A stretch of DNA of 64,000 nt from Octopus vulgaris. Lineage: Eukaryota. Each line of letters starts with the position of its first letter. Within the stretch, counting starts at the first letter, position 1. Shown one piece after another: positions 1 through 64,000 of this stretch. The notes beneath the pieces were generated by a model. That model was given only the letters and a program-made list of their open reading frames with translations. It was not told the DNA's origin and ran no database searches. Location of the stretch: positions 26,536,001 through 26,600,000 of the forward strand of contig OX597823.1 in assembly GCA_951406725.2 (NCBI GenBank), read 5' to 3'. Both the position numbers and the translations under genes were made by a program.

Positions 1-118
1 GTTCGGCAAAAGAAGCCGATATAATAACTACCAGAATGAGTTGTGGGGTCAATTTGTTCGACTAAAAGCGGTGGTCTAGCACGGCTGCAATCAAATGACT
101 GAAACAAGTAAAAGAATA

Positions 119-225
<107 letters not shown>

Positions 226-2175
226 TAGAGCTGTGCGTAAGTCCGTTAACAATTTCGTTAATGATTTGATTTTTTAAAGTTAACTTTTGAAAATCATTAT
301 CGGACATCCGTTACAGTTAGCTTCCTTTAACTCAAGTCCGTTAACCCCCAAAATTCATAAAACTCAGCAAACATTTAAAAGTTTCTATTGTTTTCAGATT
401 GTCTTAGCATATTTAATATTGTACGCGCCACTCTTTCAACCCCAATATAACGCCTCCTATTTTTATAAATAACTTGTAGGACCTCGTTTGGCCCTACCTG
501 GATTTGAAACCAAATCCATGCGCTTGTTGTTTGCAAAGACAGCGGGAAATTTCTTTGCCCTGTCAAAAGGGAATAGTGATTGATCCATGAACTCGCTGGG
601 TCACAGAAAGTTCAAATGGACAGCAAGTGACCTACATTAGTATAAGCTATGCTTATAATGGTATATCCATCTTTCTAGCTGGAATGTAATTATTGCAAAT
701 GCCAGCTTTCCGTATGCGAGAAATCAGAGAGAATCTTCACCGCCACAGTGTGAATAATTCTTGACCGCGGCAACGAGGTCGACAACCATAGCAGCCAGAA
801 CTGGCTTTTCTTCCAGAAAGCCCAGAACTGGGAGAAATGCAAAATTAACAGAAGTGGATGCCTACATAAAATGGAAAAGGTAAATGGAAGGAAAAATGTT
901 GGTAAATATTTCGATGTGAACGTAAATAGCTGTTACATGGTAGCATGGTATACTAGAAATAGCAGCCAAATCTTTCCTTTTCTGGAAAAAGGAGCCATTT
1001 ACGCGTGATTTCAAAGTCATATTCATTGAAAGGATGCAAAATAACCTGGAAAAGAAAAAAGGATGCGCGAAACAAAACTCCTTTGGTGGGAAACTTCGAG
1101 GTCCCCACCACCCCTCCCACCTTTCTTTTCCGGAAAAAGTGGCTTGTGGCGGCTTTGGAGGTCAGATACGTTGAATGCATCCGAAAACAACTGTGGAAAT
1201 ATTTACAGAAAGAATAAAATCTTGCACCGATCATACCTGTATTTTAATTAATTCAAACTTATCTTGAAAAGTGGCAATATTTTTGTCGGTTGCCATCTGG
1301 TATAATTTTAGTTACAAATCAAACAGGTAAGATACATTAAGAATTTCAATTTTTATCCATAATGTTATTGCTTTTACACCTGTTAATTAAATTTACATAC
1401 CCATAAAAGTCAAATTTACTCAGCAAGATCAGCTAAAATTACATAACTATAAACCAGTGGTATATAAAGCACCTACTGACAAAATTTCAAATCTGTATGT
1501 AAAAAATGTACAAAGTTACAAGCAAATATTGTGGACTCCCTCTTGAACCTGAATAATTCAAAATAACATGAACAAATATGCATTGCATTTGACAGATTAA
1601 TATGAACACTAAAGATGTTTTAGGTGAATTTTTTTCTTTTACACACACACACATAACACGGCCTTGCTCCGTTGGGACTACATGTGTGTTACTTTAACAT
1701 CATCATTCCATAAAATTTGTTTATCGGGAGAAAAATATTGAAAAATATCAATAGATGTGTGAGTGAAAAAGAAAAGAGGAGGGAGGTTTTGGGATGTGCT
1801 ATAAACAACAGTCAGATCTCCCTTAAATCCCACATTTTCCTCTGAAATTATTAACAATTTCTTTTTAAACCGAAAATGTTTCACCCAAGGGTTTTAAGTG
1901 CATAGTGAAAAAAAGAGGCAAAAAATCGCTTCGGACTGGGGTGGTGAGGGGGTGGCGGGAATGACAAAACATTTTTCAAAATGTTTTCTTTTTTCTCGTG
2001 AAAAGATGTCTCCCATCATTCTGAAGACTTTAGTGAAAGACATTGGAAAAATGGCCAGGACAACAACTTACATAAACAACTTTACATAATTACCCCTGAG
2101 ATGTATCGGTGGTCGTGGTGAAGCTGTCATACAGGAAACTGAAATTTTGAAAATTCAAACAATATATTTCTGTCT

Positions 2176-2650
2176 TTTTAACACTATAAGTCTATAACAA
2201 ATACTTTCTTGAGAAGAATACCGTAGATTAGAAGGCTTTCAATTGTATATATGATTTAAGCATGATATGCAGATTGCTAATTTTATCTAATACTGCTTCC
2301 GTTGCAGATAAGGAGTTTTTATTTAGCCTGACGGTTAAATGCTGCATCGGTGGCCTTTAAATCACTGTTTAACTAATCAGCTTACTGCCGATTTTCGCTT
2401 AGCTTGCGGCGCCACGAGATACTTGATGATGAAATACAAAAAGCAGAAATCCAGATTTAAGCAATGCCACTGCCGTTGCTGTAGGATTTTTGTATGCTCG
2501 ACGTATTTCTGAGTTTTTTAACACTATACATCTATAAGTAATGCTTCTAGAGACGAATATGGTAATTCAGAAGACTTTTCACGGTATATATGCTTTCATT
2601 ATGATATACAGCTTGCTAATTTGAACTAATAATGCTTCTGTTGCTAATAA
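2176..2650. repeat. Diverged direct repeat of about 135 bp (2176-2311 and 2516-2650)
   Basis: Both copies run ttttaacactata..agaag(g/a)cttt..tatatatg..ttgctaattt..tgcttc(c/t)gttgc..ataa. Confidence 0.7.
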
Positions 2651-3406
2651 CGAATTCAAATTGTGAGTTTGTTGGTTGCAGAAGTATTCTGGAAATGGAA
2701 CAACTGTTTCCAGTAAATTTTGCTAAGATTTATGATACCCAAGACGTACCACATTTTGGAAGGAAACTTTTGTGCTATATCAAAATTTCGGAGAATTTAG
2801 GCTATAGTTTCGTATTATATATGTACTGTATATAGTGGTCATGGGTGCGGAGCCACCTCTTAGCCACCATTGTTGCCTGGTTTACTATGATTCAGAGAAG
2901 CAGCACCTGTTAGGGTTCCAGTGATGGGTTAGCTAGCATGTGAACCACTGGAGCAAAACATCTTTAGTTCTCGTTAGAACTTTCTTGGAGAAAGTAATCT
3001 CGTATAAAAAAAATCGAAAGTGCAGTTGGCTTCTGATCGTCGCAATCTCTGTCGTGCCACTGGCTTTAGAGCTGATTAAGCTGTTATAGTACTGAAACAT
3101 AGAAATTTCAAACTGGTGTCCGGTACGCAGACGACCACTAGCAGTGATGGAACTCGTAATCGCTGTTATAAAAAGTCAGTCTTACAGTATTAACATTAAT
3201 GACAGAAATAGATGGCTTTGGCTTGTCTATGGGCACCATGGCTTTGATAACGACAGTCGTTGGAGTGTTGTGTAAGCTGTTCTCTAATTAAATTCCGCAC
3301 GGGTGTTACCGACAGTGTATCTTCTTATCAGTTGATTCTTGGTAACTGGAATATCATCGCTCAACGAATAGACAGCGACAGAAGCACATATGCACACACA
3401 CACACA

Positions 3407-3793
3407 TTCTTTTATTCTTTTACTCGTTTCAGTCATTTGACTGCGGCCATTCTGGAGCACCGCTTTTAGTCGAACAAATCAACCCATTCTTTATAAGCCA
3501 AGTACTTATTCTATCGGTTTCTTTTGCCAAACCACTAAGTTATGGGCACGTAAACACACCAACATCGGTTGTCAAGCGATGGTGGTGGAACAAACAGAGA
3601 CACACGCGTGCGCGCGCGCACACACACGCACACATATACGACAGACTTCTTTCAGTTTCCGTCTACTAAATCCACTCACAGGACTTTGGTCAATCCGAGG
3701 TTATAGTAGAAGACACTTGCCTAAGAATCCTCGCAGTGGGACTGAACCAAGAACCATGTGGTTGGGAAGCAAGCTATTTACCACACAGCCACT
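3407..3793 (-). mobile_element. tRNA-derived SINE family 1
   Basis: A/B-box head, ccttgggcaagtgtc-like core, internal microsatellite and LINE-like tail; matches the other copies in the window. Confidence 0.85.
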
Positions 3794-4286
3794 CTAAGTA
3801 CAAAGCCTGAAATTTTGGAGTGGGCGGACGGGTCTAATAGATTACATCGACCTTAGTGCGCAGCCGGTACTTATTTCATCAATAAAAAGCAAAGTTAACT
3901 CAGACGGAATTTGATCTCACAACGTATAGACACGTGAAATACTACTAAGCGTTTTGTGCGGCGTGTTAGCGAGTCTGCCAGCTTGCCACCTTTTGCCACA
4001 TATAAATATTATATACATATATTTATACATACACACGTGGAGGCACATGGCCTAGTGGTTAGAGTCTCAGACCGGGCGATGTGTGTGTTTATGAGCGAAA
4101 CACCTAAGCTCCACGCGGCTCCGGCAGAAGGTAATGGCGAACTTCTGTTGACTCTTTCGCCACAACCTTTCTCTCACTCATTCCTCCTGCATCTAGTAGC
4201 GTCCCGTCCAGGTGGGGAACCTATACGCCAAGGAAACCGGCCCTTATGAGCCAGACGTGGCTCGAGAAAGAACAAACACACACACG

Positions 4287-4324
<38 letters not shown>

Positions 4325-4784
4325 TAGTGTTATGACGTCTGGTGTAAGACCGTATTACACAAACAAATAGTTGGTTGTGGTTACCTAAAAATAACGAATC
4401 GCAGAAACATGTTAACACAGAACGCACTCCGTACTACTCGAACGCAGGTACGACACTTAGTATTCACTGTTCAACTACCGACTGTTAAACCGACACATGC
4501 CGAACTAAGACTGCTAACCAACACAGTTCTACCTGACAGTTCACTCAATTCTTATTTATTGTAATCACTTAGTTCACCTTCAATCAAGTGTGTGTGTGTG
4601 TGGTGGTGGTGATCAGGATTCTCATATAATATATAGACATACACACACACATGTATATATGTAATAACATAAATAATATATAAACATATGCATATATACA
4701 TATATATGCATATGTATATATGCATATGTTTATATATTATTTATGTTATATGATCGAACGCCAGCATCCATTTCCAAGTAAGTT

Positions 4785-4867
<83 letters not shown>

Positions 4868-4987
4868 TGTATGTGGGTGCACATTATGTATGTGTATATA
4901 TATATATATATATGAGCGTTATACTAATACATCTGTTTGTTTTGTACACCACCTGTCTTCGTCTTTTGTTTTTTTTTCGTAAACTCT

Positions 4988-5039
<52 letters not shown>

Positions 5040-5108
5040 ATGTATGTGCGTGCGTGTGTAATATATGTATATGTATATTTATATATACATATACATAAAC
5101 ATATACAT

Positions 5109-5159
<51 letters not shown>

Positions 5160-5182
5160 AATATATACACACCTATCTATCC

Positions 5183-5256
<74 letters not shown>

Positions 5257-6106
5257 TTATATATCTATAGATATAGTGCGTACTAATATATATATATATA
5301 TATACACGCACATATATATGCATACGTATGCATGTTCAAGTGGGTGTTTACGTGCACGCACATGCATGCGTGTGTGCGTATGTCTGTGTGTGTGTGTGTG
5401 CGTGTGCGTGCGTGTGCGTGTGTGTGCGTGTGAGTGTGTGCATGTGTGTGTGTGTGTGTGTGTAAGGATCATAAAAGAAGCGAAAAACAAAAGATATCAG
5501 AGAAAAAGTAGCTCCAATAAGCGCACTAAAGTCGAACAAATAGGCAATATGTTTAATAGAAATATTGTATTTGAACATGAATGACGATGTGTTGACGGCT
5601 ACAGAGATGGATTTATGGTTTGAAATGAATGAAATGAACGAAAACTATTCAAGGCTTCGAAATTACATGATTGATTTTTCCTTTCGTAAATTATATAGTT
5701 CGATAATGAATGATAAAATATTATAGTCCTGAATAGTATGGATGTCTGTATGTGTGTATCAATGCATGTATAAATACAAGACTGTATACATGTATATCTA
5801 TATGTATGTATGTACGGACGTTTGAATGGGTGCATGCATGTAAGCATGGTCGGACAAATTGATGGACGGACGAATGCATATATGCTCGCATAAATTGACA
5901 AATGTATAGATGTATCCATATATGGGCGTTTGTATATGTGTGTATGTGAGTGAACATTTGTATATATTCATGAATTCATAAACACAAACATACATCCATA
6001 CATAAACGCATATCTATATGTATATTATATTTTCATATGTAAATGCATGTACACCCACCCACATATAACGCTTAATATTACATGTATGTAAGGATATATG
6101 TATACA

Positions 6107-6195
<89 letters not shown>

Positions 6196-6204
6196 ATCTG
6201 TCTG

Positions 6205-6267
<63 letters not shown>

Positions 6268-6270
6268 ATA

Positions 6271-6327
<57 letters not shown>

Positions 6328-6332
6328 GTCTG

Positions 6333-6431
<99 letters not shown>

Positions 6432-6539
6432 GTGTATCTGTCTGTGTATATAACTACTCATTTACATATAGTGACATTGCTGTATATGAGTGCCCAACCT
6501 GGCGGGTTATTTTATAGAACCTAGAAAACCGAAGGACAG

Positions 6540-6650
6540 TTGCAATAAGTGTGTGAATCTGAGAGGGAAATATGTTGAATAAAATCATAATTAACTGATC
6601 CTCCTGTATTTTCTTTTACCCAAATCCAGGAACTTTTCAGTATACCCTCG
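6540..6650 (+). mobile_element. mariner 3'-end fragment
   Basis: KCVNLRGKYVE* followed by a TIR-like cttttcagtataccctcg. Confidence 0.55.
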
Positions 6651-7889
6651 CGGATTCGTTGAATGATTCTATTGAATTTGTGCGTTTGTGTGTGTGCGCG
6701 CGTTGGCTGTATTGCAGGCGTGCGTCAGTGTGTGTGTGTGCCTGTGGATTCACATACACCCACACCAAAATTTTTTTTCCATCAATCTTTCAATTATAAA
6801 GTGTGTGCTTGCATACATATATATAAACACATATAAACATATAAACACACATATAAACCCCTACATTTGTACACACACGCACATATATACATATATTCAC
6901 TCCCACGCACGTACACACACACGCACACACACACATTTACATATATATACTATACACACACACACATACACACGTACAAACACAGACAAATTCACATACA
7001 CACCGACACATATACATATACACAATATATACCTACACGCGCACGCACACATACACATACGTACACACATATAAGCACAGACACACACATACATACGCAC
7101 ACAAAAACATGCGCACACATACGCACGCACACGCGCTAAAAACTCACAACCCCACGGATACACGCATATACATCCATATACGCTTACACACACACACATA
7201 CAAACGCACACATACACGCACACACAACTACACGCACATACACACACACACACACACAAATGAACCCACACATACATCCCATACACACGGCACACAACCA
7301 TACATACACGCACACACATACCTACACGCACACAATTACACATACATATATATACACACACACGCACGTACAAGCACACACGAACACATACACTAAGTTA
7401 AGCACAGTTACTCGCTACACACCCAAACTCCACGCATACACACAAAAACACACACATACACACATACTACAAACAAAACACACGCACGATACATATACAT
7501 ACACGCACACACACATAACTCTTTGTTTTTGACCTGCGATTGGACCCAAAACACCACTCCTTAATTCTTACTACTGGCCTGCTAGCCAGTTGTTTGCCAT
7601 ACACATACACACACACACACGCACACACACACACACACGCACACACACACGCACACACACACACACGTGTCATCATTGCATACATACACACACACGCGCA
7701 CACGCTGACCTCCCCGCACGCACTACATCCACACACATTCCCCCCTCTCACTTTCTTTACCATACTGTCTTTGATATAACTCTCCTGTCTTTAAAAAACA
7801 TTATTCTTACACTTTTACTACTTCCGTCTTTCAGTATGTGACCTCGTCTGTACCACTAGCGATTTTTTCCCCTGCCTTCCCTTCTCCTG

Positions 7890-7922
7890 TTTCCGACGAA
7901 GAGCTCCGCTCGAAACGTCAAA
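7890..7922 (+). ncRNA. Minimal hammerhead motif (U4C variant) in a PLE terminal-repeat remnant
   Basis: uuu CCGACGA a gagc ucc gcuc GAAA cg UC aaa, followed by a T-rich tail of about 95 nt and (TA)n. Confidence 0.55.
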
Positions 7923-8012
7923 TTCCCTTCTTTCCTGAGCGTCCAATAATACTTTATTTGTTCCACGTCCTTGCGTTGTTGTGTTTTTTTGTTTTTGTTT
8001 TCTTGTTTGGAT

Positions 8013-8091
<79 letters not shown>

Positions 8092-8598
8092 TTGTGGGAG
8101 TAACTGCCTTTTCGAAGACTCATATTGTCGTTCAATGCTCGAAATGAGGAGTAGAGAGACAGCCAACAACTGATGAACGGTTGTTCTTTATGTTAATTGC
8201 CCTGCTTTCCATTTCTTTCTCTCGTTGCTTGCGTATTCATATATATATATATAATTAATAATAAAATATTAGGGAATAAATCCAAACTTACAGGGAAAAA
8301 TCAGATTTAGGATTGAATCCAATTTTATAGTAAAATATTATATTATATTAAATTAGAGATAAAACCACTATTAGGCAAATCATACAATGAAAAACTTAAG
8401 CCAATACATAAGATTAATTAATTTATATTATTTTAAATATATATCAAAATTATCAAAAAAAGATAATTAGTTATACTAATTATCTTTTTTTTAATAATTT
8501 TGATATATATTTAAAATAATATGAATTAATTAATCTTATGTATTGGCTTAAGGTTTTCATTGTATGATTTGTCTAATAGTGGTTTCATCTCTAAGTTA

Positions 8599-8655
<57 letters not shown>

Positions 8656-8713
8656 ATATAAATATATATATGTATATATCCATATATATATATCCATATA
8701 AATATATATATAT

Positions 8714-9155
8714 ACTCTTACTCTTACTCTTTTACTCTTTTACTTGTTTCAGTCATTTGACTGCGGCCATGCTGGAGCACCGCCTTTAGTCGAGCAAATC
8801 AACCCCGGGACTTATTCTTTGAAAGCCCAGTACTTATTCGATCGGTCTCTTTTTTTGCCGAACCGCTAAGTAACGGGGACGTAAACACACAAGCAATGCT
8901 AGGGGGACAAACACAGACACACATATATATATATATATACGACAGGCTTCTTTCAGTTTCCGTCTACCAAATCCACTCACAAGGCATTGGTCGGCCCGGG
9001 GCTATAGCAGAAAACACTTGCCCAAGATGCCACGCAGTGGGACTGAACCCGGAACCATGTGGTTGGTTAGCAAGCTACTTACCACACAGCCACTCCTGCG
9101 CCTATATGTATATATCCATATAAATATTTATATATATATATGTATGTATATATCC

Positions 9156-9220
<65 letters not shown>

Positions 9221-9440
9221 TATACATGCATACATACACACACACACACATATATGTATGCGTGTGTATGTGTGTAACGGGCTTCTTTCAGTTTCCGTCT
9301 ACCGAATCCACCCACAAGGCTTTGGCCGGCTCGAGGCTATAGTAGAAGACACTTGCCAAAGGTGCCACGCAATGGGACTAAGCCTGGGATTATGCGATTG
9401 GAAAGCAAGCTTTTTATCACGCAGTCAGGCTTGCGCCTAT
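8714..9440 (-). mobile_element. SINE family 1: full copy 8714-9105 plus partial copy 9276-9440
   Basis: Near-identical to the other family 1 copies. Confidence 0.85.
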
Positions 9441-9450
9441 GTATGTTTGA

Positions 9451-9487
<37 letters not shown>

Positions 9488-9727
9488 TACATCTTTAAAG
9501 TGTTTCAGCTTTGAAGCTATGATCAAGCTGGGGCACCACTGTTATGTATATCTATATATAATCAATTCAAATAAGAAGCAATAAAATTTACAAGAGTAAA
9601 CACCAAGAGGACGGGCACAAGGAATGTATTAGTTTGACACTCAATAAAAAGAGAGAGATTTCGTTGAAAAGGAGAAAAGGAAAAGTCTGAAGAAAAGACA
9701 TCGTACGTTGTTACATTATATATATAT

Positions 9728-9890
9728 TAGGCGCAGGAGTGGCTGAGTGGTAAGTAGCTTGCTTACCAGCTACATGGTTTCGGGTTCAGTGCCACTGCGT
9801 GGCGCCTTGGGCAAGTGTCTTCTACTATAGCTCCGGGCCGACCAAAGCCTTGTGAGTGGATTTGGTAGACGGAAAGTGAAAGTATCCCTC

Positions 9891-9937
<47 letters not shown>

Positions 9938-10075
9938 CGTGTTTGTGTGTTTCTGTTTATCCCCCACCATCGCTTGACGATCGGCTTACAAAGACTAAGT
10001 CCTGGGGTCGATTTGTTCGACTAAAGGCAGTGCTCCAGCATAGCTGCAGTCAAATGACTGAAACAAATAAAAGAT
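9728..10075 (+). mobile_element. SINE family 1 (internal deletion)
   Basis: ggcgcaggagtggctgagtggtaagtagc head and tgactgaaac tail. Confidence 0.85.
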
Positions 10076-10124
10076 TAAATGCATATATATATATTGTCTC
10101 TCTGTCAGTTTATCTGTCTACTTG

Positions 10125-10251
<127 letters not shown>

Positions 10252-10660
10252 TAGGCATTGCCCATTGGTGGAGAATATGCAGTTTCTTGTGGAGACTGAG
10301 TTGGCAGCTGCGTGCACCGGGGGAATAAGGAGGGTCCTTGTCAATGATAAAACAAAGAGAAAAGAAAGCAGAAAGAAGACTGCTTTCTTTTCTCTATCAC
10401 TTCATTTCCTCTCTTTCTTTGAACGGGCCACCACACACATGCATGACCGCACATTCTCACATAGATGTACGCACGCAGAGAGACACATACACACACATCA
10501 CACACAGAGATAACAAAAGGACATTTTCTTTCAGATTTGTATGAAAGACCTAAAATTTTCTGTAAAGGCTTAAAATATGAAAGGCCTAAAATTATCTGAC
10601 GAGGCTTGGAAACGAACAAAATAAAAGTGCTATTATGTAAAATCTGTATACCATTTCAGA

Positions 10661-10776
<116 letters not shown>

Positions 10777-10790
10777 ACCATCTCTTCTTC

Positions 10791-10853
<63 letters not shown>

Positions 10854-10854
10854 T

Positions 10855-11600
10855 TCACCTGCGCCTCAGCAAATGTAATCTATGACATGACATGCATAGG
10901 ATGTGGTAAAATCTATATTAGACAAACAGGAATTTCGCTCCGTCAAAGAATCACCATTCACAAAGAGCAAATCCGTCACCCACAATACAGACAGTTAAAG
11001 GTGAGTGAACACATAGAAAGATGTGCCAGGAATCTTAATCCCAAATTCCAAATATTTCCCTTTTACCAATGTTCACAGAACACCACAATGCAACAAAGGT
11101 TGAATAAAGAGGCATTTTTCATCAATAAAATTCTCCCCCAACTAAATATGAACACACAACTCAATACAGAACACCACTAACTCTTCAATTGAAACCACTA
11201 AACCCTATACACTTCTTACACCACTCAAATCTCTAAATCCAGAACTGCTTATCTCCCTTACAAATAATCCAGAACTACTTACCTCCCTTACAAATAATCT
11301 TTTTTTCAGGAACTATTAGACCTGACACCGTGTATTAACCGGCGTTGTTCAAACGATGAATAGTTTGCGTATACCATGGTCCGTTTTGTTCTCTTACTTT
11401 ATTATCATCTTATAATCATCTCATAATATTGACTTTTATGACCCGTATTACTACCTCAGTCAATCTAAATATATATATATTTGTCGTTACCTATCATAAA
11501 TAGCCTTTTTTTATTTGCAATGTGCATTTTCGTTGCTTTTTCATATTTTACCCTTACATTTCCACGTGTATTTTATATTTTCTTTTCGTAACATATTTCT
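10855..11600 (+). mobile_element. Penelope-like element 3' fragment (GIY-YIG)
   Basis: NVIYDMTCIGCGKIYIRQTG..RITIH..SEHIERC..RLNKEAFFI..PQLN; flanked by (TA)n. Confidence 0.8.
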
Positions 11601-11678
11601 ACTATAGATATAGATATGTATATATATATATATAAAAATTTATATTTATTAACTTAATGCACTTTTTTCATGAAACAG

Positions 11679-11814
11679 AACTTATCCGTTTGGCTGACGG
11701 TTCAAAAACTGACGGTCGCGTGGAATTATTTCACAATGGGACATGGGGAACGATTTGCGATGATAGCTGGGACAATTATGATGCCAAAGTTGTTTGTAGA
11801 ATGCTGGGTTTAAG
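11679..11814 (+). CDS. SRCR-domain gene, exon a (N-half of SRCR domain 1)
   Basis: tgaaacAG| ... |GTgag splice sites; reads [44 protein letters not shown] with the SRCR motifs GRVE, WGTICDD and VVCR; phase 1 to phase 2. Confidence 0.93.
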
Positions 11815-11836
11815 GTGAGAAAATTATTATTATTAC

Positions 11837-11921
<85 letters not shown>

Positions 11922-12406
11922 TGTGTGCGCGTGTTTTAATTTGAGAATGTTTAACCCTGTTATCGTATTTACCTAATTTTAGAATGTATATAAATGTATG
12001 TAGCAAAGGCGCTGGTCCAGTGGTTTTGGGCTCTGCAACCGCTATCTTGCGATCGTGATTTCTATTCCTAGACAAGGGCTGCGTTGTGTTCTTCAACAAA
12101 GCACTTCTTTCCACGTTGCTCCAGTCCACTCAGCTGTAAACGGGTCACCCTGCGATGGACTGACATCTCATTCGGGGTGAATGTTGGGATGATCGCCTAG
12201 CTAGCAAAGTGGCATCATTTGAAACTGCAACAATGCGAGTAAGTGAATTATGACCAGTGATGTATAACCTCATCTGATATATATACAAACATACATACAC
12301 ACGCACATACATACATACATAAATACATACATACATACATATATATATATAATATTATATATAATATTATATCTATATCTATATATCTATATATATAATA
12401 TTATAT

Positions 12407-12564
12407 CTGTGTGGTAAGTAGCTTGCTTACGAACCACATGGTTCCGGGCTCAGTCGCACTGCGTGGCACCTTGGGCAGGTGTCTTCTACAATAGCCTCGG
12501 GCCGACCAAAGCCTTGTGAGTGGATTTGGTAGAGGGAAACTGAAAGAAGTCCGTCGTATATATG

Positions 12565-12641
<77 letters not shown>

Positions 12642-12859
12642 GTATAAGTTTGTGCGTCTGTGTTTGTCCCGCCCAATATCGCTTGACAACCGATGCTGGT
12701 TTGTTTACGTCTCCGTAACTTAGCGGTTCGGCAAAATAGACCGATAGAATATGTACTAGGCTTACAAAGAATAAGTCCTGGGATCGATTTTCTCGACTAA
12801 AGTCGGTGCTCCAGCATGGCCGCAGTCAAATGACTGAAACAAATAAAAGAGTAAAGAGT
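12407..12859 (+). mobile_element. SINE family 1
   Basis: Head-to-tail match with the other copies. Confidence 0.85.
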
Positions 12860-12860
12860 A

Positions 12861-12922
<62 letters not shown>

Positions 12923-13445
12923 AATGTGGAACGATGACAATGAGTAGTCAACACCGCATAGGTGGATATAATGTCTGTATTTGTGAATTAAGGCTACCAT
13001 TGGTTTCATATTAAGAAAAGTAGGAAAATAGCCCAGTGTCTTAACAATTTTTCAAGCCGATCACATGCAGAAAGGTGTATATATATATATAGTATTTCGG
13101 GATGGTAACTTTTTGGCCAGATAAACACACGCACTACATATTCGTTCTTCACTCGTTTATTAATGTTGTTATTCTAACTCATGTCCAGATATCGTTCGTT
13201 ATATATCTGGACTAAGCGGAGCAGGAGCACACACAAGGACGGAAAGTGTTGTTGAAGAGGTCACAGATGTGTGACGAAAGATTTCTGGACACGAGTTAGA
13301 ATAAGAACAGTAATAAACAAGGGAAGAACGATTATATAATGCGTGTGTTTATTTGGCAATCCCCCTCGCCCAAAAACGACTGTCCCAAAATACAACATCT
13401 GCTTCAACACACGGTTTCACATCAGGAATCTTGCAACTCAAATTC

Positions 13446-13534
<89 letters not shown>

Positions 13535-13572
13535 TGTACACGCACACACGCGTGCGCGCGCATATATATATA

Positions 13573-13812
13573 TTCTTTTACTCTTTTACTTGTTTCAGTC
13601 ATTTGCCTGCCCTCACGTTGAAGCAACTAATCGATCCAATGACTTATTCTTTGTAAGCGTAATACTTATTCTATCGGTCTCTTTTGTCGAACCGCCAATG
13701 TATAGGGACGGAAAAACTCCAAGATCGGTTGTCAAGTGACTATGGCGGGGGAGGACAAACACAGACACACAAACATATACGCACACATACACACATGTAT
13801 ACACACACACAG

Positions 13813-13845
<33 letters not shown>

Positions 13846-14174
13846 TACGACGAGCTTCTTTCAGTTTCCGTCTACCAAATCCACTCACATGGCTTTGGAC
13901 GGCCCGAGGCTATAGTAGAAGTCACTTGCCCAAGGTGCCACGTAGTGGGATTGATCCCGGAACCATGTGGTTCGTACGCAAGCTACTTATCACACAGCTA
14001 CTCCTACGCCTGGCTTACAAATATATATATATACGCCAGGCTTCTTTCAGTTTCCGTCTACCGAATCCACTCACAAGGCTTTGGTCAGCCTAAGGCTATA
14101 TTAGAAGACACTTGCCCAAGGTTCCACGCAGTGGGACTGAACCCGGAACCATGTGGTTGGGAAGCAAGCTTCTT
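13573..14174 (-). mobile_element. SINE family 1: full copy 13573-14012 plus an interrupted copy 14030-14174 whose head resumes at 16880-16918
   Basis: SINE sequence is collinear across the A and B insertions. Confidence 0.85.
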
Positions 14175-14655
14175 TATTTCATTATATTTGCTATAAAGGC
14201 AGTACATAGCGTAAAGTAGCTTTGCGGGCTGGACAAGGACATTAATGAAATGAATGATAATGAAAGAAAGATGATAAGGATGGGAGAAGACAAGAAGCGC
14301 CCGCCGACTTCTGCTTCTCTAAAACATTGCTCTTTAAAACCAAACACAAAACGAGGTATTAAACCTCTTACAACTTTTCAATTTTTGGACTTAACAGTCC
14401 ATTACAAACATCAACATAGTTCAATAATTACATATAATATATATAAATACAATACATGAAGCCCTCCTCTCAGACCAGGCTTACGCTTCCCTTAGGTAAT
14501 GCTCCAGCTCTAGGTCGGGGCCCCAGAAGGCGTATCTAAACATGTCCTTTGAGAAGGTGTTCATTACCCTGACCATTGCGACATCCGATATGATCTTCGT
14601 AGTCACCTGCGAAAGCCACTCCTCGTCTCTGTCCAAGGCATGGGCTCCTCTCTCC
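14175..14655 (-). mobile_element. 5'-truncated ORF1-only non-LTR element (copy A), inserted in a SINE head
   Basis: Flanked by the direct repeat gggaagcaagcttctt (14159-14174 and 14656-14671); its 3' UTR matches 63290-63436; residual frame GAHALDRDEEW...YLREA is distantly similar to the C-terminus of the copy B ORF. Confidence 0.75.
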
Positions 14656-14671
14656 GGGAAGCAAGCTTCTT

Positions 14672-16879
14672 TATTTTATCAAATTGGCCATGGAGGTCTT
14701 ACAATCACAGGTTCTTTTCTTACATAAAAATAAAAAAGTCAATCAAACATCAAAAATACATTATCACTTTTTGAGGTCTCTTTCTTTCTTTTGTTATCTT
14801 ACCGTTTTTACCAATATATAATATATATATATATTTATGTGAATTTGAAGGTAAAATATCTAGCCGCCTGTACAGCAGACCACGTTGACAGACGGGAGTT
14901 CAGAAAGAAGGCGAAGTGCCTATTATCAAATGTTTGTGTCACACAGTGCCACGATTTATAGCTCACCATCAACATCGCTTGTGCCCACATCCTCCTCCAT
15001 CCTCAACGCCTCATTCAAGATCAGAGCGGGTTCCGTGTCAGCGTTGCCCGGGTACAAGAGATATTTCTCATTGAGCCCCTTCAGCCTAAACGTCACGTCA
15101 AACGTTATGACCTCCACAGCTATATGCGGAGGCCATTCGGGATCCTGTGTGAAGGCTAAAGGTGCTCCCTTATGGTGCTTTTCCACCACCTTTTCAACCT
15201 CTCCGCCTCTATAGAAGAAGAAGATCAATAATTCGTCTTCCTCCGGGGGAGGTATATCTAATTCTTCCGTTGGCGGCACAGTTCTCGCCAACGGTGTCTC
15301 TTCTCCTGCCGGTGGCACAACCCCAACCGATGTAGTTCCGGGACATTCCGGTACTATGTCACCGAATGCCGGCAATGTCCCATTTCCTCTTCTTCTTTTT
15401 TTTCTTTTCAACTGAGGAAAGATGTGTCTCCTCCGTGACCGGGAGATTCGCCTCCCCATCCTCATCCTTAGGATCCTTCGGTGAGCACCCATTGTTGCTC
15501 ACCTTCTTCCTCTTGCGGCCCCTGTTTGAGGAGTCCTCTGCCTCCTCGGCCGCCTTCATTCCCTCCTCTACAGAGGTCTCACTCAACTGCTCCGGGACCT
15601 TATTTTGTTCCTGGGGACAATTTTTCACTGATAAAACCTGGTGGGGTGACTCTGATGAATCACCGGATACCTGCACCCGGCCATTTAAAAAAAAATCTGG
15701 AAAAACCAGATTGGCTGATTGAGTCCAAAGGGTCAAAACAGCTTTTGACCCAACCCAATCAGCTGCAGGAAAAACTTTCACATTAAGGAGCTTGGCTCCG
15801 CTGCCACCCAGATCCCGGCGGATAGTCTCCTCTATCCACTCGGGTTTTATCCCGGGTGGCAACCTGCAGACCCAAGCTTTCGTCAACCTCCTCCCACAAT
15901 ACGTGGGAAGAAACAAAATTTCCTCGCCCTCCAAGGGCTGACTCGCAAATTTGCGAGCCTCTTCAGGGGTATCAAATAGCAACCACACCGTTGCGTATTT
16001 GACACCCCTGGAAATGAATTTAATTGTTGGCAAATACTCCGCCAACTCCTTTTCAATTGCCGTCTTTTCGAATAGGGCGATGGTGTCGAGTGACTTGGAG
16101 TAGGTTCTCAACACCACCGTCCTATCTTCACGGTCTTTCAACCACTTTTTAGGCGGTACAACCTCCCACTCCAAAACTTTGTCCGTTTTCATTGCCATAT
16201 TTCCCCCTTTTTTTTAAACGGTTCGAAAATAATTCAAAATAAAACTTAAAAAGGGAGAAGAAAAAAGAAATCAAAAGAAAGTCACAACAAAATGGAAAGG
16301 AGAAAAGGAAACAATTCACAAAAAAGAGAAAGTCAAATAAAGTTTAGAAGAAAGAAACAATAGTTCAGAAACACAGCAAAGAAATCTTCCGGCCATTCGG
16401 TACTCCCGGCCTAGGTTGAACCCGGAACGCTACAACTGGAACACAACTTCCACAAAAACTGGTATACAAATTGTTCAATCTTCGGAGGCAAAGACACTCC
16501 CCCAAACAGCAGTTCTCACAATTATCTTAAAATTCTTCAAAAAGTGAACAAATTTTTAGTAGGCATAATACACCCCCAAGCAACAATTCTCATAATTAAG
16601 TGAGAAAAATATTCACTCAACATAAACTACTAACTAGGAAGACGAATACGCGCCCAAACAAAAATTCTCACAATTATGCAGGCAGAACCAGAATTCTGAA
16701 TCCAGTAGGACTTCTTGCCTGTATATAAAAAAAAAATTCTCAACAAAAATTCCCACTGGACCCCAAAAACAGAACCTTACCTTACAGTGGAGCTTCAACA
16801 TTTTTCAATTCGAAACGGTTTTAAAAGCACGTCCCACCGCTTTGGTCCCAAACATCACAATTACTCGCACATGCGCAGT
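14672..16879 (-). mobile_element. ORF1-only (HAL1-like, probably Tx1-derived) non-LTR element, copy B
   Basis: TSD ggaagcaagcttctt (14657-14671 and 16880-16894); about 680-nt 5' UTR; frameshifted ORF spanning 16198-14956; about 280-nt 3' region ending at aataaa; no RT or endonuclease sequence. Confidence 0.8.
14956..16198 (-). pseudogene. Frameshifted ORF1-like protein of copy B
   Basis: Two overlapping frames (279 aa and 178 aa); both have homologous segments in copy C (PPKKWLK, VVLRTYS, FASQPLEG, FLPTYCG, FYRGGEVEK, FTQDPEWPP); RRM-like ORF1 identity is inferred. Confidence 0.65.
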
Positions 16880-17001
16880 GGAAGCAAGCTTCTTACCACA
16901 CAGCCACGCCTGCGCCTATATATTAAATAACCACCGAATATTTTCTTGCATTCCTATTGATGAACTTAGTAAAATAACGTATACTTTTTATTTTTATTCA
17001 G

Positions 17002-17174
17002 CGACGGAACCGCTTTCACTAAGGCCTGGTTCTCCCAGGGCAAAGGAGAAATATTCATGTCAGAAGTACAGTGTTTGGGGTCCGAATTATCTATTTGGGA
17101 ATGTCCATTCAAAAGAGAGCACTTTTGTTCTCATCGTGAAGACGCTTCTGTTGTTTGTAGTGAACGTCGAAATG
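17002..17174 (+). CDS. SRCR-domain gene, exon b (C-half of SRCR domain 1)
   Basis: ttttattcAG| ... |GTaaat; reads DGTAFTKAWFSQGKGEIFMSEVQCLGSELSIWECPFKREHFCSHREDASVVCSERRN; phase 2 to phase 1, in frame with exon a. Confidence 0.9.
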
Positions 17175-17284
17175 GTAAATTGCTTCAATAATTTTCGCCT
17201 TAATTACTAATTACATGAATTAATATATAAAATATTTTAAAATATTTTACTTTTTTGTTTGTTCTTTGTATTCATATTGACCAT

Positions 17285-17379
<95 letters not shown>

Positions 17380-18519
17380 GTAAAATAATATGTGACAATT
17401 ATTCGGTAGCCAAGATAAAACTCAGAGTTTTATCTTGGCTACCGAATAATTGTCACATATTATTTTACACATAAATTTCCTCTATTTACATAATATTGAG
17501 GTCTCTTTCTTTCTTTTGTTATCTTCCCGTTTTTACCAATATATATGATATAATATATATATTTATGTGAATTTGAAGGTAAGATACTTTAGTCTCAAAT
17601 CATGACACAAAACCAGTAATTTCAGTGGAGGGCTAAGTCGATTAGGTCGACCCCAGTGCTCCACTGGTCCTAATTTTATCGATCACGAAAAGATGAAACG
17701 CAAAGTCGATCTCGGTGGCATTTGAACTCAGAACTCAAAGCTTATGAACTTCATTAGCTTACTGCTGTTTCCAGTATCATTTGCGGTGGACTCATAGTTG
17801 AGTGTCTGAATCATACCTTACTGCTTCATCAAAGCCTCAAACATGAAGTGTTCACATTTATTGAGAAACTAGCTTACAGTGGTACACAAATCTCAACCGA
17901 ACCATGTGTTAAATTCTTCATAGACTGGCACAGTAGACCGTAATTCGACATCTCGAGACTCTAATTGAGAGAAGCGAATTTAGAAAGATACGTGGCTGCA
18001 TGGTGTCTATCTTTGTATCACTGCAGAGTATCTGGAATGAAAATCTACTGAAAAATTACCTGCTAAGCGTCAACCGCATGAGACGATATACCGATATTGT
18101 TTTACAGTCTAGATATCTGTATTCCAACTTCAATTTACTTTCCTCTGTAGCTGATTTAAAATGAACTTCAAACCAAACTAATTTTTATCTAATATTTATA
18201 GCAAATATTTGTCTGTATTTTTGTCAGTTTCCACTGTTTTCTTTTCCAATTTTTACCAAATGTAATGTTATTAATATACCTTTATACAGTTTGTAGCTAT
18301 ATGATGCATTGTAATGATGATACACAACAATGTTGAAACAGACCTGATTGAAAATATACACGAATAAATATTGTTGTTGAAGCACAAGTAAATTAATTTA
18401 TAAAAATTCCATCAACAGCTCTCTTCTTTTCATATAAACTAGGCTTTAAGAAAGAAATGAGCTTTGTCACATTCTCTCGCTCTTTCTTTCTCTTTCTCCA
18501 CCTCTCTCTCCATATATAT

Positions 18520-20700
18520 ATGCATATTATATTTTTTATCAGTTTCAGCTCAAAGCTGTGCCCATGCTGGGGCACCGCCGTTTTGTTACTATTATTATTG
18601 ACAACCTCCTTTAATATATGGTATTTGGTGAATAAGGAGTTTGATTTCGCTACCCTCATTTGCACCTCCTGCCGGGAGGTAGGTTCATCTGGGACTCTCG
18701 CCAAGAAAAAATCCAGTTTTGATTTGAAAACACCTACATCACCTTTGTGTAGGTTCCTCAGGCTCTTTGGGAGAATATTAAAAAGCTGTGGGCCTCTGAA
18801 ACTCAGGCTGTTGCAGTAACTGGTCCTGAAGCGCTGTGGCATTGCTGGGATATTTGGCACTGTGCAGTGGCGATGCGTTCTAGCATTTGTGTAGTTTTCA
18901 ATGCCAAAATTTGGTACAATCCCTTCCAGGAGCTTCCAGATGTATATTACTACATATCTCTCCCGCCTTCGCTCCAGAGTCTTAGCTCTTTCAGCCTATC
19001 CCAGTAGCTGAGCTGTTGCAATGAGACGATCTTCTTTGTGAAGCTTCACTGAATTGCTTCAAGGTCCGCTGTTAATTTTACACTGTGGGGTGACCATAGC
19101 TGGGAGCAATAATCCAGGTGGCTGAGGACGAATGACCTCCAGAGGACCATCATGGTTTCCTTCTCTCTGGTTCTGAACGTTTTCAAGATCCATTCAGCCA
19201 GTCGTCTGCACTTTGTCGCAATCCTGGTACCGTGCACTTGGAAAGAGGTATCATCACTCATGTCGATACCCAGGTCCCGCACTGATTTAGGCTCTGGGAT
19301 TGTAATCCCCCGTGGACCAGTGCACCCTGTAAGTTTAAATTCAGTTTTGGACGCTGGTAGCGCAGGACTTGGAATTTTTCAGTATTAAGCATATTATTGT
19401 CCTCAGCCGATCTGTAAACTGAGTTCAACTCCTGATGCAGGTGTGCAACATCGCTGGGATTCTGTACTTTCTGTGAGACTTTCGTATCGTCTGTGTAGCT
19501 TGCAAGGGTTCTTGAGGGCATATCTGAGAGGGCCACTACAAAAAGCAGTGGTCCCGAGACAGTGCTCTGTGGAACACCGCTCACTATTTGTGTTTTCTTT
19601 GAGGTGGCTCCATTGGCCACTGCTGCCTGAATTCTATCTTTCAGAAAGTCATGTAACCACTCTCCAAGTTTTCCAGCTTTACCGAGATCACGCAGTTTGT
19701 GGCATATCACCATGATCCACTTTATCAAAAGCTTTTGCCAGGTCAAGGTATATTATGTCCACATTTGAGTTGTTGAGTAACTACGTCAACATCCAGTCAC
19801 AGTGCTGTAAGAGCTGGGTCAGGTAGCACCTACCTGGTCGAAAGCCATGCTGGGTATCACTCGGCAAGTTGTTTTCTTCAAGGAATGAGATTAGGTTCCC
19901 TCTCACTATCCGTTCCATGAGTTTGTTAATGTGTGAAGTCAGAGAGATAGGCCTTTAGTTTTTGGCATCTGCTCCGCTTCCCCCTTTATGGATTGGGCAT
20001 ATTATTCACTCCTTCAGTTTGCTTGGCAGCCTGCCATTTGCAAGAAAGCTCTGGAAGATAATCTGTTGTGGTTTCACCAGGGTACGCTTACACAATTTGA
20101 GGTCGATTGCTGGGAAACTATCAGGACCAGCAGTTGAGTTTGCGTCCACCTATTCTATGGCTAGTAACATCGTAACTGTATCGCTGGTTATAGGCGAGAC
20201 GGCAAAGAAATCCACTGGTTCATTCACTTGTCTGTGTTCCAACAGGGTGGTAAAGACACTTTTGAACTGGTCATTCAGTACCTCACTGATATTGGTTGGA
20301 CTATCTCTGAGGGAGTCATCCTTTTGGAAGAGGGATCCTATTTTGCCGCGTACTGAGGCTGTTTCTTTGGCATAATAACTTAATGTTTTTTTTATAACCC
20401 AGGCTTCTTTGTCTGCTCTCTCTCCCTCTCATAGGATTGTTGCATGCTTCAATCTCCGTCAGTGTTGTTTTTAGGCGGGATCTTTCAGTACTTTTGGGAT
20501 GTTGGTTGAAGCGATTTGCAACCTTCGTCCATCGTCCCATGAAGATCTTTCTCTCCCTTGGAATCTTGTTCCTTTCTGTGTTGACCTTGTACTCTGGGAC
20601 ACATCTCTGGCATATGGTTTGCATAAAAGACATGAAATATTCTAGTTTCATGCCAATGTCTGGTTTTCCTGCATGTTTTGTTCCAACGTGTATCCTGTTT
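18520..20700 (-). mobile_element. CR1-group LINE, 5'-truncated and decayed
   Basis: RT fragments SGVPQSTVSGPLLF, YTDDTK, DYCSQLWSP and C-terminal FLARVPDEP; many stops and frameshifts. Confidence 0.88.
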
Positions 20701-21702
20701 CTCTGGATTGGGTCTTAAAAAGTTTGCTGTAATTACGTTGATATAAATTTCCAGTGTTACTAATTATATCTGAATTGTTAGAAAGCTGGTTTTACGAGTG
20801 AGAGGACAAACGAAAGAAAATGGCATTCAACACATTTAGTAGGAGTTCCATCTATTAATTAAAATACTTTGATTCGGATCCGTGCTGCTTCAAGTTTCGC
20901 AGGACCCTAAGGTTGAGCCCGACTCTTTCAAGTTTCTGTAATGACTGAATTCAGGAAGTTCAAGATGGCTATCGGATGATGGGCTGCTATTGATACAGGA
21001 AGGTCACATGGTGTTATGGTGAATAATGCTAAGTCGTTAGCGGCACCAGTTTCATAAGAAAAAGGGAGTTTCTTTGATTGCGTGGTTGGACAGGAAATTG
21101 GTGGCGTTACTGTGTCTTGATACGGCAGCGGTAAGGTAGGTGAGTGTATGAGTTTAAATGCGTGCATGTGCGCGTGTGTGCGTGAGTGTGTGTGTGTATG
21201 TGTGTATGCGTGTGTGTATGTATATGTGTGTGGTGTACCCGCATACATATGCATATACGAGAAGTGTGAATGCGTGGATGTCAGTATGTTATTGATTATA
21301 TGGGTGTACGTGTGTGTATGTGTATGCATATGCTTGTCTTTACGTATATGTTGGCTGCTGATATGTTGATATTGGTATATTGGTAGAGCTTGTGAGTGTG
21401 TGTGGTGTGTGTGTGTGTTTGGTGCCTGCCGCATACACGTGCACGATGGGACGGGTTTAGGGTGTAAGTATGGGTGTGTGGGGGTGCTTGTGGGTGTAGG
21501 TGACCCTCCATGCCCAATAGCAGTCCATCATCCTGTAGCTACCTTGGACTTCCTTGAACTCTCCATTCAGTCATTCCAGAAGCCCGAAAGAATCCAGCTC
21601 CACTTAGGGGCCTGTAAAACTTGAAGTAGCACGGAACTGAGTCAAACTGAGTCAATAATAACAATAATAATGATGATGATGATGATAATAATAATGATGA
21701 TG

Positions 21703-21766
<64 letters not shown>

Positions 21767-21962
21767 GAAGAAGAAGAAGATAAGAATAATCCTTTTCTAC
21801 TGAAGGCACAAGGCCTTAAAAATTTGTGCGGGAGGGGGATTAGTCGATAATATCGACCCCAGTACTCAACTGGTACTTAATTTACCGACCCCAAAAAAGG
21901 GTGGAAGGCAAAGTCGAACTCGGCAGAATTTGAACTCAGAACGTAGCGACGGGCGAAGTACC

Positions 21963-22001
<39 letters not shown>

Positions 22002-22037
22002 TTGATAATAATAATAATGATAATAATGATAATAATG

Positions 22038-22102
<65 letters not shown>

Positions 22103-22103
<1 letters not shown>

Positions 22104-23505
22104 TTGTATGGTTGCCAGTGGTGAGATGATGAAGGCAATTCAACCTCAATTTAGCTATAAATACCTGGGTAAAGTTGAGGCAAATGGAGTCAAACACCAC
22201 GACATGAAGGAAAAGACAAAAAGAGAGTACCTGCGGCGACTGAGAAAAATATTGGCTTCAAAGCTGAATGCCAGGAATATAATTTTGGCAATAAATTCGC
22301 ACGTAGTGGCAGTAGTTCGGTATGGCGTTTGAATCCTGAAGTGGACAGAAGAGTAGCTAAAGGAGATGGACAGGAAGTCAAGAAAGGTCATAACGATGCA
22401 TGGAGCCCATCATCCACGTGCAGACACTGATCACCTATACATGAAGAGAGCAAATGGATGAAGGGGACTGATAAGTGTGGAAGACTGCATGCGTATCGAA
22501 CTCGAGAGCTTAATGAGATACCTAGTCCAAAGTAAGGAAACCTTGCTAGTGACGGTTAGGAACAAGGGAGTATTGAGAGCAGAGAAAAAAGGGAAAACAA
22601 AGGAAGAAGGAGAAAAAGGAAATGAAGAAGAATTACGCAAGAAGGGATTACGCAATCAATTCCATATAGCCACAACAGAAGTTGCTGGAAAAGGTGGGAT
22701 TGGCTGATGAAAGGACCCCCCCCCCAAAAAAAAAGAGACCGAGAGCACTATACTGGCAGCGCAAGACCAAGCTTTGGCCACAAACTGGAGGGTCAACTTT
22801 AGGAATGAGCAAGTGTCTCTGTTGTGCCGCACCTGCAATAGAGTGGATGAAACCATTGCCCATATCACGACCGAATGCCCCAGACTTGCCCAAAACCACT
22901 ATAAGTTGTAGCAGCATTACCAGGTAGCGAAAGTGCTACATTGGAAAAATGTGCGAGAAGTTGTGGCTAGAGAGAGGCAAGACGTGGTGTGAGCACAAAC
23001 TGCAGAGAGTGACTGAGTCGGAGACAAGCAAAATCCTCTGGGATTTCCAAATCCAAACAGACCAGGTGCTAGAGTACAACAGACCGGACCTAGTGGTTGT
23101 GGACAAGGTGCACCACATATGCTATATAGCTGATGTTACATGCCCCTTTGACCCACAAATAGTGAAGAAGGAAGGCGAAAATATAAGATTAATACAACGC
23201 TCTTAAGTACGTAATAGCCCGTCTATGGAAAATGAAGAAGGTGAAGATAAGTGCCAATTATTGTTGAGTCCTTGGGAACAGTATCAGAAGGCATCAAGAG
23301 GAATATAGAAGAAATTGGAATAGAGTGCCCAGTAGAACTCTTACTAAAGGTTTGCTTCCTTTGCACGGCCAGAACAACCAGGAAAGTACTAGATAGCTGA
23401 AAAGAATGAATAACATGGTACCGTAGGCTGCAGGTAGTAAGCCCGCTACGCATGCAAGACTCCAGGAGCTCCAACAAAGGGTGTGATAAAGAGAAAATAA
23501 CAATA
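22103..23505 (+). mobile_element. R4/Dong-like LINE with restriction-like endonuclease, 5'-truncated and decayed
   Basis: SYKYLG, KLNARNIILAIN, CCHC knuckle CRTCNRVDETIAHITTEC, and ILWDFQIQTD..NRPDLVVVDK..IADVTCP; starts directly after a (TAA)n tract. Confidence 0.85.
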
Positions 23506-24508
23506 TTATATATATATATAAATTAAGCAGAAAATGCAGAAATCTTGATCAACAACAGTTGGCTAACATCGATTATTACTTTTTAATACAAACCCTTATC
23601 CCATCTAACAGCCGTTTCTGCTTCCAATGTCCCATGGTGTTGCCACTGAAAATTCTAAGAATAATATTCGTCATATTTTGTAACGCATCCGATCTGGAAC
23701 AGGGACTTCATCAGAGTGAAGAAAAATACATAAAAGAAAAGAGGAAGAGTCTCGAGAAGAAGAAAGGTGTAATATATTTAAATCATACCATTTTGCAGTG
23801 TAACGCTATAGAACGTTGAGTAAATGACTAAACTAGAAATATTAATTCATGGGTTTTTCTTTCTTTAGGGGTAACGGTGTATAAATAATAAAAAGTGAAA
23901 TAAATACTTTACTATAACGGGATACGCCAATAGGTCTAGAAAAAGTGGGGGTGGTAGTGCCATAATGTTTAGAAGTAATCATAATAGTTCTTAAGATTAT
24001 GTTACTAGTACTAATTAATAGTTTATCCTAATAAAATGCCCATCAGTTAATTACAATTATTTACTTACTGATATGTTGTAAAGACCAATCACCTATTGCC
24101 CGTAATGGAATTGACCAAAGACCAGCTTTCGATATAATTGTTCAGTTAAATTTAAAAATAAAGGGCAAGCTATTAAGACCGTTATACGGGTAGATGTAAA
24201 TAAAAAATAAATAAAAAGTAGAAGTATGGAGAAGTATTATACGTTATAAGTAGCTCAAAGCCACTTAGGACATTATAAACAAAACAAACAGCAGTAATTT
24301 TATTCAGCTGAATACACGTCATTGATTGGTTGAAATTACCGAAATACGACAACTTTAACACGAAATAAATTTGAAAATAGAAATTTTTCTCAACAACACT
24401 AAGAGTAAAAGATGTTTTATATGACTCATTCTACCAGTATCCGAAGTTTGAAAGTGTTTAGTTACAAAAAATTAATTTCCCGAACTGCCGTTCAAAGGGA
24501 AAATATCC

Positions 24509-24566
<58 letters not shown>

Positions 24567-24657
24567 TATTTATTTTTAATATTACTAACCTTGTCAATAT
24601 ATCAACCCGTGCTTGAGTACATACATATGGGGCTACCATAATTGCACTTCCATGCAT

Positions 24658-24705
<48 letters not shown>

Positions 24706-26974
24706 GGTGCTCCAGCATAGCCGCAATCAAATAACTGAAACAGATAAAATGATATATATACATACACACATAGACATTTATATATATTTGAAAGATTTTA
24801 GAAAGATATTTGAAGAAAGATTTTTATTAAGCTATACATTATTAATAATATTTAAAAACCTTTAAAATCCCACATTGACACGATCTTTTGGGAGAAGTTT
24901 AACGTGAAGGACTTTTCAATTTTTTCAAGTTTTTTAAACTATGGTCAGAGACGGACATTTTGATCCTGATTTTGATATATATTATAACATATGAGATAGC
25001 TATCAAAATGATATTAGAAAAACAAAACCCATTTCAATTGTTAGCCCTAGATAACAATATAAAGTATTTTGATACACTTCCAAGAATAGCTGTATGGGAA
25101 AACTGTATGCGTCATTTAATTACATCAACAGGAAAACTCAATTTACACTATTACACCGGATGGGGTATGCTTATTTAAGATAAGTATGCTAATTTAGGAT
25201 AAGTACATCGGTAATTCAATTTGGTGCACTGGCATGGCTCTATAGACGTTCGTTTCACAACAAAGTAGTTTCCAGTTCAATCTCACTGAACGACACCTTG
25301 GAAAATTTGATATACCTCAGCGTTGGCTTAAACCTTGTGGGGGAAATTTGTTGGCGGAAACTGTGGAAACTAGTCGAAGGGTTGGTTCTATATTTGGGGA
25401 GTAGATTTAAAAAGTTTTCTGACCATAGAGGGTTGCAGTAGCGTTCATTTTGTTGCAAACATTTAGATCAAGTCTTTGATCCGTGAATAACTACATTATT
25501 TCCTTCTGCTAGACATGGGGGCCATGAAAAGTTCATAGATGCCACCCTCCGTCTCCTACCAAACCATAAAAACTCCGTAAAATACTTAGATATTGGAATT
25601 AGTTTAAGTTTACATTGTTTAATAGATGGATATGTTGTCAGTTAATCGAAACTCACCAACAATAACAACGACGACTATTACGACAACCACTACGACAAAG
25701 ACGAAACTATACAACCTTAAATAGCCCTATAGATAACTTGAGCAATGCTATTATGTACTTGTCTATGTACTTAGTTAAGATAAGTCAACAATACAGAACG
25801 GATTGACGTATCATTTGTTAAGATAAGGTAACACCTTAGAAAAATTTGCCATTACGTAAACTGACGCGAATATTAGTTGATATAGGGTAGTGGTTTTTAA
25901 CCTCGGCAGCAGTGCTCCTTTGAGACATTGTAAGTTCCTAAAAGTACACAAATTGTCAAGAGGGCGTTATGGGCTTGCGTGTTCTGGGTGAAAGTCGCGA
26001 TTTCTCTGAGCAATAAAATATCTAAAGTCAGTACAATACATGTTTTAAGCGCAATTATGTTCATTTAAGTATTTTTCAATAAAGATTATAACCTAATAAG
26101 ATAGTTAAAAGTTAAAGTATTTTCGTTTTGGGAAAGTATGGTTGTGATAGAATACAAAGTAAACAGCGTATGGTGCTTGTTGAAAGCATGATTCAACGAA
26201 GTAGCTAATCTCCTGCTAATTGGTGAAATTTCGTCTATGCTTAATTATCTGTTCACCAGAATGACAAAATAACAATATGCTTTATACAAAGCAGTGATAA
26301 GTCTAATCAACAACTGAAATAATGAGCATTCCTGCTTTTTTTTTACTCAGCTACATTTCTGATAATATTATTAAAATCAATCACTCTAAGATTTGATTCT
26401 AAGATTCTGTCATCGACATACATTTGAGTTTGCTAAAAAAGGATTTTGCTGATACTGTTTTAGCCAGAATTTTCGATAGTATTTTCAAATTAACACAAAT
26501 ATTTGGAAATATCTCACTAAAATAATAGTTAATAAAGTAAACAATTCTACACAGATTTCGGTCCTAGTTTTCAAACTTTGCTTTATGAACTGGCGGTGAG
26601 TATTGTATCCTGCTGCAAAATCATCCTTGTTATATTCAGAAAGACAACGGTGTGTTAACACTCTCTTTTAAAATAGTTTTTCCAGCTTATTTTCAGACAC
26701 CGTGGGACATTTTGAGAAGAAATCAAAAGTTATACCTTAAAAAGTGTAATTAATCCTGAAATTTCAGTATCAATAAAAGCTGAAGTAGGTTTTTTTTCTC
26801 GTGAGTCCTCTGTATCAGCAATTCATGCCGGCTAGCATTAGGGAGCTATGTCATTGAACTCCCTCCTCTTTTATCTCACACACTTAGACTCCTGGGAGAG
26901 TTTAATTTCCCTCTCGCGATCTCACAACACTTCTTTCGTTGATTCATGAATTAATTTCGGCACAAGTCCAATCG

Positions 26975-27300
26975 TGGCACTCCGTTGGTTACGACGACGA
27001 GGCTTCCAGTTGATCCAATCAACGGAACAACCTTCTCGTGAAATTAGCGTGAAAGTGGCTGAGCACTCCACAGACACGTGTACCCTTAACGTAGTTCTTG
27101 GGGAGATTCAGCGTGACACAGAGTGTGACAAGGCTGGCTCTTTGAAATACGGGTACAACAGAAACAGAAAGAAAGAATGAGAGGAAGTTGTGGGGAAAGA
27201 GTAGAGCAGGGTTCGCCACCACCCCCTGCCGGAGCATCGTGGAGCTTTAGGTGTTTTCGCTCAATAAACACTCATAACGCCCGGTCTGGGAATCGAAACG
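26975..27300 (-). mobile_element. tRNA-derived SINE family 2 (head truncated)
   Basis: High identity to 51765-52118 and 53622-54005. Confidence 0.85.
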
Positions 27301-28745
27301 ACAGTCCAATATTTTGGATATTTTATCAATCCCAAAAGAACGAAAGCCAAAGCTGACTTTGACGGGATTTGAACTCAAAAAGTAAATCTCAAAATATTGC
27401 AGATAATTATTTCTGATACATTAACGATTCTGCTCACCCACCGCTCATCGATTCTCTAATTAATAGCGAGTATTTGACTTTATTTCGCTAGCCCACTAAA
27501 GCCTGAACAATGACATCTAATGCATTTTGTTCGATGTAGCCTAACCTTTTCTAGGACGGACACTGTCTTTATTGTAATTTACTATTAAATCAGTTTGGCG
27601 ATCAATCAATCGAACACTACGGTGACCATCTTACTGCAGTATGTTTAGTATCTAAGTTTTTCAATTCTGTATTTTAAGCACATTTACGAAAGCTTAAATG
27701 TGCTTAAAATTAGATTTGAGTTCGCTGCACAACTATTAGCATTCTGTCTATGCTTTATAAAATTTTCGTAAGTTAAAACTGATTTGCGCATTTACCATCA
27801 GAGTTTATTTGTTAGAGTGGACTCCTGCACCTTCAACTCTTGCATATTGTATTATTATTATTCAACACAGGCCAATGGAACTGACTTTTCCACTCTTTGT
27901 TATCTTGTCCACTATTAGTATTCTATGCCCCCCATTATATTAATATAATTAGGTAAAAGTTTACTGTGATGTCGTTGCTTGAGAATACGTTTTTACTTAA
28001 CGAAAGTCAGAATACTCCGAAATCCAATCACATGTGGTTAAAAGAGAATAAACAAGAAACAAAGAAATGAAATAAACACCACATAAATCTTCTATATTCA
28101 TGTGGAATACATATTACTGTCAATAAAATATTAATTTCTTTATGATAATAATGAAAAGTTAAAAGGAAAACTTCTTTTACATAATAAAATCCCTTCCCAT
28201 AAAGGATCTGTCAAGATGTATTATCAAGAACACATATATTTTCTCAAATGAACTAATCTAATATTACATTATCTGATCTAAACTTTCATTGTAGTAGGTT
28301 AGGTTAAGTTAAATAAGTCACTTAATGGAATATATAAAATATTTATACTGAAAATATGCTTCTGTGTATTTACTGTGCTAGTAATAAACCATAATTGTTT
28401 AATATCTAAAAATATAGAAAAACTATTAAATCACGTTTTGATGCAGGCATGGATGTGTAGCTAAGAAATTCGCTTTGCAATCACATGGTTTCAGGTTCAC
28501 TCCCACTGCACAGCACCTTGGTCAGTAAGTATCTTCTACTGTAGCACGGGGCTGACAAATACCTCATAAGCGACTTTGTAGAAGCCCGTCGTATAATATA
28601 TTGAGTCATCGCATAAGTAACGAGGTTTTTTATACTTTTATTTTGCAAAATTAAGATACACAAAGTTCTATTTTAATCTAAAATATAGTCTCCTTCATTT
28701 TCAACAATGCTCCTCCATCTATCCGGTATATGTACATATGTGTAG

Positions 28746-28781
<36 letters not shown>

Positions 28782-28785
<4 letters not shown>

Positions 28786-30692
28786 AATACAATTTACTTT
28801 ACAAAATTGGTCCTTCATCTAGTACAAATTATTGTAGAAATAAATTCAACCATTCAATTTGGGGGAGAACTTAGTTATGAAGTATTTTTCCATATTTTTC
28901 CTGAAGGAGGTGTCATTCTTTGGGCATTTATAGAAGGGAAAGATCTTAAATTTTCCTTCTCCACATGTATCTAGGTGTTTACTCAGTGGAATCTTTCGCA
29001 GTTCCTCCTGTCGGACATGTTGTCGGTGAATTCTGGCTCGTTGGAATAAAGAATTTCCAGTTTCACCTATATAATTCTCTTTGCGTGTGGGGCAGGTTAT
29101 GCAGTATATTACGTTCCGCGTCTTGCAGTTCATGTCTGCATTTACTTTGAATATGTGACCACTCTTAAATTTTATTTGTTTGTTTCCCTCTATGTATTTG
29201 TAGGTGGGGTTACTGCATATCCCACATCTACCATCTCCGCACTCTTTTACAAAGAATTCGGTTTTACTCTTTGCTGAGAATTTCTTGTTAGTTGTTTCTT
29301 CAGGTTTTTGTCTTGGCGTTTACTGTTTTTTATTCAATATTTGTTTAATATGTTTCCCATTTTGGTGCTTTGTAGGACTATTGGTAAGTTTGAATGTATG
29401 ATTTGAAACATGTTGGTAACTCCAGGGTTGTGTGTGTTTATGAAAGGGATGATGTTCTCTTTGTTTTTCGTTTTTGGAGTTCTGAGTTGTGTGATGTCCA
29501 GTTTCATTGCTCTTGAGATTCAATTTTTTAATAATTTGAGTGGGTATTTTTGTTCTAGTAAGAAGTTTTTAAGTTCATTTAGTCTCATTTGGCGTGTTTG
29601 TGAGTCGGTTACTATGCTGCAAATGCATCTTGCCATACTATATGGAATGTTTCTTTTTATGTGAGATGGGTAGCAGGAGTAGAAATTTAGATATTGGTGT
29701 GCGTCATTTCTTTTGTAGTTGATGTCTGTTGTGACGATGGAGTTGTGTATCTTGATGTTGATGTCTAGGAAGGGAAGTTCGTTGTGGCTGGTATTTATCG
29801 CGAAGTTGATAGATAGGTGCAGTGTGTTGAGGATGTTGTGGAATGTTCGTAGATCTGCTGATCTGTTCCAAAAGATGAAGCAGTAATCGAGGTAGCGTTT
29901 CCACTTTTCTTGATGTCTTCTCTGAAGTCGTGTTCGAGGACTTTCCCTATTTCATCGAATAGTTTGTTCTCAAGGAAACCCATCACCAGGTTGGCATATG
30001 AAGGCGCGAATTTTGTACCCATGGCGTGCACTTTATCTGTCGGTATGTCTTGTTAAATGAGAATGTGTTTTCTTCAAGTATTAATTGGGTGGCTTTGGTG
30101 ATAAAGTCTGGTTTGAAACGTTTATCTATGAGTTCCCTGTATTTTTCTATCCATTGTTTTATCGCTGCCAGACCCAGGATGTGTGGTATGTTCGTGTATA
30201 AGTTTGTGACATCGAAGCTTGCAAGTATGGTGTTTTCCGGAACTGTATTTGGAATGTGTGTGTCATCCCTTATGTAGCTTGGTATCAGTGGGCATAAAGG
30301 TTTGAGGAGTACATCTATGAAGTAGCTTAGTTGTTGTGTTGGCGCCTGGGGCCCTGCCACTATTGGTCTCATTGTGAGACCAATTCTTATATAATGGTTC
30401 CTCTGTTCCTTTATGACTCTGTATTTCAGAGCTTTTATGAACTTTGGGTAATCCATAAAAGTTGCTTTCTTTGGTTCTTGAGTTGCATAAATAGTCTTTC
30501 TCCTTGTCTGTAAAGGATTCCTGGTATTCATTGACTAATGTTCCAATTTTTTTAAATTTTAATTTTCCTTCAAGAAAAATATGGAAAAATACTTCATAAC
30601 AAAGTTTTCCCCCAAATTGAATGGCTGAAAATATTTCTATAATAATTTGTACTAGATGAAGAAACAATTTTGTAAAGTAAGTTGTATTAAAC
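28782..30692 (-). mobile_element. Penelope-like element (Neptune-like), decayed, with an inverted terminal arm
   Basis: RT motifs MRPIVAG, ASFDVTNLYTNIP and MGTKFAPSYANLVMG; GIY-YIG NCKTRNVIYCITC..YIGETG; 30566-30692 is the reverse complement of 28782-28908. Confidence 0.9.
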
Positions 30693-30695
30693 ACG

Positions 30696-30780
<85 letters not shown>

Positions 30781-31079
30781 CACGACAGAAATAGAGAGGC
30801 AGAAACAGGTGTCTTGCTATAGTGGAGGTACGTTGTTACCCAGCGAGAGAAAGAGAGGGAAGAAAGAAGAGAAAAAGATGGGAGAAAGAAGAGAAAAGAG
30901 AGGGAGAGAAAGAGTAAGGGGGAGATAATGAGAGGAAGAGAGAGACGAAGAGGAAAGTACAAGAAAGAGGACAGAAACAGGTGTGCTGAGATACTTGGTA
31001 AAGAGATACTTGGTTATCTAGTCAGAAGGAAAAGAAAGAGAGAGACAGAAAGAGAGAGAGAGTGGGAAATAGTAAAAGT

Positions 31080-31125
<46 letters not shown>

Positions 31126-31615
31126 CAGGGGAGAGAGAGCAGGAGAGAGAGAGCAGGAGATAGAGAGAAATGTTAAAGTGCCAGGGTATACTCACAAATA
31201 ATAAGGATCTGAGCATAGATATGATGGTAGAGTAAGGAAGAGAGAGGCAAAGATGTCAAAACATTTTTTCCCTCTTTCTCTCTTCCTATGCGGTCAGGTA
31301 TTGCCAAGAAGGCCCAAGTAGGGAGTGGGGTTGGCAGTGACTGGCGAAAACCTAGTTACAAAGATGGGGTGGATGGGGGAGTGGCGATACAGTGAGCAGG
31401 GTAGTGAAGGGAAAGAAAAGGATTGGAAGACAATCATAGTTTATGAAGGCGAAATAAGAAATCTAAATAAATGCAGGGCTTTAAATAATATATGGTTGAA
31501 ACGATTTTGGATATTCAAGTAATGTAAATTTTCATCAAATGTTTAAATCTGAAACCGAAACCAGATACGGGGTATTATGACTGATCTCTTCACCAGAGAA
31601 AATTATTTGTAGGCT

Positions 31616-31712
<97 letters not shown>

Positions 31713-31981
31713 TGTATGTATGTATGTATATGTATATAAATTTTTCAATTTGTTTACAGGAAACGTTTTGAATATGCAAATGAAGCTCCTCTTCTATTGT
31801 GCCGGCTACAGTCTATCGATGCTGACTTGTGAGCCAGTTTTTTTGGGGGTTACACTGAGCCGTACCGATATAATGTGGGATCAATATAGGAATGATAACA
31901 ATAATCCTTGGATGGAATTTATAAATATTTTAATGCTTTAGAATATTTATAAATTCCATCCAAGGATTAATTATATTATTA

Positions 31982-32029
<48 letters not shown>

Positions 32030-32325
32030 CATAAGGGACTAAAGCCATCTGAATATGGCTAGGGACAGGGCAGGGTGGTGGGGGTGTTACTGTTGCATTT
32101 AGCCCCAGGCGAACATCGACGTCACCAGAAAAGGCTCGACACCGTCACGGTGCCCTTACCGTGACGGTGTCGAGCCTTTCTGGTGACGTCGATGTTCGCC
32201 TGGGGCTAAATGCAACAGTAACACCCCCACCACCCTGCCCTGTCCCTAGCCATATTCAGATGGCTTTAGTCCCTTATGTTATCGAGCAGTTACTGTCTAT
32301 ATCCCTTTTAGAGAATTATTATTGC

Positions 32326-32357
<32 letters not shown>

Positions 32358-32360
32358 TGA

Positions 32361-32400
<40 letters not shown>

Positions 32401-32586
32401 ATATATATGTATATATATATATGTATGTGTGTATATATATGTGTGTATATATGTATATGTATATATATGTATATATATATGTGTGTATATATATGTATAT
32501 ATATATATATAAATATGTATATATATATGTGTATATATATGCATACATATATCTATATATAAATATTTATATATATCTCTATACAA

Positions 32587-32632
<46 letters not shown>

Positions 32633-32740
32633 GTATATATATATATATAGGTATATATAAATATTCATATGTAAAGATATATATGTATATGTATATATAT
32701 CTGTATATATATATATATATGTATATATATATCTATGTAA

Positions 32741-32784
<44 letters not shown>

Positions 32785-32910
32785 AGATTTTATAGTTTGC
32801 TTGGAGCATTGTATATGGAATACAATGTTCAAAAACTTAAAAGGCCAAACAATGCGAATAGAATTATTTTATCTCCTAGAAAAAACATCTTACCAAGGAG
32901 AGTTCCTTTT

Positions 32911-32950
32911 TAACACTGAAGAAGGGACTTGTATGTCCCGAAATATTGGA
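32911..32950 (+). ncRNA. Hammerhead core remnant
   Basis: CUGAAGA a gggac..guccc GAAA ua UU; stem I is not intact. Confidence 0.45.
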
Positions 32951-33054
32951 TACATATAAGACCAAAGATTACCAGGTAACCTACTTTTAGTTTACGTTAC
33001 TTCATCTTAAAATCTATATGTATTTTTGGGCCTTTTAAATCTTTCAACATTATA

Positions 33055-33120
<66 letters not shown>

Positions 33121-33274
33121 GGAAAGCATACGAATTAGATAATTATGTCTTACCCAATTTCTTTTCTCATCAGCGTAGGACACTACAATTATGAATAATT
33201 GTATATTAAATTTCGAGGTACTAGAAGACATCATCTCCACTCAGTATCAGTATCACTCAGAAGATATATATATA

Positions 33275-33326
<52 letters not shown>

Positions 33327-33509
33327 CATATGAATATACATATATATATATATATATACAATTGCAGCGTGGAAGGTGTTTATAAGCCATTTAAGAAACA
33401 CACAAAAGCCGTTCGATTCACTCCAACATTTAAGTTTAATTTGTCAAAATATTTTCGTCGCTAAAATCCGCGACCTGTTCACTGACAAAGTCCGTGCTTA
33501 GTTAGAGTA

Positions 33510-34322
33510 ATGAGGAATGTATCACCACTATGCCAACCACAAGAACGACAACAACACATCCAGCACTACATATTCCGAATGCAACGCTCCGGATACACAC
33601 AAGACGATAGAGTCAGGGTGTACAAAGGAGCGAAAGCTAGATTCGAACGCATTCTAGGGAACGACGAAAACGGTATATGCCCCCTGTACCGCAACAAGTT
33701 CTGGAATAGGTTAGAGAGGGACACCAACAAAAAGATGAGAAGCGTTACTTGGTACGATAACAGGAGATTTCACGGAGTGATGTTCGTTGACGCCACACCT
33801 AAGAACGAGCTAAGTAAGGCATTCAAGAAAGTCCTGCACACTACGGGCCTAAAAGTTAAAGTTGTAGAAAAGACAGGTAGGACTATCAAATCGGCATTAT
33901 GCAGATCATATCCATTTGATAGAATCACCTGTCAGAGTAATTGTGCAGTGTGTTCGACAAATCCACACGTAAATTGTAAAACCAAGGGCACTGTATACCA
34001 GATTAAGTGCCAGGAGGGAGCTTGCGCGGCTAACCCAGAGTCATACATAGGTGAGACCTCTAGAAGCATCAATGATAGGTTCAAAGAACACCTGGACAAC
34101 TACATTGAAAGGAAGCCAAACTCCATCTTCTACCAACATGCTGTAGACTGCCACAAGGGATCCTTAGGGGAGCTTAAGTTGAACATCTTATCAACACATC
34201 CCACCGATGCAATGTTGAGACAGGTCACAGAAGCTGTTTGTATACAAGAATACAAACCTACTCTCAACCGAAAGTCCGAATGGAATAACATCCAGATCCC
34301 ATTCAGAAGGACTATTCTATAA
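33510..34322 (+). CDS. PLE ORF C-terminal part: RT thumb/linker, Cys-rich linker and GIY-YIG endonuclease (5'-truncated)
   Basis: Open 270-aa frame: MQRSGY, PLYR, FVDATP, C..C..C, VYQIKC..YIGETSR..RFKEH..RQVTEAV..LNRKSEW. Confidence 0.88.
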   Translation: MRNVSPLCQPQERQQHIQHYIFRMQRSGYTQDDRVRVYKGAKARFERILGNDENGICPLYRNKFWNRLERDTNKKMRSVTWYDNRRFHGVMFVDATPKNELSKAFKKVLHTTGLKVKVVEKTGRTIKSALCRSYPFDRITCQSNCAVCSTNPHVNCKTKGTVYQIKCQEGACAANPESYIGETSRSINDRFKEHLDNYIERKPNSIFYQHAVDCHKGSLGELKLNILSTHPTDAMLRQVTEAVCIQEYKPTLNRKSEWNNIQIPFRRTIL

Positions 34323-35378
34323 CCACCCCTCTCTCTCCCTTTCACCTGTAGTCCTTACATACAGGTTGCAATGCGTATGTGCAGTTATATACAACGGTAT
34401 AAGCAGACGTTGTTTGATACGAACAGTTGCACCTAGGCGTTGTATCCATTCACGGTTAGACGATGATGAGAGGAACAAACACACACCCACACACACATAT
34501 ATATATGTGTGTGCGTCTATACAAACATATATGTAAATATGTATACAACCTTCAGCAAAGTAACAGTCATGTACACAACTTGGACGGACACATGCCAGTA
34601 CACGGACATACGTTCACATACACATACACATGTACACACTCTCACGGACACATCTGCCCATTCTCCTAGACACTCACATACATACGTAGCACATGAATAC
34701 AAACATACATACATACCTACGTATGGGCATACACACATACATACGCACGTACATGTACGCACACACATACATGGGCACATGCATACGAGCGCGTATACAT
34801 ACATACGCACATGCGTACGTATGTACATACACACATACATACATACATACATACATACATACATACGTACATACATACATACATACATACATACATACAT
34901 ACATACATACATACATACATACATACATACATACATACGCACATACATACATACATACGAACAATAGTAAAACATTAGTTCTGTGATATAGAGATAAAAA
35001 TCTGATAATAGATTTTAGGGTATAGTTCTTGTGAGCAAGCGTCATAAATTCACTTTCTAGCCTCGGCCGTAGGAAGTTGAAATTTGATAGCGTTGTGATG
35101 AGTGGTCACTCTACATCCATCCATCGCTACAGGTTTATAACTTTATGTTTTATAGAGTGTATGTGCGTGCTTATACACACACATACATATATACATACAT
35201 ACATACATACATACATACATACATACATACATACATACATACATACATACATGCATACACAGGCGTATGTGCGTACATGCATACGTACATACATACACAC
35301 ATGTATGCATACATACACGCATACATACGTACATATATATGACGAACTAACTGTTACTTTCTTAGATGCAGCACGGAC

Positions 35379-35428
35379 TTTGTCAGTGAACAGGTCGCGG
35401 ATTTTAGCGACGAAAATATTTTGACAAA
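35379..35428 (+). ncRNA. Minimal type I hammerhead-like motif with G3-C8 core swap (mirror copy on the - strand at about 33440-33489)
   Basis: uuuguca GUGAACA g gucgc..gcgac GAAA auau UU ugacaaa; 7-bp stem I and 5-bp stem II; lies in the PLE terminal repeat. Confidence 0.68.
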
Positions 35429-35566
35429 TTAAACTTAAATGTTGGAGTGAATCGAACGGCTTTTGTGTGTTTCTTAAATGGCTTATAAACACCTTCCACG
35501 CTGCAATTGTTTTCGTTTCAGCACACGATCTCAGATCAAATTACTTGCTATGCGAGTACATCTCCG

Positions 35567-35640
<74 letters not shown>

Positions 35641-35644
<4 letters not shown>

Positions 35645-38353
35645 ATCAAAATAAAATAAAAACATGATGCGAAGGATTCAGCGGTACATATGTTTCGGGC
35701 CTTTATTAGACAGATTTATAACAATGCATAATGTATGTCTGTGGCCTTCTTCAGCCGCGCACAACAGCTTCCGCAAGGACATGTGTTACATCAAAAATTC
35801 TTGGTTGGGGATGCAAATCCTCTCATTCACGTACGACATAATGCGGCAGCAGCATAGAATTGAAGCGTCCATCTCTTTCTTCTCTCAATGTAGAATGAGG
35901 AAAATTGGATGTTGAGGTAATGTAAATAAATAAATACATATATAGAGGTGAGGATGGAGGGGCGAGAGTTCGGGACGAGGGATAAAAAATGTATAAAAAG
36001 TGTAAGTATAGAATAATATAAAAATGTAGAGGATAAAGATATAAAGAGTTGTAAGGAGATGTAAAGGGGTATAAAGAAATATAAAGAAATGTAAATAAAT
36101 GTAAAGGCATAAGGTTATAAAGTAAAAATAGAAATAGAAGTAAAAATAGAAATAAAAGTAAAAAAATCTGATAAACCCATGATAAAAGTGTAAAATGTAA
36201 AGGCATAAGGTTATAAAGTAAAAATAGAAATAGAAGTAAAAATAGAAATAAAAGTAAAAAAATCTGATAAAACCATGATAAAAGTGTAAAAGAATGTAAA
36301 GATAAGGGATGTATAGAGGTTACGGACCAAGCATGGTGGTCAGGAGATTGGTAAAATTTAGTTGTAGAATTGTCAGTAAATCAACAGTAAATCAACAGTT
36401 TCGTCTGGGGACTTAATGCCTTGTAAATCAGAGCTGATGAGCATTTAATCTGGTTCCTTGAATTAAATGGACTTCTAGTACATACATATCATCATGGATA
36501 CATACACCCACATACACGCGTACATATACGCCTCCAAGCATATAAGCATACACACGCACTCGCGTGTAAACACGTACATAAACACACACGCACCCACACG
36601 CACGCGCGTACACACACATACATACACCAGAATATCCGCATATATACACGGACATTACGCGCGTACACGCTCACATGTATATACGCGCGCCCATCACTAC
36701 ATACACACACGTATATGCCCACGCCATGTGCGTGTGTGTGTGTGTGTGTGGGTGTGTGTATGTGCATATACGGTTCCCTGCATTTTCCCCCTATATATAC
36801 AAATTTTGTCTCCCATATATGACTTCTTTTCCCTAAATATTTCTTCTCCTACACCCATATCCTCCCTATGTAGTCTCTTTAATTCCCTATATCTATACCC
36901 TTTCACATTTCTAACTCAGATGTTGAACGCACACCGCCAAACTCCACTTCCCACCCTTCCAATTTTCAGTTCCCCCCGCCCGCCCCTACGTTTAACACAC
37001 ACCTCTAACTTTCAACCACCTCCATCTCATGTTAAACTTTACAAAATTATATTTTTATCTTATTTTATTTTATTTCTATTTTTACTTTTATTTTTACTTT
37101 TATCCTACTTCCATTTATTTTTAATTTTATTTCTACTTCCATTTATTCTCATTCTCTCTGTGTGTGTATGTGAGTGTATATGTGCACGCACATACGGACA
37201 CACAGCCGTGTGTGCGTGCGCGTATTGACATGAGTACGGGATTCTTTACTTACGTTCTTATACACATCCTTTAATATCTTATACCTGGACCTAGAGGCGT
37301 GGGCATATACGTGTGTGTATGTAGTGATGGGCGCGCGTATATACATGTGAGCGTGTACGCGCGTAATGTCCGTGTATATATGCGGATATTCTGGTGTATG
37401 TATGTTTGTGTACGCGCGTGCGTGTGGGTGCGTGTGTGTTTATGTACGTGTTTACACGCGAGTGCGTGTGTATGCTTATATGCTTGGAGGCGTATATGTA
37501 CGCGTGTATGTGGGTGTATGTATCCATGATGATATGTATGTACTAGAAGTCCATTTAATTCAAGGAACCAGATTAAATGCTCATCAGCTCTGATTTACAA
37601 GGCATTAAGTCCCCAGACGAAACTGTTGATTTACTGTTGATTTACTGACAATTCTACAACTAAATTTTACCAATCCCCTGACCACCATGCTTGGTCCGTA
37701 ACCTCTATACATCCCTTATCTTTACATTCTTTTACACTTTTATCATGGTTTTATCAGATTTTTTCTACTTTTATTTCTATTTTTACTTCTATTTCTATTT
37801 TTACTTTATAACCTTATGCCTTTACATTTATTTACATTTCTTTATATTTCTTTATACCCCCTTTACATCTCCTTACAACTCTTTATATCTTTATCCTCTA
37901 CATTTTTATATTATTCTATACTTACACTTTTTATACATTTTTTATCCCTCGTCCCGAACTCTCGCCCCTCCATCCTCACCTCTATATATGTATTTATTTA
38001 TTTACATTACCTCAACATCCAATTTTCCTCATTCTACATTGAGAGAAGAAAGAGATGGACGCTTCAATTCTATGCTGCTGCCGCATTATGTCGTACGTGA
38101 ATGAGAGAATTTTCATCCCCAACCAAGAATTTTTGATGTAACACATGTCCTTGCGGAAGCTGTTGTGCGCGGCTGAAGAAGGCCACAGACATACATTATG
38201 CATTGTTATAAATCTGTCTAATAAAGGCCCGAAACATATGTACCGCTGAATCCTTCGCATCATGTTTTTATTTTATTTTGATCAATTTACTCCACCACCT
38301 ACACCACCAAACGGTATACACAGGTGCTTATAATTATCAAGTACTCACCCCGA

Positions 38354-38357
<4 letters not shown>
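35641..38357 (+). mobile_element. Non-coding PLE-type insertion with a ~1-kb inverted repeat
   Basis: 35641-36725 is the reverse complement of 37296-38286 (nearly identical; the left arm has an extra tandem copy of about 95 bp); carries a hammerhead motif; tail of about 70 nt; (TA)n flanks. Confidence 0.8.
38169..38246 (+). ncRNA. Minimal type I hammerhead ribozyme motif (mirror copy on the - strand at about 35681-35758)
   Basis: gcgg CUGAAGA a ggcc..ggcc c GAAA cauaug UA ccgc: canonical core, stem I gcgg/ccgc, palindromic stem III. Confidence 0.8.
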
Positions 38358-38421
<64 letters not shown>

Positions 38422-38442
38422 GTATGTGTGTATATATATATA

Positions 38443-38841
38443 TACTCTTTTACTTGTTTCAGTCATTTGACTGCGGCCATGCTGGAGCACCGCCTTTAGT
38501 CGAGCAACTCGACCCCGGGACTTATTCTCTGTAAGCCCAGTACTTATTCTATCGGTCTCTTTTGCCGAACCGCTAAGGGACGGGGACGTAAACACACCAG
38601 CATCGGTTGTCAAGCAATGCTACGGGGACAAACACAGACACACAAACACACACATATATATATATATACATACATATATACGACGGGCTTCTTTCAGCTT
38701 CCGTCTACCAAATCCACTCACAAGGCTTTGGTCGGCCCGAGGCTATAGTAGAAGACACTTGCCCAAGGTGCCACGCAGTGGGACTGAAGCCGGAACCATG
38801 TGGTTAGTAAGCAAGCTACTTACCACACAGCCACTCCTGCG

Positions 38842-38845
<4 letters not shown>
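38443..38845 (-). mobile_element. SINE family 1, full length
   Basis: Head-to-tail match with the other copies. Confidence 0.9.
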
Positions 38846-38880
<35 letters not shown>

Positions 38881-39254
38881 TTTTATAATTATGAGTATAA
38901 TTATAATTAGGGTTCAGCAAAAAAAAAAAAATTGCGTCACTACATGCCGAAATTTAGAAATAGCAGCCAAAGAAACTAGCTATTTTTTCTACTATAAGAA
39001 AATCTCCCAGACTATATTTTCTTATAGTAGAAAAAATAGCTAGTTTCTTTCGCTGCTGTTACTAAATTTCGGTATGTGGCGAAGCAAATTTTTTTGCTGA
39101 ACCCTAATTATAATTGTACTCATAATTATAAAAAATATTGTTTAAGTTTATCGATAATGGTCCTTTTGTCATGCCGAATACTACTTGGTGAATTATTAAT
39201 TATTAATTAATTAATTAATTTTACTCTTTATTATTATTGATATATATATATATA

Positions 39255-40441
39255 TTGGGTTGGCAACTAAGTTCCCGCTGTTTTTTAATTAAAATTTTTA
39301 AAAGGTTTAATAAGAAATAACAACTAATTAATGAATAATGTATTCATCCTTGTTGTTTACAACTACTTCCCAACGTTCAACAAGGTTTTCAATACCTCGT
39401 TGGTAGAAATCACCCGATTTCGACTTTGATCCAACCAAGCTCTCAATTCTGCATCAGTATTGAATGAAACTCCGCGCATAGCATTTGAAAGAGATCGAAA
39501 GAGGTGGAAATCCGTTGGTGCCAAATCAGGCGAGTACGGCGGGTGTGGCAGCACTTCCCAGCCATGCGTTTGAATGGCTTCCTTGGTCATATTGGCGATA
39601 TGAGGGCCGGCGTTGTCGTGCAGCAGAAGAACTCCATGCTGACGAGTAGGTCTTTTCTCTTGAATAGCCGTGTTGAGTCGTTCCATCTGTTGAACATAGC
39701 CGCTTTGACCGTTTGGTTCCGTTCAAGCAAGTCGTAATAGATAATCCCTTCCGTTTTATGCGGATGAAGATCTTGTTTCACGTGCGGTGTCACTTGTCTA
39801 CCGGGGCTAAGCCATTCCTTACGCCGCTTCATATTGATGTACTGGCACCATTTTTCGTCGCCTGTAACGATTCGCTAAAGAAATCGCTGCTTGTGTCCAT
39901 GAGTTGAGCGGTAACGAGCAAGCAAACCAGCGGAGATTGTGTCTCGTTGATTTCTATAGCAATGTGGGAGCATTCCATTTTCTGTGCCAGTTCCCTTGTC
40001 GTTTGACGAAGATTTTCGTGCAAAAGTTGGTTTCATAGCAGCCAAAGAAACTCAACTGGACGGCCAGAACGAGGTGCATTTTTGAGGTCGAAAGTTCCAT
40101 TTTTGCACTTGGCATACCAATCACGACCGGTTCTTTCAGCTATGGCACCGTCTCCATACACAGCACAAATGTCGCGAGCAGCTTTTGCGGCCTTAGAACC
40201 TTGATTAAAAGCAAAAAGAAATATGTGTCGAAAATGCTCGTTTTTCTTAACTTGACATTCCATTTTAATGATCTGAAAATAAACAAAAATTAACTAAATT
40301 AACTAGAAAAAATAAGCAAAATAGATTCCAAAATGATTCAAAAATAAAATTCTCGAAAAAATAGATTCCAAAATTTAAAAACGCAATAAATTCCAACATT
40401 AAAAAAAAAAAAAAAACGGTGGGACTTAGTTGCCAACCCAA
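39255..40441 (-). mobile_element. mariner DNA transposon, decayed
   Basis: TIRs ttgggttggcaactaag / cttagttgccaacccaa with TA flanks; transposase pieces PRSGRP, LLHDNA and HPPYSPDLAPTDFHLF. Confidence 0.95.
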
Positions 40442-40566
40442 TATATATGTGTATGTATCTATATGTATAATATAGATAATTTTTTTTCGAATCTAAAAAT
40501 ATGTCTAGACAGAATATAATATCACAGCATTGGTCCTAGTCTTGTATATGTGTCCTATCTCTCTTT

Positions 40567-40648
40567 TCATCCTGACGAGAGGGTCATTACCGTGACATGC
40601 ATCAATTGCAATCTAATGGTGATGTACTCCCGAAACAGCCATAGATGA
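40567..40648 (+). ncRNA. Hammerhead motif (degenerate) in a PLE terminal-repeat remnant
   Basis: ucauc CUGACGA ..long imperfect stem II.. GAAA cagcca UA gauga. Confidence 0.6.
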
Positions 40649-41171
40649 TATGTTTAGTTTGATTGGTCAATCCTTACTCTTGAAGTTCTATATTCTGTTT
40701 GGAAACATTTTTCGATTCGAAAAATATTTTTTACGCATGGGTTATTACCTTTTGGTGTGAGTGAAATAAACATAACTTTTTAGTCGATTTATTCTTTGTT
40801 TACCCGCTTTCTCAACTTTTTTAGCACCAAATATTTTTAGTATTTTAAAGTATTTTATAAATTTTTAGTCGTTTTCTGATGGAACGTTCCTATACGTGCA
40901 TTTTTTCCGCATATATGTATTATTAACTTGGTGGTTTTCCGTATTTGTATGTCGTATATATTTTATATTTTGATTTACATATTATGAAAGCCGTGGTAAT
41001 ATTTATTTATATATGATGTGTGTTGGAGGTTTGATACCACATATAAAGTCGTTAACTCATTTTAATGTTTGTTCTATGACCAATGCTTAATTATACTTGC
41101 CTCATTTATATGTTTTTTGCAGTCCTATTAACTCTTTGTCTCTTTTGAATGAAACTAGTTATTTCTTGACG

Positions 41172-41253
<82 letters not shown>

Positions 41254-41411
41254 GGAGTTCTACAGGACTAGAACTGTTTCATTCAAAAGAAATCATCAGG
41301 AATGAAACAGTTCTAGTCCTGTAGAAGCTCCTTCTATATAATAAATTAATTTACTCTGCTATGTATTGAGTACCTTATTTACTGTGGTTAACCCCGACTC
41401 AACCCGGGACC

Positions 41412-41475
<64 letters not shown>

Positions 41476-41795
41476 ATATCTATCTATCTATCTATCTATC
41501 TCTCTATATATATATATATAAATAATATATATACAGATAATATATATTATATATATATAATGAATATACACACACATATATATATATAATAAATATAGAT
41601 ATATATTATATATATATGTGTATATATATAATATATAATATATATATTATATAAATATATAATATGTATATATATATATAATATGTATATATATAATATA
41701 TAATTATACATTATATATATATATATACACACTCACACACACACACGCACACACACACACACACATATATATATAATATATGTATATATGTATCA

Positions 41796-42418
41796 AAATA
41801 AGCAACGTGGAGGATAGCTCTGCATTTAAATTGTTATAATGATTGCATTGTTCAATTAAATGGACCGCTGGAAATGGTCGCACTGCATCACCTCTGGATA
41901 TCCTGTTGCTTATTTTGATTTTATTCACATTATTTTGAAAATGTACGGATAATACCGCACTATTTTTTTGTGCCTCAACTTAAGTACCTAATTCATCTGA
42001 ATCTAAATTATAGAACATATATGCATACATACATACATACGTACATACATACATATATATATATATAATATATAATATACATATATATATATTGTATATA
42101 TATAATATGTATATATACATATATATAATATGAATATATATATTTAATTATACACAATATATATAAATAAATAAATATATATGTATATTTTTATATGAAA
42201 ATAAGCAACGTGGAGGATAGCTTTGCATTTAAATTGTTGTAATGATTGCATTGTTCAATTAAATGGAGCGCTTGAAACGGTCGCACTACATCACCTCTGG
42301 ATATCCTGTTGCTTATTTTGATTTTATTCACCTTATTTTAAAATTGTATGGATAATACCGCACTAATTTTTGGTGCCTCAAACTACGCACCTAATTCATC
42401 TGAATCTCAATTATAGAA
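41796..42418. repeat. Diverged direct repeat of about 220 bp (41796-42017 and 42197-42418) embedded in (TA)n
   Basis: Both copies start aaaataagcaacgtggaggatagc and end aattatagaaca. Confidence 0.85.
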
Positions 42419-42454
42419 CACACACACACACACACACATATATACGTACATGCG

Positions 42455-42489
<35 letters not shown>

Positions 42490-42513
42490 ATATATATATA
42501 TATAATATATATA

Positions 42514-42553
<40 letters not shown>

Positions 42554-42693
42554 TATCTAATATATACATATGATATATATGTCTATAATATGTATATATG
42601 ATATATGTATAATATATATGTATAATATAGATATGTATATATATGTATAATATATATATGTATATATATGTATAATATATATGTATAGATATA

Positions 42694-42735
<42 letters not shown>

Positions 42736-43514
42736 TCAACTTGTGTGTCTGTATGTGTATCTGTGTGTGTGTCTGTGTGTTTAACTTCCCGGCACATCTC
42801 CTCCTAGCCAACAAATCGTAGAACCACCAAAAATGGGTCACTTAAAGTTTAGGCGAATGAAAATTCAACTGCGCTACTTCTGTTCCGAAATTCATCTCAC
42901 AAGTGCAAAAATCGATAATGTGTTTGTTTAGGCATTATCCCATGCATTGAATAGGGAACTTTACTCAGTCAGCTGTTTGACGTGAACTGTGTTCACCACG
43001 CGTGCAAGAATGCGTAAATTGCAGGAAAAATAAAAAATCAAGATATAAAAACGAATCGCCGTAAACATTGTAGAAATTCGGCAAAGAAATGAATTTTCGG
43101 GATGTAGCTTGGAGGGTTTTTTCGTATTAATATATATACATATATATTCATATATATATGTATGTGTATATATATATATATATATAAATATATATACATA
43201 TATACATATATATATATATGAGAGTATGGTAGAAGAAGGTTAACTCTTCCTTCCGTAGAAGAAAAATTCAAATCGGACCATGTTAACACCAAAAATTATT
43301 TACATAAAAAAGTGCCTTCTTTCTATGAAAATCTCTATTTTTTACGATGTTTTGACTGCTGTGTCGCCATTTTTCGGTGTATATCACATAAAGAGAATAA
43401 CAAGCTACATAATGCCAGCGGGGTGGCGTCATTCGAAGGCTAAAACAATGCGAACGCATTGTGACCAGCGATGTGTAACTACATCTGATGGACTGGTCAG
43501 TCACGTGATCACGT

Positions 43515-43575
<61 letters not shown>

Positions 43576-43742
43576 GTATATATTAGAAGAAATGAGGTAA
43601 TCAGAAGATCGGATGGTTCATATTTATAGATATTTATTTATATATTACATTTTTTACATATATATATATCATATCATTCAGATCATATCATTCAGATTAT
43701 TAGTGCTTTCTCCCATTCTAGTGGGGTTTTCAAATCAAATTG

Positions 43743-43811
<69 letters not shown>

Positions 43812-44153
43812 ATATACAGTCGAATCCTGGTAAAAATCCAAGAAAATGTATGAAAAGCTACAAGATGGTTAAGCCCTGCAAAATAATACTTGAAGAATAT
43901 GTGAGGCTTCGTTTTAGATAAGAAGTGTATCGGCTATTTACGAGCTCTCATTTGGCTGTTCGGGTCCCGAACCCCGATGTACTGACTCAAGCATTCTCAT
44001 AAACACTGCATACGCATGTACGGGGATAAATACATACAGACGCACACACATACATACACATGCATATACACGCACGCACACATGTTCATATTTATATATA
44101 TGTATATATGCGTGTGCGTGTGTAACAATTTATATATTTGCTTCATTTTGCAG

Positions 44154-44201
44154 GCAGCAACATAATTACTACGACTGAAACGCCTAAGGTTTCAAACACT
44201 G
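44154..44201 (+). CDS. SRCR-domain gene, 48-nt Thr/Ser-rich linker exon
   Basis: cattttgcAG| ... |GTatgt; reads (G)SNIITTTETPKVSNT(G); phase 1-1, compatible with both neighbours. Confidence 0.72.
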
Positions 44202-44208
44202 GTATGTA

Positions 44209-44375
44209 TTCTTCTTCTTCTTCTTCTTCTTCTTCTTCTTCTTCTTCTTCTTCTTCTTCTTCTTCTTCTTCTTCTTCTTCTTCTTCTTCTTCTTCTTCTT
44301 CTTCTTCTTCTTCTTCTTCTTCTTCTTCTTCTTCTTCTTCTTCTTCTTCTTCTTCTTCTTCTTCTTCTTCTTCTT
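44209..44375. repeat. Perfect (TTC)n tract of about 55 units
   Basis: Read directly. Confidence 0.97.
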
Positions 44376-45261
44376 GTATCTGTCTCTTGTTTGAAAATTT
44401 GTTTTTGACTTTCCGCTTGCAATACGTTTCATTCAAGTATTACGAATCGAAATTTTCTCAGAATTACCTGTAAACTGCATTATAATTGCTTAAAGAAATA
44501 GAAAATGATATTTCTTTCACAAAGTTTTAGAATTCTGTTTAGACGCTACTTTTTCACATCCAAAATGGCTACCAGACATAACAACGCAACACGACAAAGC
44601 ACTTTAATAACTAATAAATCGACTCAAAGTCAAGGAAGACTACTAAATATACAAGAGGGAAAAGAAAATGAACGGATTAGTGAACGATTAATAAAAGTGC
44701 CAAATATGCAAATGAGAGATTTGTAAGACATCGACTGCAATAATAACAACAATAGACATAGCACTCCTTACACGTTTCCAAATATTGTGGTCCGTCCATG
44801 TAACTGCTGTGTGAAGGCAATCATTCCATTAGTATAAAAAACGAGATTAAATTGATTAAATTTACTCTCACATCAACCAGTAAAACAACCTCTTCTGGAT
44901 ATAACGAAACAAATCATCTCAATTGAAAAAGGCACTTTGTTTTTGCACCAAAGATGCACGAAAACCTGAAATTGAAATTCCTTTCACTATACATGATCTT
45001 ACGCTCTTCGTTTCCTTTGTCTCCTATCATCATGTCTGCTCTCCTTTTACTTTTACTCTCCTATCTGGGTGCTATCTATGATTCATAGTGACCATCTCTC
45101 ATTTTCTCCTTGTAACGATGATACTGTATTTCCTCCTCTAAGTCACACATCAGATTATTTTAGTTTGCCTCCATCCCTTGTTTTAATTATTATTTTCCGT
45201 GTTATTCGGTATCCTTGTTCAATAATAATTAAATTTATTTTTTCTTAATTTCAAACACTAG

Positions 45262-45409
45262 GAAATGGTTCGGGAGTGCGACTAGTTGGAGGTGACAACA
45301 ATACCCATGGCCGTGTTGAAGTGTTCCATGAAGGAATATGGGGCACTATCTGTGATGACTGGTGGGATGTACGAAATGCTATCGTGGTGTGCCGCATGAT
45401 CGGATTTAG
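45262..45409 (+). CDS. SRCR-domain gene, exon d (N-half of SRCR domain 2)
   Basis: cactAG| ... |GTaag; reads [48 protein letters not shown]; phase 1 to phase 2. Confidence 0.93.
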
Positions 45410-45657
45410 GTAAGATTGTTGATAACGATGTCTAGCAACGCTTGTGCTGGTTGAGTGTTCTTTGAAACGGCGTTTATGTTGGTGGTGTCAGAGTGATATA
45501 GGGATTGATATACTTAAAGGATTCTACCTTCATCGCTTACTTCAAAGAGCCTAATAACGTTTGTGTATATTTCTGTGATGATAATGATTACATAGTGAAA
45601 AAAAATCCCCTCAAAATGTTGTGAGAAAATACGAAATGTAAATGAAAACCAAATTAA

Positions 45658-46242
45658 ACTAGAAAAGCACTCGGAGAGCGCAGACCTCCGCCAAGCAGCT
45701 CATTTCCACCCATATACACAATTTCCCAAACCTACGCCGGCAAAAACATAACCTCCTTGGTGGGGGTAAAAAAAAATAACACAGCCGTATGATTTTAAAA
45801 AATCCCTTTAAAAACATGAATCATCTAAAGCAGTTATAATGCATCAATGACAACAGGAAGCTAGTTTCACCATACAACTAAAATGAAACAATTACCTAAA
45901 ACTTGAGTGATACACACACAACAAATAAAATTATTAATAGAGAAACGAAAATAAACTTTGGAAACAGCAGCGCCACCATAGGTTACGTGGAAACGATGAA
46001 CGTGTTTTCAAGGAAGATAATCAAAGAATGAAACATTGTAATACTTCATGTAAAGTAAATATAACTAATGAAAATTCCTTCAAGAATCCATAAAAATTCC
46101 CGGATCACTACCAAAATTTCATCATCTTTTTCTTATGTCATTACCAACTTTTCTTGCAAGTTTCATCAAATACCGTCCACAACTTTTTGAGCTATTTTGC
46201 ACACAGACCAACGCCGATGAAAACATAACCTCCTTCCTTGGA
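45658..46242 (+). mobile_element. Two fragments of a non-autonomous Helentron/HINE-like repeat (45658-45768 and 46085-46242)
   Basis: Sub-terminal inverted motif acctccgccaag / cttggtgggggt and shared aaaacataacctcctt 3' block; classification is from memory of similar elements. Confidence 0.45.
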
Positions 46243-46654
46243 CGATTCGAACAGAAAATCATACTTAAACAACCACTTGAATGTTTTCTAAACTGAATAT
46301 TAAAAAAAAAAACAAGCCCCAAAATGAAGCAGACAGTAAAAGTTTTTAATATGAAGACAAAACAAAAGAAGAAAATAATGAATAAAATTTAATCATAATT
46401 CAAGTGGAATGTCAAATAAAATAAAGAAACAATTCATTTCTAAATCTCTCAGAGAAATTTATGCATTAGCAGTACGATAAAGTGACAGCATGTTGTCAAC
46501 TCAATATGACAGTCCCATAAAAGGGAAGAATGCTATTGTTGTTTAGCCCTAGGAAACACCGTTTCTTGTTGGACTTGACACATTTCCTGTGTCCTTATGT
46601 TTTCAAGGTGGAGACAAGCATCTCCACCCAGCAAAACCAGCATCCAGAGACTAG

Positions 46655-46875
46655 TTTCTTTTCTACTCTAGGCACAAAGCCAGAAATTTTTTGGAGAGGG
46701 GCACCAGTCGATTAGATCGACCCCAGTACGCAACGGGCACTTAATCTGTCGACCCCCGAAAGGATGAAAGGCAAAGCCTACCTCGGCGGAATTTGAACTC
46801 AGAACGTAAAGACAGACGAAATACTGCTTAGCTTTTCACCCGGTGTGCTAACGATTCTGCCAGCTCACCGCCTTT
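46655..46875 (-). mobile_element. tRNA-derived SINE family 3 (best copy; others at about 3795-3995, 17590-17740, 21790-21962, 27310-27450, 47820-47955, 48380-48635, 49370-49755, 50650-50840)
   Basis: Shared block atcgacccc..gaaaggatgaaaggcaaagtcgacctcggcggaatttgaactcagaac; B box gagttcaaattcc on the - strand. Confidence 0.8.
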
Positions 46876-49800
46876 AAATAAAGAAACAATTGACAAAAAA
46901 TCTCTCCGTCGTCGGTCACGTGGACGCTAGTATAGCTATATTGAAATGTTCGATTCGCAACCAAGTGCTTTCGAGTTCGATAACTCTGTCAATCCAGGCA
47001 GGTATCTTCTACCGTAGTTTCTAGTTGACCAATACTTCTTTGGTGAAATTAGCTCCATCATATATCTACATCTGTCTGTCTGTTTGTCTCTTTATATATG
47101 TATGTTTCTTTTAACCCCTTCTCTTCTAAATGTGTAAACGTTTCGTTGGCGTATGTTATCGAAAGATATAAACGTCAGAGACAATCTGACAAAACAGAGT
47201 TTTTGAGCTAAAATACCATGTAATATTAATTTCCTTTGTTAACCTTGTATCAAAATTAGAAACCAAATTAGTTCTGTCTGAGTTACGCAATCATTTATTT
47301 CTTCCTTCTGTCAGCGTAAATACATAGAAGTAATAATTAGACTATTGCGAACCTGTAAGCATGGCGCTATCGTTCACAAAATGGGATATGAAGTGAATAT
47401 ATCGTTGCTATTATGTTAAACTGTCGTATATCAATATTTGTCTAAATGCGTTTTTTTCAGTATTGATTTTTGCTTGCAATAGCCGGTTCTTTTGGTCAAA
47501 CTATCGTACTCCAGCTGCTTCGGATGCCAAGATATCAAAAATTGTCACAGTATAGTACAACGGTTTTGCGGTGAAAGGTGAAACTTTTCGTTTTCTGAGA
47601 AAGCAACGTTTTGGACTTACGACACTTTTGCATAATAGCAACGATATAAATAAGACTTACGTCTTCTCTTGGACTTACAACTCCAAATGACGTAATATGA
47701 GCGTCATCGTAACATATGACATGCTTTGGGCATATCTAACCGGTTGGAACTAATCCATCTCTAGTTTCAACACAACTGTTTTTTTAAAGAGAGAATACAA
47801 GTGAAGGAGAAGAAACAACCTTTGTATTAGACTGGTACGTTGACGTCGAAAGGAAGAAGAGTAAAGTTGGCCTTAGCGGGTTTGAGTCAAAGAGTCAAAA
47901 CGAATACTGCAAAGCAATCTATCTCACGCTTTAGTGATTCTACCAACTCGCTATTTTTATATAAAACCGGATAAAGAGGGAATGTACAATTATGAAAACC
48001 AAGAAGAGTTCAAAAACTCTTGACTAAAGGTAGAAAGTTCAGAAGCTATGGACTAAAGGTCTGATTTTAACTATTGAATATCAATTCTTAGCCACACAAA
48101 ATATATGAAAATAAAATAAGATTTGGCCGGCGTCAACTGCAAACCGTGGATTAAACATAAAGAAAGAATTGACCGTATCATTTCATGTAACACATTCCTT
48201 AAAAAAAAAGCAGTATATATCTGCAGACACGAACAATTTTGTAAATATGTAGACACATTTCACCCGGCAAAAAAGGACTATGTTATTCTGGTGCACATCT
48301 GTCTCAAAAGTTATCAAAGAAGTACCCATATTATGTGCGAGCTCTTCAGAATGTGGAGGATAAGTTTGATACTAATAATGCTTTCTAATTTTGGTAAAAG
48401 GCCTGTAATATTGAGAAGGGTAAGTCGATTACATCGATCTCAGTATTTGAGTGATACTTTATTTTATCGATCCCGAACGGATGAAAGGCAAAGGTGACCT
48501 CGGCGGGATTTGCGCTCAGAACATAAGGCGTTTCAGAACGTAAGGCGTTTCAGAACGTAAGGCGTTTCAGAACGTAAGGCGTTTCAGAACGTAAGGCGTT
48601 TCATCCGACTTCGTAAATGATTCTGTCCGTTTACTATCTCAAAATTGATACCAGTAATATTAGAAATACTAAGTTCAATTTTTCAAACTTACACCCGGCT
48701 TTGACTACAGCTACAGATAAACATGGAGACCATATAAAAACTTAATACTTTATAAATATATTACAGTTTGCCAGTAATAGTGTTATAGATTTTCAATATG
48801 CCAATTAGCGAAATTGATAAAGGAGTGTTCTGCAACTCGAATAAAACAAATACCACAATACAATTGTTGTTCGAAAGTGGCGGTTTAGGACTAAGTGTAA
48901 TAGCACGTTACTACATTAAAAATATATTGCAATTTGTCAACGATATTGTTATTTGTTTATAAGTTTTCAACACTTGTTCATTGTATTTAGGATGGTTATA
49001 TTGACAAAAGTTGCGACAAATATTACAAAGCATTTGTTGTTTGAAAGTGGGATGTCATATCACTTTATAAGTAAACTTCGTTTCTGAATGACAAAGGGGA
49101 AAAGCAGCCTTACAACAAAATTGAATATTGTTAAAAATAAAAAATATATACAAACTCTATAGTAGCTATAATTAACACTATACAACTGAAACACTAAAAA
49201 ATCTGAACACATTGCAGAAGAATCCTCCCAGTAAAGACATACAATATTAAATTGTTTGACAAGTGAACGTGTCACCCCAGTCCACTGTTTGTGGACAACT
49301 GACACCCGTATTACATCATCAGTAACAAATGCTCTTGCGACAAGCAGAATAATAATAATAATAATAATAATGGTTTCAAATATTGGCACCAGGTTACCAA
49401 TATCGGGGAAGGAGATATGTCGATTATATCGACTCCAGTGCTTGACCGGTACTTATTTTATCGACCCTGAAAGAAAGGCAAAGTCAAGATCAGCAGAATT
49501 TGAACTCTGAACGTAAAGCTGGACAAAATGCCGCGAAGCATTTCCCCCGACGTGCTAACGATTCTGCCAGCTCGCTGCCTTTGACTTGGCTTCAAATTTT
49601 GACACAAGGCCAGCAATTTAAGAGAGCGGTGTAAGTTTATTACATCGACGCCAGCGCTCAACTGATACTTATTTCACTAACTCCAAAAGAACTAAAGGCA
49701 AAACTTACTTTGGTAGAATTTGAACTCGGAACATAAAGGCCGACAAAATACCAGACGCAGAGAGAAACCATGAGTTACAAATCAAATGAAAAATTAGATG

Positions 49801-51127
49801 CTGAGTACAGAAGATCTTACACAAAATGCTACTTGAGTAATGTTTAAATAGAATGTTTAGAGAATGTAAGAAGGTTATGAACAAAGAAATAATAAATATT
49901 ATAGTGGAACACCAAATGTTGTTTGGGGAAGAACACCATGGCGACGGGGTGATTGATAAGGGTCAGTCTTTTCCACTTGGGTGAAACAAATACCACAATG
50001 TAAATTTTGCTTGAAAGCAAATAAACAGAAAGATCATATATTTACTGGAAAATATAAGATTTAAGTAACGAAGACCTGATTCGTATTTACGTTTTTAGGT
50101 TGAAGCCTAAGCAAGCAAAACTGATTAGCTACTTTTTCATGTCAAAAATAGCTACTAAAACTTCCCCTTCGAGGTGGCACGCCCTATCACCGAAGCTGTA
50201 ACTATGTGGTAGCAAAGTAAAATTCTTAGATTAATAATGAAACAACAATCTTTGTATTGTAACAAACAATATTCTCTCCTACTTGATCCACGACATTCAA
50301 AACCCACCCGTGAATCATAGTCGCTCAGAAGAAGTGCGATGACTCTGTTCTGGAAATCCCGATCTCGCTGATGGTTGTCACATCTATATGTAGTAAGCTA
50401 AATTCTTTAAGCAAGTAACTTTACTTTCAGAGCCACCACAGATCATGTGCATTTATACTATCCGCTTTTAGTATCGCCGTGTTGGACATAGCAATAGTGA
50501 GAGAGATCTCTTTATTTTGGGACCTAAGTCGGCTGCTCTGACGATCGCCGTCAAGCACTGACGGAATGCTTTGTATAGAATTAAGTGGATTAGAGCCTGA
50601 CCAAAGTCAGGTTTATAACTCATTAACTACTATGCATTAATACTAGTTACTTCTGATTTAGGTACCAGCAATTTTGAAAAGAAGGGATTATTTGATACCA
50701 TCTATTCGAGTACTTGATTATTACTTTATTTTGTTGACTCCGAAAAGATGAAAGGCAAAGTTGACCCCAGTTGGGTTTGAACTCAGACTATAAAAAAATG
50801 GAACAAAACTGTAAAGTAGTTTTCCGATGCTTTTACGGCTCTGTACCAGGAAATAGCAATACTTGGAATTGTAGAGGTTATGAAATCAGTCTCACACTAA
50901 ATTTGTTAAACATTTTTATGCATATTTCCCGGATAATCCGAACTAGTTTTGACATAAGAGAAGAATCTCTTCAAGTATTTATGAAACTACCAATAATAAA
51001 ATAGTCTTGATGTGTTATCTATGAAACTACAAATACTAAAAGTAACATTAAAATTGATGATAATGCTAATAAATATTGCTGTTTGTTTTCTTCTTACCAA
51101 AGTTCTATTTTTCTTTCCTAAATTCAG

Positions 51128-51287
51128 TACTGGCAAAGAACATAAGCCAACGCCTGGAGACGGTCCTATATGGTTAGATGACGTGAAATGTAAAGGATGG
51201 GAAGAAAAGATATCTGACTGTGACAGGAAAAACTGGGGTGATCACGACTGCTTCCACAACGAAGATGCCGGTGTTATATGTCAGTAA
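51128..51287 (+). CDS. SRCR-domain gene, exon e (C-half of SRCR domain 2, probably the last coding exon)
   Basis: aattcAG|; reads TGKEHKPTPGDGPIWLDDVKCKGWEEKISDCDRKNWGDHDCFHNEDAGVICQ then TAA; AATAAA hexamers follow near 51395 and 51515. Confidence 0.9.
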
Positions 51288-51764
51288 AATAATTTCAAAA
51301 TGGTTTTTCCCATTATGGTTATTAAAATACTTATTAAAAGTAATATAAATGGATAAACATGCATGGATAAACGTATTATAACATTTTAATGGCGAATAAA
51401 ATATATTTACTCTGCTCATTTCAGACAATTCCATTGCTTGTTAGAAAGGCATTAACGCCATAACTGTACATTCATGTTGGCATTGGTGAAAACGAAGCAT
51501 TAGTTAAATATATAAATAAAAACGATATTAACCACAGAACTAAGATACGAATTGGACACATACACATGCATTCATGTACAACAAAGCATGAATCAGATGT
51601 ACAGAATTAAAAAGCCTGAAAGTAATTAAAATTATAATTACAGTTAAATAGATTAAATTTTAAAATGTAAACGCATTCTTCTAAGCTTTTGATTTTTGGA
51701 AAAAATGGTGAGAATGGGAGACTTCTGAAGGACCGTTTCACAATTAGCTGATAGATTATCAGAG

Positions 51765-52118
51765 AATGTGCAATGGCCCAGTGGTTAGGGTAGCGAACTC
51801 ACGGTCGTAGGATCGCGGCTTCGATTCTCAGACCGGCGTTGGGAGTATTTATTGGGCGGAAACACTTAAAGCTCCACGAGGCTACGGCAGAGGGGTAGTG
51901 GCGAACCCGACTGTACTCTTTCACCACAACTTTCTCTCACTCTTTCTTCCTGTTTCTGTTGTACCTGTATTTCAAAGGACCAGCCCCGTAACACTCTGTG
52001 TCACGCTGAATCTCACTGAGAACTACGTTAAGGGTACATGTGTCTGTGGAATGCTCAGCCACTTGCACGTTAATTTCACGAGCAGGCTGTTCCGTTGACT
52101 GTAACCGACGGAGTGCCA
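51765..52118 (+). mobile_element. SINE family 2
   Basis: A box tggcccagtgg and B-box-like gcttcgattc; a related head lies at 4039-4276. Confidence 0.85.
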
Positions 52119-52940
52119 TGATGTCTTTTCTGATGATCGATGAACTATTGACAAAACGGTCCGTCAGGACTCTCCTTCCATTTTCCCGAAAATAAAAGGC
52201 ATAGAGGAAAGTATTTACATTCTTATAATTAATTTATATAACTGTAATTATAATTATATATAATAAATTTCACAGAGAAGCCATTTCTAGTATCTTTCTA
52301 TGTGTTTGTGTGCGTTTGAAGAGTTTAATATAGTTTAATTATATATGCGATATCTTGATCAGCAAAACGATAGATTTGGGTTTCACTGATACATCGTGGT
52401 TCATTGTTGCTATTGTAACGTAGTTACACGTCGCCAATTATTGTAGTAGCGCCACTATTTATGACGATGCTTGTTTACACGAAACCGTGTAGTAACAATA
52501 AACACATAACAAAGCAGGGTAACAACAGCGTAACAATCCAACAAACTCTCCACAAACCCACAAACGATATTCCGACAAACAACCAAAACGACACCTTACG
52601 ACTTCCTGCGATTAACTTCCTATTCTGGCCGTCGCACTCAGACCGCTACTATTCATAGTTCGGGCAAGTCTATTTTCGCAGGGGGTGTCGTGACTCTCGG
52701 CTCAGCAGTCGCAAAGATATCTAATCAGGAAATATTCAAGTCTAACATTATTTAATTCCGGTTAGTGAAGCAGAAACACGAGATGGCTTTTATTCATACA
52801 TACATACGATACTACGATACTTTCCTTCTAATGACAGAGTCTTTGTCTCCAGACTAGAAGCCAGTTCTTACCACTACAGAGGAATTGAAAAAAAAACGAA
52901 CCAAGAACATATATAAATGCACACATACATGCACACGCAC

Positions 52941-53043
<103 letters not shown>

Positions 53044-53045
53044 GC

Positions 53046-53082
<37 letters not shown>

Positions 53083-53444
53083 TATATTTCGTTTTTGTAT
53101 CTGGTTTGCAGATAATGATAATAATAATAATAATAATAATATTTATCTAGGTATAAAAGATGGGCTACAGCAAATATTCTGCTCAATACCACATATTTGC
53201 TTGTAACTTGTTTGACCTTAACCAGTTGAGCATGCCCCTTAGTGGCTGACGATATGTGCATCTCTGATCACGAGCAGAAGTAGTGGGGAAGCATCATAGC
53301 CATGTGTTGAGAGGGATACTTTGGGATTTGAATAATTCACCTCTGGAAACATGGGTGTTTCGTTCAACATCCTTAAACAATCCTTATTCAGGGCCCTTTT
53401 GAGCGGTATGGGCTACTCGATCTGAAGTAAATTCTAACTGTAGA

Positions 53445-54085
53445 ACCAATAACTGTCGGAGCCTTGGGAACAGTGAGCAAAAATCTCGAGAAGTATGTGG
53501 AACAAATAGGGGCTGCAATAAGGATGGAGCACTTGCAGAAAACTGCACTGCTTGGAACCGCTCGAATACTCCGGAAAATGATTGAAAAATAAGAGGTGTT
53601 ACCTTCGTTCACTGATGGATGGAAGCACTCCGTCGGTTACGGCGACGAGGGTTCCGGTTGATCCGATCAACGGGACAGCCTGCTCGTGAAATTAACGTGT
53701 AAGTGGCTGAGCACTCCACAGACACGTGTACCCTTAACGTAGTTCTCGGGGATATTCAGCGTGACACTGAGAGTGACAAGGCCGGCCCTTTGAAATACAG
53801 GTACAACAGAAACAGGAAGTAAGAGTGAGAGAAAATTGTGGTGAAAGAGTACAGCAGGGATCACCACCATCCCTGCCGGAGCCTCGTGGAGCTTTTAGGT
53901 GTTTTCGCTCAATAAAACATTCACAACGCCCGGTCTGGGAATCGAAAAACCGCGATCCTACGACCGCGAGTCCGCTGCCCTAACCACTGGGCCATTGCGC
54001 CTCCACCGTTCACTGATAGTGAACAGCTGACACTGTAGTACATCTCCAGCGTTAGAAGCTGTGCAAAGGCAATAATAATAATCAT
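53445..54085 (+). mobile_element. R4/Dong-like LINE 3' end, interrupted by a SINE
   Basis: VGALGTVSKNLEKYVEQIG..LQKTALLGTARILRK*; ends in (taa)n; the nested SINE is flanked by the duplicate cgttcactgat. Confidence 0.75.
53622..54005 (-). mobile_element. SINE family 2, full length
   Basis: tRNA-like head; TSD cgttcactgat. Confidence 0.88.
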
Positions 54086-54459
54086 CATTAGTTTAGCTTT
54101 TACTAATTGGACTTAATTATATTCAATACATTTCTAAAAAAAGCGGCAAATGTTTTTTTTTCGATTCGATTTATCATTATTATTACTAGTATTGTCGTTA
54201 TACATACAAGCATATGATAATAAGTGGATGTAAACACATGAACAAAATAAGAATAAACAAAAACAAAAACAAAATACAAATTACATGAACATATATAAAC
54301 AGAAGATACAAATATTACAGGCATCCCCCACATACACACACTAAATAAACATAGACGCACATAGAGATATAAGCATGCGCAAATGAAGACATACAATAGA
54401 AATACAAAATGGCTGACGGTTAGTAAGGAGAAACACAAATAAGAAAGAAGAAAACAAAG

Positions 54460-54503
54460 GACCACTGATGCGGTCACAGGAGTGTGACGAAAGAACTCTG
54501 GCC
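54460..54503 (+). ncRNA. Hammerhead motif (A9C variant) in a PLE terminal-repeat remnant at about 54100-54682
   Basis: cca CUGAUGC g gucaca ggag ugugac GAAA gaac UC ugg; a related remnant lies at 13252-13288. Confidence 0.6.
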
Positions 54504-54678
54504 GAAATAAGATTAAGATTAATGTAAAAAATAAATAACACTGAAGCAAAATAACACCAAATATATAGTGCGTGTGTTTTTATTGGCTAAACTGGCAAAA
54601 TGACCATTCCGAAATATAACAATATCTGTTTCAACACACGACTTCACATAAAAAATCTTGCACAACAAATATTTAAAC

Positions 54679-54747
<69 letters not shown>

Positions 54748-54752
54748 ATGCA

Positions 54753-54789
<37 letters not shown>

Positions 54790-55419
54790 GTGTCTGCGTA
54801 TATGTTTGTGTGTCTGTGTTTTTCCCCTACCATCGCTTGACAACCGATGTTGGTGTGTTTACGTCACCGTAACTTAGCACTTCGGCAAAAGAGACCGATA
54901 AGATATATATATGTATATTTGTGTGTGTGTGTGTGTTCAAGCAAAATCTTTTTATGCATTTGAGAAGGTGCTGATATTTCTGATTCATAAAGCAATAACT
55001 AAACAAAACTGCAACCTTATAACGTGATCCGACTCGATAAAAGCTCTTCATTTTTCAAATGGCTGTGACATGAGAAGCACATTACAAGAACTACTTCAAG
55101 TGAAGGACTGAATTTGATGTTATTTTACTAAGAGTAAGAGGTACAAGGATGACAGTGTACAATACTTCCAAAAGGAATGTGGGGCAACGTGGGTTTGTAG
55201 CTACATGAAGTCGTACCAAGGTGGTATGATAGTTGGGAAGACAAGTAGAGCGGTGACTGACAAACTGTAAAAAGAAGCAAAGAGTATATTATAATGCATA
55301 TGGTTGATCGATGTGGAAGGAGAATCGAGCTGAGAACGGAGATCAAATATTAAAACAAAATAGTCGCTGCATGTTTGGTGTATTAAAGCTGCCCTGTCCT
55401 TGCGTGATTGGCTGCATAT

Positions 55420-55632
55420 ACTCTTTTACCCTTTTACTTGTTTCAGTCATTTGACTGCGGCCATGCTGGAGCACCGCCTTTAGTCGAGCAAATCGACCCC
55501 GGGACTTATTCTTTGTAAGCCCAGTACTTATTCTATCGGTCTCTTTTTGCCGAACCGCTAAGTGACGGGGACGTAAACACACCAGCATCGATTGTCAAGC
55601 AATGCTAGGAGGACAAACACAGACACAAAAAA

Positions 55633-55703
<71 letters not shown>

Positions 55704-55868
55704 CGACAGGCTTCTTTCAGTTTCCGTCTACCAAATCCACTCACAAGGCATTGGTCGGCCCGGGGCTATAGCAGAAGACGCTTGCCCAAGATGCTACGCA
55801 GTGGGACTGAACCCGGAATCATGAGGTTGGTTAGTAAACTACTTACCACACAGCCACTCCTGCGCCTA
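55420..55868 (-). mobile_element. SINE family 1, full length
   Basis: Head-to-tail match with the other copies. Confidence 0.9.
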
Positions 55869-57069
55869 TATATGTAGATTCAGAATAGATATCAATCGCA
55901 TTGATATCATCAGGATTAGCGAAGCTTTTGGGCGCTTCACATTCCTCATTACGAACCATTAACGTTAAAATTCATAATCTTGACAAAGAAGTCGTTGAGT
56001 TCCAAGCAGTGAACCATTTGAACTCCACTGCAGCACATCATTTTAGCTTTCTATGGTAAATAATATCAAATGTATTGTGTTCGACTTTATTACAACGTCT
56101 TGTTAGGAATATTTCACCAATATTCTTGTATTGGAAGAATGCATATATTCAAGAACCGAAGTATTTATCCTTGGGTGTTGTATAATATTTTAGCAGTAAT
56201 GTTATATCGCAAAAGAAACTAATATCTTTATGTGATTTTAAGCTGCCGAATCGTATATGTAATATATTTCAAAGAAATGGGCAATATATTCTATAGAAAT
56301 ATGGCATAATCGACATATTCAATCCTATTTTGTAGTAAAATAGGCGTCACTGCATATATTTTTCAATATATTTAATAGCTTATGCTAGAATTTGCATTGT
56401 AAATGCATAACCTTGAAGACAAGGTGTGATGGGATGTAAGGGCTGAGTTTAAAAGACGACAACCTTTTCGCCGATTTATTCATTTGTATGCATGTATGTA
56501 TGTATGTATGTATGTATGTATGTATTTATGTATGTATATATGTATGTATGTATGTATGTATCTATTTATGTATGTATGTATGTATGTATGTATGTATGTA
56601 TGTATTTATGTATGTATGTATGTATGTATGTATGTATTTATGCATGTATGTATTTATGTATGTATGTATGTATGTATGTATGTATTTATGCATGTATGTA
56701 TTTATGTATGTATGTATGTATGTATGTATGCATGCATGCAAGCAAGCATGCATGCATGTATGTACGTATGTATGTATGTATGTATGTATGTATGTATGTA
56801 TGTATGTATGTATGTATGTATGCGTGCATGCATGTATATATGTATGTATGTATGTATGTATGTACGTATGTACGTATGTATGTATGTTTTGCACACACAC
56901 AAACACATGGCGCAGATGTGGCTTTGGCAAGAAGGTTGCATCCCAACCGCATTACTCCGGGTTCAGTCTTACCGCGTAGCACCTTGAGTAAGTATCTTCT
57001 TTTATAAAGTTAATTTTCTCCGGCCACCTGCATGGTAGCAATGTTGTGAAGAAAAGAATCTTGTTTTGT

Positions 57070-57870
57070 TCATCATCCTTTAATCCTTCGGATGATCTTG
57101 CAGATTTTTATTGTCCCAGATATCGCGATCATTTCTAGTTTATAAATTACGGAGTTGTGTTCTCTATCCAAGAACCCAATTTCAGCCACATTTTGCCCCT
57201 GACGGGTTGACATGTAGCATGTTGTTCTAAAGATAATATGTATGAAGCTGAAAATGCATCTTAGGTATTGGATTTGCACACGCCTCATCAATGGTATATG
57301 TATATTCTATTTCTCTTGTATTTTTCTAACTGAATTTGTGACCAGAGGGCAGCTGATTTCCACAATAGCGCGTATGTTTTACTCGAGGTCCTCTGGGCGG
57401 TTGTGTTTCAATTTCGTGGCCGTTTTAATTTTCAAGTTTCACCGATATTCTTTTGATCCACTGATCTCAACATACTCAACTTTATCGGAGTGTTTTTTTC
57501 TTTTGGTGATCCTGTTCCAGATTGTTCTCGCTACTGCATCATGCCTCATGGGAAGATAATATCTGGAAGACATTCTCTCGCAGATGGCAATAATGTAGAT
57601 GATGTCTTCAGCTTTGGGATGGCAATAATGTGGATGATGTCTTCAGCTTTGGTCTTGCACAGTCTGCATTTTTTGTCTATTAGTGTTTTCAACCTTTTAA
57701 TCTGTTGGTACTCGGTAGGGGCCTCTTGTTCTTGGATTGCTTGGTGGTAACCTTCAAAGTGTGATATCATAAACATATTAGTACTCCTTGCCAAGCTTTT
57801 CATATTATTTTCTCGAATCTTTCGGGCCAAGTATCCACGCAATATCCTTCCGGTGCACTGGCCCGATTTC
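57070..57870 (-). mobile_element. Old R4/Dong-like LINE remnant
   Basis: FEGYHQAIQEQE..DKKCRLCKTKAEDIIHII knuckle region; heavily decayed. Confidence 0.6.
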
Positions 57871-58284
57871 AATTTTATGCATGTGTATATATGTATATAT
57901 GTATTTTCGTATGTATGTATTTGTATCAAACCTCTAGCTACCTAATTAATATCTTTAATGTCGACATAGAAATCAAAAGATAAAGCCAACTGTGTATCGT
58001 TATCACTGCAAATAATTACATAACTCACTGCGAAATATTGTCGTTACTTCCTATAGTCACAGCGTGAGGCAAATTGCCATCGTTGTAGATTGCGGTGAAA
58101 TACTGTCATCATTATATATTTATATCAATTATGTGAACCTTCTGTGAAATATAGCTATCACTGCAAATAACCACACAATGTAATATATTGCCATCACTGT
58201 AAATTACGGTGAAATACTATCATCACTGTAATAATTATACGAACCTTCCGTGAAATATTGTTTCAATTCATAGATAACGCAATC

Positions 58285-59120
58285 CCTCCTCCTCTCCTCC
58301 TCCTCCCCCTCCTCCCCCTCCTCGATCTCCTCGATCTCCTCTTCCTCCTCCCCCTCCTCGATCTCCTCCTCCTCCTCCTCCTTCTCCTCCTCCTCGTCTT
58401 CTTCTTCATCATCATCCTCGTCCTCATCATCTTCTTTCTTTTCTCTTCCACCTCGTCTTTTTCCTCCCACTCCTTTCCACCTCCTCCTCCTCTCCCTGCC
58501 TCATATCCTCCTTCACCTCCTTCCCCTCCTCCCCTCCTCCCCTCCCCCTCCCCGCTCCCCATCCTCCCCTTCGACACACCTCCTCCAACCTCCCTTCCTC
58601 CTTTCCCCTTCCTCTTCCTCTTCTTCTTCCTCCCCTCCTTCTCCTCCTCCTCTTCCTCTTCTTCTTCCTCCACCTCTCCTCCTCCTCTTCTTCTTCTTCT
58701 TCCTCCTCCTCCACCTCTCCTCATTCTCCCCTCTTTTTCTTCTTCTCCTCCTCCTCCTCCTCCTCCTCCTCATCATCATCATCCCCTCCCCTCCCCTCCT
58801 CTCCTCCTCCACTTGTTCCTCCTGATCCACCTCTCCTCCCTCTCCCCCTCTTCTTTTCCTCCTCTCCTCTCCTCCCCCTCCTCCCTTCCCTCCCCTCTCC
58901 TCCTCCTCTCCTCCTCCTCTCCTCCTCCACTTGTTCCTCCTCCTCCACTTGTTCCTCCTCCTCCACTTGTTCCTCCTCCTCCACTTTTCCTCCTCCTCAT
59001 GTTCGTCCGCCTCTTCCTCCACTTCTTCCCTTCCCATCCCCTTCCTCCGCCTCCTCTTCTTCTTCTTCCTCATATCGTCGTTGTCATCATCATCATCATC
59101 ATCATCATCATCGTCGTCGT
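58285..59120. repeat. Polypyrimidine/polypurine (CCT/CTT)-rich low-complexity tract
   Basis: Read directly. Confidence 0.95.
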
Positions 59121-59622
59121 CAACAGCAGCAATAACATATACTTCATAACTCCTCCCATGCCATCAGATTGTTCCTGATGTCAAATGATTACCAACGGAC
59201 GGCAATCATCCAAGAAAAACGGGGCAGCTACCACCATTGCTACTACTTGCTGTCAGAAGGTGTGTGAATTATTTGTCTAACTAAATCCACAACACAGACT
59301 CTTAATTAACTGATTGAAAGTATTTGAAATCGCTATTTAATTGTGAAGATTTGCGATATTGTATCGGGAAAAATTATAAATTGCCTAATGAAGTGGTAGT
59401 TTATGTTTAATTAGTGTTGGCGGCTAATATCTGTATTATTAATGAGGTCTATAGATTTACGTAAGCGCATATCCTTCTCTCAAGTATTCTGTATTTGTCT
59501 GCAATACCGAACCCTGACATAAACAATGGCTTACGTTTCTTAGGGGACGCACTGGAAGTTTTCTTCATGTCTCTTGGTATCTGAAATTGTGTTCTCTACT
59601 TAGCGAAAATAATATTAGCTAG

Positions 59623-60022
59623 TGGTGGCTGTGTGGTAAGTAGCTTGCTTACCAGCCACATGGTTCCGGGTTCAGTCCCACCGCGTGGCATCTTAGGCAA
59701 GTGTCTTCTGCTATAGCCTCGGGCCGACCAATACCTTGTGAGTGGATTTGGTAGACGGAAACTGAAAGAAGCCTGTCGTATATATGTATATATATGTGTG
59801 TGAATATGTTTGTGTGTCTGTGTTTGTCCCCCTAGCATTGCTTGACAACCGATGCTGGTGTGTTTACGTCCCCGTCACTTAGCGGTTCGGCAAAAGAGAC
59901 CGATAGAATAAGTACTGGGCTTACAAAGAATAAGTCCCGGGGTTGATTTGCTCGACTAAAGGCGGTGCTCCAGCATGGCCGCAGTCAAATGACTGAAACA
60001 AGAGTAAAAGAGTAAAGAGAGT
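59623..60022 (+). mobile_element. SINE family 1
   Basis: Head-to-tail match, ending in gagtaaaa repeats. Confidence 0.9.
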
Positions 60023-60060
60023 AGTGATTAATTATCGTTTATTTCTAATCAGCTCATATA

Positions 60061-61302
60061 CGAGGGGTGTATGAAACGTTTTGAGCCTAACCTAGAAACG
60101 GGGCTGCTAGGTAGCTGAAACAATTTTTTTCTGGTAAGTACAGTCTTTTCAGTGTATTCAAGCTCATTTTCATGATACTGTTATTTTAATTTTTTGTTTG
60201 TTGCAGACTTTTAAATAAACAAGTGTTGAGGTTACATGGAAAATGGAGAAAACTGAGTATCGTGCTGTCATAAAGTACCTTCATTTGAAAGGCATGGCTC
60301 CATCAGAAATCCATGAAGATATGTTGAGATCCTTAACAGACAATGCTCCTTCATATGCAACAGTCAAACGCTGGGTAAATGAATTCCAGCATGGCAGGGA
60401 GAGTGTGGAAGATGATCCCAGACCAGGGAGACCTCCAACTGCAACCATCGAGGACAACGTTGACCTTGCTCTTGGTATGATAATGCAAGATCGTCGAATA
60501 TCATGTCATCAGATAGCCGAGAGACTGGGCATCTCAGCTGAAAGAGCAGACAACAATGTAACAAAAGAACTTGGGTTCTCAAAGGTTTCTGCAAGGTGGG
60601 TCCCTCGCCTTTTGACTCCTGAACATAAATGCACTTTGTTCACGAGCAATCTAGAACTGTTTGAAACCAATGAAGAGAATTTTATTGCTTGTTTTATTAC
60701 TATAGACGAAAGTTGGGTTCATCACTACCAGCCTGAAACCAAAGAACAATCAAAGCAGTGGAAGCACACATCTTCTCCTACCCCAAAGAAGGCCAGGGTC
60801 ATTCCTTCAGCTGGCAAGGACATGGCGTCAGGTTTTTTCTGATTCTCAAGGTGTCTTGCTGATCGATTATCTTGGAAAGGGTCACACCATGACAGGACTG
60901 TATTATTCTCAGTTACTGAAACGCCTCCGGGAAGCTATCAAAGAAAAAAGGCCGGAGGAGTTCTTTTTCATCACGACAATGCTCCAGCCCACACCTCGTG
61001 ATTGTGGATATGAACTTGTTCTCCATCCACTTTATTCACCAGACTTAGCCCCCACTGACTTTCATCTATTCCCCAAAATGAAAAAAGCCCTGGCTGGTCG
61101 CCATTTTACCAATGATACAGATGCTGTAGGAAGTTTCTTGGAGTCTCAAACAAAAGAGTTCCTCTACGCCAGGATAATGGCACTTCAGTACCGCTGGAGA
61201 AAGTGTTCAGCCATCGAGGGGGACTATGTTGAAAAATAAATCATCAGAAGTCTTGTACTGTTTTGTATTTTTTGGGGCTCAAGACTTTTCATACACTCCT
61301 CG
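60061..61302 (+). mobile_element. mariner DNA transposon (irritans-like), decayed
   Basis: TIRs cgaggggtgtatgaaa / tttcatacactcctcg with TA flanks; WVPRLLT, TIDESW and YSPDLAPTDFHLF in split ORFs 60243-60842 and 60856-61239. Confidence 0.95.
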
Positions 61303-61350
61303 TAAGTTTACATTTTTTTAGTGTTCTATATACAAAACGTGTGAAGGCTA

Positions 61351-61448
<98 letters not shown>

Positions 61449-61497
61449 AAATAGAATAAGGCGCAGAAGTGGCGGTGTGGTAAGTAGCTTGCTTACC

Positions 61498-63436
61498 TCA
61501 TTGTGCATGAGCGAGACAGAATTGTGTTTGACACCGAAGCGGCAAGACGTGCTTTTGAAGACGTCTTAAATTGAAGACTTTTGAAACTTAGCAGCAAGGT
61601 AAGACTTTCTTCTGTCTTGTGAGAGCCTGTTGTAATTCGCGATTATTTTTAAAAACAAGAAGTCCTCACTAGACTGTAGTCTACCTGAGGTTGAGTGAAA
61701 ATATTTATTCACTTAATTGTGAAAATATTTATTCATTTAATTGTGAAAATTATTGGTTTGGTGGGCGTATACTGCCAAAAATTTTTTTGTCTGAAAATAG
61801 TGTTTCAACAATATTGTTCCTGTCAAGGAGTACCTAGAAGAAAATTGAAATGATTTTTAACTGTTTTACAATTGTGTTAAAATTTTGGTCTGGAGTACCA
61901 AGTAGCCTTTGCTGTATTTTGAACTGTTGCTCTCTATTTTTTAAAAAAACTCTTTATTGAACTGTTAATTTTTTTCTCTCCTTCCTTTTTGTTTGGACTT
62001 TTTTCCTCTTCCTTCTTTTTCTTTAATTATCTTATATTTTAACGACTGTATTTTTGAACTCTTTAAAAAAACAACAAAAAAAACATGGCAAATAACAATG
62101 AAAAGTTGGTGAAGTAGGAAATTACACCACCCAAAAAATGGTTAAAAGAACTTGAAAGTAAGACGGTGGTTTTGAGGACCTACTCTAGGACCCTCGACGC
62201 CATTGCCGTTTTCAGGAAAAAAGCTGGCAGAATTTAAGCCAGCGATTAAGTTTATCACTCGGGGGGGGGGGGGGTCAAATACGCAACCGTGTGGCCCAGA
62301 AGTGGCCCGTGAATTTGCAAGTCAGCCCCTGGAGGGCAATGAAATTTTCTTTCTTCCCACTTATTGTGGAAAGAGTCTGACGAGGGCTTGGGTTTGCGGC
62401 TAGCCACCCGGATTTCATTCCCAGTGGATAGGAGATACTATCAACCGGGGCCTGGGTGGCAGTACCACCAAGCTCCTCAGCGTAAATATTCTGCCTGCAG
62501 CTGACTGGGAGGGGTAAGTCGGAGACATGATGCCGGAGTGTCACGGAGCATCGTCGGTTGTGCCACCGGAGGGGGGAGACACCATTGGCGGGAATTGTGC
62601 CGCCAACGGTAAAATTGACCCCCTAGGACCCGGAATACGATGAACTGTTGATCTTCTTTTATAGAGGCGGAGAGGTGGAAAAGCTAGTGAAAGAACACTA
62701 CGAGGGAATACCTTTGGTCTTCACACAGGACCCAGAATGGCCTCCTTAGATTGCTGTGGAGGTCATAACGTTGCGCGTGTTTATAAAGCTGGAGGGACTA
62801 AAAGAGGAATATCGCTCGTGGCCGGGTGACGCCAACTCGGAGCCCGCCTTGATTTTAAAGGAAGCATGGGCTATGGGGGAGTACACGGACACAAGCGATG
62901 ATGAGGTGGAAAATTGACAAGAGGTTGAAAAGCCTCAGCGTTATAATGTGTAAGAGGGTCAGTAAATGTACTAGTGTTGATTGTATATTGAATATTTCAT
63001 TGTATGTTATTGCATGTTGTTGACTATTAAGTCCAATAATTGTAAGAACTGTAGTGAGAGGTTCAATACCTCGTTGAGGTGGAAAAATTGACAAGAGGTT
63101 GAAAAGCCTCAGCGTTATAATGTGTAAGAGGCTCAGCGCCTCATTTGTAAATGAACTAGCGTTGATTGTATATTGAATATTTTTTGCATATTAATATTTG
63201 TAATGGACTATAAAGTCCAATAATTGCAAAAACTGTTGTGAGAGGTTCAATTCCTCGTTTTGTTTATTCTGTTGAAAAAAGAAAAGAACAATGTCTTAGA
63301 GAAGCAGAAAATCGGCGGGCGTTTTTTGCCTTCTCTTATCAATAGCAACCTTATTTCATCATTCACCTCATCAATGTATATGTCCATCCCACAAGCTATT
63401 CTATGTAATGACTTTATGGCAAATTTCAATGAAATA
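61498..63436 (+). mobile_element. ORF1-only non-LTR element, copy C, inserted in a SINE head
   Basis: TSD aagtagcttgcttacc (61482-61497) and aagtagttacttacc (63437-63451); 5' end matches copy B and 3' end matches copy A; decayed ORF about 62085-62917; internal tandem duplication of about 170 bp at 62903-63258. Confidence 0.8.
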
Positions 63437-63820
63437 AAGTAGTTACTTACCAACCATATGATTCCGGGTTCATTCCCACTGCATGGCACCTTAGGCAAGT
63501 GTCTTCTACTATAGCCTCGGGCCGACCAAAACCTTGTGAGTGGATTTGGTAAACGGAGACTGAAAGAAGCCCGTCGTACATATATATATATGTATGTGTG
63601 TGTATATGTTTGTGTGTCTATGTTTGTCCCCCCAACATCACTTGACGACCGATGGTTGTGTGTTTACGTCCCTGTCACTTAGCGGTTCAGCAAAAGTGAC
63701 CGATAGAGTAAGTACTAGGCGTCCAAAGAATAAGTCCCGGGGTCGATGTGCTCGGCTAAAGGCGGTGCTCCATCATGGCCGCAGTCAAATGACTAAAACA
63801 AGTAAAAGAGTAAAGAGTAA
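63437..63820 (+). mobile_element. SINE family 1 body; its head lies at 61459-61497, split off by copy C
   Basis: Collinear with intact copies once 61498-63436 and one TSD copy are removed. Confidence 0.88.
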
Positions 63821-63849
63821 ACATCGTATGCATATTCATCCCTAAACAA

Positions 63850-63894
<45 letters not shown>

Positions 63895-64000
63895 AAAAAG
63901 GAGATGTGGAACACGAGTTGTGATATATATAAAAAAGGAAATGAAGAAAATGCTGACAAAATAATTTAAGTAAGAGAGAGTGTATTTAATTAGGTGAAAG

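Follow-up and report, generated by a model that had tools for sequence, protein, structure and literature searches.

The locus and its features

The window analysed here is a 64-kb stretch of Octopus vulgaris DNA. On its minus strand a SINE (host SINE 1) is interrupted by two insertions, A and B, and at a second, independent locus (61459-63578) another SINE (host SINE 2) carries a third insertion, C, with a junction like that of B. The insertions, their target-site duplications (TSDs) and their hosts are arranged as follows.

14023..14174, minus strand: 3' body of host SINE 1 with TSD copy 3 (14160-14174); B box 14133-14143
14175..14656, minus strand: copy A, 482 nt; 57-codon frame and 306-nt 3' UTR; AATA end, then target
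14657..14671, minus strand: TSD copy 2, between the 3' end of B and the 5' end of A; spanned by a contig from run X3
14672..16879, minus strand: copy B, full-length ORF1-only element, 2208 nt; AATA end with target directly after it, no poly(A)
14672..14955, minus strand: B 3' UTR, 284 nt; unrelated to the A/C tail
14956..15400 (start about 15400), minus strand: B coding block 2, in a different frame from block 1; 64% identical to C over 109 aa
15359..16198, minus strand: B coding block 1; two predicted RRM domains (aa 1-167), broken CCHC knuckle region, basic stretch
16199..16879, minus strand: B 5' UTR, 681 nt; 413/542 identical to the C 5' UTR
16880..16919, minus strand: 5' head of host SINE 1; A box 16896-16906; TSD copy 1 at 16880-16894
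61459..61496, plus strand: 5' head of host SINE 2; A box 61470-61480; 15-bp TSD 61482-61496
61497..63436, plus strand: copy C, 1940 nt; B-type 5' UTR and coding region, A-type 3' UTR
63437..63891, plus strand: body of host SINE 2 with 3' TSD copy 63437-63450; B box at 63467

When aligned to five intact copies, the head of host SINE 1 (16880-16919) reaches position 37-40 and the body (14023-14174) begins at position 26, or at 30 on one copy; the two halves overlap, so that no SINE bases are missing. On an intact copy the cut is between bases 25 and 26, a single base beyond the A box. The A and B boxes, which were assigned in the host SINE with what we take to be their consensus, start 43 nt apart, as in a tRNA. 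The head as a whole has tRNA geometry, may resemble tRNA-Gly, and the cut lies within a D-loop-like stretch closed by a 4-bp stem. A preliminary description of this DNA had placed the split between the A and B boxes at gtggt|aag, and the overlap of head and body together with the box positions bears this out. OR1 is a named octopus SINE, according to excerpts of PMC4824008.

The threefold 15-16 bp duplication reported in the same description was likewise recovered: GGAAGCAAGCTTCTT has three exact occurrences on the plus strand of the 64-kb window (14160, 14657 and 16880) and none on the minus strand, and the pair flanking copy A extends to 16 bp. At locus C the 3' TSD copy has lost one base and changed another. 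All three insertions have TSDs of 14-16 bp and an AATAAA end with no poly(A), and among the listed repeats of the window no LTR or terminal inverted repeat was found at any of them. By the length of the TSD and the A-rich 3' end, with neither LTR nor terminal inverted repeat, they are non-LTR retrotransposons made by target-primed reverse transcription. A chance 15-mer was rejected as the origin of the duplications. An assembly artefact at the A/B junction was ruled out by a contig from run X3 (record 17), which covers the B/TSD/A junction (14535-14748) with 0 differences, and by the repeat of the pattern in C.

Three insertions and the parts they share

The coding region of B spans 16198-14956. 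Upstream of it, the 5' UTR contains three imperfect repeats spaced about 75 nt and T runs of 4-10 starting from base 54. Block 1 is 61% identical to Octopus sinensis LOC115225585 and carries the broken knuckle region at about 15690-15620. Block 2, which shows an excess of third-position changes, may encode the C terminus of ORF1 or be a small ORF of its own; its predicted fold has a pLDDT of 46 and it found no match among 45 ORF1 relatives. The 3' UTR contains a piece of another repeat (14771-14858, 94.5% like 17496-17586) that appears to be missing from other copies. After the stop codon 284 nt remain in B and 519 nt in C, which leaves no space for an endonuclease (EN) or reverse transcriptase (RT). 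B thus keeps the 5' UTR, the short 3' UTR and the lack of room for EN and RT first attributed to it; its supposed single ORF is two blocks in different frames with a broken knuckle.

Copy C lies in a member of the same SINE family, shares base and orientation of insertion with B, has its own 14-15-bp duplication and lacks ORF2. Its coding region (ATG 62085, stop 62915-62917) is decayed, with about 380 nt deleted at 62515-62519, and its 3' UTR has an internal duplication of about 175 nt. B and C have the 5' UTR and the coding region in common and unrelated 3' UTRs, and the ORF1-only build is present in both lineages, which differ by about 25-30%. Mismatches between them fall 29/20/54 (p 1e-4) and 23/16/35 (p 0.02) on the three codon positions; judged from this sequence comparison, the coding region is under purifying selection. 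The two inserts are 69-76% alike and the host SINE bodies 110/126 identical. Since the inserts are far more diverged than the hosts and the TSDs are host-specific, the inserts were not copied along with their flanks.

Copy A, which is likely 5'-truncated, has an open frame of 57 codons (14654-14484, stop 14483-14481) and a 3' UTR that is 233/287 identical to that of C. A and B had been described as related tandem copies, which the comparison contradicts: at the DNA level they score 36, below the shuffle maximum of 51 and hence with no detectable similarity, while the A frame matches the C-terminal block of B at a non-significant BLASTP E of 1.9 and is borderline by shuffling (23 and 64 of 3000 shuffles). 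What A has in common with C is the 3' tail and nothing else, and C is its sole tie to B. That A is a plain truncated copy of B is ruled out by the absence of DNA similarity. The 57-aa frame has no homolog among longer proteins, in the PDB by sequence or in the Atlas (best score 0.78) and no counterpart elsewhere in the window or among the 45 ORF1 relatives, and Pfam returned nothing meaningful for it or for B blocks 1 and 2. It may resemble the last helices of L1/Tx1 ORF2, and could be where the ORF2 of an autonomous partner ends.

The ORF1 protein

The AlphaFold model of B residues 1-167 (pLDDT 88) contains two RRM-like domains from residue 14 onward. Foldseek ranks tandem-RRM proteins first for it (NONO, E 5e-4) and VIA the La RRM (Z 9.4, rmsd 2.6, 82 aligned), so the RRM-type ORF1 that had been expected agrees with the predicted fold. 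By sequence, the B protein matches no Pfam family, and the matches of an ORF1 profile to PDB sequences were all to knuckles and not significant (E 0.26 at best). In B the CCHC knuckle is broken, C has lost it by deletion, and in the relative P0001 one of its Cys residues is replaced; zf-CCHC was matched in 3 of 26 relatives scanned, and a knuckle-like pattern occurs in 8 of 45. The B/C protein is accordingly predicted to be an RNA-binding ORF1 of L1/Tx1 type, with two RRMs and with a CCHC knuckle in its relatives.

An RRM plus a CCHC knuckle defines a Type I ORF1 (PMC5203782). Such an ORF1 is consistent with Tx1, though other clades have it too. Mammalian L1 ORF1 is Type II, whereas the B/C protein has two RRMs and the knuckle region, and no Transposase_22-type (Type II L1 ORF1p) Pfam hit appeared at E up to 1. 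The label "HAL1-like" therefore survives as an analogy of ORF1-only build, and membership in HAL1 is rejected, the ORF1 being Type I (two RRMs, knuckle) and not Type II (coiled coil, single RRM, CTD). Scans of metagenomes, by protein and by SINE pattern, and of viral contigs returned no relatives.

Insertion at one base of the SINE

All three insertions in the window sit at one SINE base in sense orientation, at two loci. The SINE family makes up about 7% of the 64 kb, where 13 copies hold the site and 2 of the 13 are split. With 13 sites among 128,000 strand-positions, simple arithmetic puts the chance of C's placement at about 1e-4; the sample is three insertions, two of them from a locus picked for being odd and C found after the hypothesis had been stated. 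The target specificity proposed for the element stands as far as the window goes, and passed an out-of-sample test with copy C in site, orientation and possession of its own TSD. For comparison, the available part of PMC4494074 counts a Tx1 family as target-specific when one repeat type makes up more than 20% of its flanks.

Each locus has a TSD that is a variant of its own host SINE. The variant of host SINE 1 is identical in all three copies and found in none of the 11 unsplit SINE copies of the window, and the variant at locus C differs from it. This fits the proposal that the element re-inserts into a target regenerated by its own TSD.

We consider that B and C represent a Tx1-type, ORF1-only non-autonomous retroelement that inserts at the A-box end of a tRNA-like SINE, with a probability of about two in three. 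The Tx1 assignment is an inference, there being no RT for clade placement. Because the only gene in B and C is for a predicted RNA-binding protein, the enzymes are likely borrowed from another element. Candidate partners exist, as 13 L1-Tx1 families have been active recently in O. vulgaris (PMC13282606, with an L1-Tx1 library of 80 families).

B and C might alternatively be dead internal deletions, or small side branches without ORF2, of an ordinary two-ORF Tx1 LINE that targets the SINE, not having spread as ORF1-only elements. Separate deletions would yield different 3' UTRs such as those of B and C, C has another large private deletion, and the A frame, by the likeness assumed above, may be the end of ORF2. 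The summed contig depth over the end of the B ORF and its UTR is about 20-30 times below that of the best-covered ORF bins, which suggests that most ORF1-bearing relatives end otherwise and that some could run into ORF2. Against this, breaks would have to fall just past the ORF stop in both B and C and leave a clean tail of 200-350 nt, and the B stop-to-UTR junction at 14953 is common, among the matches listed, to at least 10, 9 and 9 contigs in three runs. One contig of run X2 (record 9), with 34 other letters in 271 and thus about 12% diverged, bridges the stop codon into the B UTR. A profile search for fused ORF1-ORF2 proteins, which is a weak test, yielded none of 1092-3115 aa among 5254 candidates, and similarly weak searches for longer relatives turned up no autonomous partner. 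On balance we regard this explanation as unlikely.

The specificity itself could be apparent, a loose L1-like preference for T|AAG having met an abundant SINE and produced a hotspot. The site does begin with T|AAG and is purine-rich, like the consensus nick site of L1 (TTAAAA or YTAARA). SINEs amount to 11.6% of the O. vulgaris genome (PMC13282606), and there are only three insertions, two of them at an odd locus. Yet the 108 TTAAAA and 206 YTAARA sites of the window are all unused, 13 of the 20 TAAGWAG matches are GTAAGWAG, and the site of C, GT|AAGTAG, fits an A-tract preference poorly and was found post-hypothesis. We think a mere hotspot very unlikely.

Equally small credence goes to the idea that the element really aims at a family of tRNA genes, with a D-arm that the SINE head imitates, the SINE hits being collateral on a huge decoy pool. 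The head has the geometry and possible tRNA-Gly likeness noted above, with the cut in its D-loop-like stretch, and Tx1 and Dada elements aim at small-RNA genes (excerpts of PMC4494074 and PMC3706591). Against it, ARAGORN found no tRNA gene in the window, Rfam gave no tRNA match for one intact SINE copy at E up to 10, and both host variants are SINE sequences; SINE heads vastly outnumber tRNA genes and would dominate the target pool either way.

Contig evidence bears both on the SINE target and on the possibility that B and A, or the SINE with its insert, multiplied together as a composite. None of the listed runs is recorded as RNA, although X3 may be. The comparison was swamped by the SINE and covers the best 40 of 724 differences, 15 of 510 joints, 24 of 2448 loose ends and 32 of 233,205 pieces. 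Readings at contig ends use the best contig per run, which may be an allele or an orthologue of the same locus. Among the matches listed, contigs with non-window alleles at 16847/16855 reach at least 16907-16912 in X1, X2 and X8, crossing the TSD into the SINE head. In X1 and X8, those that differ from the window at 14697 extend as far as 14657/14656, and so include the entire TSD. The contigs of these three runs lend indirect support to the SINE as target. Although the summed depth is similar over the 5' part of A and the 3' part of B in three runs (about 6,000-8,000 in X1), a composite in which one old event left behind both the middle TSD and the shared site is highly improbable, since all three TSDs are the host SINE 1 variant absent from the 11 unsplit copies, the C TSD is another variant, the B and C inserts are far more diverged than their hosts, and, among the matches listed, contigs from other copies appear to stop aligning on either side of the A/B boundary, those with A-type alleles at 14655-14657 (X1, X3, X8) and those with B-type alleles at 14656-14657, X2 running further.

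Relation to known elements

The ingredients of a Tx1-type, ORF1-only element with a SINE target each have precedent, in HeT-A, HAL1 and Tx1-Mar/SINEU-3. HeT-A (Jockey), HAL1 (L1) and Ag-Sponge (CR1) are the bipartite non-autonomous LINEs with ORF1 given in the consulted part of PMC5786205, where no Tx1-type case is named. Like B and C, they consist of a 5' UTR, ORF1 and a 3' UTR only, and B and C share with this class an ORF1p-like protein and the absence of EN and RT between the TSDs. HeT-A is both ORF1-only and targeted, as here, and its group forms head-to-tail arrays (10.1101/445429, in excerpt); it adds to chromosome ends, whereas B and C insert into sequence inside a repeat.

Tx1 machinery is also aimed at other transposons: extracts of PMC4494074 describe Tx1-Mar LINEs and SINEU-3 in Mariner-N4_AMi, and Tx1L in Tx1D. 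As proposed for the octopus, Tx1-Mar and SINEU-3 pair a non-autonomous rider with its partner's target, and tandem copies sandwich a TSD of about 16 bp. Their target is a DNA transposon with preferred regions and their rider a short non-coding SINE; B and C, by contrast, use one base in a tRNA-like SINE promoter region and code for protein. Copy C, with its B-type front and A-type tail, looks similar to the R2/R1 hybrid SIDEs, non-autonomous and site-specific elements in which a 3' tail from a different autonomous element sets target and TSD; unlike C, these are non-coding, lie in 28S rDNA and use a ribozyme (both points from parts of PMC3414825). Dada DNA transposons likewise insert at an invariant position within or next to a Pol III promoter's A box, and do so in tandem, but use a DNA transposase, 6-7-bp TSDs and true tRNA genes (PMC3706591, in part); the word "SINE" is absent from the accessible portions of both Dada papers. 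In the literature, Repbase and Dfam aside, we found no SINE-targeted case.

Proposed mechanism and implications

The ORF1-only element would be transcribed by Pol II from its own 5' UTR; a Pol II promoter suggests itself because the T runs there would stop Pol III read-through from the SINE head. Its own ORF1 protein would package the RNA, and the sequence-specific endonuclease of a partner LINE would nick the SINE at GTGGT|AAG. Target-primed reverse transcription by the partner's reverse transcriptase would begin at the AATAAA end, and the TSD would result from a second cut at a distance of 15-16 nt. The TSD and the remaining flank would rebuild enough of the target for a second insertion, making the B-TSD-A tandem two separate events. 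Copy A would probably belong to another family that uses this target and have lost its 5' part; that family may be the autonomous partner itself (ORF2 end and 3' UTR), and the C lineage may have taken its tail from the A-type family. The unrelated 3' UTRs of B and C are awkward if one partner must recognise both.

More tentatively, and with somewhat less than even confidence, we envisage an octopus guild in which an autonomous Tx1-type LINE is accompanied by several ORF1-only riders that arose independently and have swapped tails, its endonuclease having switched to one base in the head of the most abundant SINE. If so, this would be a parasite of a parasite, whose insertions hit a vast dispensable pool and split the SINE Pol III promoter, so that target supply and SINE activity would be coupled.

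The targets of described target-specific retroelements, in the survey excerpts available, are rRNA, snRNA and tRNA arrays, microsatellites, telomeres, DNA transposons and LTR elements. A SINE head, if truly targeted, would be a new kind of target, being dispersed, a tenth of the genome and itself mobile, and would test whether copy number alone, without functional sequence conservation, can hold a specific endonuclease. HeT-A, HAL1 and Ag-Sponge, the few ORF1-only non-autonomous LINEs listed, would also gain a Tx1-type companion, whose retained ORF1 bears on why riders of this sort need an ORF1 protein of their own. If the model is right, an APE endonuclease of new DNA specificity should be there to be found. 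SINE-LINE chimeras of this kind may already sit in octopus repeat libraries.

The split SINE and its two insertions

The preliminary description placed a SINE break between the A and B boxes at GTGGT|AAG, with a 15-16 bp duplication repeated three times, and both statements hold. The arrangement, in minus-strand order at the A/B locus and with the second locus last, is:

16880-16919, minus strand: head of SINE 1, ending in a target site duplication (TSD)
copy B, minus strand: 2208 nt, followed by a TSD
copy A, minus strand: 482 nt
14023-14174, minus strand: a TSD and the body of SINE 1
61497-63436, plus strand: copy C, inside SINE 2

An exact search of both strands of the window found the 15-mer GGAAGCAAGCTTCTT at 14160, 14657 and 16880 and nowhere else; the pair around A extends to 16 bp. 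Aligned to five intact SINE copies, the SINE 1 head extends as far as position 37-40, and the body begins at 26 (30 on one copy); this overlap indicates that no SINE sequence was lost. The break follows base 25, a single base 3' of what we take, from the box consensus, to be the A box, whose start is 43 nt from that of the presumed B box. A 4-bp stem closes the loop in which the break falls, an arrangement resembling a tRNA D-arm; no tRNA was recognised by ARAGORN in the window or by Rfam in one intact copy. A contig of sequencing run X3 covers 14535-14748 with 0 differences to the window, so the A/B junction is present outside the assembly. The split copy itself adjoins another SINE copy, head to tail (13494-14174).

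An independent insertion at the same base

The split-SINE feature is real, and it is strengthened by a separate locus. When the window was searched by BLAST with A and B, copy C came up in a further copy of this SINE; it too interrupts GTGGT|AAG, and its orientation matches theirs. Its 5' TSD is 15 bp (61482-61496) and its 3' TSD 14 bp, with one base lost and one changed. The TSD of C reads AAGTAG, as does its host SINE; those of A/B have the AAGAAG variant of theirs, whose exact form occurs in 0 of 11 unsplit SINE copies. Three of three insertions in the window lie at the same SINE base, C being independent of A/B, in support of the target specificity proposed earlier.

Of the 13 SINE copies in the window that hold the site (11 young, 2 old), two are split, and the chance of a randomly placed C hitting such a site is about 1 in 10,000 (13 sites over 128,000 strand-positions). 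None of the 108 TTAAAA or 206 YTAARA sites in the window is occupied by the element. Copying of SINE and insert as one unit is excluded, as the host SINE bodies (110/126 identical) are much more alike than the inserts B and C (69-76%). All three insertions end in AATA directly followed by the target AAG, with no poly(A).

Copy C also carries a ~380-nt deletion in its coding region (62515-62519) and a ~175-nt tandem duplication (62900-63250) that takes in the stop codon and the first part of the UTR.

Relationships among the three copies

B and C have in common the 5' UTR (413/542 identical) and the coding region, and A and C the 3' UTR (233/287 identical). The earlier view of A and B as related tandem copies of one element finds no support here: they show no likeness above shuffles (score 36; shuffle maximum 51), and the 3' UTR of B is unrelated to the tails of A and C. 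A and B are better regarded as separate insertions, each from a different family, into a single regenerated target.

The 57-codon frame of A has no DNA likeness to the ORF ends of B or C and gave E 1.9 by BLASTP. A protein-level comparison with the ORF ends of B and C, chosen post hoc, is borderline: out of 3000 shuffles the counts are 23 and 62 for end-free alignment, and 64 and 243 for local alignment. There is a hint that the frame is coding; against other copies, 2 of 2 listed differences are synonymous. The UTRs of A and C are 81% alike but the frame is not, implying a tail exchange at the stop codon. A may belong to a distant ORF1-only family, or it may be where the ORF2 of an autonomous partner ends; in the latter case its frame would correspond to the final helices of L1/Tx1 ORF2, to which it bears a putative likeness.

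The B 3' UTR holds ~88 nt of another repeat (14771-14858), 94.5% like 17496-17586, a copy that adjoins an inverted repeat near 17400-17450. The 5' UTR of B has three imperfect repeats ~75 nt apart (16486-16677), and the first bases of B and C resemble a putative GCGCATGCGC-type promoter motif.

The ORF1 protein

The RRM-type ORF1 expected for B is borne out at the level of predicted fold. Block 1 of the coding region (16198-15359) has 45 protein relatives at E <=0.001 in the full library, the best being the Octopus sinensis gene model LOC115225585 (61% identical over 97% of the query). An AlphaFold model of residues 1-167 from 36 sequences has two alpha/beta domains (pLDDT 88). The best Foldseek matches are tandem-RRM proteins (NONO, E 5e-4), with low TM-scores of ~0.3, and VIA ranks the La RRM first (82 residues aligned at rmsd 2.6, Z 9.4), with the match chiefly over the first domain. 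The Atlas returned unnamed eukaryotic clusters (0.93); an RRM_1 cluster at 0.86 is a lead only. Among 26 relatives scanned, zf-CCHC was found in three and RRM_3, weakly, in one; a knuckle-like pattern occurs in 8 of 45, and in B this region is broken near 15690-15620. B is thus predicted to encode two RRMs, a Type I ORF1, which is consistent with Tx1 in non-mammalian animals (reported in PMC5203782) and is not proof of clade.

The single ORF described earlier is divided into two blocks, the second (~15400-14956) in another frame; the relative P0001 ends where block 1 ends, so two ORFs are possible. Mismatches between B and C by codon position (29/20/54, p 1e-4; 23/16/35, p 0.02) reveal a third-position excess in both blocks and with it selection on the coding region. 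No fold was predicted for block 2 (pLDDT 46). The O. sinensis gene model P0002 joins ~45 residues 91% identical to the B ORF start to an integrase-like protein (PF00665); the annotation was probably spliced over an element fragment.

Other copies in sequencing runs

Part of the stretch is present in 20 of 24 runs (11 studies, 4 organism codes). Contigs of four (X1, X2, X3, X8) were aligned at 80% likeness. X1, X2 and X8 cover 30/30 bins with many non-window alleles (88, 112 and 88 contigs at 15124), which indicates a multi-copy family. SINE flanks dominate the tables, which list 40 of 724 differences, 32 of 233,205 pieces, 24 of 2448 loose ends and 15 of 510 joints, the listed joints all being empty-site-like. 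Alignment-end distance was read as inclusive, to the nearer end of the aligned part, as calibrated on X3 records 18 and 24.

Junction reaches are best-contig values and may come from alleles or orthologues of the A/B locus itself. With end distances read as above, contigs that differ from the window at 16847/16855 extend in three runs to 16907-16912 or further, 13-18 nt beyond the TSD and inside the SINE head, and contigs with another allele at 14697 span the entire TSD in two. A-type contigs appear to end at 14655-14657 in three runs; X2 may extend to 14671. The distances at 14732 and 14892 mark off 14772-14853 as private to B, and X2 record 9, ~12% diverged, crosses the stop codon into the B UTR. 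Summed depth, which is not copy number, is similar and low over the B ORF end and the A 5' part; the ORF and the A tail peak ~20-40x higher. This low depth suggests that most relatives have other ends, which argues against a simple picture.

Proposed mechanism and known systems

The inserts have site, orientation, TSD length and AATAAA end in common, and neither B nor C has an ORF2. By general non-LTR biology, the element would be transcribed by Pol II from its own 5' UTR, as T runs from base 54-57 on would end Pol III read-through. Its RNA would be packaged by its own ORF1 protein, and the APE endonuclease and RT of a partner would nick the target and reverse transcribe; target choice is described as set by the endonuclease (PMC4494074). 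A second insertion could re-use the target rebuilt by the TSD. Transcripts of R1-type elements extend into target sequence and base-pair there, and by analogy such pairing may underlie the invariant 3' junction. Insertion leaves the SINE boxes 2-2.7 kb apart and likely silences that copy.

We consider the element, with a probability of about 0.7, a Tx1-type, ORF1-only non-autonomous retroelement inserting at the A-box end of a tRNA-like SINE; Tx1 membership is our inference. It resembles HeT-A and HAL1 in build and Tx1-Mar/SINEU-3 in targeting. The label HAL1-like stands for the build, an ORF1 without ORF2; a HAL1 proper is rejected on the Type I ORF1. The preliminary interpretation is partly right. 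Published accounts describe ORF1-only non-autonomous LINEs (HeT-A, HAL1, Ag-Sponge; PMC5786205, PMC5753468, 10.1101/445429), Tx1 families whose targets are other transposons and whose non-autonomous rider forms tandem copies around a TSD (PMC4494074), site-specific riders with swapped tails (PMC3414825) and DNA transposon insertions at tRNA A boxes (PMC3706591). No SINE-targeted or ORF1-only Tx1 element was found in the literature covered, which also took in PMC8869645, PMC4824008 and PMC8967140 and was mostly titles and abstracts with few subscription papers; Repbase, Dfam, the Tx1 target figure of PMC4494074 or the O. vulgaris consensus library may contain the family. Of 80 L1-Tx1 families reported for O. 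vulgaris, 13, with 421 insertions, were recently active, and the SINE share of that genome is 11.6% (PMC13282606). A guild of retroelements parasitising the SINE in octopus genomes is a tentative idea, somewhat short of even odds.

Neighbouring features

On the minus strand, 18396-20763 is a decayed LINE that showed no connection with A, B or C; it includes a weak RVT_1 hit at 19261-19752 whose E value of 4e-4 misses the cut-off. The young SINE makes up ~7% of the window, and older related heads with an AAGAA variant of the site lie at 28443-28559 and 56909-57006. Mariner-like transposase remnants occur at 39366-40293, judged from translation alone, and 60219-61236, where 60219-60839 matches HTH_48; the host SINE of C lies ~220 nt beyond the latter. 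Plus-strand SRCR-domain exons are found at 16973-17188 and 51000-51284 (Pfam E 3.7e-10 and 1.3e-13), the first ~100 nt from the SINE 1 head on the strand opposite to the A/B locus.

Follow-up and report, generated by a model that had tools for sequence, protein, structure and literature searches.

The octopus DNA under study, a stretch of 64 kb referred to here as the window, contains at 61498-63436 on the + strand a decayed ORF1-only non-LTR retrotransposon of 1939 nt, element C, which lies inside the head of a tRNA-type SINE. The 5' piece of the host SINE head, with an A-box-like motif, is found upstream of the insertion (61460-61481, +) and is followed by the upstream copy of the TSD, AAGTAGCTTGCTTACC (61482-61497, +; 16 bp, T...A variant). 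C is co-terminal at its 5' end with a second element, B (see below), and consists of a 5' UTR that is 75.0% identical to the 5' UTR of B (61498-62084, +), an ORF1 remnant with an RRM region and a C-terminal region (62085-62917, +), and an A-like 3' UTR whose final AAATA is joined to the AAG of the target (62918-63436, +). The downstream TSD copy, AAGTAG-TTACTTACC (63437-63451, +), is 15 nt long, with one deletion and one substitution, and the remaining host SINE, i.e., a B-box-like motif, the body and the tail, extends over 63452-63817 (+). At the end of the ORF and the beginning of the 3' UTR a segment of ~175 nt is duplicated in tandem (62902-63259, +; 83% alike). The ORF1 of C carries frameshifts and four stops (62115, 62401, 62624 and 62747), and an internal deletion of ~380 nt relative to B, near 62515-62519, takes out the knuckle and the linker described below; C itself is dead. 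Self-comparison gave no LTR or TIR. Just upstream of its SINE, at 60243-61239, lie two broken transposase ORFs (199 and 116 aa), which, judging from their motifs, are of the mariner type.

The second locus is found 44.5 kb away on the - strand, in agreement with the opposite orientation, the distance of about 45 kb and the length of about 1.9 kb that the initial annotation had given for C. Here the head of the SINE with the first TSD copy (16880-16916, -; head proper 16916-16895; A...C variant; TSD AAGAAGCTTGCTTCC at 16894-16880) is followed by element B (14672-16879, -; 2208 nt), by a TSD copy, AAGAAGCTTGCTTCCC (14671-14656, -), and by element A (14175-14655, -; 481 nt), which is 5'-truncated, stands in tandem with B and has its own TSD. 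A third TSD copy, again AAGAAGCTTGCTTCCC (14174-14159, -), is included in the segment that contains the body of the SINE hosting B and A (14026-14174, -). The ORF1 of B lies at 16198-15359 (-), with a frameshifted C-terminal frame that extends to 14956. The 3' region of B is a mosaic: it includes an 88-nt piece of another repeat (14771-14858, -; 94.5% to 17496-17586) and, by eye, resembles the other elements over the last ~35 nt only. The 88-nt piece is part of a hairpin-forming repeat fragment at 17400-17590, which presumably resembles a Penelope-type end. The SINE hosting A and B stops at a TA microsatellite, where the next SINE copy adjoins with its start near 14010 (13489-14174); the DNA of the window is rich in microsatellites.

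The host has the characters of a tRNA-derived SINE, namely A and B boxes at tRNA spacing, a length of ~400 nt, an interspersed distribution and several copies. With a box consensus, an A-box-like motif is found at 11 and a B-box-like motif at 53-54 in all three heads tested. Judging from length, the family may be OR1 (from OK, OR1 and OR2). The window contains 13 copies of the SINE head, two of which are interrupted, both at one base, 22 nt into the SINE and at a site that spans two variant positions; the remaining 11 run without interruption over the 100-154 nt aligned. For a SINE of ~410 nt, the length used in this estimate, the chance of two loci hitting one site is about 1/410. Counted from the GG of the A box, the duplicated 16 nt would be equivalent to positions 21-36 of a tRNA, which lie between the two boxes, and the triplet equivalent to the anticodon differs by SINE copy (ACC, CCC or ACG). 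ARAGORN called no tRNA gene in the SINE head, and no tRNA was present among 16 weak Rfam matches. For the 79-nt head a long hairpin that contains the target is predicted (-27.2 kcal/mol); an imperfect palindrome is also visible around the target, at 38765-38843 and in other SINE heads. Among the matches listed, the A variant of the SINE occurs also in hundreds of contigs with uninterrupted heads. The target pattern of the SINE was not found in metagenome, genome or viral contigs, nor the 3' junction pattern of the element in metagenome or viral contigs, these collections being other than animal genomes.

In A, B and C alike (3/3), the 3' end reads AAATA followed directly by the AAG of the target, without poly(A), and TSDs of 15-16 bp flank each copy in the variant that matches its own local SINE host, T...A at C and A...C at B and A. 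Junctions and TSDs thus confirm what had been read from the DNA at the outset: C cuts the SINE at the same nucleotide as A and B, the terminal aataaa of all three copies runs into the target aag with no poly(A), and the hosts are different SINE variants. The description of C as B-like at its 5' end and A-like at its 3' end also holds, since over aligned columns the two ORF parts of C are 76.7% and 77.4% identical to those of B, close to the value given above for the 5' UTR, and the last ~245 nt are 82.9% identical to A; the last ~35 nt are similar in A, B and C. The broken and internally deleted ORF of C, the tandem duplication of ~175 nt in its 3' UTR and the 88-nt repeat piece in B are additions to the initial annotation. 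The TSDs, the fixed 3' end, the truncation of A and the absence of terminal repeats are those of non-LTR retrotransposons. By tblastn with all the proteins fetched, no relative of ORF1 was found elsewhere in the window.

As originally proposed, C is without ORF2: about 519 nt of UTR follow its stop codon (62915-62917), and a six-frame scan of A, B and C with APE and RT motifs gave no credible match, the one loose match, with one mismatch, falling inside the ORF1 frame of C. An ORF1 without ORF2, the HAL1-like condition, is therefore found in C, with weaker evidence for A and B. In B the 3' end is a mosaic, so the missing ORF2 could be secondary. A has an open frame of 57 codons that weakly matches the C-terminal part of ORF1 (16/5000 and 26/5000 shuffles in global alignment, 42/2000 in local alignment) and that aligns, best of the six frames, to the end of the B and C ORF1. 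On this ground the frame is preferably read as an ORF1 C-terminus, and its reading as the C-terminus of an ORF2, suggested by a resemblance, is disfavoured. The idea of several ORF1-only subfamilies, advanced in the initial annotation, is thus borne out in part: it is solid for the C type and weaker for A, truncated and with its weak ORF1 match, and for B with its 3' mosaic.

The protein closest to the B ORF is LOC115225585 of Octopus sinensis (78% identity, E 3.5e-84). A search of the full library returned 51 relatives of ORF1 at E<=0.001, and seven of the ten more distant relatives looked up are named octopus proteins, so that on protein similarity, too, the DNA very likely comes from an octopus; 38 sequences were aligned, i.e., the B ORF, the O. 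sinensis homologue and 36 others. The AF2 model of the homologue has a pLDDT of 78.7, its Foldseek matches are tandem-RRM proteins, and VIA-align assigns residues 14-101 to one RRM and residues 101-185 to another (Z 7-8.8, no more than typical for RRM-like folds). The zf-CCHC match in the homologue is weak (E 0.058); among 20 relatives scanned, the CCHC knuckle is over the Pfam curated cut-off in two and weaker in three more. B has lost the knuckle, and in C it falls within the deletion. Atlas neighbours of ORF1 belong to CCHC and ZCCHC3-RBD clusters (0.90-0.92). ORF1 is therefore predicted to be of type I, with two RRMs and a CCHC knuckle, the combination being found on the 78%-identical homologue and on the relatives, not on B and C themselves. 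In the available part of the source, an ORF1p with RRM and CCHC is of type I and fits the Tx1 clade, and it is also present in the Jockey group (PMC5203782). Downstream of the knuckle a basic linker leads to a C-terminal region of ~90 aa, which is under selection (dN/dS 0.32), has no match in Pfam and has Atlas matches below 0.9 only; its AF2 model is unusable (pLDDT 40), and a search with it gave none among 281 candidates, which is weak evidence. In the O. sinensis gene model P0002, 47 aa of ORF1, with 89-91% identity to B, are joined to a region that resembles an integrase; the fusion is probably a chimera of annotation, and the model indicates that a close relative of B exists elsewhere.

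Of 1366 aligned sites, 325 (23.8%) differ between B and C, compared with 23 of 170 (13.5%) between their host SINEs (Fisher p=0.0025), and at synonymous sites the contrast is 46% vs. 13.5% host divergence (p=3e-11). Over 262 gap-free codons dS is 0.71, dN 0.21 and pS 0.46, with differences distributed 55/41/98 over the codon positions; dN/dS, a measure that the initial annotation had called for, is 0.29 (bootstrap 0.19-0.41), post-insertion decay included. The terminal branches of the SINE hosts measure 0.05-0.07 vs. the dS of 0.71 between B and C. The B and C lineages thus separated as coding elements under selection, well before they entered their present hosts. Identity between the two host SINEs is 86.5%, less than the 90.6% and 91.2% that they share with the free copy at 38821, and the TSD copies match within a locus and differ between loci. 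A comparison of element and SINE trees, also proposed initially, speaks neither for nor against independence, as the SINE tree is star-like, with none of its eight inner branches well supported, and has no power; for this reason distances were used. Independent insertion of A, B and C is supported by these comparisons, and for A the truncation together with its own TSD provides the same argument that Kojima used, in the available part of that study, against hitchhiking of SINEU-3 (PMC4494074).

Relatives of the element were compared in public sequencing contigs from four runs with three organism labels, at a likeness of 80%. The three larger runs cover the element in all its bins, and in two of these the summed depth is roughly 900-40,000 vs. 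45-58 for the contigs nearly identical to C; the summed depth, which is a rough guide and not a copy number, shows that relatives are many. At the four stop positions of C a sense base accounts for at least 95% of the depth in each of the three larger runs, and the four stops are therefore private to C. In the relatives, contigs stop at 62511-62515 or start at 62517 and continue there into sequence that does not align, as would be expected if the deletion of ~380 nt is private to C. A contig at depth 403, about 9 times that of the C-like contigs (45-46), joins the end of the ORF (62796-62903) to the 3' UTR (63241-63386), and a second contig, from another run and at depth 37 (about 4 times the C-like contigs), also goes from the ORF end straight to the 3' UTR, so that the ORF1-to-UTR layout is not peculiar to C. 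These high-depth contigs and the dN/dS of 0.29 are what an amplified ORF1-only form with a selected ORF1, as in HAL1, would show. As for junctions, the 5' end of one copy (89% alike) adjoins the same SINE head, with 28 letters on the SINE side, and a joint between SINE head 61495 and element 62799, such as a 5'-truncated insertion would give, is present in two runs, with 26 letters and marked "between: not known"; the two junctions fall below the bridging bars (31 and 30) and are no more than hints. The loose contig ends considered are 24 of a list that holds 1155 more, mostly SINE contigs. The bar for site specificity set by Kojima is the presence of the target in >20% of flanks genome-wide; in the window and the contigs, as distinct from the genome, the target is found at the SINE site in all three window copies and in the two sub-threshold contig junctions.

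Being without ORF2, A, B and C need a partner. A profile search for longer or fused proteins (1092-3115 aa) gave no ORF2 partner among 7837 candidates, which is weak evidence, and since the partner was not found we infer its clade, its endonuclease and the nick sites. Most plausibly it is a Tx1-clade LINE that recognises the shared tail. Eighty L1-Tx1 families are annotated in O. vulgaris, 13 of them recently active, and their targets go unmentioned in the available part of the source (PMC13282606). Other retroelement fragments noticed by eye in the window comprise a GIY-YIG-like ORF and RT pieces, at 33510-34322, 29983-30531 and 18393-19713. Two nested inverted repeats of 432 and 469 nt with 99-100% identity (35638-36725 / 37296-38289) are either a recent inverted duplication or an assembly artefact.

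The reading that we favour, and hold to be probable, is that the elements form a non-autonomous family comparable to HAL1 and move by means of the ORF2p of an unseen Tx1-type partner, an enzyme that nicks the SINE site and inserts the elements by TPRT. An internal promoter would drive the synthesis of element RNA, the ORF1p of the element would coat this RNA, a role that would account for the selection on ORF1, and the partner ORF2p would recognise the ~35-nt tail common to A, B and C. The shared 3' junction suggests that the endonuclease would nick at CTT|ACC on the bottom strand, in the interval separating the A box of the SINE from its B box; the TT|A step is like that cut by APE nucleases. 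The freed TT would pair either with the AA that ends the terminal AATAAA or with target sequence reached by read-through, and in both cases no poly(A) would be copied; given the same number of A residues at all three junctions, priming on a long poly(A) is a poorer fit than precise pairing or read-through. A nick of the top strand 14-16 nt downstream would then make the duplication and restore the target, so that a tandem insertion such as B+A becomes possible. By splitting the A box from the B box, each insertion would silence that SINE copy.

Among the alternatives, the evolved target could be a genuine tRNA gene, or a different conserved gene for a small RNA, of which the SINE heads are look-alikes. 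The head does keep tRNA spacing (boxes at 11 and 53-54), tRNA-targeting non-LTR families exist, as stated in the available part of the source (PMC4640811), and with a dS of 0.71 the B and C lineages far exceed the host copies (0.05-0.07) in age, although a single recent enzyme could serve two old non-autonomous lineages. This explanation is nonetheless unlikely, as the three insertions in the window and the two weak junctions are all in the SINE, and the head is not tRNA-like to ARAGORN or Rfam, so that real tRNA genes may differ at the target. It is less likely still that the site is a structural hot spot, where the palindrome exposes TT|A to an ordinary L1-type endonuclease while the family inserts widely otherwise. 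The long predicted hairpin of the 79-nt head (-27.2 kcal/mol) would suit such an explanation, and so would the abundance of the SINE, with 13 copies in 64 kb and SINEs forming 11.6% of the O. vulgaris genome in the available part of the source (PMC13282606); against it, all three copies of the family sit at one base with no ORF1 relative elsewhere in the window, and no unrelated element is found at the site in the 11 other heads.

There are two further explanations. If targeting is real, the copies might be deletion derivatives of autonomous elements and not an amplifying ORF1-only family, given that C is deleted and duplicated, B has a 3' mosaic with another repeat and A is truncated; but A and C run from the stop codon directly into homologous 3' UTRs, and the same ORF-to-UTR link is present in a contig at ~9x the depth of the C-like contigs and in another from a second run, which makes this account quite improbable. 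The initial annotation had set repeated targeting against the amplification of one composite unit. That a single SINE with its insert was amplified by duplication or co-retrotransposition is hardly credible: the same site is used at both loci and the SINE tree is without resolution, but synonymous divergence (46%) is far beyond that of the hosts (13.5%) at a dN/dS of 0.29, the TSDs agree inside a locus but not from one locus to the other, A has a TSD of its own and is truncated, and for each host there is a free copy that resembles it more than the other host does. Repeated targeting is thus supported by the divergence of the elements in excess of that of the hosts, by dN/dS and by locus-specific TSDs.

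The preferred reading, an ORF1-only family mobilised in trans by a Tx1-type enzyme, could be part of a broader picture that is possible but doubtful, in which octopuses carry ORF1-only lineages that are long-lived, antedate the SINE copies in which they sit and live as obligate parasites on the dominant SINE of the host, with their own selected RNA-binding protein, swapped 3' UTRs and a borrowed endonuclease cutting between the A and B boxes. The insertions would disable Pol III templates and the target variants would record an arms race with three tiers, i.e., the SINE, an autonomous SINE-targeting LINE and the ORF1-only passenger. If the preferred reading is true, the promoter region of a SINE joins the targets that LINEs hit at a single nucleotide, an invertebrate has a site-specific ORF1-only passenger, and the partner endonuclease is a new natural site-specific integrator. 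Tests would also become possible of why selection maintains ORF1 in non-autonomous LINEs and of how APE endonucleases shift from one target to another.

In the literature compared, which leaves Repbase and the Zenodo O. vulgaris library outside, no octopus element is described as targeting a SINE or as having ORF1 only, and the combined behaviours are likewise not described; the octopus families may already be in either of these libraries. Targeting of transposons by Tx1 elements and ORF1-only LINE derivatives are each known, and their combination is likely new. The sources cited in what follows are drawn on for their available parts. Tx1-Mar/SINEU-3 of crocodilians and Tx1L in Tx1D of Xenopus likewise use a fixed site inside an abundant transposon, and the Tx1-Mar/SINEU-3 system shares with the octopus elements a 16-bp TSD, tandem copies that sandwich a TSD, a non-autonomous passenger with the target of its partner, and trans-mobilisation (PMC4494074). 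The targets in these systems are, however, DNA transposons, and SINEU has no coding capacity and ends in poly(A) (PMC4494074); the octopus passenger sits in the head of a tRNA-type SINE, encodes ORF1 and is without poly(A). HAL1 is similarly a non-autonomous LINE derivative that codes for ORF1p only; it comprises derivatives of mammalian L1 for which the part of the source available mentions no sequence-specific target, unlike the octopus elements with their RRM and CCHC ORF1 and fixed site (PMC5753468). The nearest geometric parallel is Mutsu, listed alongside the U2-targeting Keno, whose insertions lie ~20 nt into the 5S rRNA genes, a multicopy Pol III unit, as counted from the 5' end, at variant positions (PMC5340908, PMC4494074). 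Mutsu has two ORFs, a functional-gene target and subfamilies matched to target variants (PMC5340908, PMC4494074), while in octopus the tail type shared by A and C is found in both SINE variants.
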